Origin: a virus
Taxonomy: Duplodnaviria; Caudoviricetes
Strand: one strand, 5' to 3'
DNA: 41,051 nucleotides
IMG/VR virus record: IMGVR_UViG_3300039159_000055
Span: 1-41,051 of that record
The translations under genes were made by a program, and so were the position numbers. Numbering within the stretch: position 1 is the first letter of the stretch; every line of letters begins with the position of its first letter. Below are positions 1 to 41,051 of this stretch, in pieces. Under the pieces are notes generated by a model. The model made no database searches and was not told where the DNA came from. It saw only the letters and a list, made by a program, of their open reading frames with translations.

Positions 1-340
1 GTCGGCTTGACAAATAAAAGTCAAGCAATTCCCCATAACAATTTGGTAACGATTTTGATTATAACGATTCGGTAACAAAGCTTGACAATGGCAACCCCAT
101 CCCCTATTGTGACGGCGATTCTAACGGCCTATCAAGGGTTACCCCTAGTGATTCTATGCAAAAGGGTATTGGTGGCGTTAGGTGGCAACCTAGGGCTTCC
201 TAGGGGTATTGCAGGGATTATGCACAATAGAGGATGTCAAACCCCGTTATCAAACCGTTATAAAGTATTTTCACAAATTGGTATCACTCTTGCCGATAAG
301 TATGCTAGGTTTTTACCAACAACGAAAAGGAGAGTTGAAA

Positions 341-484
341 ATGGAAACTCGCAAAATGGTAGCGCCACCACTAGGGCAGTCTTGGAACGCCGAATTAGGT
401 TGGCATGATGATGATTCCGGGAAGATTATTTACCTTGATGAAAAGGGCAGAATTCAGTTCGAAAAAGAGACAAAAGTTTCCTGA
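341..484 (+). CDS. hypothetical protein
   Basis: RBS AAGGAG before ATG341 (METRKMVAPP...); extended -10 TGCTAGGTT at 303-311. Confidence 0.6.
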   Translation: METRKMVAPPLGQSWNAELGWHDDDSGKIIYLDEKGRIQFEKETKVS

Positions 485-598
485 GAGAATCCTGAGAGAA
501 TTTCATGTTTTTTACCCCACCCCCCCCCTCTGCTTTATGATGTAGTATAATTATATATCATCATAATACATACTACTAACCTACTTCTCTAAAACGAG

Positions 599-644
599 TT
601 ATCCACAGGTTTATCCACAGGTTTTTGCGGCGTGTCGTGGATAA
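599..644. promoter_or_regulatory. DnaA-box cluster
   Basis: Perfect TTATCCACA at 599-607 and 611-619, plus an inverted 1-mismatch box (CGTGGATAA) at 636-644; adjacent to an AT-rich segment at about 536-600. Confidence 0.7.
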
Positions 645-871
645 CTTTCACAGCTAACTCTCAGACTACTCAGAATAGTATTATAAACACGCCTATTATA
701 ACACGACACATTAGGCATCATTATAATACATTTGCTTATGTCATTGTATAACATCATAACACTTGGCAAAAGAACATAAAACGACAAAATGGAACACAAA
801 ACGACAACAACCCTCAACCTATACTTGAAGGTTTACGGCAGAAAGTGTTACCAATTCGTTACCAAAATGAC

Positions 872-900
872 TTGACAAGTGTCAAAAAGTGTAGTAGCTT
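872..900 (+). promoter_or_regulatory. early sigma-A-type promoter
   Basis: TTGACA(872-877)-17 bp-TAGCTT(895-900); the -35 lies within the palindrome TTGACAAGTGTCAA. Confidence 0.75.
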
Positions 901-930
901 TTGACTATCACCAAAAGAGAGAGAGACAAA

Positions 931-1113
931 ATGGCAAACATAAACACCATAGAAGATTCGCTAGGCGAATTGGTGGATTACGAATACTTTTGCTCAGACT
1001 TTTGCGCAAAATCCTCGGAGCATTATGCGGGATGGTATGGTTGCGTGGAATTGTATACTCAAGAATCTTGCCAGAATTGTGGCAAAACTTTGAACTTTGT
1101 GGAGGATAACTAA
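931..1113 (+). CDS. small Cys-rich (probable Zn-binding) protein
   Basis: CSDFC and CQNC motifs; ATG931 follows the promoter. Confidence 0.65.
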   Translation: MANINTIEDSLGELVDYEYFCSDFCAKSSEHYAGWYGCVELYTQESCQNCGKTLNFVEDN

Positions 1114-1346
1114 TGGTTTACGAGGAACTAAAGGAAACAGTAGCCCTTGAATGGCAGGATGCTCAATTCCCAAACCACACACTAGACATCGAAGCAACCG
1201 CTAGGGCTATCTGGCGTTACTGGGTAAGTATGAACACAATCAAAGACCTTAGGCATGAATCGCGCCCGGGAGCGGAAGAGAACTTGCACCTAATGACCCT
1301 AGACTACTTTTCGATGTTTGAACCAGTAGTTATAGAAAAGACTTGA
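1113..1346 (+). CDS. hypothetical protein
   Basis: TAATG coupling with GGAGGA RBS. Confidence 0.7.
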   Translation: MVYEELKETVALEWQDAQFPNHTLDIEATARAIWRYWVSMNTIKDLRHESRPGAEENLHLMTLDYFSMFEPVVIEKT

Positions 1347-1371
1347 CAAACTCCAAGAACTATGCTAGGCT
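1343..1371 (+). promoter_or_regulatory. early promoter
   Basis: TTGACA-17 bp-TAGGCT with extended TGC. Confidence 0.8.
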
Positions 1372-1398
1372 TTAGCCATAACCAATTAGGAGGACAAA

Positions 1399-1665
1399 TT
1401 GCAAGACGGCACTTACCTTTATCAGAACGGCAAATTCCAACCCGTATCCATGGCCGATGGCTATTGGGTTGCGGAACGCGAACTAGACCGCTCAGAGTTA
1501 GTCTCTGGCATGGTTGTCGGAGTTTGGACGGATAAAAAGTCTGGCAAAGTTTGGCTAGACAAAACTCGCCTAGTCAGAAGCTTGGCTAGGGCAACACAAC
1601 TTGGAACACTTTGGAATCAGTTGGCAATTTGGGATAATGCAAACAAAGCGGAAGTGAGTATCTAA
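1399..1665 (+). CDS. hypothetical phage protein
   Basis: AGGAGG RBS, TTG start; motif GVWTD...VWLD...QLAIWD. Confidence 0.7.
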   Translation: MQDGTYLYQNGKFQPVSMADGYWVAERELDRSELVSGMVVGVWTDKKSGKVWLDKTRLVRSLARATQLGTLWNQLAIWDNANKAEVSI

Positions 1666-1850
1666 TGGCGAAATTTAGTATTCAAGAGACTTATCTATAC
1701 ACGGTTGAAGCAGAGACGCCAGAACAAGCCAGAGAACTCTGGCAGAGCTTTATGGAATCCGATGGTGATGATGATGCAAGCCAGGAATTCGTGGTTACAA
1801 GTGACGGCAACTTACTAGATGTATTCGATGAGGACGGGAGAGAAGTCTAA
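1665..1850 (+). CDS. small acidic protein
   Basis: Translationally coupled; VEAETPEQA beta-beta-alpha-type motif. Confidence 0.7.
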   Translation: MAKFSIQETYLYTVEAETPEQARELWQSFMESDGDDDASQEFVVTSDGNLLDVFDEDGREV

Positions 1851-2038
1851 TGGCAACCTATGAAATTACCTACCTAGTGACCCTAGAGGACACGACACCG
1901 AAGCAAGATGGCCATTCAGCGGTATTCTGGCTTGAGAGAGTGATTAGGAATCGGGATCTAGAACTGCCAGAGCATGTTGAGAGTGTCCAGACCGTGCCAA
2001 GGGTAACCCTACATAAGCCCAAGAAAGTTGAGGACTAA
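1850..2038 (+). CDS. hypothetical protein
   Basis: TAATG coupling. Confidence 0.65.
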   Translation: MATYEITYLVTLEDTTPKQDGHSAVFWLERVIRNRDLELPEHVESVQTVPRVTLHKPKKVED

Positions 2039-2045
2039 AATGTAT

Positions 2046-2074
2046 TTGACAAACTGCCAGAAGTGTGCTACGGT
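2046..2074 (+). promoter_or_regulatory. early promoter
   Basis: TTGACA-17 bp-TACGGT, with GTGTGC before the -10. Confidence 0.8.
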
Positions 2075-2118
2075 AACCATACACAACATAAACGACAACC
2101 AATGTTTGGGAGGACACG

Positions 2119-2286
2119 ATGATAAGCACAACAACCGCTAAGGGGTTATCCCAAGGTGAATACAACGCGCTAATCCACGCTATCTGGCGCTTAGATAGCC
2201 TAATAGCAGACATTCCAAAGGGCTTGAGCGATAAGCTACAGCTTGAGCGAGACACACTCTCCAACCTATTCCAAAGGCTAGGGTAA
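2119..2286 (+). CDS. hypothetical protein (55 aa, not in ORF track)
   Basis: GGGAGG RBS; MISTTTAKG...FQRLG*. Confidence 0.65.
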   Translation: MISTTTAKGLSQGEYNALIHAIWRLDSLIADIPKGLSDKLQLERDTLSNLFQRLG

Positions 2287-2396
2287 TGATAGCCCAAGCA
2301 GTTGAATGCCCGAATCACCAAGGCGCTTTTGACTGCACACCATTTTGTGAGATTTGCGAAGGCGAACAAGAAGGAGATGTATCTTGGGCAAGCTAA
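2286..2396 (+). CDS. 36-aa Cys/His-rich peptide
   Basis: MIAQAVECPNHQGAFDCTPFCEICEG...; TAATG coupled at both ends. Confidence 0.6.
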   Translation: MIAQAVECPNHQGAFDCTPFCEICEGEQEGDVSWAS

Positions 2397-2563
2397 TGAT
2401 AAGGCAATCCCTAACCGCGGTTCTAATAGTGGTTATAGTAGTTGGGCTACACTTGCTGGCATCGTTCGTAGGAGCTTTGCCACCTATCGTTACAGGAGTA
2501 GCCTTAGTTGTCTTTGGCACTTGGCTAGCCATCAAAATCTATACAGCAGTTAGGGGTTACTAA
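2396..2563 (+). CDS. small membrane protein (2 TM)
   Basis: Two hydrophobic stretches; coupled start at ATG2396. Confidence 0.65.
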   Translation: MIRQSLTAVLIVVIVVGLHLLASFVGALPPIVTGVALVVFGTWLAIKIYTAVRGY

Positions 2564-2760
2564 TGGGTAAGAACGACACCTATGTCTCAGAAGGTGGCAA
2601 TTGGGGTATGGATAATTGCATTACCTTTAGTAGCGGGAGTTTCACCGAACTACAATGGCATTACTTTTTGAATGTCGCTGAATCAGACCGCTATGACTAC
2701 GCTAGTGCCGTGCTAGATCGTAACCAAGAGACAATCGCCAGAATAGAGAGAGAGAACTAA
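2563..2760 (+). CDS. hypothetical protein
   Basis: Coupled ORF. Confidence 0.65.
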   Translation: MGKNDTYVSEGGNWGMDNCITFSSGSFTELQWHYFLNVAESDRYDYASAVLDRNQETIARIEREN

Positions 2761-2868
2761 ATGGGAGAGCTAATTTTGATAGGCTTCGGTGAGACAAAGA
2801 AGATTGACCTAAGCGAGACCACTATAGAGCAAGTCATAAAAGACTTGACAACCAAGCGAGAGGACTAA
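2761..2868 (+). CDS. hypothetical 35-aa protein
   Basis: MGELILIGFG...KRED* fills the gap exactly. Confidence 0.5.
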   Translation: MGELILIGFGETKKIDLSETTIEQVIKDLTTKRED

Positions 2869-2869
2869 G

Positions 2870-3082
2870 ATGCCAGAGCAAAAATGGATTACTGTAGCTT
2901 TTCACAATGAACCAAAAAATCACCTAATGGCACTAGTATCTATTGGTGTAGAGTGGACGGAAGAAACTGAAGAAACTGAAGATGACAACATCTTCTTTTA
3001 CTTTGATACCCAAGAAGAATACGAGAACGCAAAACAAATAGATAACGGACTAGAGTTCCGCGTAATGGAAGAGGAGAACTAA
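2870..3082 (+). CDS. very acidic small protein
   Basis: GAGGA RBS; E/D-rich. Confidence 0.7.
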   Translation: MPEQKWITVAFHNEPKNHLMALVSIGVEWTEETEETEDDNIFFYFDTQEEYENAKQIDNGLEFRVMEEEN

Positions 3083-3207
3083 TGGGCAAGATTGACATGG
3101 ATAACTATGTTGAAGAAATGGTTTACGATGACTTGGCCGACCTAATGCGCGGTGATAGGTTGAGGACTTGGGCAACGGTGGAATCCATGGAAACGGTGAC
3201 CGTATGA
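3082..3207 (+). CDS. hypothetical 41-aa protein
   Basis: GAGGAG RBS, TAATG start, ATGA overlap with next gene. Confidence 0.55.
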   Translation: MGKIDMDNYVEEMVYDDLADLMRGDRLRTWATVESMETVTV

Positions 3208-3449
3208 GCACGACATACGCAAGAGTAAGAGGTGGAAAATGGCAGGACTTATACCTCAGAACTATTGAAAACATGATGGTGAATTGGGTAGACGAATTGC
3301 CAGAGTGGGTTACGGTAGCGTGTTTTGATAGCGCCCAAAGTGGACTCTATGTTCTAACTCACGATAGCGAGAATCACTTTACAGCTCAGAGCATAGACTT
3401 GGAGTTTACCCAAGACTTGACAACCGCACAACAGTGTGCTAAGTTATAA
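3204..3449 (+). CDS. hypothetical protein
   Basis: MSTTYARVRGG...; ATGA overlap. Confidence 0.6.
   Translation: MSTTYARVRGGKWQDLYLRTIENMMVNWVDELPEWVTVACFDSAQSGLYVLTHDSENHFTAQSIDLEFTQDLTTAQQCAKL
3417..3445 (+). promoter_or_regulatory. early promoter
   Basis: TTGACA-17 bp-TAAGTT; near-identical to the promoter at 4409. Confidence 0.8.
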
Positions 3450-3474
3450 CTACAACCAAACGGGAGGAAGACTA

Positions 3475-3618
3475 ATGACCAAATTAGAACTAATGCAAAT
3501 AAGCGCCGAAACAACCGTGCCCATTGAGATGTTACTTGAGAATGACGAATTTATTGACTTGGTAAAGTCTGGGGCAAACACTCAAGATCTAACAGATTTT
3601 GTCAACGAAAACTACTAA
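3475..3618 (+). CDS. hypothetical protein
   Basis: GGGAGG RBS before ATG3475. Confidence 0.65.
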   Translation: MTKLELMQISAETTVPIEMLLENDEFIDLVKSGANTQDLTDFVNENY

Positions 3619-3636
3619 CCAAAAGGGAGGACTAAA

Positions 3637-3834
3637 ATGCCAACATTTCAAACTTGGTATTCAACAGGAGAATACGGCAAGCTAAGCTTTGAAGCCGATT
3701 CAATGGAGGAAGCCGAAGACTTACTTGGGCAACTATCCCAAGGCGAGATTGAATTCTCAGACTTGCGGAATCACTTCGCCAAGATAAAGGGCGATGAACT
3801 AGAGTTCGATGCACTAGAACAATTGGAGAACTAA
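3637..3834 (+). CDS. small acidic protein
   Basis: GGGAGG RBS; FEADSMEEA motif resembling the 1665 gene. Confidence 0.7.
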   Translation: MPTFQTWYSTGEYGKLSFEADSMEEAEDLLGQLSQGEIEFSDLRNHFAKIKGDELEFDALEQLEN

Positions 3835-4034
3835 TGGGCAAGGTTATTAGAGCGAGCATTGTTTATAAATACTTTGTGGATGAGGATGAAATTCTAAGTG
3901 AACTTACACCCGAAGAACAAATTGAGTATGTCAAAGAAACAACAGTAGAAGACATAATGTCTATGGGATTCGGTAACTCTGATTCCTTATTAGGCTCAAT
4001 TGGAATTGAAGTGCTAAAGGAGGATTCAGAATGA
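3834..4034 (+). CDS. small acidic protein
   Basis: Coupled ORF. Confidence 0.65.
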   Translation: MGKVIRASIVYKYFVDEDEILSELTPEEQIEYVKETTVEDIMSMGFGNSDSLLGSIGIEVLKEDSE

Positions 4035-4132
4035 ATGAATGGGCAGATGGCAGTTGGATAAACGAGGAAGCGATTGAGAGCCTAACAGAAGCACAAGTTC
4101 GCGAGTTACTTGACCTATTGAGCGACATCTAA
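4031..4132 (+). CDS. hypothetical 33-aa protein
   Basis: AAGGAGG RBS; MNEWADGSWINEEAIE... Confidence 0.55.
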   Translation: MNEWADGSWINEEAIESLTEAQVRELLDLLSDI

Positions 4133-4407
4133 TGGGTTCACAATTCGCACATGACCTAGCACATGACCCCACAATGGCCCTAGAGACAGCAATCTCTGTT
4201 CACCTACGGGCTAATTGCTACCCACCAGTGCCAGAGGAGATGATCCCCGTGTGCATTGAAGCGATACAGCTTTATAATGAAGAGCTTTATAACAACGAAG
4301 TAGAGTTGCCCGCGGGAGTTTCATACCGTAACTGTACAACCGCGCCAGCTTGGGCAATCGTGGATGGTAACCACCTACACGCTTGGATCACGGGCAGTGA
4401 ATACTAG
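4132..4407 (+). CDS. phage hypothetical protein
   Basis: HLRANCYPPVP...CIEAI...HLHAW motif. Confidence 0.7.
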   Translation: MGSQFAHDLAHDPTMALETAISVHLRANCYPPVPEEMIPVCIEAIQLYNEELYNNEVELPAGVSYRNCTTAPAWAIVDGNHLHAWITGSEY

Positions 4408-4408
4408 A

Positions 4409-4437
4409 TTGACAACCGCACGATAGTGTGCTAAGGT
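4409..4437 (+). promoter_or_regulatory. early promoter
   Basis: TTGACA-17 bp-TAAGGT. Confidence 0.8.
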
Positions 4438-4472
4438 AAATGTATTGTTGGTTCTGATGAAAGGAAATACAA

Positions 4473-4823
4473 ATGCTAAATTATGACGAAGTAGAAACTG
4501 CACTAAACAAAATCGCCGAGAGTGGCGAGATGGAAATACACGACATAGAGAGACTTGCCAATTACATCGGCAACCTTTATAACATGCAAAGCGAAGAGCA
4601 ATTGCTGGAAGAGCTGGAAGCTATCCTAGCCGAAGAAGAGGAAGCCTTTGCTGGCATTTACGAATCCGAAGCGGACTTTGCTCAACAGATGGCTTCAGAG
4701 TTTATCCCGTTTCCTAGTGATGACTATGACATTATTCTGGACATAGATTGGCAAGGCACTTATTACAAGGCTTTCCAATACGATTACTTCAATGACGGCA
4801 AGAACTTTTGGAGGAACATCTAA
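4473..4823 (+). CDS. ardA: ArdA-like antirestriction protein (short)
   Basis: Acidic; EEAFAGIYESEADFAQQ...IDWQG...DYF..G..FWRN resembles the ArdA C-terminal domains. Confidence 0.7.
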   Translation: MLNYDEVETALNKIAESGEMEIHDIERLANYIGNLYNMQSEEQLLEELEAILAEEEEAFAGIYESEADFAQQMASEFIPFPSDDYDIILDIDWQGTYYKAFQYDYFNDGKNFWRNI

Positions 4824-4981
4824 TGGGCGAGAGCGAGAACAAGAGAGTAGCAAGCTACCTAAGGGACTACGCGGTTTACCTAAAGGCCAAGGGCGAGAAG
4901 GAATACAGCGCGGTAGTTCGCCTTATGATCAACGGTGCCGTAGCCGACATCGAGTCACTAGCCAGTAAGTTAGGGGACTAA
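4823..4981 (+). CDS. hypothetical protein (52 aa)
   Basis: GGAGG RBS, TAATG coupling. Confidence 0.6.
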   Translation: MGESENKRVASYLRDYAVYLKAKGEKEYSAVVRLMINGAVADIESLASKLGD

Positions 4982-5131
4982 ATGGATTACTGCTCAAGTT
5001 GTGAGGAACAGTTTGACGTAGCAGAGTTGTTTGACATCTCGGACCCTTTTACGGGAGAGACATTCGGATACCACTGTGAGAGTTGTGGCGAGGACGCTGG
5101 CGAAGCCACTCAGGAGGCACTACATGGCTAA
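4982..5131 (+). CDS. small Zn-ribbon protein (49 aa)
   Basis: CSSC...CESC. Confidence 0.6.
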   Translation: MDYCSSCEEQFDVAELFDISDPFTGETFGYHCESCGEDAGEATQEALHG

Positions 5132-5468
5132 GACAAAGATGCACGACATAAACATTTGCATAGAGGATGACAAGCTCAAGATCATTGCGTATAGATTGAA
5201 ATTGCAAAAAAACGGGGACGAAATTTACTTCGATACCGACACTAGGTTTGCAAGCGGTAAGGCGTTCGAGTGCCCTATCAACCACAAACCAAACCAAGAG
5301 CTGATAGCTTATGTTCTAGATTCGGAATACTGGAATGAGACTAGGACTTATTGGGATGGTTACTCAGACTGGCAGACAACAGAGTTCTTGACAATCGGGG
5401 ATGTTCCTGCTAGGATAGCAAAATGGATGGCAAGCTTGCCAGAGTATCAACTCACGATAGGAGATTAG
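5124..5468 (+). CDS. hypothetical protein
   Basis: AGGAGG RBS before ATG5124. Confidence 0.7.
   Translation: MAKTKMHDINICIEDDKLKIIAYRLKLQKNGDEIYFDTDTRFASGKAFECPINHKPNQELIAYVLDSEYWNETRTYWDGYSDWQTTEFLTIGDVPARIAKWMASLPEYQLTIGD
5388..5416 (+). promoter_or_regulatory. early promoter (intragenic)
   Basis: TTGACA-17 bp-TAGGAT with TGC. Confidence 0.65.
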
Positions 5469-5469
5469 C

Positions 5470-5772
5470 ATGATTAGTTTGACTTGGGAAGAGTTTGAGA
5501 AGCAGTTCAAGCCGATTGAGAACGACTTCACAAAAGGCTCAGAGCGGATGTTCGAGACTTATGGGATACAGTCTGAATTTGTATCGCACTTTATAGATAG
5601 TAGGCAAGTCTGGACTCTGATAGATTCGGGTTCGGCTAGTGGTATCTATAACGGCATGGCTTGGGCTAATAGACTGGGCTATTATGTCACCGAAGTTGAG
5701 TGGGATGCGGATGCAGACTACGAAGTTGACCTTTGCGAATACGAATACGAAGATGAAGAGGAAGAACAGTAA
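5470..5772 (+). CDS. phage hypothetical protein
   Basis: FKPIEN...FETYG...VWT...NRLGYYVTE; acidic tail. Confidence 0.7.
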   Translation: MISLTWEEFEKQFKPIENDFTKGSERMFETYGIQSEFVSHFIDSRQVWTLIDSGSASGIYNGMAWANRLGYYVTEVEWDADADYEVDLCEYEYEDEEEEQ

Positions 5773-5960
5773 TGAGCTACTTGGGTTCGGGGTTCTTATC
5801 GACCACCATGAAAGTCACGGTTGTCTGCCCCAACTGTTGTGCAGAGTTAGGCGTGGATGTATTCGTGGATGACTATGGCATGGCAGATCAATCAATAGGT
5901 TGCGAAGAATGTAAGTTTGATTTCAATTTTCTAGAGGAGGTATCACAATGGGCAGAATGA
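5772..5960 (+). CDS. Zn-ribbon protein
   Basis: CPNC...CEEC. Confidence 0.65.
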   Translation: MSYLGSGFLSTTMKVTVVCPNCCAELGVDVFVDDYGMADQSIGCEECKFDFNFLEEVSQWAE

Positions 5961-6433
5961 TAGTAGATGATTTTGATAGACTTGGCGGTGTCACCGCGGC
6001 CAGAGCCAAGTATCAAGAAGCAGTAGAGGTTGCCAAGAAGAAGCTAACAGAGTTTGTCAACAAGGAGACTGAAGAGTATTACCTACTGATGATAGAGTCT
6101 ATCCGCTTAGCGGTTATGGACGGGCTATCGGCTAGGCAGATAGGCATAGCCTATGGCAGTAGCGATCCATACACAATCAAGCGCCTTATAGAAGCAAGTG
6201 GCGTGACTCCCGCGGATGTTGGCCTAGTGCCATCTTGGAGGACTACTTGGAAAGGGGACTCAGAGTTTGCACTTAGGGTTGTTTCTTTTGGCCCCGACAA
6301 GGTGACGGGCGAAGCAACATTTACAGTGGATGCGGATGGCGAGAACATTACCGCAACCCATGGTGACTTCTGGTTGCAATCCGTTGCATACAAAGAAGGA
6401 TTAGTTGAAAGGATTCTAGAAGATGCGCGATAG
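5948..6433 (+). CDS. putative helix-turn-helix DNA-binding protein
   Basis: AVMDGLSARQIGIAYGSSDPYTIKRLI is an HTH-like segment; GAGGAGG RBS. Confidence 0.5.
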   Translation: MGRMIVDDFDRLGGVTAARAKYQEAVEVAKKKLTEFVNKETEEYYLLMIESIRLAVMDGLSARQIGIAYGSSDPYTIKRLIEASGVTPADVGLVPSWRTTWKGDSEFALRVVSFGPDKVTGEATFTVDADGENITATHGDFWLQSVAYKEGLVERILEDAR

Positions 6434-6665
6434 CAGATACTTCGAGATGTTCGAGCAAGCAAGCAACCTAACCACCTATTACACAGAGGAGACTGGCGCC
6501 TTTGTGGAGTTCGGCACCGATGACGATAACGATCTGTGGATGATGACACCTAGAAGCGGTAAGGAATACTTCGATGACTTCCATACAGCCGAAGAGCGTG
6601 TGCGGTTACTGTATCCCGATGTCTTTCTGGATGATGACTACACCGATCCGCTAGGCTGGGTATAA
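6423..6665 (+). CDS. hypothetical acidic protein
   Basis: Overlapping ORF in operon. Confidence 0.65.
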   Translation: MRDSRYFEMFEQASNLTTYYTEETGAFVEFGTDDDNDLWMMTPRSGKEYFDDFHTAEERVRLLYPDVFLDDDYTDPLGWV

Positions 6666-6961
6666 TGGTGGAATTCGGCTATAAAGTGCAGAATCTTTAT
6701 GACAACGCCGCGGCCTTATTGCTCAAGAAGCATCAGGACTACGGGCCGAAGAACATCTCAGGCTCACCAGGAGGTCCGATCAACGGGCTTAGGGTAAGGA
6801 TGCACGACAAGATGGCTAGGATAAATAACCTAGTTGACAACAACCTAGATCCACAGAACGAAAGTCTCAAAGATAGCTTTCTAGATCTCGCCAACTATGC
6901 CATGATAGCCTTGCTGGTGCTAGATGGGGACTGGCCTGATGATAAAGGAGAAGACAAATGA
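6665..6961 (+). CDS. nucleotide modification-associated domain 1 (Nmad1/DUF1599) protein
   Basis: KKHQDYG...RMHDKMARINNL...ESLKDSFLDLANYAMI. Confidence 0.85.
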   Translation: MVEFGYKVQNLYDNAAALLLKKHQDYGPKNISGSPGGPINGLRVRMHDKMARINNLVDNNLDPQNESLKDSFLDLANYAMIALLVLDGDWPDDKGEDK

Positions 6962-7161
6962 GCCACAGCAAAGACAGTGAGGACTTCGGTCCAACTACTG
7001 CCTACTATCAAGGTTTTGACGCGGGCATTCAGGCAGAGCAAGAGCGCATAATCAAGGCACTTCAAGCTAAGGCCGCTACTAGAACAATCTTTGAGACCCT
7101 AGCCGCACCCTTTTACATAGATGAACTAATCGAGACAATCAAGCAGGTGAAAGATGACTGA
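6958..7161 (+). CDS. hypothetical protein (paralog A)
   Basis: YQGFDAGIQAEQERII. Confidence 0.7.
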   Translation: MSHSKDSEDFGPTTAYYQGFDAGIQAEQERIIKALQAKAATRTIFETLAAPFYIDELIETIKQVKDD

Positions 7162-7336
7162 AGACATAGGCCCGATTCCTGATTACTGGAACGGTTTTGA
7201 CGCAGGAGTTCAGGCAGAGCAAGAACGCATAATCACATTGCTATTAGAGGGTAAGTGCGATGATGAAACAGGATGTATTCAATGCGACTCCATCAACTTC
7301 CATATCGAAATAATAAAAGAGGAACAAGATGACTAA
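7154..7336 (+). CDS. hypothetical protein (paralog B)
   Basis: WNGFDAGVQAEQERII plus Cys motif. Confidence 0.7.
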   Translation: MTEDIGPIPDYWNGFDAGVQAEQERIITLLLEGKCDDETGCIQCDSINFHIEIIKEEQDD

Positions 7337-7473
7337 GCAACCGTTCGGTAATTCCGAACAGTTCAAGGGGCAGTAGAAGTCAGACAAAACGATACCGATA
7401 CCGATAACGTTATCCTTTTGACATTCTGGAAAAACATGAAGTCTAGTATCCGTAAAAACATGAAAGGGATAAC

Positions 7474-7623
7474 ATGATCAAGTTTAGAAGCTATAGAGAC
7501 TCAAGCTCTTTCAATACCTACTTGTTCGGAATCAACGTCTACGACATCAAGACGCAACCAACGCTAGACATCATTATCGGTAAAAACGTCTTTGTGTTTT
7601 TTATAATCAGAAAGGAGCAATAA
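7474..7623 (+). CDS. hypothetical 49-aa protein
   Basis: AAGGGA RBS, TAATG coupling to next gene. Confidence 0.55.
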   Translation: MIKFRSYRDSSSFNTYLFGINVYDIKTQPTLDIIIGKNVFVFFIIRKEQ

Positions 7624-7850
7624 TGGCTATCAGACACACGCCAAAAACAATTGCAGAACTAATAGTAGACTTGCAAAAACTACCGCAAGATGCTATCCTT
7701 GTGGTGAAAGACGGCGACCTAGACTATGACTCAATTTTTGTAATGCAGATTACGGGAGTAGGAGATGCCTTTGTTAGGACAAACAAGTGGTTTGCTGAAC
7801 TTCACTCTGGCTTTGCTGAAGGTGACTGGTATGAAGAGATCAAGTATTAG
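7623..7850 (+). CDS. hypothetical protein
   Basis: TIAELIVDLQKLPQDA, a common phage N-terminal motif. Confidence 0.65.
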   Translation: MAIRHTPKTIAELIVDLQKLPQDAILVVKDGDLDYDSIFVMQITGVGDAFVRTNKWFAELHSGFAEGDWYEEIKY

Positions 7851-7852
7851 AG

Positions 7853-8014
7853 TTGGCCAAGAGAACTTCGCCAGAGTTACCACCGAAACAATACAGTAAG
7901 TTTGCTTGGTGCATACTGGCCGATCACAATAACTGCCAAGAGTTTGCAAGCACCGTTGAATGCAATTGCGATTGCCATAATGAGGGAGATAACCATGAGA
8001 GAGAAGCTAACTAA
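7853..8014 (+). CDS. small Cys/His metal-binding protein (not in ORF track)
   Basis: TTG start; WCILADHNNC...CNCDCH. Confidence 0.5.
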   Translation: MAKRTSPELPPKQYSKFAWCILADHNNCQEFASTVECNCDCHNEGDNHEREAN

Positions 8015-9365
8015 GCTAAAGCCAGACCCAAGGCAGGAGATTGCCATTCAGAAGATGATTGCAAGCCCAACCAACGCCGCCTTGAACGCAAGTCTCATGG
8101 GTGTGGGCAAGACTCTTATGGCAGTAGAATCCGCCCTAAGACTAGAGGCCAAGACCATCCTAGTGATTGCACCTTTGAATACATTCTGGGGCTGGCACGA
8201 TGCCATACAGCGCCAAACAGACTACACTGCTTACGGATTGTTTCGGATAGATAGCACAAAGCAAGGCATCAAAGCACTTGCAGAGCTTGCCGATGGCAGA
8301 CCAGGATGGTATTTTGTGGGCCGCGAATACTTCCGCACTAAGGATTGGAGCAAGATCAAGCCCGACATGGCCTTGGTTGATGAATGCCACTTCATGCAAA
8401 ACAGGGCGAGCAAGGGCTTCAAGGTTGCCAAGACCCTAAAGGCTGGCTATAAGATGTCAATGTCTGGAACGCCATTCGGCAACAGGTTCGAAGGGTTCTG
8501 GGCCGTGTCAAGATTCCTATGGCCAGACGACAAGATCGTACCAAAGTCTTACTGGAAGTGGGTAGAAGCTTGGGCCAAGACCCAATACAGTCCCTTTGCT
8601 GGTGTCGAAGTTGTTGGGGAGAAGGTTGCTGGTGCATTTGCCAACACGCTTCCTTGCTATGTCAGGCTAGAGCCAGACTATAACATTGATGTTGTCTACG
8701 AGACTAGGTATGTTGACTTGGTTCCTGCTCAGCGCAAGATCTATGAGAAGTTCCAAAAAGACTTGGTCGTGTTCTTGCAAGAGAATCCACTGGTTGCAGA
8801 GGTTCCTATCGCCGCGAGGATCAGGCTTAGGCAGATGACCTTGGCTGTGCCAAGCATTACCGAAGATGAAATGGTTTACTTTGCGGAGGATGCAGTGTCT
8901 ACAAAGTACAAGGCGCTTGTTGAGATCATCGAAGACAACCCTACTGACAAGATGCTCATCTTGACAGACAGCCAAAAGTATGCTAAGATCGTAAACAATA
9001 GACTGAACGCCAAGTTCGGTGACGGTTGCTCATTCGAGTGGAGCGGCCAGGCAAGTCAGGCCAACCGCGAGATCGCAAAGCAGAGATTTATCAAGGATGA
9101 TTTGCAATACATAGTTGCAGTTATACCAGCGATTGCCGAGGGCGTTGACGGCTTGCAGGATGCTTGCCGAACCGTGGTATGGTTGTCGCATAGCGATAGC
9201 AACATACTAAACCAGCAGGTGCTTGACCGTGTCAGAAGGCGCGGCCAGCAAAGGGTAGTTCAGGTGTACGACATAGTCGCAAGAGATACTTACGATGAGG
9301 GCCAGCTAGATGTTTTGTTACAGAGAGAGCTTGACCTACGGGCAAGCCTAAAGGAGGAAAAATGA
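7995..9365 (+). CDS. SF2 (SNF2-like) DNA helicase
   Basis: GVGKT, DECH, SGTP, EGVDGLQ, QVLDRVRRRGQ motifs; RBS GAGGGAG before ATG7995. Confidence 0.9.
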   Translation: MREKLTKLKPDPRQEIAIQKMIASPTNAALNASLMGVGKTLMAVESALRLEAKTILVIAPLNTFWGWHDAIQRQTDYTAYGLFRIDSTKQGIKALAELADGRPGWYFVGREYFRTKDWSKIKPDMALVDECHFMQNRASKGFKVAKTLKAGYKMSMSGTPFGNRFEGFWAVSRFLWPDDKIVPKSYWKWVEAWAKTQYSPFAGVEVVGEKVAGAFANTLPCYVRLEPDYNIDVVYETRYVDLVPAQRKIYEKFQKDLVVFLQENPLVAEVPIAARIRLRQMTLAVPSITEDEMVYFAEDAVSTKYKALVEIIEDNPTDKMLILTDSQKYAKIVNNRLNAKFGDGCSFEWSGQASQANREIAKQRFIKDDLQYIVAVIPAIAEGVDGLQDACRTVVWLSHSDSNILNQQVLDRVRRRGQQRVVQVYDIVARDTYDEGQLDVLLQRELDLRASLKEEK

Positions 9366-9565
9366 GTTATGAATTCTGGAGTTTGTTCTGGGGTTGGCTT
9401 GCAATTGCGGCCTTTGTGATTCCAGTGGGAGCAGCCATACTAATTCAGGTTGTAGTGTTCCTGGTGGCAATGCTTGGAAGTTTTCTGGGCTTTGGAAGCC
9501 AGAGCACGGGCACCTCAAGGGTCAGCATGAGAGTAAACGCACACGACATGGACACGGACTACTGA
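9362..9565 (+). CDS. membrane protein
   Basis: Long hydrophobic N-terminal region; AAGGAGG RBS. Confidence 0.65.
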   Translation: MSYEFWSLFWGWLAIAAFVIPVGAAILIQVVVFLVAMLGSFLGFGSQSTGTSRVSMRVNAHDMDTDY

Positions 9566-10113
9566 TGGCTGAGTATGTATGGGAAGAGGCAGACAAGACT
9601 AACCCTTGGGGCCGCAAGCGGGCTAAGGGAACTCACTGCTCTAAGGGCCATGAGTTTACCGAAGAGAATACTTTTATCAGGCCGTATGACAAGACCCGAG
9701 TGTGTAGAGAATGCCGCAGACGATACGCAAGAAAGAAGTACCAAGACAACAAGGCCGCAGGCAAGAGCAAGTCAAAGCTAATACCAATGGTGGAGTTCGA
9801 GCTGCCACGGGTGTTTGGACTTGATGATAAGCCCGCAAAGCTATACAAGATTCTAAACGAAGGTCTAAGAAACATAGTCACACCGTGTCAAAAAGATACA
9901 GAGCTTTTTGACAATCCAGAAACTGTAACCGCGGATCAAGCAGAAGATGCTTGCCATGGCTGTCCGTTACTTAAGCAATGCCATGACTTTGCAAGTGCAA
10001 ACAAGGAGGAGTATGGTATCTGGGGCGGCATCAACTTTACGAAAGAGAGGTATAAAAATGGCACTGAGTGGTTCGAGAGTGAAGACGTTAGCGATTGGTT
10101 TATTGAACAATGA
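9565..10113 (+). CDS. whiB: WhiB-family transcription factor with N-terminal Zn-finger
   Basis: C-terminal PC...C-x2-C-x5-C...YGIWGG; N-terminal THCSKGHEFTEENT...CREC. Confidence 0.8.
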   Translation: MAEYVWEEADKTNPWGRKRAKGTHCSKGHEFTEENTFIRPYDKTRVCRECRRRYARKKYQDNKAAGKSKSKLIPMVEFELPRVFGLDDKPAKLYKILNEGLRNIVTPCQKDTELFDNPETVTADQAEDACHGCPLLKQCHDFASANKEEYGIWGGINFTKERYKNGTEWFESEDVSDWFIEQ

Positions 10114-10765
10114 GACCGATAGAGATAAGCAACGCAAGGTTGGTGCATCTCAGATCTCCAACCCCTGCACAAGGTGCTTGGCTAGTGATCTATCTGGCGT
10201 GAAGCAGGGCCCTAGTAAGTACTGGCTGGGCGGCAAGATAGGTACCGCTGTGCACCGAGCCATAGAGCAGGAGATACCCAACTCAGATCAGCCAGAGCTG
10301 ACTGACGTGAGGATCGAGGAGAAGATAATCCTAGGAGAGTTACAAGACTACGGAATAATAAGCTCTAAGCCCGACTTGACACTTGCTGGGCACGGTCATC
10401 TTATAGACTGGAAGACAACCACCAGAGCAAAGTCCAAGAAGATACAGAAGTGGATTGACGGAGTTAGTCAAGATGCGGCAACAACTTACACCATGCAAAA
10501 ATACATTGGGCAGAGTCAGCTCTATGCGTGGGGCACCAATAAGGCAGGAACATTTGTTGATGGAATTTCCTTAGTATTTATCAACAGAGACGGCACAAAC
10601 GAGATTGATGTGCTAGAATACACTTACGAGTACGATGAAGCTATGGCCTTAGCGTTGTGGAATAGGCTGGTTGCATTGTGGGATGAACTCCGAGAGGGGA
10701 GCCATCCTGAAAACTATCCCTCGCATTCCGAGTGCTACACCTGCTCTATAAACGGTCTGCTATAA
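10058..10765 (+). CDS. Cas4-like PD-(D/E)XK exonuclease
   Basis: GASQI..PC, GTAVH, KPD...IDWKT, QSQLY, C-terminal CYTC. Confidence 0.85.
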   Translation: MALSGSRVKTLAIGLLNNETDRDKQRKVGASQISNPCTRCLASDLSGVKQGPSKYWLGGKIGTAVHRAIEQEIPNSDQPELTDVRIEEKIILGELQDYGIISSKPDLTLAGHGHLIDWKTTTRAKSKKIQKWIDGVSQDAATTYTMQKYIGQSQLYAWGTNKAGTFVDGISLVFINRDGTNEIDVLEYTYEYDEAMALALWNRLVALWDELREGSHPENYPSHSECYTCSINGLL

Positions 10766-10766
10766 T
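10758..10766 (+). promoter_or_regulatory. extended -10 promoter
   Basis: TGCTATAAT upstream of AAGGAGG RBS. Confidence 0.5.
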
Positions 10767-10791
10767 TTCAAGTCTAACAAGGAGGATACAA

Positions 10792-11541
10792 ATGACTACA
10801 GCGACGCCTGTAACACCAGCTACACAGTTTCCAGAGCTATCCTTTGCCAAGCACGTTCACAAGGCAGAGGCACTAAACGCTCCGAAGACCATCCTAATTT
10901 ACGGGGATGCCGGCCGTGGTAAGACATGGCTTGCTGCCTCAGCTGCAGAACTTGCAGAGCTGTCACCAGTGCTACTAATTGACATCGAGGGCGGCGCATC
11001 AGCTATTGCCCGAGACTTCAAGGACGTGGACGTGGTCGCAGTAGACACACACGAGAAGCTGGACAAGGTTGTTGATGACCTTATCAACATCAAGCACAAG
11101 TACAAGACCGTGATCATCGACACACTCGGTGTGGCCATGGATCGTGCCGAAAAGGTATTCGGCGAGCGGCCAGAGAACAAGGGCAACAAGTTCGGCAAGT
11201 GGGGTGACCTGAAGATCTGGGCCAACAACTTAGTCCGAGCTCTTCACGCTGCACCATTCACCTCCATCATTCTGACTCACGCAGAGGATCAGAAGGATGA
11301 AAACAGCGGGGCAGTCAAGACTGTGCCGAACATTCCGGGTGGTTCCAAGAAGGATCTTCCAGGCATCCCGGACATCATTGGCTACCTAACTGCTCAGAAG
11401 AGAGAAGACGGCACGACTCAGCGTGTGTTGTTAGTAGAGTCTTCTGACAGGTTTGTGACCAAGAACCGTTTCAACTTGCCATCTACTATTGTAGATCCAA
11501 GTATCAACAAGATCTATTCACTAATCAAAGGAGGTAAGTAA
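10792..11541 (+). CDS. Sak4-like AAA ATPase / recombinase
   Basis: Walker A GDAGRGKT, IIDT, LTHAE, KNR motifs; lies between exonuclease and SSB. Confidence 0.85.
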   Translation: MTTATPVTPATQFPELSFAKHVHKAEALNAPKTILIYGDAGRGKTWLAASAAELAELSPVLLIDIEGGASAIARDFKDVDVVAVDTHEKLDKVVDDLINIKHKYKTVIIDTLGVAMDRAEKVFGERPENKGNKFGKWGDLKIWANNLVRALHAAPFTSIILTHAEDQKDENSGAVKTVPNIPGGSKKDLPGIPDIIGYLTAQKREDGTTQRVLLVESSDRFVTKNRFNLPSTIVDPSINKIYSLIKGGK

Positions 11542-12005
11542 TGGGTTACACTATTAACTTCAGTGCTGATGCACTAGAGACAAAAGGTGGTTCACTAGAG
11601 CCAATCGCAGCAGGATCGTACAACGCAACCGTGTTTAATGTTGTCGAGGAAGAGGTGCGCTCAGGTCCGAACGAGGGCAAGCCACGCTTCAACGTACAGT
11701 TCCGCATCAGCGAAGGTGCTAACGAGAACCGCCGCGTGTTCAGCTACGTTCCACTGTACGCTGCCAACGATGCTTGGAAGGCTGCTTCGTTCTTCAAGTC
11801 GCTTGGCTTCGACATCAAGGCTGGTAGCTTCAAGGTGCCAGCTACCGAGGACTTGCTAGGCAAGCCAATCGGGGTGCGCGTCAAGGTTGGTACAGACATG
11901 AACGGCCAGCCTCGCAACGAGGTTGCTGGGTTTGACAAGGCAACATCTGCTTCGGACGCACTCTCCTCAATGGGTGCAACCGCGGTAGACGGGGACACTT
12001 GGTAA
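11541..12005 (+). CDS. ssDNA-binding protein (DUF669-like)
   Basis: EPIAAGSYNATV...DLLGKPIGVRV...RNEV; acidic C-terminus ending DTW. Confidence 0.8.
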   Translation: MGYTINFSADALETKGGSLEPIAAGSYNATVFNVVEEEVRSGPNEGKPRFNVQFRISEGANENRRVFSYVPLYAANDAWKAASFFKSLGFDIKAGSFKVPATEDLLGKPIGVRVKVGTDMNGQPRNEVAGFDKATSASDALSSMGATAVDGDTW

Positions 12006-12047
12006 CCCTCTAAGCCAAGACAGGGGTGCGGCTGTATAACGCACAAC

Positions 12048-12125
12048 GCCCCAATTGGTATCGGTCAGCACCCTCCTCCCTGAGTTCCTGCAGCTGACCG
12101 CTGAGTTCGATTCTCAGCTGGGGCA
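12048..12125 (+). ncRNA. tRNA-like structured RNA with anti-SD loop
   Basis: Acceptor-like stem GCCCCA/TGGGGC, T-arm CTGAG-TTCGATT-CTCAG, 8-bp arm CGGTCAGC/GCTGACCG enclosing CCCTCCTCCCTG. Confidence 0.7.
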
Positions 12126-12276
12126 CGGTGGTTAGTGGCTTGCGAACACCACGCGCAAAGTTGGCGGAAAGCTCTAAGTGCTTAGGGTAAGTAAGTCTCA
12201 CCTGATTTTTTATCCTGAAAACTAACATAGGGACAATCTTTAGCTAGGAAACATGAAGTAACAGGGAGGAGGATAA

Positions 12277-14475
12277 ATGAAAACATCAGATTTTTTGACA
12301 GCAATTTTTGGCGAAGGCGTAGGTATAGCTACGCTCGTAGTTCGCAATGCTTCGAATGGTGAGCTAACAGAGCAGAAGTTTTACGAGTATCCAGAGCAGA
12401 AGCATCAGATGGTTGACTTCGCCACGGCCAGAGCAATGGAAGATGTTTACTTCTCCCCTATCCTTTTTAACGCTAACCGCAGAATCAAAGAGAACGCTAA
12501 GACTGTAAGCGTAATCTATGCAGACGCAGACGCATGCGGGCCAGAGAACTTTATGCTGGCACCTAGCATCTCCGTGGAAACATCAGAAGCAAGATGGCAC
12601 ACCTACTGGATCCTGGACTCAGAGGTTGACCCTCAGGATGCGGCACTACTTTCCAAGAAAGTAGCCTACGCTCACGCCCATCAGGGTTGCGACAAGTCTG
12701 GCTGGAACACAACCAAGCTGCTACGCCTGCCAAACACACGCAACATGAAGCGCGAAGAGCCCTACAGCATCCAAGCAACCACAACCGGGGAAGTCTACAC
12801 GTTCGAGCAAATAGAAGCTGTCTATGGCGATGTTGCCGTAGAAGCCATTCGTGACCTTGCGATCCTCCCAATGCCAGAAGGCTTCCCCGGAATACTAGAG
12901 GTGCTAGAGAAACTGTCACACAATCCGCAGGTTGTGGGCCTTTACATGGAGACACCGCCGCACAATGCTGACCTGTCTAAGCTTCTTTGGAAGCTAGAGA
13001 TGGAGTTGTTCCGTGAGGGGCTGACCGCAGAAGAAGTCTTCACTGTCGCTCGCCATGCCAAGTGTAACAAATACCACAGCCCTGACCGACCAAAGCGTTC
13101 CGACGCCGATGGCGATCTGTGGCGTGAGGTACAGCGGGCCAGCGGTAGTTTTGCATCTAACGTAGATACATTTGTTCCAGCATCGATCACAGACGAAGCT
13201 CCTATCGCTAGGTTTGAGCCAGTTGACATCTCTTTTCTAACTGACATTGAGAGAGAAGTGGTCGAGCAGAGCCCTACATTTGTCGATCAGTATGTCAAGT
13301 GGGCACGTAGCAAGACTGACGGTGCCTTGGGCTACCAGATTGCAAGTGCCTTTACTATCTTGTCATCGGTGTTCTCCGAGTGGGGCTACGCTGTGCCACG
13401 CTACGGCAAGATGGGCCTGAACCTTTGGTTCATGGTGTTAGGTGAGACCACCGCGGCTCGTAAGTCAACAAGCAGGCAGCTCATGCTTAGGGTTGTTAGG
13501 TCCTACGAGAAGTTTGGTGGCTACCAAATAGACATCGGATCTGATGCAACTCCCGAAGGTGTGACTGCAGTTCTGGCTGACCGAGATAAGAAGACCAGCC
13601 TACTGCACCGAGACGAGGTGCAAGGTATGTTCAAGGACTTTATGAACAAGACCTACATGGCGTCTGCTGCCGAGCGGTTCACCGAGCTTTACGATGGCCA
13701 CGTACCTGTGGTTATCAGGTCGGCTAAGGACAAGCGCCAGACCGAGAGAGCAGAGACCAACTTCATAATGTATTTGATGGGCATCACAAGTAAGACCGCT
13801 GATGTCCTGACCAACGAGTACTTTAGGTCCGGCTTCTTGGCTAGGTTTATCTACGTGACCGCAGGCTCACCTCCTAGGACCCGCGAGTCTGAAGACATAC
13901 AGCAGGCCGACGAATACGAAGTGGCTGTCAAGGATGGCGTGATGGATGGCATGGTTGCTGGCTTGTTTAGCTCTGTGACTTACTGGCAGAAAAAGGGCCA
14001 GCCAACCCAAAAGCCAGTGCGCCTAAGCCAAGCGTCTCTGGATAGGTTCAACCAGTACAAGTGGGACATGGGTAACTTTGCAGAGAGTCACCCTGACCGT
14101 GAATCTATCGAGCCATCCAGGCAGAGGCTTGCCCTGTCCGTTTGGAAGTGTGCGACCCTACTTGCGATGCACGAGAAGTGCGAGGAGGTAAAGCTGCACC
14201 ATATGATTATCGCGATTTACTACTCAGAGAAGTGGTTCGAGAACCTGATCCAAATGGCATCCGCTATCTCTGCATCTGAATGGCAGAGAGATGTGGATAA
14301 GCTTGAGGCCTTTGTTGTGGAGCGTGGTGGGAAGGTCCGCTACGAGGAAGCATACAGGAAGTTTAACAACAAGAAGAAGCGAGAGTTCGATGACATCATC
14401 GAGGCTCTTAGGTCGCAAGCAAGAGTCATTTCAGTTGTTGATAATCGCAAGACTTATTTGGAGGTGTTAGCTTAA
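12277..14475 (+). CDS. RepB-type primase fused to DUF3987 helicase-like domain
   Basis: YADAD, ETS..RWHTYW, LLRLPNTRNMK in the N-terminal part; GETTAARKST, RDE, SGFLARF in the C-terminal part. Confidence 0.8.
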   Translation: MKTSDFLTAIFGEGVGIATLVVRNASNGELTEQKFYEYPEQKHQMVDFATARAMEDVYFSPILFNANRRIKENAKTVSVIYADADACGPENFMLAPSISVETSEARWHTYWILDSEVDPQDAALLSKKVAYAHAHQGCDKSGWNTTKLLRLPNTRNMKREEPYSIQATTTGEVYTFEQIEAVYGDVAVEAIRDLAILPMPEGFPGILEVLEKLSHNPQVVGLYMETPPHNADLSKLLWKLEMELFREGLTAEEVFTVARHAKCNKYHSPDRPKRSDADGDLWREVQRASGSFASNVDTFVPASITDEAPIARFEPVDISFLTDIEREVVEQSPTFVDQYVKWARSKTDGALGYQIASAFTILSSVFSEWGYAVPRYGKMGLNLWFMVLGETTAARKSTSRQLMLRVVRSYEKFGGYQIDIGSDATPEGVTAVLADRDKKTSLLHRDEVQGMFKDFMNKTYMASAAERFTELYDGHVPVVIRSAKDKRQTERAETNFIMYLMGITSKTADVLTNEYFRSGFLARFIYVTAGSPPRTRESEDIQQADEYEVAVKDGVMDGMVAGLFSSVTYWQKKGQPTQKPVRLSQASLDRFNQYKWDMGNFAESHPDRESIEPSRQRLALSVWKCATLLAMHEKCEEVKLHHMIIAIYYSEKWFENLIQMASAISASEWQRDVDKLEAFVVERGGKVRYEEAYRKFNNKKKREFDDIIEALRSQARVISVVDNRKTYLEVLA

Positions 14476-14657
14476 TGGATAACTTTAGCAGAAAAGCAAA
14501 GTTTGAAAGTGTAAGGTTTGAACATGAAGCAGTAATGTTTCATTCTATGAAATACGAGCTAGGGTTTAGATATCCACTTGCCCTAGCTTGCTACCAATTA
14601 CATCAAATAATTAAGATGAAGGAGGCTAAGATAGATGAAGACAATGTTGGCAGTTGA
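14475..14657 (+). CDS. hypothetical protein
   Basis: GGAGG RBS, coupled. Confidence 0.55.
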   Translation: MDNFSRKAKFESVRFEHEAVMFHSMKYELGFRYPLALACYQLHQIIKMKEAKIDEDNVGS

Positions 14658-15078
14658 TCCAGGTGGCACTACTGGACTTGCATTATTTGAGTACGATGAC
14701 GAAAGCTACAACCTAATCTGGACAAAGCAGATAGCAAACAAGCTACAGGGATTCCTAGACTTTCATTGGGATGAGCTGGAAGACATTAGGCTGGACCAGA
14801 TCGTCTGTGAGTCATTTGACCTAAGGGAAGGAGTGCATGGCGTTGACCTGAGTGCCGTGTACATAATTGGTGCGATAGAGGCTCTATACCCTAGGGGTGT
14901 GTACGACTTAGTTATGCAAAAGCCTAGCCAGAAGGCGCTTTGTTCCGATCAGAGACTACACAAGATGGGGCTGCACCAAACAGGTAAGCCACACGCCAGT
15001 GACTCGGTGCGCCATGGTATAATTTACTTACGCAATAAGAAACACAAGGCAGTACTTAAAAACGGATGGGAGGACTAA
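14635..15078 (+). CDS. RuvC-like Holliday junction resolvase
   Basis: LAVDPGGTTG, VCESF, HASDSVRH. Confidence 0.8.
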   Translation: MKTMLAVDPGGTTGLALFEYDDESYNLIWTKQIANKLQGFLDFHWDELEDIRLDQIVCESFDLREGVHGVDLSAVYIIGAIEALYPRGVYDLVMQKPSQKALCSDQRLHKMGLHQTGKPHASDSVRHGIIYLRNKKHKAVLKNGWED

Positions 15079-15815
15079 TGAAGATTCTATTTTTAGATAT
15101 CGAAACCAGTCCAATTACAGCTTACACTTGGGGTCTTTGGGACCAAAACATTTCGATTGGCCAGATAGTCAAGGCCACTGAGATGATGTGCTTTGGAGCC
15201 AGATGGTATGGCGAGAAGAAGGTTACCTTTAGATCCGAGTACCATCACGGCAAGAAGGAAATGCTAGAACAGGTTCACAGGATGCTTGACGAGGCCGACG
15301 TGCTAGTCGGTTGGAACTCCAAGGCGTTCGATAGTAAGCACCTGAAGCGTGAGTTCATCGAGAACGGCATGCTGCCACCATCTCCCTACAAAGAGATGGA
15401 CCTGATGCTGACTGTAAAGGCCCAGTTTAAGTTTCCTAGTAACAAGCTTGACTATGTATCACAGAAGCTGGGAGTGGGCGCTAAGGTGAAGCACTCTGGC
15501 TTTGACTTGTGGCTAGGCTGCATGGCTGGCAATGCCAAGTCGTGGGTTGAGATGAAGAAGTATCAGATCCAGGACGTGCACCTACTGATTGACCTTTATG
15601 AAAAGCTAAAGCCTTGGATAACAAACCACCCACACGCTGGTCTTTATAACGGCATCGAGGATGGCTGTGCTGTGTGCTCTTCTAAAAACCTACAGAAGCG
15701 TGGCCTTGCAAGGACCACCTCCGGGACGTATCAAAGGTTCCAGTGCCAGGATTGTGGCAAGTGGCAACGCGGTCCTATCTCCATCAACAAGACTATAACC
15801 AGATCGATAGCATGA
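15078..15815 (+). CDS. DnaQ-like/RNase H-fold exonuclease with C-terminal Zn ribbon
   Basis: LDIETSP, WNSKAFD, YQIQDV; CAVC...CQDCG. Confidence 0.85.
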   Translation: MKILFLDIETSPITAYTWGLWDQNISIGQIVKATEMMCFGARWYGEKKVTFRSEYHHGKKEMLEQVHRMLDEADVLVGWNSKAFDSKHLKREFIENGMLPPSPYKEMDLMLTVKAQFKFPSNKLDYVSQKLGVGAKVKHSGFDLWLGCMAGNAKSWVEMKKYQIQDVHLLIDLYEKLKPWITNHPHAGLYNGIEDGCAVCSSKNLQKRGLARTTSGTYQRFQCQDCGKWQRGPISINKTITRSIA

Positions 15816-16129
15816 TTCGTAAGTGGTTATCCAGATTGTTCAGGCGAAGGCCTGAGGAGGACCTTGAGCTCGAGGGTGACTACATTGGCTACACTGTCAT
15901 TGATGGCGAAACTGGGATGATGCTTTCTGTCCTCATGGTTTGCGGCTGTGGTAACCCGGTCTCTAGATTGGTTGAGGGAGAAAACACCTTCTTCCACTGT
16001 GAGCACTGTGACGTAGAATGCACAGAGAAACCATGTGAGTCCTGCACTGCCCACTTCTTGTTTGATGCTGAAGCTGCAAAGCTAGGTTCTAGAGAGGGAT
16101 TTGAGTACCCCGAACAAGAACAAGATTAA
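15812..16129 (+). CDS. Cys-rich hypothetical protein
   Basis: CGCG, CEHC, CESC. Confidence 0.65.
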   Translation: MIRKWLSRLFRRRPEEDLELEGDYIGYTVIDGETGMMLSVLMVCGCGNPVSRLVEGENTFFHCEHCDVECTEKPCESCTAHFLFDAEAAKLGSREGFEYPEQEQD

Positions 16130-16132
16130 ACG

Positions 16133-16167
16133 AAGAAGCCCCCTGTCACTTCTGCAGGGGGCTTCTT
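16133..16167. terminator. bidirectional intrinsic terminator
   Basis: 13-bp stem AAGAAGCCCCCTG/CAGGGGGCTTCTT where the two transcription arms converge. Confidence 0.85.
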
Positions 16168-16193
16168 GCTTGTCGGGTATTTCCTAAACAACC

Positions 16194-16448
16194 CTACCTA
16201 GATAGGATACTCCACAGCGCTCCCGATCCCGCAAGAAGCGAGACCACAAGTGCAATATTTTCTCTAACCGTACTTCTCTGAGTCTTAAGCTTCTGAATTT
16301 CCATCTGCATGTTCTGGATTTCATCATCCTGAGAGTCTACCATTTTTTCAAGCCTGTTAACAGATTCGCGCAAACCTTTAATACCTTCCTCGATCCGCCC
16401 GATTGCTACTAATACTTCTACCCAGTCTCTCCCGTTATCTTCAGACAT
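16194..16448 (-). CDS. coiled-coil membrane protein of lysis cassette
   Basis: Heptad region followed by a C-terminal TM helix; downstream of holin. Confidence 0.7.
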   Translation of the reverse strand: MSEDNGRDWVEVLVAIGRIEEGIKGLRESVNRLEKMVDSQDDEIQNMQMEIQKLKTQRSTVRENIALVVSLLAGSGALWSILSR

Positions 16449-16452
16449 AATC

Positions 16453-16662
16453 TTACTTTTGGTTCACGACTGATGTTAACACAGAGACGATCGCCGCGGT
16501 GGCTGCAACTGCTAGAGCATTAACCAGATCTATTGTGACAAAGCTAATAGTGTTGCCTGTCATTGCGTCTACACCAGCGAAGGCCACTAAAGTCTGTGCA
16601 AATGTTTTTATTGCTCTCTCTCCGGCATATTCCCAAAACTTTTTTGTCATTATCGAACTCAT
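16453..16662 (-). CDS. holin (r1t-like)
   Basis: FWEYAGERAIKTFAQT...SVLTSV. Confidence 0.85.
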   Translation of the reverse strand: MSSIMTKKFWEYAGERAIKTFAQTLVAFAGVDAMTGNTISFVTIDLVNALAVAATAAIVSVLTSVVNQK

Positions 16663-16664
16663 GT

Positions 16665-17333
16665 TTACCCCAATCTAATCTGGTCGCCGGGCTGTAATGG
16701 CTTATTGTTGTTTAATTTTTGCAGTTTTCGGTAGTCGACCCCGGTTGCTCTGCCAATCTTCCAGTAAGAATCGCCAGATTTGACGACGTATGTCTTAGCA
16801 GCCTTCGGTGCCACCTTGGCGGGCACGACAACCTTTTTGGGTACAATCACCTTAGGGGCAAGCTGCTTTGGCTTTACCGTAGCTTTGGTGGGTTGCTTTT
16901 TTAGCTGTTCGCCAATAAAAGCTCTGATGTCTAGGACCTTGCCCCAGAAAAGGGATTTGAGTCCACGACCGATCGTAATGTGGCAGTGGGGGCCCGATGA
17001 TGCAGTCCCAGTACTGCCGATTAGTCCGAGAGTTTCGCCGGTTTCGACTTTATCGCCGACTTTTAGGGTTGGCTTGAACTGTAAATGGGAGTAGCCAATG
17101 TGCCAAGTCTTGTTGTCAGCCCAGGCAGTGTGAATAATGCACCATCCCATTTGGTTGCTGTATTGAACGGCCATGACTGTGCCACTCGTGATTGCAGGAA
17201 TCTTAGTTCCCTCTGCAGCAATCCAGTCAGTGCCTCGGTGTGGGCCCAGATTGTTTGCAATTCTAAACTTGCTTACTGCGCCAAATCTTGCACCCAGTTT
17301 AATATCGGGGAAGGGTAGTTGCCATGTTGACAT
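16665..17333 (-). CDS. endolysin, M23 peptidase + LysM
   Basis: HRGTD, YSHL, GSTG.ASSGPHCH; YVVKSGDSYWKI LysM; likely start MSTWQ at 17333. Confidence 0.9.
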   Translation of the reverse strand: MSTWQLPFPDIKLGARFGAVSKFRIANNLGPHRGTDWIAAEGTKIPAITSGTVMAVQYSNQMGWCIIHTAWADNKTWHIGYSHLQFKPTLKVGDKVETGETLGLIGSTGTASSGPHCHITIGRGLKSLFWGKVLDIRAFIGEQLKKQPTKATVKPKQLAPKVIVPKKVVVPAKVAPKAAKTYVVKSGDSYWKIGRATGVDYRKLQKLNNNKPLQPGDQIRLG

Positions 17334-17695
17334 TAATTCATCACGCTCCATACTGTGTTGATTGTTTGAGAGCTACCTGCATCTAGTCTGTAAAGAATTA
17401 CAGTAAACCCGGTGGTCGAGCTGTTGGTTACGGTAGCTACGTAACTTGAGGACCCACTCACAGGACCGCGCACGGTTACCTGTATTTTATTTGGTGCAAG
17501 TGGCAGCTCATTGTCAAAGACTACAGTTAGAACCTGAGAGGATCCGGCTGTGGTGCCGTTAAACTGAAGAGGCGAAGTGCCAGATAGTGGGATGGCGTTA
17601 TCCACGCTTGAGGAGACCGCTGCAAATACTGCTTCCAGTGGTGCAACCTGATCGCCAGAGGTTGGATAAAATATACCTTTTGATGTGATTGCCAT
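17333..17695 (-). CDS. minor tail/structural protein
   Basis: Position; beta-rich C-terminal domain (STTGFTV). Confidence 0.6.
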   Translation of the reverse strand: MAITSKGIFYPTSGDQVAPLEAVFAAVSSSVDNAIPLSGTSPLQFNGTTAGSSQVLTVVFDNELPLAPNKIQVTVRGPVSGSSSYVATVTNSSTTGFTVILYRLDAGSSQTINTVWSVMN

Positions 17696-17709
17696 ATCTC
17701 TATTGTATC

Positions 17710-18876
17710 CTACTTAGCCTCTAAGGCTGCAAGCCTTTGTTCTAGGGATTTGATGGTTGTGTTCTGACTTTGCACCACTTTATGTAGGTACATATATAGA
17801 AGCTGGTATCTTAGCTGCTTGTATTCATCACCCTCCTGTGGGTTAGCAACTAAAAACTCCTCCATGCCTATGTCTTCAAAATCATCAAGTATAAACCCTA
17901 GGTTAACGGCTTCAGCTTGAGCGTCATCACTTACTGCTTCTCGTTTATAATTGAATCTAACTGGGTTTACTTGTATAAAGGCATCTGTGTCAAAATTTAG
18001 ATCCTCAATAGATTCTTTTGCCCTACGCTCAGATGCAGTAGTGTTTCTGGCCATATTACCCGATGTATTTATAAATACGTTAGGAGCAAAAGTGGTGGTA
18101 CCGCTTACGGTGTTTCCTGCGACTGTTGGGAAGCCGTTTCCAGCATAACCTCCAGAATTATTTATTGATCCAGTGCCGAGAGAGCTTGAAGTTATTGAGC
18201 CAGTGCTAAGAGAGCTTGAAGTTATTGAGCCAGTGCTGACAGAGCCTGAAGTCATTGAGCCAACAGCAGAGAGCGTGGTGTCAGAGTCTATACTGCCCCC
18301 TGAGAGGGTGTAAAGCCTACCTCCAACCGCAAGTCCGTTGTCACTAAGCCCAGCAAAGTTACCTCCAGCCGAATACATTAGAACACCACCGCTCCAAACC
18401 TGAACCAATCCAGATCCTGGACCGTAAATTTCTATAGTCGCACCTCTGTCTGTACCTGAACCTATAATTCTCCCTGTAAAGTTCCCGTTTTCATCAAAGT
18501 AGGAAGTGTTTGTAGCCAGCATTTCTACCCTTCTACCGCTGGCAGCGGTCTTTAGGGTTGTTCCTATAATCTCACCGCCAGATATCCTGTTTCCGCTAAT
18601 GCTCCCCGCGGTTATGTTGGCAGCATTAATCGTAGGGCCGCCGGGTGAACCTAGATCAGCTATACTTGAGATTGCATCGTTTGCTAGACCAGCAGCGGTA
18701 ATAGCCTGCTGAGCAGCAATCAAAGCCTGACCGGCAGTCACAGATAGCTGGCTATCTCTGGTGGTATTGTTTATGTCTGAGCTTCTCAGCGTGTTCTCTA
18801 GGTTGGTTACCTTCTTTTCAACCTCACGTGCCCAGAACCTTGACGATGTGGGCAGGTTGTTTGTTGGAAATACCAT
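17710..18876 (-). CDS. tail spike/fibre with C-terminal S74-type intramolecular chaperone
   Basis: SERRAKESI...PVRFNYK...GFI plus terminal coiled coil. Confidence 0.75.
   Translation of the reverse strand: MVFPTNNLPTSSRFWAREVEKKVTNLENTLRSSDINNTTRDSQLSVTAGQALIAAQQAITAAGLANDAISSIADLGSPGGPTINAANITAGSISGNRISGGEIIGTTLKTAASGRRVEMLATNTSYFDENGNFTGRIIGSGTDRGATIEIYGPGSGLVQVWSGGVLMYSAGGNFAGLSDNGLAVGGRLYTLSGGSIDSDTTLSAVGSMTSGSVSTGSITSSSLSTGSITSSSLGTGSINNSGGYAGNGFPTVAGNTVSGTTTFAPNVFINTSGNMARNTTASERRAKESIEDLNFDTDAFIQVNPVRFNYKREAVSDDAQAEAVNLGFILDDFEDIGMEEFLVANPQEGDEYKQLRYQLLYMYLHKVVQSQNTTIKSLEQRLAALEAK
18162..18262. repeat. 30-bp coding tandem repeat
   Basis: About 3.3 copies encoding GS(I/M)TS(S/G)S(L/V)(S/G)T. 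Confidence 0.85.
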
Positions 18877-18877
18877 G

Positions 18878-20371
18878 TTACTCCTTTACTAGCGGGATTA
18901 CGCTAAACTCGTTAAAGCTTACCCCGTTCATTGATGTGTTAAAGTTTTCAAACGTTGAGTTGGACCAAGCGGAATCAAAATCTGCAAAGGTAACATAAGA
19001 GTTACCAGTTATCTCAACACCAGATTGATTGAAGCTTGTAGAGTTAATTCTAAATCTTGTTTCAAACGCATCTACTATTGACCCAGTTAGCGTTCCAAAC
19101 TCTGCGCCAGTTGACAGGCTTTGGTTTAGCTGGATAGACGGCCCGCATAGCTCCTGTGCGATCCTGACACCTTTGTTCCAGAGCACCTCATCGCTAGTTA
19201 TAAAAAGGTTGTCAATAGTTGTAGACTCTGCTATCTCAGACTCGGGAGCCCCAGTGTAAATTGTGTAAGCTGTCTTTTCAAAGAATACACCAGTACCTCG
19301 TAGGTAAAATGCAGGATAGTCATCGCCACCTGCAGACTCAACGCCTATCTTAAATGGCTCAAGGTCGGGGTAGTTGGCACCAATAATTGTTATCTCTAGC
19401 TCGTTTGGGTTCTCTGTGATGGAGGCTGACACGGATCCGCCTTGGTCGTTCCACTGAGCTGCAGTTAGTGGTACTTGATCCTTGCCCACGATAACGTATT
19501 GACCATAGTTGATTGGGAAAACAATTGTCTGAACCGCGATAGGCTGCTCCACCTCTTCTAGAGAGGCGTTTATTGTGACTCTTCTAGTAATCTTTTCATT
19601 AGCATTTACCTGAAAGGAATCTACGATAGAGACAAGCTCAAGGTTTGCGTAGTTTTGAGGGTCTATGTTTTCTTGTCGCACAAGAGAGTTTGCTCTGTAA
19701 TCGGTTTCGTACTTAAAAACCTGTACGGTTTGAGCCGCATCGTAGGCATCGATCTCCAGCGACTGATCAGAGATGCTTTCCTTAGTGCTTACCGTTCGGA
19801 GACCACCCTCGCGAAACCAGAGCTGATCCTCAACTATGTACATCTCCATAAACCCGCTGTTGTCATCTATGAGTGCAGCGGCACAAAGCATCTTTAGGTA
19901 CTCCCAGACGCTGCCCTTCCAGCCGATAAAGTCTACATCTATAGGCTCAATCTTGGCCTGTAAACCTGGCTCGAAGTTTGGCGTAATGTCAACAAGATAG
20001 CAGTAGTAAAGTATCGCCTCATAAAGGTTATATCCGCCAGCGTTACTGCCCTGCGGGAGTGCGGTTCTTTCCACGTCTAGTCTTGATTGGATCGTACTTC
20101 CAATAACTGAAACTAAACCATTGTTTAAAGAAACCTTTTTAATCGTAAAGTTTACATCGCCGTACTCTTCATCAGACAGCAGGGCTTCGTTGTTTATGGC
20201 TATGCGGCTGCCCTTGGTGTCCTCATTGGAAACCAGCTGTGCCGTTACCTGACCAGTTCCACCCTCAAGCTTGGCCGGGCTAATCGGGGTTGCATCTTCG
20301 GAGTACGAAAAGGATATTAGTGAAGCGTCTTTAAAATCGCCGCTTCCACTGATCGTCTGCACAGATGGCAT
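18878..20371 (-). CDS. minor tail protein (baseplate hub-like)
   Basis: Second gene after the tape measure, 497 aa. Confidence 0.7.
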   Translation of the reverse strand: MPSVQTISGSGDFKDASLISFSYSEDATPISPAKLEGGTGQVTAQLVSNEDTKGSRIAINNEALLSDEEYGDVNFTIKKVSLNNGLVSVIGSTIQSRLDVERTALPQGSNAGGYNLYEAILYYCYLVDITPNFEPGLQAKIEPIDVDFIGWKGSVWEYLKMLCAAALIDDNSGFMEMYIVEDQLWFREGGLRTVSTKESISDQSLEIDAYDAAQTVQVFKYETDYRANSLVRQENIDPQNYANLELVSIVDSFQVNANEKITRRVTINASLEEVEQPIAVQTIVFPINYGQYVIVGKDQVPLTAAQWNDQGGSVSASITENPNELEITIIGANYPDLEPFKIGVESAGGDDYPAFYLRGTGVFFEKTAYTIYTGAPESEIAESTTIDNLFITSDEVLWNKGVRIAQELCGPSIQLNQSLSTGAEFGTLTGSIVDAFETRFRINSTSFNQSGVEITGNSYVTFADFDSAWSNSTFENFNTSMNGVSFNEFSVIPLVKE

Positions 20372-20373
20372 TA

Positions 20374-21267
20374 TTACTCCTCAATAAAGTTGGTTGCAAG
20401 TTCTACAAGACCATCGTTTATCTTGGCGGATAAATATGTAATGCTAGGTGCTGATGAAAACAAAAGCCCCTTTGTGCCACGCCCAGATATAAAATCGCCC
20501 TGCTTAACTGAAGATGTCTCTGGCAAAACCTGAGCCATCATGCCTGCGATGCTTATTTCGCTAGTCGCTCCGGCAGGCTTAATAACAATTATATCTACCA
20601 TAGAATAAGTTAGCCCGCTTAGCTGAGTGTTGGTCCTGATTGTACTACTAACTGACATTACATTAGTAATAATGTCCGTTGGCAAGCCAGTTGACCTGGA
20701 GTATGCACGAAGGATCACAGTTGCGTTCCCAGAAACCACCTCACCATGCCAGCCAAAGTGGAACCTGTGGGCAGTTGGTATGATTATCCTGTTTGAACTG
20801 GTGGACTCAAATGCCTGAGTGCTTGTAAGGTTTATGTTCAAAGACTTATAAGGATAAGACTTTGTGTTGGACTCTGTAGACACAAAGGAAGCAACTCCAA
20901 AACCAGATGGGATAGCGCAGATTGTGGGCCAGTCTTTTTCGGTTAGCATCGGGGCTGCCCAGTTTGGTGGTAGCAAGTTGGTATCAATTGCAAAAGGATC
21001 CAGCCAGTAGAATGGACCGTCTCCATAGATGCCGTCAAAGTAGTCTTTTATGGTGTGCAAGCTGTCATTTATAGACTCAGCGTTTAATGGCCCAGTCCAA
21101 GCAGGCGAGAAACGCCTGTGGTTGGCGCTAGAACGCCTCGTGAAGGCCCTACCGCTAAGAAGTTGAGCCTCATTAAAGTAACTGTCTACAATGGCGCTCA
21201 GGCCGGTCTTAGGGGCTGGTATCCATACCTGCTTATTGGCGTTGCCAAAGTATATTTTACGATCCAT
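20374..21267 (-). CDS. minor tail protein (distal tail-like)
   Basis: First gene after the tape measure; GPFYWLDP motif. Confidence 0.7.
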   Translation of the reverse strand: MDRKIYFGNANKQVWIPAPKTGLSAIVDSYFNEAQLLSGRAFTRRSSANHRRFSPAWTGPLNAESINDSLHTIKDYFDGIYGDGPFYWLDPFAIDTNLLPPNWAAPMLTEKDWPTICAIPSGFGVASFVSTESNTKSYPYKSLNINLTSTQAFESTSSNRIIIPTAHRFHFGWHGEVVSGNATVILRAYSRSTGLPTDIITNVMSVSSTIRTNTQLSGLTYSMVDIIVIKPAGATSEISIAGMMAQVLPETSSVKQGDFISGRGTKGLLFSSAPSITYLSAKINDGLVELATNFIEE

Positions 21268-24200
21268 TATCTAATCCCTCTTTGTGCCAAGATTGCGTTG
21301 CCATCGTTTGCTGATTTTGCAATTGTGGCATTGTCGGTGTATAGCGCCACTGGCCTGTCAATGGCCGAGCGTAGTAGCTGGCGATCCTCTGTCGATAGGA
21401 ACACAGTTTGAGATCCGCCAGATGATTGAGCTGGTGCAGATTGCATTCTAGATGGTGCCGACTGCATGTTATTTAGCGAGTTAAAGAAGTCAACTCCGTA
21501 ACGGCTTACTGCGGATGCCCTTACAACGTATTCGCCGTTGGAAAGTCTTGCCGGGATGCTATCACTTGTTGCGGTTCCAGGCCCGGAGACCATGCCACCG
21601 CGAGAGAAGCCTACATTAAAGCCCTTAAAGTTTCCCTGACTAGATTGGCTTACTGTTTTCTGAACGGTTGTTACGGTTACAGTCTTGTCCTTGATGGTGT
21701 TAAGTCTAGCATTGGCATCTTGGACAAACTTAGTCACAGCTGCCAATGCCCCAGTGGTGTCGGCCTTTATGGTTGTGGCGATGTCTTCTGGTATGTCATC
21801 TAGGGATGCAATCAGTTCGTCCCGTAGAACATCAGACAGCTTTTTGGCATCCGTCTCGGTGTAACCCATTTGGATTGCGTTGTCGTAAAAAGCCTTGGTC
21901 TGGGCCTCTATGATGCCATTCAAATCGGTGCCCGGCTTTGCAGTTGCAAGCATAAACGCTGTGACCGTTCCGTACTTGCTGGCCATGTCTTGAAGGGCAA
22001 GGTTCTGGGCAATAAGATCCCTAGTATTGCTGTCTATTCCAAGCTTGCTGTTAGCGTCTGTAATCTCCTGCACAGAATTCGCGATGCTGCTGTTTGCCTT
22101 GGTGATGTCATTTTCTTTACTGGCAATCTCAGAGTCAATAGTACCCAGCTGTGCTCGGATAGCGTCCTCACGTAGTGTGTCACCGTATTTGATGGCGATC
22201 TGCAACTGGAACTGCAGCTTGCCCTTGTCTGCAGTAAGCTCATCGATAGATGCCTTAGTCGCACGGATAGATAGGTTGGCCTCAACGATTGCCTCGTTGG
22301 CATCAGAGACCGACTTCCTGGCAGCATCTTGAGCATCAGACAAGTCAAGCCAGCCAAGGGTAACTTGATCAATGGCGTTGCCTTGTGCGAATGTTGCAGA
22401 TAGACCAGCATTAATTGCAGAGCTAACCTTAGATGCAGCATCAGCAATTTCAAGGAGAGCCCGCCTAGCGTCTGAGCTACTCTTGATCTGTGCGTAGAAC
22501 TGATTGACCTGATTCTTGGAAACCCTTGTCGTCTTGCCAGTCTTTTTAATCAGGTTGTCAATATCCTTAAGGCCAGTGCCACTAACCCCTGCCTTTACCA
22601 GTGCTTGCCTTAGAGCACCAAGGCTATTTGCAAATACCTGAGTGTTCCCGTTAGAAGCTTCTGCCAAAGAATCAATAGTGCTTCTTAGGCTGGAGATGTT
22701 ATCTTTGCCAGCTTTTGTCCAGACTGAGAAGACTGTTCCGTTTTTCTTTAGAGACTCACCAAGTGATTCTACTGAGTTAAGAACGTCTAGCTTATTGTTT
22801 GTAGCCTTGAACATCTTGTCAATCATTGCTTTAAGTTTCTCAAGGGCAGTAAGTGCTTTTTCTGCTGAGTTCTTAACAGGCTTAAACGGCTCAATCTGGT
22901 AGGTCCCACCTTCGAAGCTTTTCATAGCCCTTGCCATTTGAAACATTAGATTAAAGGTTTCAGCTCTAGAAACGCTTGCTGCAAGTTGCACTTCGTAAAA
23001 AGCTTTCACTATTGCTTTCATTCCAGAAAGGTCTGGCTGCTTAGCTAGGTCTGCTCTAAGAGCGGCATCGTTACCAGCTATTTCAACAATGCTGTTTATT
23101 ACCGCCTTCTTAACTAGTGTGAACGCATCGCTAACATCAACTCCTGCTGCCTCCAAAGAGGACAGACCGGCAATAATTCTTCTCATTGCACCAGGTGTGC
23201 CCTCGCCTGCAGCAATAGAAGCCTCGGTAGCGGCATCCATAAAGCTAGCAAAGTTAGATAGGTTAGTCCTTGCAGCCTCGCCCATGCCGTCAAGCTCCCC
23301 GGCTGTCTCGTTGGCCCCCTTTGCAAACGTATCGAGGGCGTCACCAACTTTGTTTTCAAGAATAGCAGTGGAGGTCAGCTCGTTTACTAACGCCCTAGTT
23401 GCGTTTGCCAGCTCAAGAACGGCTGCCTCTTGCGCCTCTATTTCGGCTGTGCTGGCCTCTGTCTGAATTCCCATTTCCTCTTGCGAAACTGCAAGCTCGT
23501 TGGTTGCCCTGGCAGCTTCTGCCCCAGACTCAACGTAGCCATCGGTAGCCCTTCCGCCCTCAGTAAGAAACTTTATCAAAGCGTTTAGCCGAGATCCGCT
23601 TACGTCAAGCTGTGAGGCAAACCCTTTAATTTCTTCAATAGAAAGATCAAATCCAGTAGCTTTTAGCGATCTTTGCAGATTGGTTAGCTCGGCAGGAAGA
23701 GCATTGGTAGACTGGCTTATAAGTTTCATCGCATTAACAAAGTTGGCTGAATACTCTTCAGCAGTTATGCCACCCTCAGTAAGTCCCTCACTTACCATTT
23801 GGCCAGCACTAAAGCCTATGTCATTTAAAACACTTCTAACTCCAGGAGAAAGCTCGGTAAGCTTGACCCAGAAGTTGGCACCATTACCATCATAGTTCTT
23901 AAGAGAGTCTAAGATAAGGGCCGTAACGTTTTCTCCTAATAGAAGGTTTGTCGCAGCTATTTCCTCATTAAGCTCCGCCCTTGCTATCCGCCCATACTTG
24001 ACGCTTTGAGTATGCGTATCTGTTGCCTCAGACGAGCCGCGAATAGCACTAATCTCTGTGTCTCTTAGCTTGATGGCTTCTTTTGCAATACGAGTTTCAC
24101 GTTCTACTTCTGCATTAAGATCTGCAGTTCCGGCAACAAGTGTAGCAATACCGGATCCCATTGCCGTATCCTTCTTGGCTGCAGTTACAAGGGCATCAAA

Positions 24201-26417
24201 ACCTCCGGCTGCTTCAAACATTGCTCGCCTCGCCTTGTCTGCACTTTCCTCAACGGCAAGGAAGATAACTCCCGCAATGCCCGCCACAGCTGCTAGCCCA
24301 AGTACTATAGGCCCAAGTGAGACAACAAACCTACGAACTCCAGTGGTTGCAACTGCAGAGCTTACGGCCACACCCTTAAAGCTATTGGACAATGCACTTA
24401 AAACTCCCGTTGCAGCTCCAGCGTTAGGGATCATTGATACCAGCAGAGCTCTAAAAGTGTTAATGCTTATACCTGCTTGTACGCCCTCAAGCTTTAAGTT
24501 CTGGAAAGCTAGCTTCATGGCTAGTAGGCCAGCTATACCTAAAGCTAGAGCACCAATAAACAATGAAACCCCGGCGGTTAGTGCACCTACTACTGTTATA
24601 AATGCTCGCAGCGGCATTGGGGCCTTTCTTAGCCCTTCTGTGAAGTTTGTGATTGCGTCTACAATAAACGCAAGCGGCTCCATTACAGACTCCCCAAGCG
24701 ATGCGCCAAGTGCTTGAATTGAGTTATTCATTATGGCGATCTTGGATGCCACGTCATCCACGACTAAACCGTAGGCCTTAGTGGAAAAGCTAGCTCGCTC
24801 AAACTCTAGATTTGAGTCTGCTAGTGCAGAAGTAAGAACGTCTTGGTTTTGTGAGAGCCTTGATATTACGTTTAGCTCTCGAACGTTAGTGATTCCAAGC
24901 GCTGTCATTGTGGCATTCAATTCGCCAGTTGCGTTTGCTCCTTCAAGGAACTGCTGGAAAAACTCGGAAGCATCTTCCCTAAATAGTGCAGCCGCTCCCT
25001 CGCTTGTCGTACCAATTACCTTAGCAAAGTCATCGAGCTTCTCCCCGCCACTGGCAACGCCGAGATCAAAAGTCCTAAAGAGCCTAGTGAATACACCACG
25101 TGCCTCTTCTGGCCTGATCTTAAGGGATGCAAGTGCAGTAGCAAAACCGATAGTATCTGCAGCTGATATGCCTGCCTGAGCAGATACCGAACCAATAGAC
25201 TCTGCCATCTTTAGGATTTCAGCATCAGTAGCCACCGCATTCACACCAGCAAATGCTATGGCGGAAGATAGGTTTTCAAACTCCGAGGCCGGAACGTGCA
25301 TCAGCTCCGCAAGTCTACCAAAGCTTAGTGCGACAGTCTCTACTGCTATCCCCGTGATGGCAGAAAACTTTGCGACAGTTTCTGTAAACTCATCAACATC
25401 CGATGTTGCAATACCAAGCTGAGCTCCCAATGTTGCAATCTCTGTGATGTCAGCAAAGGCCACCGGGATTGCCGTGCTCATGTCTATCAAGGTATTCTTT
25501 AGTTCCTTTGATGCCTGACCTGCAACTCCGGTAGTTCGCTCCACAGAGGTAAAGGCAGACTCAAACTTAATTGCAGACGCAACGCCAAGTGCAAGTGCAC
25601 CCGCAACCGCAGCTCCAAATGCTATTGCCCTTCTGCCTACGTCATAAAGGGCGTAGCGAGTAGCTGCCATTCTTCTATTGAAGTCTTCATCTTCTGTAAC
25701 AAAAGTGACTGTTTGCTGGAATTTAGCTGACTTTGCGTCTTTCTTTGCTGCCTTTTCTTCAACCGCTCGCTTCTTTAGCTCAGACTTCCACCAGTTGCTG
25801 TATTCTTTTTCGTAGGCTTTATCCGCATTGGTAAGTAGCTTTGTCTGGGCGCTTCTATTTTTTCCAAAGGCCTTTATTGCAGCAACTTTTTCTTTTCCAA
25901 TTTTTTGAAATTCTTTGGCAATCCTTTTTTCTTCACCTATTTCAATTTGCGCTCTGATCTTGGTGATGTTTTGCATCTTGGTTGCAAGGGCGCGAGAGTC
26001 TGCTTCTCGTTTTTTATTGATTGCTTGAAACTCTTTGGCAAGCTTGTTCTCATACTGAGACTGTTGATTTGCATTCATGCTGTTAAATGCTGAAGGCTTT
26101 ACGTCTTGATTGGCAACCAGTAGTTGGGCCTTTGGCCTTATGCTACCGCCATTGCGAACGGCCTCAAGCTCGACCTTGGTTCGCTCTTTTTCGTACTTCT
26201 TCAGAGACTCTATTCTCTGGGAGTTTGCGTCTAGGTCCTCTTTAAGGACCGACTTTATTGCGCCTCTTTGTGTGTCTTGACTTTTCTTTACATACTTATT
26301 TACATTTTTTTGATATTCCTCAGCGCCAGCCCCCATGGCCCTAAACTGAGCAGCGACTACTTTAGTATTTGCTACAAACTTAGCATACTCTAAACTAATT
26401 CTCGCACGAATTTCCAA
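21267..26417 (-). CDS. tape measure protein
   Basis: 1716 aa, Ala-rich and helical; FESAFTSVERT core; GGMVSGPGTATSDSIPARLSNGEYV. Confidence 0.95.
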   Translation of the reverse strand: MEIRARISLEYAKFVANTKVVAAQFRAMGAGAEEYQKNVNKYVKKSQDTQRGAIKSVLKEDLDANSQRIESLKKYEKERTKVELEAVRNGGSIRPKAQLLVANQDVKPSAFNSMNANQQSQYENKLAKEFQAINKKREADSRALATKMQNITKIRAQIEIGEEKRIAKEFQKIGKEKVAAIKAFGKNRSAQTKLLTNADKAYEKEYSNWWKSELKKRAVEEKAAKKDAKSAKFQQTVTFVTEDEDFNRRMAATRYALYDVGRRAIAFGAAVAGALALGVASAIKFESAFTSVERTTGVAGQASKELKNTLIDMSTAIPVAFADITEIATLGAQLGIATSDVDEFTETVAKFSAITGIAVETVALSFGRLAELMHVPASEFENLSSAIAFAGVNAVATDAEILKMAESIGSVSAQAGISAADTIGFATALASLKIRPEEARGVFTRLFRTFDLGVASGGEKLDDFAKVIGTTSEGAAALFREDASEFFQQFLEGANATGELNATMTALGITNVRELNVISRLSQNQDVLTSALADSNLEFERASFSTKAYGLVVDDVASKIAIMNNSIQALGASLGESVMEPLAFIVDAITNFTEGLRKAPMPLRAFITVVGALTAGVSLFIGALALGIAGLLAMKLAFQNLKLEGVQAGISINTFRALLVSMIPNAGAATGVLSALSNSFKGVAVSSAVATTGVRRFVVSLGPIVLGLAAVAGIAGVIFLAVEESADKARRAMFEAAGGFDALVTAAKKDTAMGSGIATLVAGTADLNAEVERETRIAKEAIKLRDTEISAIRGSSEATDTHTQSVKYGRIARAELNEEIAATNLLLGENVTALILDSLKNYDGNGANFWVKLTELSPGVRSVLNDIGFSAGQMVSEGLTEGGITAEEYSANFVNAMKLISQSTNALPAELTNLQRSLKATGFDLSIEEIKGFASQLDVSGSRLNALIKFLTEGGRATDGYVESGAEAARATNELAVSQEEMGIQTEASTAEIEAQEAAVLELANATRALVNELTSTAILENKVGDALDTFAKGANETAGELDGMGEAARTNLSNFASFMDAATEASIAAGEGTPGAMRRIIAGLSSLEAAGVDVSDAFTLVKKAVINSIVEIAGNDAALRADLAKQPDLSGMKAIVKAFYEVQLAASVSRAETFNLMFQMARAMKSFEGGTYQIEPFKPVKNSAEKALTALEKLKAMIDKMFKATNNKLDVLNSVESLGESLKKNGTVFSVWTKAGKDNISSLRSTIDSLAEASNGNTQVFANSLGALRQALVKAGVSGTGLKDIDNLIKKTGKTTRVSKNQVNQFYAQIKSSSDARRALLEIADAASKVSSAINAGLSATFAQGNAIDQVTLGWLDLSDAQDAARKSVSDANEAIVEANLSIRATKASIDELTADKGKLQFQLQIAIKYGDTLREDAIRAQLGTIDSEIASKENDITKANSSIANSVQEITDANSKLGIDSNTRDLIAQNLALQDMASKYGTVTAFMLATAKPGTDLNGIIEAQTKAFYDNAIQMGYTETDAKKLSDVLRDELIASLDDIPEDIATTIKADTTGALAAVTKFVQDANARLNTIKDKTVTVTTVQKTVSQSSQGNFKGFNVGFSRGGMVSGPGTATSDSIPARLSNGEYVVRASAVSRYGVDFFNSLNNMQSAPSRMQSAPAQSSGGSQTVFLSTEDRQLLRSAIDRPVALYTDNATIAKSANDGNAILAQRGIR

Positions 26418-26442
26418 AACAGCACCACCTCAAGGTTAGTTT

Positions 26443-26880
26443 CTATTCTATCTTGTCAGTACTCTTTTCGTACATTCCTCGGTAGTAAGAGTTGCGAGTA
26501 GGCAGGTCACTACCATCGTAGGTGTAAGCCACTGTGTAGGGATATTCCCCGTAGGACTTTTTCTTAGAGTTCTTTTTGTCTTCTTTTTCTTGCCAGCGTT
26601 CCAGCTCAGCTTTGGCAAAGCACTTAGAAGTCTTTACCTTAAATCCAACGTTGGTGGCATCTTCGTTTCTGCACACCCATATAGGGTTACCACACTCCCC
26701 GCAAGTTTCCTCTTGAAGAGTATGGTAAGCCTCTAGTAATATAAAATCAAAGCTGGTCCACGGATCTGTGGGCTGCTCGTGGAATAGCATGGCCACTGGC
26801 CTTATTCCTGAACTGATGGCCGCCTTGATTGATGTTATGTATTGGCGGTTAGCTTCCCAGGTCAGGACTTCGGTAAAAAA
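26443..26880 (-). CDS. tail assembly chaperone, -1 frameshift extension (gpGT-like)
   Basis: The -1 frame is open from the slippery site into ORF 26443-26796. Confidence 0.8.
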   Translation of the reverse strand, partial: FFTEVLTWEANRQYITSIKAAISSGIRPVAMLFHEQPTDPWTSFDFILLEAYHTLQEETCGECGNPIWVCRNEDATNVGFKVKTSKCFAKAELERWQEKEDKKNSKKKSYGEYPYTVAYTYDGSDLPTRNSYYRGMYEKSTDKIE

Positions 26881-27440
26881 CCTGCATCAGTCACGGCCTC
26901 GAAGTAGCTGCTTGCCAGCGTGAGCTTTTGCATGGTGTCGATTAGGACAGCCCATGAGTCAATTGGCATGATTTCTCTTAGCTGCATAATTTCTTCAACC
27001 GTAAACTCAGAAGAGTCTTCGTTGCCCTCAAGGTCAGTTACTTTTACAATGTTCCACGCGATTAACGCACAAAGGTAGTGCTTCACCCAGCCAGGATCGT
27101 TGGTCTCTTCGGCATCTGGGTAAAGCTTGTTGGCTTCTTCTGTGGCCTTCTCAACAAGCCCTTGTCCTACACCCTTCATGTGGAAAGTAAGCTTGGAATC
27201 CCTGATAGCCTTGGCCAGCTCATCCATCTTATCCACAGCGGCGGCGTATTCGGGAGTCTCTGGGTCTAGGGTTTTAGCCAAAGCCTCTAGCTCAGCAAAC
27301 TCGTATGCAGAGGCTGCGTCAATGTAAACATCAACTGCCTTCTCTGGGAATGCGCGACCCTTGATCGCGTCTACTAGGGAGAACTTGCCCTTTTTCTGGG
27401 CTGCCTCAACCATGTCAATTACATTGTTTTCATCGCTCAT
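26862..27440 (-). CDS. tail assembly chaperone (gpG-like)
   Basis: Between major tail and tape measure genes; slippery site at its end. Confidence 0.85.
   Translation of the reverse strand: MSDENNVIDMVEAAQKKGKFSLVDAIKGRAFPEKAVDVYIDAASAYEFAELEALAKTLDPETPEYAAAVDKMDELAKAIRDSKLTFHMKGVGQGLVEKATEEANKLYPDAEETNDPGWVKHYLCALIAWNIVKVTDLEGNEDSSEFTVEEIMQLREIMPIDSWAVLIDTMQKLTLASSYFEAVTDAGFLPKS
26874..26880 (-). other. programmed -1 frameshift site T TTT TTA
   Basis: GGT TTT TTA just before the chaperone stop codon. Confidence 0.85.
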
Positions 27441-27477
27441 TTTGTGCCTTCCGTTTATCGCCGCTTATGAGGTGAAA

Positions 27478-27516
27478 GATTGGGTGGGGTAAACGGGCGC
27501 AAAACCCCACCCAATC
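27478..27516 (-). terminator. hairpin/attenuator after major tail gene
   Basis: 13-bp perfect stem, 13-nt loop, only a short U-tract. Confidence 0.65.
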
Positions 27517-27529
27517 AGTTTGTTAGATG

Positions 27530-28612
27530 TTAGGCTACAGTTGTAACGTTAACACCAAGCTTGCCTTGAGGGGCAAAGTTGACCATGAACTTAACGCTGT
27601 CTTCACCTTCGGTGTTGTCCATGAATGCGTCTGCAATGAACTTGAATGCAGATACTTCCTGGCCAATTGCAAGGGCAGTTGAAGCAGGGATTCCTACACG
27701 GGTAACCAAGAAGCCAGTTGGGCGTGTGCCGTCCGTAGCTGCCTTGAATGCCTCGTAGGTGTTGTAGTAAGCTCCAGTGGTCTCCGAGGTAATACCGCGG
27801 AAGAACATAAGCGAACCGGAGAACTGAGCGAAACCACGAGTCTGTACCTGACCTTCGTCAAGGATACCGCGGTCATCGATCTTGTTCGAGTCAGAAGCGC
27901 CTAGGTCGTAGCTGTCCCAAGCGATTGATTCGGTTAGGTCAATTGAACCAGCAGCTGCAATGTCAGCAATCGAAGGTGCCTGCACGAAGTCATCTTCGGT
28001 TCCATCTACGTTATATACTGGAACCCAGTAGACGCGGATCTTACCGTTAGAGGTTGACTTGGTTCCAACTACTGTCTTTAGCAGTGGGCCTGCGCCAGCT
28101 GTTCCGGCTGCAACTGCAACGTTAACCCGAACTTCACCAGTGGTCAAGAAGCGAGCACCTGTGCGGATCATTTCCCCATCGCCAACAAGCTCAACTGGGA
28201 AGTCGGTACGCAAGCCGTACATGCTTACCTCGTCACCAGCGGCGAATGCTGCATCGTGAACTTTACCAATACGCTTGATTAGGAAGTACTTTACGTCAGG
28301 AGCCGCAAACAAGGTGCGGAACTGGTTGTAAACCGAGTCAGCTGCCAAGTTCTCATCACGGAATCCGTCTAGAGAGGCTTCGTAGTTACTGTAGGTTGGG
28401 GTTGTGACAGTTGCATTGTCAACAATGGCGAGCGAGTCGTCAGTGTCTGAATCTGTCATGTTTAGTGTGTAGTCATCTGTAATAGCTGGCGAGATGTTGA
28501 ATACCTTAGTAGCGTCAGTGATCTCGGTCAGCGTTGGAGCTGTCCAGTCTGCAAACGCATCTGCGGTAGCAACATAAATACCAACGTTGGGCCTTAGCAT
28601 TTTACTTGCCAT
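27530..28612 (-). CDS. major tail protein with tandem duplicated tube domain
   Basis: Two similar halves (APTLTEI/APSIADI; FLIKRIG/FLVTRVG; VNVAVAA/VNVTTVA). Confidence 0.85.
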   Translation of the reverse strand: MASKMLRPNVGIYVATADAFADWTAPTLTEITDATKVFNISPAITDDYTLNMTDSDTDDSLAIVDNATVTTPTYSNYEASLDGFRDENLAADSVYNQFRTLFAAPDVKYFLIKRIGKVHDAAFAAGDEVSMYGLRTDFPVELVGDGEMIRTGARFLTTGEVRVNVAVAAGTAGAGPLLKTVVGTKSTSNGKIRVYWVPVYNVDGTEDDFVQAPSIADIAAAGSIDLTESIAWDSYDLGASDSNKIDDRGILDEGQVQTRGFAQFSGSLMFFRGITSETTGAYYNTYEAFKAATDGTRPTGFLVTRVGIPASTALAIGQEVSAFKFIADAFMDNTEGEDSVKFMVNFAPQGKLGVNVTTVA

Positions 28613-28615
28613 GGT

Positions 28616-28894
28616 CTATTCCTCGTTCTCTTTAGTGTTGTCTGGAGCGGACTGCTCCTGGATTTCAGTTCCTACTGGCCTCTCCCAAACAGTGCCATCC
28701 TGGACAAGGTCATCGCCGTCCCCATCAATAGCATTTGGAACATACTCAGCAAGCTTCTTTTTCTTTTTATCTGTTGGTGCGGCCTTGACCTCTGAGCCAA
28801 GTAGCTCTAGGTCATTGCCCAAAACGGAATGCCCAATGTAGTGGTCTGGCACCGTGACAGTTTTACCCGTCCTAGTGTTAATAGCAATAGCCAT
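28616..28894 (-). CDS. small virion-associated hypothetical protein
   Basis: GAAGGA RBS, ATG28894; DGDGDDLVQDGT motif. Confidence 0.65.
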   Translation of the reverse strand: MAIAINTRTGKTVTVPDHYIGHSVLGNDLELLGSEVKAAPTDKKKKKLAEYVPNAIDGDGDDLVQDGTVWERPVGTEIQEQSAPDNTKENEE

Positions 28895-28919
28895 TATAAT
28901 CCTTCCAATCTTTACTATT

Positions 28920-29345
28920 TTACCATACAGTGTTGACCTGAAGAAGGAATCCCAGGTCAAGTACGTATCGGTTTGGTTTGGTTTCTACGTTTGCATAGTC
29001 AACAGCACCACCAGCAAATCTTATTTCTCCAGCATCAATTGGCTGGAAGCCAACAAGCTTATTCTTTACGAGGTCTGATATCTGCCTCGGAGCCCTTTCG
29101 GAGTCTGCAATGCAGGTTACCAGAAAGTAAGACTCAGCTGCATCGTACCTGGCACTTAGGATCCCGTTGCCAATGCTGGTTGGATACATGTCGGAATACT
29201 GCACAACAATGTAGGGGAGCAGGTTGCCAGCTGCGTCAAACTTAAGCTTGCTATCTTCCGGTGCTGCAGTCTCGTAGACATCCTGAGACAGCTCTCTTAG
29301 CTTGGCTGTAATCTGGTCTTGAACTGCAAGAAGGTCTAGGCTCAT
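28920..29345 (-). CDS. tail terminator
   Basis: Synteny; PYIVV motif, 141 aa. Confidence 0.7.
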   Translation of the reverse strand: MSLDLLAVQDQITAKLRELSQDVYETAAPEDSKLKFDAAGNLLPYIVVQYSDMYPTSIGNGILSARYDAAESYFLVTCIADSERAPRQISDLVKNKLVGFQPIDAGEIRFAGGAVDYANVETKPNRYVLDLGFLLQVNTVW

Positions 29346-29986
29346 TAGCGCCTCTCATTGGGCTTAAGGAAAAACTCTACAAATGCTTTGTTAAACTGCT
29401 TGTTTGCGTAAGGCTCCAGCTCCACCCTTGTGCGCAGTATTGCGTTCATTGGCTTAATACCCGTCTTCGTGCCCTGCTCCTGAAAGCCATAGTACTTGTG
29501 CCATTTTCTTACCCAGCCAATTTCGACATCTGCAAACTTGCTGCCAGACCTGCGTTGCATAAACGCAACTGAGCTCTTCATCCTGCCAGTTTCGACTCGC
29601 ATGTACTTCTGCATGATATCTTTGCCGCGTTGGCCTATGTCTGAAAGAGCCTTGCTTAGCGAAGAGGAAAGCTCACCAGAACCACCTGGAAGGTTGAAGT
29701 TTAGTTGCGTACCAAAGCCTCCATCTCTAGAGTCAATGTAAATGCCAAAACCCTTGTCGGTTCTGTTGTTAGCCCTGGAGAGCTGTTTGATTTTTTGATT
29801 CATCTCTTTAATAGACTTACGAACAGACCGGATGGATCTGTCATAGTCCTGGAAATCAATCCTAACTACAAGCTTGTTTCTAAAGTTAGCCTTACCAGAA
29901 GTGCTCATGCCCTCTGCGGAACTTGAGCTTCTGTTTGACCTGCTTGCCTTCGGGTTTCTGTAGTCTTCCGGGCTGTACTTAAACAT
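29345..29986 (-). CDS. HK97 gp10-like tail completion protein
   Basis: RVETGRMKSSV...YYGFQEQGT; start uncertain (29986 or 30004). Confidence 0.7.
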   Translation of the reverse strand: MFKYSPEDYRNPKASRSNRSSSSAEGMSTSGKANFRNKLVVRIDFQDYDRSIRSVRKSIKEMNQKIKQLSRANNRTDKGFGIYIDSRDGGFGTQLNFNLPGGSGELSSSLSKALSDIGQRGKDIMQKYMRVETGRMKSSVAFMQRRSGSKFADVEIGWVRKWHKYYGFQEQGTKTGIKPMNAILRTRVELEPYANKQFNKAFVEFFLKPNERR

Positions 29987-30449
29987 TATTTGGGTCCAGC
30001 TCAATGTCAGCTTTGCACAATAGGGTGCGTTCCCAGGCGTTGCTGGAGTTCAATACACCCACAACCACGTAGATAAAGTTTTCGAGAGTTGTATTGTAGG
30101 GCGAAGAGGTGACCCTAATCCTGTTATTGGGCCTAATGTCTGGGATTATTCCACCAGATCCAGTCAGTGAGTTTTTGCCAAGTGGCAAGATTACCCGCAC
30201 GGTTTGCAGGTTAGTAGGGTTATAGTCCTGAGTAGTGTCGGTGGCAGATGAAGTTGGCGGTTGTATCCTGGCTGGGCCGGTGTACAAGTCGGTTGCGTTC
30301 CCACTCCAAGTGTTGGTTTCTGCATCGTAGGTCTTAGCACCAGACTCGGCGTTATACACCTGCACAGTGGCAACCTGCAGCCCATAAGAGACGGACTGGT
30401 TGTGGGTCACCCAGCGGGGATCTATTGCGCTTCTGCTATTTAGAGCCAT
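29979..30449 (-). CDS. head-to-tail stopper (DUF6093-like)
   Basis: YDAET...LYTGPARIQP; synteny. Confidence 0.7.
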   Translation of the reverse strand: MALNSRSAIDPRWVTHNQSVSYGLQVATVQVYNAESGAKTYDAETNTWSGNATDLYTGPARIQPPTSSATDTTQDYNPTNLQTVRVILPLGKNSLTGSGGIIPDIRPNNRIRVTSSPYNTTLENFIYVVVGVLNSSNAWERTLLCKADIELDPNNV

Positions 30450-30841
30450 GAGTTATCAGGCTTGATGTTTAGCGAGACGATTGAAATCTCTTCGTAGGAG
30501 TCTTCCGAGTCATCTTTGTCGGCTTCTGTGCGAAGGTCAGCGGCTTGCGCTCGTAGCTCTGCACCAAGCTTTGCGCCGTCAGTGGCATAGTCACCAGTGC
30601 GGATAACCTTGTTGATCAACGCTTCGCTAGTTGCCAGTACAAGCTTGGCCTGAGCCGCTGCCCGCTTTACATTAGTTCCGTAAAGGCTCAGGAAGGCTTG
30701 GATCTGTGAGTCATTAAAGATGTACTCAGCAGATGCCGAGGGGTTGGCTAGGTTGCTTAGCTGATCTGTATCGGGAATTAGTAGGCGAACCTGCCCGATA
30801 GCAGTCGAGTAGTCGGGCGGCGTCACGTCGGTTAATGGCAT
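30440..30841 (-). CDS. head-to-tail adaptor
   Basis: IGQVRLLIPDT...FNDSQIQAFL...AAA. Confidence 0.8.
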   Translation of the reverse strand: MPLTDVTPPDYSTAIGQVRLLIPDTDQLSNLANPSASAEYIFNDSQIQAFLSLYGTNVKRAAAQAKLVLATSEALINKVIRTGDYATDGAKLGAELRAQAADLRTEADKDDSEDSYEEISIVSLNIKPDNSWL

Positions 30842-30861
30842 GGGTCTATTGTATCAGGATG

Positions 30862-31206
30862 CTATGGCGTATCAAACTGGACTGCTTCCCAGTCCCCTAG
30901 CTCTTCACTCCAAGAGTACATTAGGTCATCTTCTGGGTACGGGATGGGTGCTACCCACTGTGCAGTCTCTTCAACTAGCAACCAAGACTCAAAAGGCTTA
31001 GGCGGAATAAATGCATCTAGCTCTTCATCAAACGTAAATCCAATTCCTGCATAGTTTTTGCGAATGTTTGCGTTGTAGGAAGTCTTGACCCAAGTGCCAC
31101 CGAGGTTTTCAATCAACCAGTCGTAGCCTTCGTTAGGTGCATCGTTGTCTGTAACCAATACTCTAGTGACGATGTTGTTTTCGTCTAGTTCTGCAAAGTG
31201 TGCCAT
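30862..31206 (-). CDS. fibre-associated hypothetical protein
   Basis: MAHFAELDENNIV...TSYN..IRKNYAGIG...DAFIPPKPF.SW, typically found after Gly-rich fibre genes. Confidence 0.75.
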   Translation of the reverse strand: MAHFAELDENNIVTRVLVTDNDAPNEGYDWLIENLGGTWVKTSYNANIRKNYAGIGFTFDEELDAFIPPKPFESWLLVEETAQWVAPIPYPEDDLMYSWSEELGDWEAVQFDTP

Positions 31207-31221
31207 TTGTTGCCTTTCTCT

Positions 31222-32748
31222 TTATACATAAGGATACCTAATAATTACAATTCCTGAGCCGCCAGGAGGGGCAGAGCCAGACTGTCCGCCAGATCCACCA
31301 CCACCAGTATTGGGACTGCCACTACCAGCGTTGTCAGGAGCGCTCGGGCCACCTCGCCGGCCACCACCGTCCACAGCAGTACCATCTCCATTCTGACCAC
31401 CCGCACCGCCACCGCCATAACGTGATAAAGCTCCGGAAATTGAAGAGCCTATACCTATTCCACCATTTATTCCTGAGCCAGAACCTCCCGCCCCAGCTCC
31501 TGCCCCTGCGCTGGCAAACCTACCATCTACTGAGCCTGAAGCCTGTGTTCCTGAAAAATCAACGTTTGATCCCCCCGACCAACCACTTGGATTGCTGCCT
31601 CCGCCTGTTGCAGACACTGCTATAAATGTACTACCGTTACCATTACTAGAGTCTCCACCTCCTGCACCTACCACAACAGTATGAGCAGATTGAGACACTG
31701 ATAGCGTCCCTGACCTAAATACCCCTGAAGCACCACCACCACCGTAATTTACGCCGTTTGTTCCTCGACCACCGCCACCGCCACCAGCAACTATTAGATA
31801 CTCAACGTTAGTTGGGTTTGCTGTAACAGTAAATGTGCCTGAAGAACTAAATACGTGAGTCCTAAATCCACCAGCAGTTGTAACAGTGCCGCCAGTTGCC
31901 TCCATGTTGACAGGCGTAAAGGTATACCGAATAATTACAATTCCTGAGCCGCCGTTGCCGCCTTGTGGGCCGCCATCTCCTGTATTTGCAGAAGCTGCAG
32001 CTCCCACAGACTTTCCATTACTCCCTCCTGCTGCGTATAATGAACCATTAAGCCAGCTTTTTCCGGGGCCAAAACCTGATGCTTCATTGCCAGTAGCATT
32101 ACCGCCTGCGCCGCCGCCGCCACCGCCAGCTATCCCACTGCGCCCATTACCGCCAAATCCAGAGAGTCCTCCAGATGAACCCTGTGTTGCGGAACCACCA
32201 GAACCATATGATGTCCCATCATAGCCACTGCCACCACCAGACCCCCCGTTAGCACCATTCAAATTTGGCCCACCGCCACTACGGCCACCGCCAATGCTTG
32301 TCGCAGTATCAAAAACGGAGTTTGCTCCATTAGTTCCTGAGGCAAAATTAGGGTAAGCCCCGGTCCCTCCTGCACCTAGAGTAACTAGGTAGCTTTTGAT
32401 TGAAGAAATTATAGTCCCTTCTAGATACCCGCCGCCACCACCGCCGCCAGCATTGTTAAAATAACCACTTCCGCCGCCGCCTGCAACTACTAAAACCTCA
32501 AGATTTCCAGAACCGCTAGTTACTGTAAACGTTCCTGAGCTAGTGAATGTGTGCACCCGGAAGTTGCCCGATTGCGTGATCGTGCCCCCTGTAGCTTGCA
32601 TGTTGACCGGGGTTGCGGAATACCAAAGCTTCCAGTCACCGCCGATTTTGGCCCAGCCCTCAGCTACCTCTTTCCAGCTACCGCCGATGCGGGCATGAAC
32701 TATAGCAATGTCTTTATAGGTGTCAGAAACTCTTGCTTGTGCAGTCAT
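31222..32748 (-). CDS. glycine-rich fibre protein with two tandem domains
   Basis: Two copies of ATGG...HxFxSSGTFTV...GGSGIVIIRY. Confidence 0.8.
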   Translation of the reverse strand: MTAQARVSDTYKDIAIVHARIGGSWKEVAEGWAKIGGDWKLWYSATPVNMQATGGTITQSGNFRVHTFTSSGTFTVTSGSGNLEVLVVAGGGGSGYFNNAGGGGGGGYLEGTIISSIKSYLVTLGAGGTGAYPNFASGTNGANSVFDTATSIGGGRSGGGPNLNGANGGSGGGSGYDGTSYGSGGSATQGSSGGLSGFGGNGRSGIAGGGGGGAGGNATGNEASGFGPGKSWLNGSLYAAGGSNGKSVGAAASANTGDGGPQGGNGGSGIVIIRYTFTPVNMEATGGTVTTAGGFRTHVFSSSGTFTVTANPTNVEYLIVAGGGGGGRGTNGVNYGGGGASGVFRSGTLSVSQSAHTVVVGAGGGDSSNGNGSTFIAVSATGGGSNPSGWSGGSNVDFSGTQASGSVDGRFASAGAGAGAGGSGSGINGGIGIGSSISGALSRYGGGGAGGQNGDGTAVDGGGRRGGPSAPDNAGSGSPNTGGGGSGGQSGSAPPGGSGIVIIRYPYV

Positions 32749-32749
32749 C

Positions 32750-33172
32750 TTATGCGGTGTACTTCAGCCAGACATCGCCGTCGGCTCCACCTGATGGGTC
32801 TGAAGTAGAAAGGGTAATGTTACGGACTACGTTCTGATCTGTGGCGGCAGTAGTCACAGCGCCATTAGTTTCAAGTACCCTAGCGTCTAGCTGGGTTTGG
32901 ATTGCCGAGGTCACGCCATCCGTAAAGTTCAATTCCGCTGCCGTAGCTGTTAGGTCGGTGATGTCTGCAACTTCAAGGCTAGCTAAAGCATCAGAATTAG
33001 CCTGAATAGAAGTAGAGTCAAAGCTAATGTCAGCTCCGGTCAGCACGACTGGTGAAGTCGCAGTTAGGCCAACGCCTACAGCCTGCCAGGTTGAACCGTC
33101 CCACTTCCAAGTTCTATCACCAGCGGTGAAGGATTGATCTATGGCTGGGCTGTCTGGAAAGTTAATAGGCAT
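32750..33172 (-). CDS. fibre adaptor-like protein
   Basis: MPINFPDSP...WKWDGSTW; C-terminal PSGGADGDVWLKY. Confidence 0.65.
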   Translation of the reverse strand: MPINFPDSPAIDQSFTAGDRTWKWDGSTWQAVGVGLTATSPVVLTGADISFDSTSIQANSDALASLEVADITDLTATAAELNFTDGVTSAIQTQLDARVLETNGAVTTAATDQNVVRNITLSTSDPSGGADGDVWLKYTA

Positions 33173-33210
33173 GTGTCTATTGTATCCTACTCTGGGAAGC
33201 TATAAATAGA

Positions 33211-33354
33211 CTATTCATCTAGGTAACTATCCCAGGATCCAGTCTCGATATTCCAAACAAAATATTCTTCTTTTCCAGTTTCTTCGTTAATGATTGTGAC
33301 TTTGCCAAATTTAGATGCAAGCTCTCTTGGGTCCCCTGCTGCTGCGAATTCCAT
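33211..33354 (-). CDS. hypothetical 47-aa protein
   Basis: MEFAAAGDPRE...YLDE* fills the gap. Confidence 0.5.
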   Translation of the reverse strand: MEFAAAGDPRELASKFGKVTIINEETGKEEYFVWNIETGSWDSYLDE

Positions 33355-33356
33355 AG

Positions 33357-33602
33357 TTACCCAGCCTTGTCCTTTTTATTTTTTACTTCTACCGCTGACC
33401 ACTTTCCCTCAGGGCATTCCGCATGAGGGAGCAGTGTCTTCATTTCCATAAAGCAACTACATATTGTGCACTGCTTTGTAAGGGAAGTAAGTTTGTCGCA
33501 GCTAAGACATTCTTTCATTCTTTGATCTTTTACTTTTGAGTCAACCCACCCTATGGTTGGGTTTAATAAGTCAATAGGCCTTGCTTTTCTCATGCTGATC
33601 AC
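33357..33602 (-). CDS. Cys-rich protein (DUF6171-like)
   Basis: R...CLSC...CTICSCF...K......CPEGKW. Confidence 0.7.
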   Translation of the reverse strand: MISMRKARPIDLLNPTIGWVDSKVKDQRMKECLSCDKLTSLTKQCTICSCFMEMKTLLPHAECPEGKWSAVEVKNKKDKAG

Positions 33603-34303
33603 CTTATCCAGATTTGATTTATTTCGCCTGTAAGCAAGCTACCCGTGCAGGCAGTATACATGGACACAACAATATTATTTGTCATCGTATGAAACCACTC
33701 AAAGGGTTGGGTATTAAATAATTGGTCATACCTATTCGGCGATTCAGAACATGCTGATAGGTTGTTTATGTTTCCATAAACCAAGTTTATTGAACCAGCT
33801 AGAATCCCAGCAGTACCAGCGAAAAAGCCACAGTTTACGTTTGAAACCTGTATGACTCTTGCCTTAACCTTGACCTGGGTTATAGACTTTTCAGTTATCA
33901 ATGGCTGGCTTACTCGTATTAAGCTGGCTCCATTGCCCCCTTGACAATGTAGGGACTGTGCCTGGCTATTGGCAACTCCTGGCCCATTGAATGGGACGCT
34001 GGATTGAATGTTAGCCCTATTACTCACAAGGTCACCACCACCAGATCCAAAAGAGGGGATAAGTGCGCTTGAGTAAGGGCCAAAAACTGGGGATATATTC
34101 ATCCAGCCACCGCCGGAAGTAGTCATGTCACACAGTATCTGATGTTTACTTCCGTCTGAGAAAGATATCCAGTAAAGCCCATCCTGTGATGCGGGAAATC
34201 TTTGCTTAATTTCTGCGGCGCTTGTTGCGGCCCCCGCTGCTGTTAGGCCGTCAATTCTGACAGCAGCAGTACTACCCAAAAGCGCACCCAGAACACCAGA
34301 CAT
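33599..34303 (-). CDS. fibrinogen-C-like/lectin-like domain protein
   Basis: SAAEIK...DGLYWI...CDMTTSGGGW. Confidence 0.7.
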   Translation of the reverse strand: MSGVLGALLGSTAAVRIDGLTAAGAATSAAEIKQRFPASQDGLYWISFSDGSKHQILCDMTTSGGGWMNISPVFGPYSSALIPSFGSGGGDLVSNRANIQSSVPFNGPGVANSQAQSLHCQGGNGASLIRVSQPLITEKSITQVKVKARVIQVSNVNCGFFAGTAGILAGSINLVYGNINNLSACSESPNRYDQLFNTQPFEWFHTMTNNIVVSMYTACTGSLLTGEINQIWIR

Positions 34304-35121
34304 TAGGTAAGTCCATTACCAGAAATCAGCCAGCTAGTGGCCGTTATCTTGACAGCCGTAGCAATTCCAAAGGGCGCAAGGGTTCGTGAGCCAGTCGTTC
34401 CTGGGCCTGCTAGTAAGAGGGTGTCGGTAGTTATAGCTATTGTCATCGTTGCGCCAGTGCCTGCTACAAATACCACAGTCGTGCCAATGGGTAAGGCCAC
34501 CGCAGAGTTGGCTGGGATGGTAACAGTGCGTGTGGCAGATGCGTAAACGTGTCGGCCAGCGTCAGCGGCTACTAGTGTGTAAGCGCCAGTTGTTGTGGTG
34601 TTCTGAGGGATGCCGGTGTAACCAAAACCGGTTGCAGCTGTAGCTAGAGTGCTGCCTTCAGGGCCAGCAGGTAGGTTAGCTGTGCCAATTACGCCAAGAC
34701 CTAGGGTCGCAGATGTCGAAGTGCCAGAGTTTGTTATAGGTGCAGTTACTGCTATTACGCCAGAAGGGCCAGTAGCTCCAGTGGGACCAGTAGGGCCAGT
34801 AGGACCAGTTTCTCCCTGTGGACCCACTGTACCAGTGACCGCCTCTACCCAAAAGCCGTCATAGTAGATATAAAGAGTTCCATCAGTCGAGTCCCACCAA
34901 AGCGGTGTAGCCTCAGTGTCAGTTGGAGCAGTGTCACTGATTGCAACTCCACCACCACCAGATGAGTAACCAAGTGCGGTCCAGGTAGAAGTTCCATCGC
35001 CAAGTTTTAGCTTGTTAGTGTCAGACTCGAAGCCTGGTTCGCCCGATCCCAGCACAGGATTAGCAGTTACCCACTGAGCAGCTGTGCTCCTGCGGAGCTT
35101 AATAACAGTTTGTGCTGGCAT
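34303..35121 (-). CDS. fibre protein: Mtd N-terminal-like domain + short collagen
   Basis: IKLRRSTAAQW..NPVL..GE.GFESDT..LKLGDG...W..L.Y; GPTGPTG. Confidence 0.8.
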   Translation of the reverse strand: MPAQTVIKLRRSTAAQWVTANPVLGSGEPGFESDTNKLKLGDGTSTWTALGYSSGGGGVAISDTAPTDTEATPLWWDSTDGTLYIYYDGFWVEAVTGTVGPQGETGPTGPTGPTGATGPSGVIAVTAPITNSGTSTSATLGLGVIGTANLPAGPEGSTLATAATGFGYTGIPQNTTTTGAYTLVAADAGRHVYASATRTVTIPANSAVALPIGTTVVFVAGTGATMTIAITTDTLLLAGPGTTGSRTLAPFGIATAVKITATSWLISGNGLT

Positions 35122-35152
35122 TAATTAATCCTTAAATTCAAGTTCAATTCTA

Positions 35153-36313
35153 TCATGCAGTCCCGCCGTCTATTACCAGGGCGTTAAGGTCAAGCCCAAT
35201 GTCCGTACCTGAATATGTAATGGGAGATATACCTGCAAGGGCCCCGAGATCTCCTGTGTCACCCTTTGGTATAGTGAAGTCAAATACGGCAGCACCAGTT
35301 GTACCTACGTTTGTGACAACAACTGGATCGGTTGGCGCACCTGTAGTTACAGTTCCGACTGCGATTGTTGCAGCGTCACCTATTGGACCAGTAAGACCAG
35401 TGTCTCCGGTTACTCCAGTGTCACCCTGGACTCCCTGGATGCCCTGAATCCCTTGGATACCCTGCACACCCTGCACACCCTGGAGGGCTAATGGATACCA
35501 GTTAGCAGAGCTGCCAGATGGCACTTCACCCACAACTGGGTCTCCTGATGCAAACCAAGATGCACCATCGTAGAAAACTGCATCGTTATCTACGTAGTCA
35601 GTAAGTGCATCCCACTCACCACGCCATTCAATACCAGTAGCTCCGGTCAGCCCTATGGGCCCTTGGACCCCCTGATCGCCCTGAATACCCTGAATACCGG
35701 TATCACCGCGTGGGATAGTAAAATCAAATACTGCGTCACCAGAAGTGCCAGAGTTTGCAACAGACGCGTTGCTTCCAGCAGCTCCAGTAGTGGTCGTTCC
35801 GAGGGCCACCGTAGCAGCCGCTCCCTGCGGTCCCGTGGCCCCAGTAACTCCGATTGGTCCAGTGGGTCCAACCAGATAGAAAAGCCCGTTAGCACTCGGC
35901 ACAGGGCTTGCGGTAGTGAGGTCTACGGTTGTGTCAAGGGGTAGGGAAATACTAAATGACGGAAGGGGAACTGGGATGTCATCTTGGTCGCTGAGTCTAA
36001 ACTCTACGGTCCAAGTCCAGTTAAGGGGGTTTAGGTCGGGGTCATCAGTGGCAACTAGGCGAACGCCGCGTGTGCCGTCTCCGCCAAGTAGGTAACCACT
36101 TGCATCCAGTACACACTCAACCACTGCTGGGAGTATTGTTACTGGGTTTGGGGTAGATAGTCCATCAAGAAGCTTGATTGGACTTGGCCTAAAGAAAATG
36201 CTACCTTTGGCAGGTACGCCGTCTGGCTGCTGATCTGTATCAGAACCATCTGCATAGGCTAACAGGAACTGACCAACGACAGTTCCAAAGTTTACATTTG
36301 TGGGGAGAGCCAT
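35153..36313 (-). CDS. collagen-like fibre protein
   Basis: Gly-X-Y tracts; two AVFDFTIPxG repeats. Confidence 0.8.
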   Translation of the reverse strand: MALPTNVNFGTVVGQFLLAYADGSDTDQQPDGVPAKGSIFFRPSPIKLLDGLSTPNPVTILPAVVECVLDASGYLLGGDGTRGVRLVATDDPDLNPLNWTWTVEFRLSDQDDIPVPLPSFSISLPLDTTVDLTTASPVPSANGLFYLVGPTGPIGVTGATGPQGAAATVALGTTTTGAAGSNASVANSGTSGDAVFDFTIPRGDTGIQGIQGDQGVQGPIGLTGATGIEWRGEWDALTDYVDNDAVFYDGASWFASGDPVVGEVPSGSSANWYPLALQGVQGVQGIQGIQGIQGVQGDTGVTGDTGLTGPIGDAATIAVGTVTTGAPTDPVVVTNVGTTGAAVFDFTIPKGDTGDLGALAGISPITYSGTDIGLDLNALVIDGGTA

Positions 36314-36331
36314 AATTTTATTCTACCATTC

Positions 36332-36526
36332 CTAAGCGGTTCCGCCGTCAATTACTTCTGGCTGACTTAGTAACCCGTACCCTAAGTCGTTCCAGTTTGT
36401 AATACCATCGCCCAGTTTGATAAGTCTGGTATCTCTTTCAATACCGATTTCACCTTGTGCAAGTATTGGGTTTGCAGCTACCCAGTTTGCAGCTGTGTCG
36501 TTCCTGCTTTGAATCTGTACTGCCAT
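36332..36526 (-). CDS. standalone Mtd N-terminal-like domain protein
   Basis: IQSRNDTAANW..NPILAQGEIGIERDT..IKLGDG..NWNDLGY. Confidence 0.8.
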   Translation of the reverse strand: MAVQIQSRNDTAANWVAANPILAQGEIGIERDTRLIKLGDGITNWNDLGYGLLSQPEVIDGGTA

Positions 36527-37275
36527 TAGAAGCTACCCGCATTTCCGCCAATAATTGCCATAATTCCACCATAGACGCTATTAGCGCCTCCTCCGTCTAG
36601 GTTTCCGTACGGCTGACCGTCTTGGCCTGCTGGCCCGCTTGGACCTATAAGAGCTTCTAGCCATTGTGACTCCGTTCCTGAAAATCCTTCGAGTTGAGCA
36701 ACCTGAAATGCTGAGAGTCCAGTTAGTCCTTGATCCCCAGTATTGCCTTTAACGCCTTGTAAACCTTGAGGGCCAGCCGCACCCATAGGACCCTGAGCAC
36801 CCACTTCGCCCTGCACACCCTGCGCTCCATCCGCACCTGCCGGTCCAGTAGCACCGATATCACCTTTTGCCCCAGCGGGTCCCACGTCACCCACGGGTCC
36901 CTGGTCGCCCGTATCCCCTTTAGCCCCTGCTGCTCCGGCATCGCCTTGGATGCCCTGAGCACCATCGGCTCCGGTTGCTCCATCAAGTCCATCAGATCCA
37001 TTAGGGCCCACAGGTCCTTCAGCGCCAGTCGGACCCTGAGGTCCTGTATCGCCAGTTGTACCTTGCTCGCCTTGGACACCTTGTTCACCTGTTTCTCCTT
37101 TTTCGCCCGGATTTCCCTGCGGGCCTGCTGGACCTGGTGTGCCTTCGCCAGAAGTTCCGCCTCCACCGCCTCCTCCTCCAGATGGTCTTTTGTCAAGCTT
37201 ATTTATTTCAGATTCGACTTTATCTGCCCACTCAACCGATTGAGGAGGAAGGTTGGTATCTGGCCAGATGATCAT
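36526..37275 (-). CDS. collagen-like fibre protein
   Basis: Long Gly-X-Y repeat; GLSAFQVA..EGFSGTESQWL. Confidence 0.85.
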   Translation of the reverse strand: MIIWPDTNLPPQSVEWADKVESEINKLDKRPSGGGGGGGGTSGEGTPGPAGPQGNPGEKGETGEQGVQGEQGTTGDTGPQGPTGAEGPVGPNGSDGLDGATGADGAQGIQGDAGAAGAKGDTGDQGPVGDVGPAGAKGDIGATGPAGADGAQGVQGEVGAQGPMGAAGPQGLQGVKGNTGDQGLTGLSAFQVAQLEGFSGTESQWLEALIGPSGPAGQDGQPYGNLDGGGANSVYGGIMAIIGGNAGSF

Positions 37276-37299
37276 TTTACTATTCTATCAGTCAAGCAT

Positions 37300-37381
37300 A
37301 GAAAAAGACCCACCCCAGAGGCCAAATCTCGACAGGGTGGGTCTTGCTGTACTTTAAAGCTGCGAAAGGAGGGCCGCAACT
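37300..37381 (-). ncRNA. putative standalone sRNA with anti-SD loop
   Basis: TGG-TAGAAT -10 at 37388-37393; 5' hairpin AGTTGCG-GCCCTCCTTT-CGCAGCT; ends in an intrinsic terminator. Confidence 0.55.
37301..37345 (-). terminator. intrinsic terminator
   Basis: AAGACCCACCC...GGGTGGGTCTT followed by a T-run. Confidence 0.8.
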
Positions 37382-37404
37382 AAGTACATTCTACCATATT
37401 TTGA

Positions 37405-37794
37405 TTATAGGTAGTCTGGGATTAATGCTTTAACCATTTCAACATCTTCTTCTGTTCCAAAGATCTCTACTCTGTGCAGCACACTGGCCCCGGTCTTTTT
37501 TGATATCACATTTGCCGCTCTACAAAAGTCGGGACCGAAATTGGTATTGCCCATTCCTACTATCCCCTTTATGTGGAGCCTATTTGCTTCTATGTTTAGA
37601 AACTTTACCACCTGCTTTGGCACACTGGAATGGTCGCTCCCGCTGCCGTAGGTTGGGATTATTAAAATGTAATCTTGATCTACAACTAGCGGTGACTTTG
37701 AATCCCAGCGAAGGGGAATTCTATCCGCTGGGATTCCTAGCTTATCTACAAAGCGTTTGGTGTTTTCGCTAAGGCCCGAAAAGTAAACTATCAA
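37405..37794 (-). CDS. nrdI: NrdI flavodoxin
   Basis: VYFSGLSENTKRFVDKL, PTYG, VPKQVVKFLN, GNTNFG. Confidence 0.95.
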   Translation of the reverse strand: MIVYFSGLSENTKRFVDKLGIPADRIPLRWDSKSPLVVDQDYILIIPTYGSGSDHSSVPKQVVKFLNIEANRLHIKGIVGMGNTNFGPDFCRAANVISKKTGASVLHRVEIFGTEEDVEMVKALIPDYL

Positions 37795-38024
37795 GCTGCC
37801 TTGAGTAGAAGCTGTAGCTGGTCTGGTCGGAAACCACTCCAGCGGGCATCTCCTGCAACAACAACTGGTGCCTGGCTGTATCCCATTGCCTTTATAGCCT
37901 CCATCGCTTCTGGGTCATCCTGGAGCTTTATCTCATTAAACTCAATTAAGTTTCTCTGAAGGTACCTCTTTGTGGTGTCACACTGGACGCAAGATGGCAA
38001 AGTATAAACCGTAACTTTAGACAT
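37791..38024 (-). CDS. nrdH: NrdH glutaredoxin-like protein
   Basis: VYTLPSCVQC...QAPVV...WSGFRPD. Confidence 0.95.
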   Translation of the reverse strand: MSKVTVYTLPSCVQCDTTKRYLQRNLIEFNEIKLQDDPEAMEAIKAMGYSQAPVVVAGDARWSGFRPDQLQLLLKAA

Positions 38025-38078
38025 TAAATTCTCCTTCTAAATCTGGGGGGTCTCCTATTATACAGCTGCTCAGGATAA

Positions 38079-38648
38079 CTATGTAGAGTACCCTTTTTTA
38101 ATATTACAAAGACCATGTGATGGTCTCACGTTATCCAGGGAATCAGTGCCACCCTTTGCAATTGGGACTAAATGGTCAATGTGTAATCCATTTTCCCAGC
38201 CGGGTTTACCAACACGCCTCTGGGCAGTCATGTCTATCTGAAGCCCGCACAGGTGGCACGCTGTTCCATAAAGCTCAAGCATCTCTGCCTCTGTGTAAAA
38301 AGACGCCCCATTACCCAGCAACCTTACCCGGCGCACATGCTCTTTCCTCCTGTTCATTTCTGCGTATCTTTGTGGATTATTAAGTTTCCATTGCCTGTTT
38401 TGCTCGCTTAATCGCTCCTTATGTTTTTGGTAATACCTTTTGTCTCTTCTGGCGATTACTTCTGGATGGCTTTTTCTGTACTTGTCTAACGCGGCCTTGT
38501 GGGCCAAGGGGTTGTCTAGCCTTCTTTTTTTAGCCTTAATGTTTTCGCAGGGCTTGCAGCTACTTCTAACTGAGTGAAGCCCTTTTGTGCTAGGGCTAAA
38601 AATCTCTAGCGATTTTTCTGTTTTGCAAGTATTGCATATTTTCGTCAT
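38079..38648 (-). CDS. HNH endonuclease
   Basis: CHLCG...HIDHLVPIAKGG...NVRPSHGLCNIKK; N-terminal KICNTC...CKPC. Confidence 0.9.
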   Translation of the reverse strand: MTKICNTCKTEKSLEIFSPSTKGLHSVRSSCKPCENIKAKKRRLDNPLAHKAALDKYRKSHPEVIARRDKRYYQKHKERLSEQNRQWKLNNPQRYAEMNRRKEHVRRVRLLGNGASFYTEAEMLELYGTACHLCGLQIDMTAQRRVGKPGWENGLHIDHLVPIAKGGTDSLDNVRPSHGLCNIKKGYST

Positions 38649-38677
38649 ATAACTACTATACTACACATTGATTGCAA

Positions 38678-38715
38678 AAGAAAAACCCCCGGCCTTGAGG
38701 TCGAGGGTTTTTCTT
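38678..38715 (-). terminator. terminator after major capsid gene
   Basis: AAAAACCCTCGACC-TCAA-GGCCGGGGGTTTTT followed by a T-run. Confidence 0.75.
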
Positions 38716-38729
38716 AGTTAGAGCCTTGG

Positions 38730-39833
38730 TTATACGTTTGCTCCTGTTGATGCAATAGTACCAGTTGGTGTTAGGAAAGCACCTGTACTAATGTGCCTCA
38801 CGCGCATTTCAACATCGTCGTTATCGAACGATCCGTCGCGAGAAGGGACATCTCCGCCACCTAGGAACTGTCCACCATTCATCTTGATGCGAAGCTCAGG
38901 AGCCTCGTATCCGCGAAGGAAGCCTAGCACTAGGTTAGGGTTGATTGTCTGTCCAGGAACTGGAATCAAGAACCAGTAGGCACCTGCACCAGAGTTGATC
39001 TTTGTGATCCAGTCGTTTACAACGATCTCAATCTGAGAACCGATTGGGTTTCCAGTTACCAATGAGGTAACAGTCGAACCTGAAGTGGTCTCAGTGCGAA
39101 CTGACTGAATTGCAAGAATCCTGCGAGCAGTCATTTCTAGTGAGCGTGGAATGACTAGCGCAAAGCGGCTAACCGTGGTCATGTAGTTGCCGTTGTAGGT
39201 CTGCTTGTTGGCGGCATCAATGGCAGCCTCAAGTGACTCAATGGTCAACGCTGGGTTACCAGAGATAACGTTCTGGTTAGCAGTCTTGAAGTTAGCTACG
39301 TTTAGACCAGAGGTCGAAACAAGCTGCTTTGTAACTTCTTCGTCTTCTTTTCCAGCTGCCTTCTGGGCAAGCTCTAGCGGCAAACGCTCTAGCAAGCCAA
39401 TCTGGCCATCGTTAACAACAGTCTCCCATGAAAAGCGGATCCGGCTACCGGCCTTCTTCACAGACATGGTCTGCTCAGATACGTCGAACCAGCCAGCAGT
39501 TGGGTACTCGCTGTACTCAGGCACAGTTGGAAGTGAGCCTGCGTAGAACTTGTCTCCAGCGTTGTCTAGACCTTCGTCTTCGTAACGCATTGTCTGGAAG
39601 GTTACTGGGCGGAAGTCATCTACAACCAAACGAGTTGCGAACTGGTCCCAGACGCGTGGCTGTGCTGCATAGTCTGCAAGCATGATCTTGTTGATAGTTG
39701 GGGTTAGCAAGACTGGCAGGTCAGAGGTAGAGATACCCTCTTGTAGTTTCATCTTGTCGTGACGGTCTCCACGAAGTGCACCTTCGAGTAGCTTTGCTGC
39801 CTCAATGTGGCGAGGGGTAATTTTTTCAGTCAT
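38730..39833 (-). CDS. major capsid protein
   Basis: 367 aa; STSDLP...V.DFRP...SWETVVND...FDNDD..MRVRH; synteny. Confidence 0.9.
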   Translation of the reverse strand: MTEKITPRHIEAAKLLEGALRGDRHDKMKLQEGISTSDLPVLLTPTINKIMLADYAAQPRVWDQFATRLVVDDFRPVTFQTMRYEDEGLDNAGDKFYAGSLPTVPEYSEYPTAGWFDVSEQTMSVKKAGSRIRFSWETVVNDGQIGLLERLPLELAQKAAGKEDEEVTKQLVSTSGLNVANFKTANQNVISGNPALTIESLEAAIDAANKQTYNGNYMTTVSRFALVIPRSLEMTARRILAIQSVRTETTSGSTVTSLVTGNPIGSQIEIVVNDWITKINSGAGAYWFLIPVPGQTINPNLVLGFLRGYEAPELRIKMNGGQFLGGGDVPSRDGSFDNDDVEMRVRHISTGAFLTPTGTIASTGANV

Positions 39834-39851
39834 TATATATTCCTTTTCCGA

Positions 39852-40199
39852 CTACGCTGCTGCTACTGAAGAAGTCTGCACAAGGCGAACTACCACAAAG
39901 CCAACACCTGAAGTGATGCAGTGACCGATGAACTTATTGCTTGCAGCGGTTACGTTTACAACGCCAGCTGAAGTAACGTAAACGTTAGCTCCTACGGCAA
40001 TGTTGTTTACTGCGGTGTCAAACTTGAACGCACCGTCAAGCTTTAGAGTGGTGTAGGTGTTACCGTCTTCACCAGTGATTGCGTCTTCCAGGGCAACACC
40101 AATTACAGTACCAACAGAGACTAGGTCTCCGGATACTACAGTTGATGCCACAGGGAAGGTAAGCTGACTGGCAATGTTGTAGATCTCGTTAAGAGCCAT
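39852..40199 (-). CDS. capsid cement/decoration protein (DUF2190-like)
   Basis: VVSGDLVSVGTVIGVA...GAFKF...GANVY. Confidence 0.8.
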   Translation of the reverse strand: MALNEIYNIASQLTFPVASTVVSGDLVSVGTVIGVALEDAITGEDGNTYTTLKLDGAFKFDTAVNNIAVGANVYVTSAGVVNVTAASNKFIGHCITSGVGFVVVRLVQTSSVAAA

Positions 40200-40211
40200 T
40201 ACTTTGCTTCC

Positions 40212-41051
40212 TTACTTCTTAGCGATGCGTGAGATGATAGCATCAAACTCATCGGCGTTGGTTGTGGTTTTTGCTTCCTGGATTGAACCATAGGTTACCC
40301 CAGAAGTGTTCGCTGATTCGGAAACTGCAGTGACGTAGTTTTTCTCGTCAGCAATCAGTTCATCAACAGTTTTCTCATTTGACTCAGCCTTAAGCGCCTC
40401 TGCTACACGAGCAAGGGCAAGCTTTGGCAAGCCAGATTCGTTGAACTTCACAGCTACATCTACCGGGTTGATAGCTTCGGTGACCTCTTCAGGCTCATCG
40501 AGAACTTCTTCACCCTCGGCAGGAGTAGCAGCCTCTACAAGAATCGAAATCGACTCGCGAAGAGGAGTGAGAGCTTCAACAACGGTAGTCTTAAGGTCCA
40601 GGATTGCGGCCTCAAATTCTTCCTTTGTAATCATACTTTCGCTTCCTTCCAATATGGACTCAGATATCTCGATGATACCTTCCTCCTTCTTTGTGTAGCT
40701 TTCAAGCAGGGTCAAGAATTTGCCCCCAGCTCCAGCTACAGTTACAACGTCTACACTTGTCATTGGATCTGCAACCAGAGACTCGATGATGGGGCCACTG
40801 CGACCCTCTGCTTCACCGACTGTCGCTTCACCAAAAGCATGTATAGACAAACCTACATCCCCAGCCATCTCCTTCATCATCGGAGCATAGTGGGAATAGA
40901 ATTCAATTTCGGCTGTTAGGCCGGTGCCGTCAAAACGGGCATCGGATGACAGCTTTCCGATAAGCTGGTTAATGTCTCGCTCTGGTCGATCAGTTGACTC
41001 TGACATCGATGGGTGATTGGCAAATACTTTAGTTCCCTTTTTGAAAACCGA
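40212..41051 (-). CDS. capsid maturation protease/scaffold (5' truncated by window)
   Basis: Frame stays open to the window end (VFKKGTKVFANHP); GLSIHA, SVDVVTVAGAGGK; acidic helical C-terminus. Confidence 0.8.
   Translation of the reverse strand, partial: SVFKKGTKVFANHPSMSESTDRPERDINQLIGKLSSDARFDGTGLTAEIEFYSHYAPMMKEMAGDVGLSIHAFGEATVGEAEGRSGPIIESLVADPMTSVDVVTVAGAGGKFLTLLESYTKKEEGIIEISESILEGSESMITKEEFEAAILDLKTTVVEALTPLRESISILVEAATPAEGEEVLDEPEEVTEAINPVDVAVKFNESGLPKLALARVAEALKAESNEKTVDELIADEKNYVTAVSESANTSGVTYGSIQEAKTTTNADEFDAIISRIAKK

What the first reader, a model, noticed from the sequence alone, without database searches (positions are those of the whole stretch)
12048..12279. tRNA-mimic RNA whose large loop is complementary to the primase ribosome-binding site
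Seen: the SSB-primase intergenic region holds a 78-nt fold. It has an acceptor-like stem (12048-12053/12119-12124 plus A12125), a stemless GG-containing D-like linker, and a canonical T-arm (CTGAG-TTCGATT-CTCAG). In place of an anticodon arm it has an 8-bp stem with a 23-nt loop. The loop segment CCTCCTCCCTG (12072-12082) is an exact 11-nt complement of CAGGGAGGAGG (12262-12272), the SD of the primase gene (ATG 12277). A second loop segment, TTCCT, could pair with AGGAA (12246-12250) in the correct order. Known: P1/P7 C4 and P4 CI RNAs are RNase P-processed antisense RNAs of similar size, and CCUCCUCCC loops define alphaproteobacterial CcsR/cuckoo sRNAs. Inference: this is a tRNA-mimic translational switch controlling phage replication initiation, possibly excised by host tRNA-processing enzymes and acting in cis or trans.
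Basis: partly seen in the sequence, partly recalled or inferred. Interest (0 to 1): 0.9.

Follow-up and report, generated by a model that had tools for sequence, protein, structure and literature searches.

The report
tRNA-shaped antisense RNA controlling phage primase
A large group of uncultured phages of actinobacteria keeps a small tRNA-shaped RNA gene just ahead of its DNA-replication (primase) gene, and the RNA's exposed loop changes in step with that gene's ribosome-binding region, so host tRNA-cutting enzymes likely release it to turn primase translation down; nothing has been tested at the bench.

Summary
Confirmed and extended. The 78-nt fold (12048-12125) has no Rfam or ARAGORN match but is conserved before the primase in 65 of 65 first-set intergenics, 35 of 36 further viral loci and 48 of 52 metagenome loci. 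16 of 17 pairs show two-sided changes. The tRNA elbow (GG, T-loop, 12-bp coaxial stack) is kept and the anticodon arm is replaced by a pyrimidine loop. The loop co-varies with the primase leader at the SD and at an upstream site (cognate vs swapped Z about -4; held-out sets Z -2.0 and -3.5; independent pairs p about 0.013). Primase ranks first of 38 gene families. A second copy in one relative is retargeted to non-SD CA-rich leaders, one on the opposite strand. Best reading: a host-processed, trans-acting antisense repressor of primase translation, working like C4/CI but not a member, in phages with no integrase found (0.6). Main rival: a cis lock released by processing (0.22). Expression and sign of regulation are untested. 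The scan noted similar anti-SD RNAs on other phage DNA.

The parts
11541..12005 (+). SSB-like gene (DUF669), upstream on the same predicted transcript
   Evidence: PHROG 378 SSB E 3e-5; Pfam DUF669
12020..12044 (+). Compact H-type pseudoknot (S1 12020-12023/12032-12035; S2 12026-12030/12040-12044), ending 3 nt before the tRNA-like 5' end; predicted 3' cap of the SSB mRNA after RNase P cleavage
   Evidence: 62 of 64 intergenics score >=9 vs 7 of 90 shuffles, many compensated stem variants, 1-5 nt from the element in 60 of 64; also present in phage Amigo. Function inferred.
12048..12125 (+). tRNA-like RNA: 6-bp acceptor, stemless linker with invariant GG (12057-12058), middle stem 12063-12069/12093-12099, T-arm 12100-12118, discriminator A12125; C12126 invariant
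   Evidence: model R1 scores it 57.5 bits (window was in the seed)
12070..12092 (+). Guide loop in place of the anticodon arm; seed 1 12072-12082 (anti-SD), seed 2 12085-12091
   Evidence: predicted duplex -30.0 kcal/mol, not corrected for loop closure or target opening
12127..12242 (+). Lineage-specific spacer with a hairpin at 12182-12218; in relatives this slot holds 0-3 real tRNAs, mini-tmRNAs or an HNH-like ORF
12243..12250 (+). Target site A, upstream specificity site
   Evidence: duplex; family-wide co-variation Z -4.9 to -7.8
12262..12272 (+). Target site B, the primase Shine-Dalgarno region
   Evidence: 11-nt perfect complement, unique in the window; rank 1 of 73 gene leaders
12277..14475 (+). 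Primase (PHROG 10514; C-terminal DUF3987), the predicted regulated gene
14475..14657 (+). Small ORF whose start overlaps the primase stop (likely translationally coupled, so repression would be polar)
   Evidence: coupling inferred

Best explanation
This is a conserved tRNA-shaped phage RNA whose loop is complementary to, and co-varies with, the primase leader; it is likely cut out of the SSB-primase transcript by host tRNA-processing enzymes and then likely acts in trans to block primase translation. Steps: (1, inferred) the replication operon is transcribed through the element; (2, inferred from the conserved elbow, 12-bp stack and discriminator-C end) RNase P cuts at 12048 and a tRNA-type 3' cut follows 12125, while the pseudoknot protects the new 3' end of the SSB mRNA; (3, complementarity and co-variation shown, binding inferred) the stable ~78-nt RNA pairs through its loop with the SD and an upstream site of primase mRNA; (4, inferred) early transcripts make a pulse of primase, the RNA accumulates with genome copy number and caps further primase while SSB keeps being made; it could also silence a superinfecting relative with the same leader.
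For: Structure: 92.8% paired, 16 of 17 pairs with two-sided change; GG, GTTCRA.C and the C after the discriminator invariant in 62 of 62; 12-bp stack in 57 of 62. Target: cognate vs swapped Z -4.9/-4.4/-3.2 at 35/27/13 clusters; primase best of 38 gene families, Z -5.8; rank <=3 among own gene leaders in 12 of 21 genomes; upstream non-SD site alone Z -4.9 to -7.8; held-out sets Z -2.0 (23 loops) and -3.5 (17 loops); 44 disjoint tree pairs, about 22 cognate-better vs 8 swapped-better, sign p median 0.013, worst 0.043. Trans: no decay with distance 12-1018 nt or with intervening tRNAs (44 of 112 pairs, Z -3.3); best site starts <=12 nt after the discriminator in 16 of 64, hard to reach in an L-shaped fold (inference); the G011 second copy matches its own next leader and a leader on the opposite strand 2.8 kb away, 2 of its 3 perfect >=9-nt sites in 48.7 kb; a sister fold in G145 matches leaders 1.3-1.5 kb away. 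Precedent: C4 b' occludes the RBS and a' binds upstream after RNase P processing (PMC5320573, passage); P4 CI is processed from its own target transcript and controls replication genes (PMC4825925, passage).
Against: No expression, end-mapping or reporter data. Effect sizes are modest (about 2 kcal/mol, 1 nt) and primase ranks only 5th-21st in 9 of 21 genomes. The first held-out set is weak (p 0.028), loci >300 nt apart show no energy signal (Z -0.2; longest-match Z 3.6), and 13 clusters give a worst p of 0.14 for longest match. Nested folding of the uncut precursor puts loop on leader at the cost of the acceptor stem in 51 of 59, which fits a cis lock; but 33 of 57 do so with a shuffled leader too. 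Many duplexes are only 7-9 bp, marginal in trans without a chaperone. Some shortest-leader lineages have lost the anti-SD (L053, L333, L336). The acceptor stem is 5-6 bp, and PMC4201824 (passage) calls a 7-bp stem a major RNase P determinant. Full CCA is encoded in 10 of 62. The sign (repression) is inferred only from SD coverage.
Confidence: 0.6

Rival explanations
1. Cis lock released by processing: in the uncut precursor the loop holds the primase SD; tRNA-type cleavage separates them and switches translation on, tying replication to host tRNA-processing activity.
For: Always upstream on the same strand, also the G011 copy; window precursor with loop-SD pairing -79.8 vs -66.6 kcal/mol for the tRNA fold, and 51 of 59 precursors fold this way; 7-9-bp duplexes suit cis better.
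Against: Nested models cannot show the pseudoknotted state and shuffled leaders give 33 of 57; complementarity persists across up to 1018 nt and 1-3 tRNAs that would be cut co-transcriptionally (inference); the opposite-strand match in G011 cannot be cis.
Confidence: 0.22
2. Activator or stabiliser: the RNA binds site A at the freshly cut 5' end of primase mRNA and shields it from 5'-end-dependent decay.
For: Site A often lies directly after the last tRNA's 3' end and co-varies strongly.
Against: SD pairing is longer on average (7.3 vs 5.8 nt) and co-varies too; in the window site B is 11 nt and site A 5 nt; both lie in the 30S footprint (general knowledge).
Confidence: 0.08
3. Broad anti-SD RNA whose main job is to damp many early/middle phage genes or host mRNAs; primase is one target among many.
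For: CTCC in 59 of 62 loops; weak co-variation with same-strand genes (Z about -3) but not opposite-strand virion genes; Cas4-like exonuclease family Z -3.2; earlier scan notes describe multi-target cases elsewhere.
Against: Those effects are 0.4-1 kcal/mol against 2.9 for primase; the non-SD site A and the retargeted G011 copy are target-specific.
Confidence: 0.07
4. Not an antisense RNA: a processing signal, a decoy for host anti-tRNA nucleases, an attachment site or a DNA structure at an origin; the loop match is a by-product of SD style.
For: The slot is a tRNA island; distant isolates carry tRNAs or tRNA-like units before primase without the guide loop; a few lineages have degenerate loops.
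Against: Does not explain co-variation specific to the primase leader; virion-gene leaders do not co-vary; T-stem sequence is too variable for an att core and no integrase was found in 21 records; G-U pairs and a T-loop point to RNA.
Confidence: 0.03

Closest known systems
C4 antisense RNA of phages P1/P7 (Rfam RF01695)
   Same: About 77 nt, closed by a terminal stem, cut by host RNase P from a longer transcript; two-part recognition, one part on the RBS and one upstream giving specificity (PMC5320573, passage).
   Different: No Rfam hit; true T-loop and GG elbow; both seeds in one loop instead of a' and b' loops; target is primase, not icd/ant (gene names recalled); actinophages with no integrase or ParA found, not temperate proteobacterial phages.
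CI RNA of satellite phage P4
   Same: Processed from the primary transcript it controls; two target sites; controls replication genes (PMC4825925, passage).
   Different: CI pairs with seqA upstream and seqC downstream and causes termination in lysogeny; here both sites are downstream in the primase leader, and no terminator was found between element and primase.
YrlA / bacterial Y RNA tRNA mimics (RF02553)
   Same: [quoted passage not shown]
   Different: YrlA has D and T stems and lies next to Ro60; no TROVE gene in 11 records, no D stem, and a guide loop here.
tmRNA tRNA-like domain
   Same: Stemless D-loop, T-arm, long stem in place of the anticodon arm (recalled).
   Different: No G3-U70 pair, no tag ORF, no ARAGORN/Rfam call; separate mini-tmRNA-like units occur beside it in the same islands.
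Cuckoo/CcsR sRNAs
   Same: Anti-SD loop; the window's loop holds the 9-mer.
   Different: Family is 2-4 adjacent hairpins each with the motif (PMC4615179, abstract); here one loop in a tRNA frame, 9-mer in 3 of 62.
STAXI motif (for the pseudoknot)
   Same: Pseudoknot near SSB genes, sometimes near c4 RNAs (PMC2864571, passage).
   Different: STAXI is repeated 2-3 times with UUCG loops; here single, none, and no Rfam hit.
MALAT1/mascRNA processing (recalled, not checked in a call)
   Same: tRNA-like unit cut by RNase P with a protective structure left on the upstream RNA.
   Different: Eukaryotic; triple helix rather than pseudoknot; no guide loop.

Membership tests
C4 antisense RNA | Match to Rfam C4 models | tested here: not met
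   0 hits at gathering; none to E 10
C4 antisense RNA | Separate a' and b' loops on a three-stem fold | tested here: not met
   One guide loop plus a canonical T-loop
C4 antisense RNA | Two-part target: RBS plus upstream specificity site | tested here: met
   Sites A and B both co-vary
C4 antisense RNA | RNase P processing | not testable with these tools
   Only structural determinants seen
C4 antisense RNA / P4 CI | Part of an immunity system of a temperate element | tested here: not met
   No tyrosine integrase, serine recombinase or ParA in 21 records, 12 of them >=90% complete; other forms of latency not excluded
P4 CI RNA | Targets on both sides (seqA, seqC) and termination | tested here: inconclusive
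   No >=9-nt complement upstream in the window; no intrinsic terminator there; Rho not testable
tRNA | D stem and 7-nt anticodon loop | tested here: not met
   ARAGORN 0; loop 10-33 nt
tRNA | T-loop, GG, 12-bp acceptor/T stack, discriminator | tested here: met
YrlA | Adjacent Ro60/TROVE gene and Rfam match | tested here: not met
   0 of 11 records
tmRNA | G3-U70 pair and tag reading frame | tested here: not met
   First three pairs listed show none
cuckoo/CcsR | 2-4 hairpins each with the 9-nt motif | tested here: not met
   Single loop; 3 of 62
STAXI | Tandem pseudoknots with UUCG loops | tested here: not met
   Single copy; no Rfam hit

The most novel reading that the evidence does not exclude
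Lytic actinophages have evolved a programmable class of minimal tRNA-scaffold guide RNAs: the host matures and stabilises them as tRNAs, the anticodon arm carries a freely retargetable guide, and they have been re-aimed repeatedly (primase, early-gene CA-rich leaders, other phage groups). At the primase they make phage DNA replication, and exclusion of relatives, depend on host tRNA-processing capacity, an RNA-only replication governor without lysogeny.
Probability: 0.3. Interest if true: 0.87.

Novelty: new variant of a known kind. Interest (0 to 1): 0.72.

Why it matters
RNase P-matured antisense control is known from temperate proteobacterial phages (C4, CI). This is an apparently undescribed family with a real tRNA elbow, over 100 distinct natural loop/leader pairs, in phages with no sign of lysogeny, aimed at the replication initiator. 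It would give lytic phages of slow-growing aquatic-type actinobacteria an RNA-based way to set the SSB:primase ratio and limit replication, explain some 'tRNA islands' as regulatory, and supply a ~70-nt naturally retargeted scaffold for antisense tools in actinobacteria.

Tried and rejected
Rfam (gathering and E-value) and ARAGORN: nothing. blastn of the intergenic against 50,697 GenBank phages: one 26-nt T-arm match only. Five isolate relatives with 31-38% identical primase: pseudoknot and/or tRNAs, no guide-loop element, so no cultured model phage was found. Four GTDB contigs and one metagenome contig with 31-37% primase: none. 121 genomes of the family of G021: not found in those searched, with only 40 candidates scored per genome and no positive control. 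RNA runs: no RNA holder listed. Promoter just upstream: rejected, the TATAA is a pseudoknot loop. att site, Y RNA, cuckoo, tmRNA: rejected (membership table). No upstream ORF start follows site A in the leaders listed (by eye). Pattern scan for more copies of the G011 type: only that copy, one ordinary member, and two D-armless 60-nt folds not followed up. Host taxonomy via the protein atlas was not obtained. Literature: 10 searches found no description; the alignment and position files of PMC10690425 (8,495 IMG/VR candidate RNAs) could not be read, and its readable tables hold no sequences, so it may be listed there unannotated. My ORF caller is crude: it picked a wrong start for some genes (e.g. 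the window's exonuclease), which adds noise.

Full report
Setting. The window is an 85%-complete virus record of a siphovirus-type phage. Rightward genes include a helicase, WhiB, a Cas4-like exonuclease, Sak4, an SSB-like protein (11541-12005) and a 732-aa primase (12277-14475); virion genes face the other way. WhiB, nearest isolates on Arthrobacter, Curtobacterium and Clavibacter (31-38% primase identity) and related contigs binned with Microbacteriaceae point to an actinobacterial host (inference). No tyrosine integrase, serine recombinase or ParA was found in 21 records, 12 of them at least 90% complete.

Observation. Every coordinate of the finding holds. ARAGORN and Rfam are blank. The primase SD is the only perfect complement of 9 nt or more to the loop in the window, and the primase leader ranks 1 of 73 gene leaders.

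Conservation. From 92 viral loci plus the window's own, 65 distinct complete SSB-primase intergenics were cut; loci lacking either gene end were dropped. A parser found the element in 64 and the covariance model found the 65th. On 62 distinct elements aligned by sequence alone, 92.8% of cells pair and 16 of 17 pairs change on both sides; shuffles never reach this and slid controls give 30-45%. Invariant are the GG, the T-loop core and the C after the discriminator. The coaxial stack is 12 bp in 57 of 62, the GG sits at position 10 in 56, the loop is 10-33 nt and 92% pyrimidine, and CCA is encoded in 10. In loci not used for the model it was found in 35 of 36 viral loci (of 80 returned I searched the 36 that looked new; the miss has 186 nt upstream) and 48 of 52 metagenome loci (52 of 80 searched; three misses have 155-921 nt upstream, one has a 37% primase). 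It is absent from the five isolates and five distant contigs examined, so it marks the clade with primase identity of about 55% or more.

A compact H-type pseudoknot (12020-12044) follows the SSB stop in 62 of 64 intergenics at score >=9 (7 of 90 shuffles), with many compensated stems, and ends 1-5 nt before the element in 60 of 64. It also occurs in phage Amigo before ordinary tRNAs. Its place at the predicted RNase P cut suggests a 3' cap for SSB mRNA (inference). Between element and primase lie 12-1018 nt holding up to three real tRNAs (Asn, Thr, Trp), mini-tmRNA-like units or an HNH-like ORF.

Does the loop really target the primase leader? Any pyrimidine loop matches SDs, so I swapped partners. 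With one representative per cluster and main effects removed, cognate pairs beat swapped ones (Z -4.9, -4.4, -3.2 for 35, 27, 13 clusters). Across 20 genomes the primase is the best of 38 gene families (Z -5.8; next, exonuclease -3.2). It ranks 1st in 5 and <=3rd in 12 of 21 genomes, but 5th-21st in 9 (the 21st-ranked record borrowed a relative's loop). Splitting the leader shows two sites: the SD (Z -3.8 to -4.7) and an upstream site (Z -4.9 to -7.8), the latter with non-SD compensations, for example 10-11-nt matches that differ between L193, L298 and L067 in step with their loops. Two held-out sets replicate, one weakly (Z -2.0, p 0.028, 23 loops; Z -3.5, 17 loops, two loci unparsed). On 44 disjoint tree pairs (107 of 112 pairs used) about 22 favour cognate, 8 swapped, the rest tie (sign p median 0.013). 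Same-strand genes co-vary weakly (Z about -3) and virion genes not at all, which argues against a genome-wide SD style and leaves room for secondary targets.

Natural retargeting. Record G011 has a second copy behind a TTGACA-type promoter-like site (promoter read by eye). Its loop is GU-rich, not anti-SD, and of three perfect >=9-nt complements in 48.7 kb, one is its own next leader (9 + 6 bp, antiparallel order) and one is the leader of a gene on the opposite strand 2.8 kb away. A sister fold (31-35 bits, same GG position and stack) occurs in another phage group after an exonuclease gene; in G145 its loop has 11-12-nt matches in two leaders 1.3-1.5 kb downstream, in G144 the best is a 9-nt match and it is not the top energy.

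Mechanism. Shown: fold, conservation, two-site complementarity, co-variation. Inferred: transcription, RNase P and 3' cleavage, binding, repression. Trans action is favoured because complementarity does not fall with distance or intervening tRNAs, because the site can start 5-8 nt after the discriminator, and because of the opposite-strand match. A cis lock stays open: nested folding of uncut precursors puts loop on leader in 51 of 59, though shuffled leaders give 33 of 57 against 50 of 57 and such models cannot show pseudoknots. Repression is preferred to activation since the SD itself is the longer match. The likely use is a pulse-then-cap on a catalytic initiator co-transcribed with a stoichiometric SSB, with feedback as genomes multiply; the primase stop overlaps the next start, so the effect would spread downstream.

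Comparison. It works like C4/CI: PMC5320573 (passages read) describes RNase P maturation to about 77 nt, b' occluding the RBS and a' binding upstream; PMC4825925 (one passage) describes P4 CI processed from its own transcript to control replication genes. It fails membership: no Rfam hit, one loop rather than two, a true tRNA elbow, no immunity context. It is not YrlA (PMC4201824, passages; no TROVE), cuckoo (PMC4615179, abstract), tmRNA or STAXI (PMC2864571, passages). Ten literature searches (listings and abstract starts only) found no description; most subscription papers are outside the library, and the alignment files of PMC10690425 (passages and table supplements seen) were unreadable, so an unannotated listing there is possible. 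Earlier notes of this scan report anti-SD phage RNAs, one tRNA-shaped, on other genomes, with no sequence look-alike to this family; they are unchecked and not counted as support.

Verdict. Real, well supported comparatively, a new RNA family of a known regulatory kind; sign and cis/trans mode untested. Interest 0.72.

Noticed in passing
L028/L030 2904-2982; L056 2892-2970; L066 2891-2969; L026 7762-7840; L119 6200-6278; L095 2886-2968: About 80-nt mini-tmRNA-like RNAs with the tRNA-like ends only and no room for a tag frame; the Jojan60 copy scores 61.8 bits to Rfam tmRNA over 83 nt. Often directly before the primase leader. Could bind SmpB or serve as a processing signal.
   Followed up: partly
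L100 15477-15531 (-); same unit in L006, L007, L010: Tiny tRNA-like unit with acceptor, GG linker and T-arm but almost no middle arm, placed right after the pseudoknot, ahead of the guide-loop element.
   Followed up: no
L129 13268-13343 (-), record G011: Retargeted second copy with a GU-rich loop matching CA-rich leaders of two divergent genes.
   Followed up: yes
L357 237-320 (-), L359 411-495 (-), G144 5183-5265 (-), G145 13484-13567 (+): Sister tRNA-like fold with a 29-37-nt pyrimidine loop between an exonuclease and an HNH gene in another phage group; in G145 it matches leaders of non-adjacent genes.
   Followed up: partly
L098 about 2924-2972 (Clavibacter phage CN1A): Unannotated minimal tRNA-like unit ending in CCA just before the primase RBS of a cultured phage (by eye).
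   Followed up: no
L094 2543-2573; L236 and L235 upstream regions: The same pseudoknot type follows the upstream gene's stop in Arthrobacter phage Amigo and in distant contigs, before ordinary tRNAs or none; the pseudoknot is older and wider than the guide RNA.
   Followed up: partly
L275 298-357 (-), L245 290-349 (+): 60-nt D-armless tRNA-like folds (33-37 bits) in AT-rich phage contigs, after a hairpin and before a gene start.
   Followed up: no
L089 3600-4000: An HNH-like ORF (by eye) inserted into the tRNA island between element and primase.
   Followed up: no
window 9947-10765 and homologues: Cas4-like exonuclease leaders, and in some lineages Sak4 leaders, also match the loop well (family Z -3.2): possible secondary targets.
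   Followed up: partly
window 7902-16129: Replication arm has a DnaQ-like exonuclease but no DNA polymerase among the 31 proteins scanned; the record is 85% complete.
   Followed up: no
window 595-650: Repeated TTATCCACA-type 9-mers (DnaA-box-like, label recalled) in the non-coding stretch near the left end (seen); candidate origin region.
   Followed up: no
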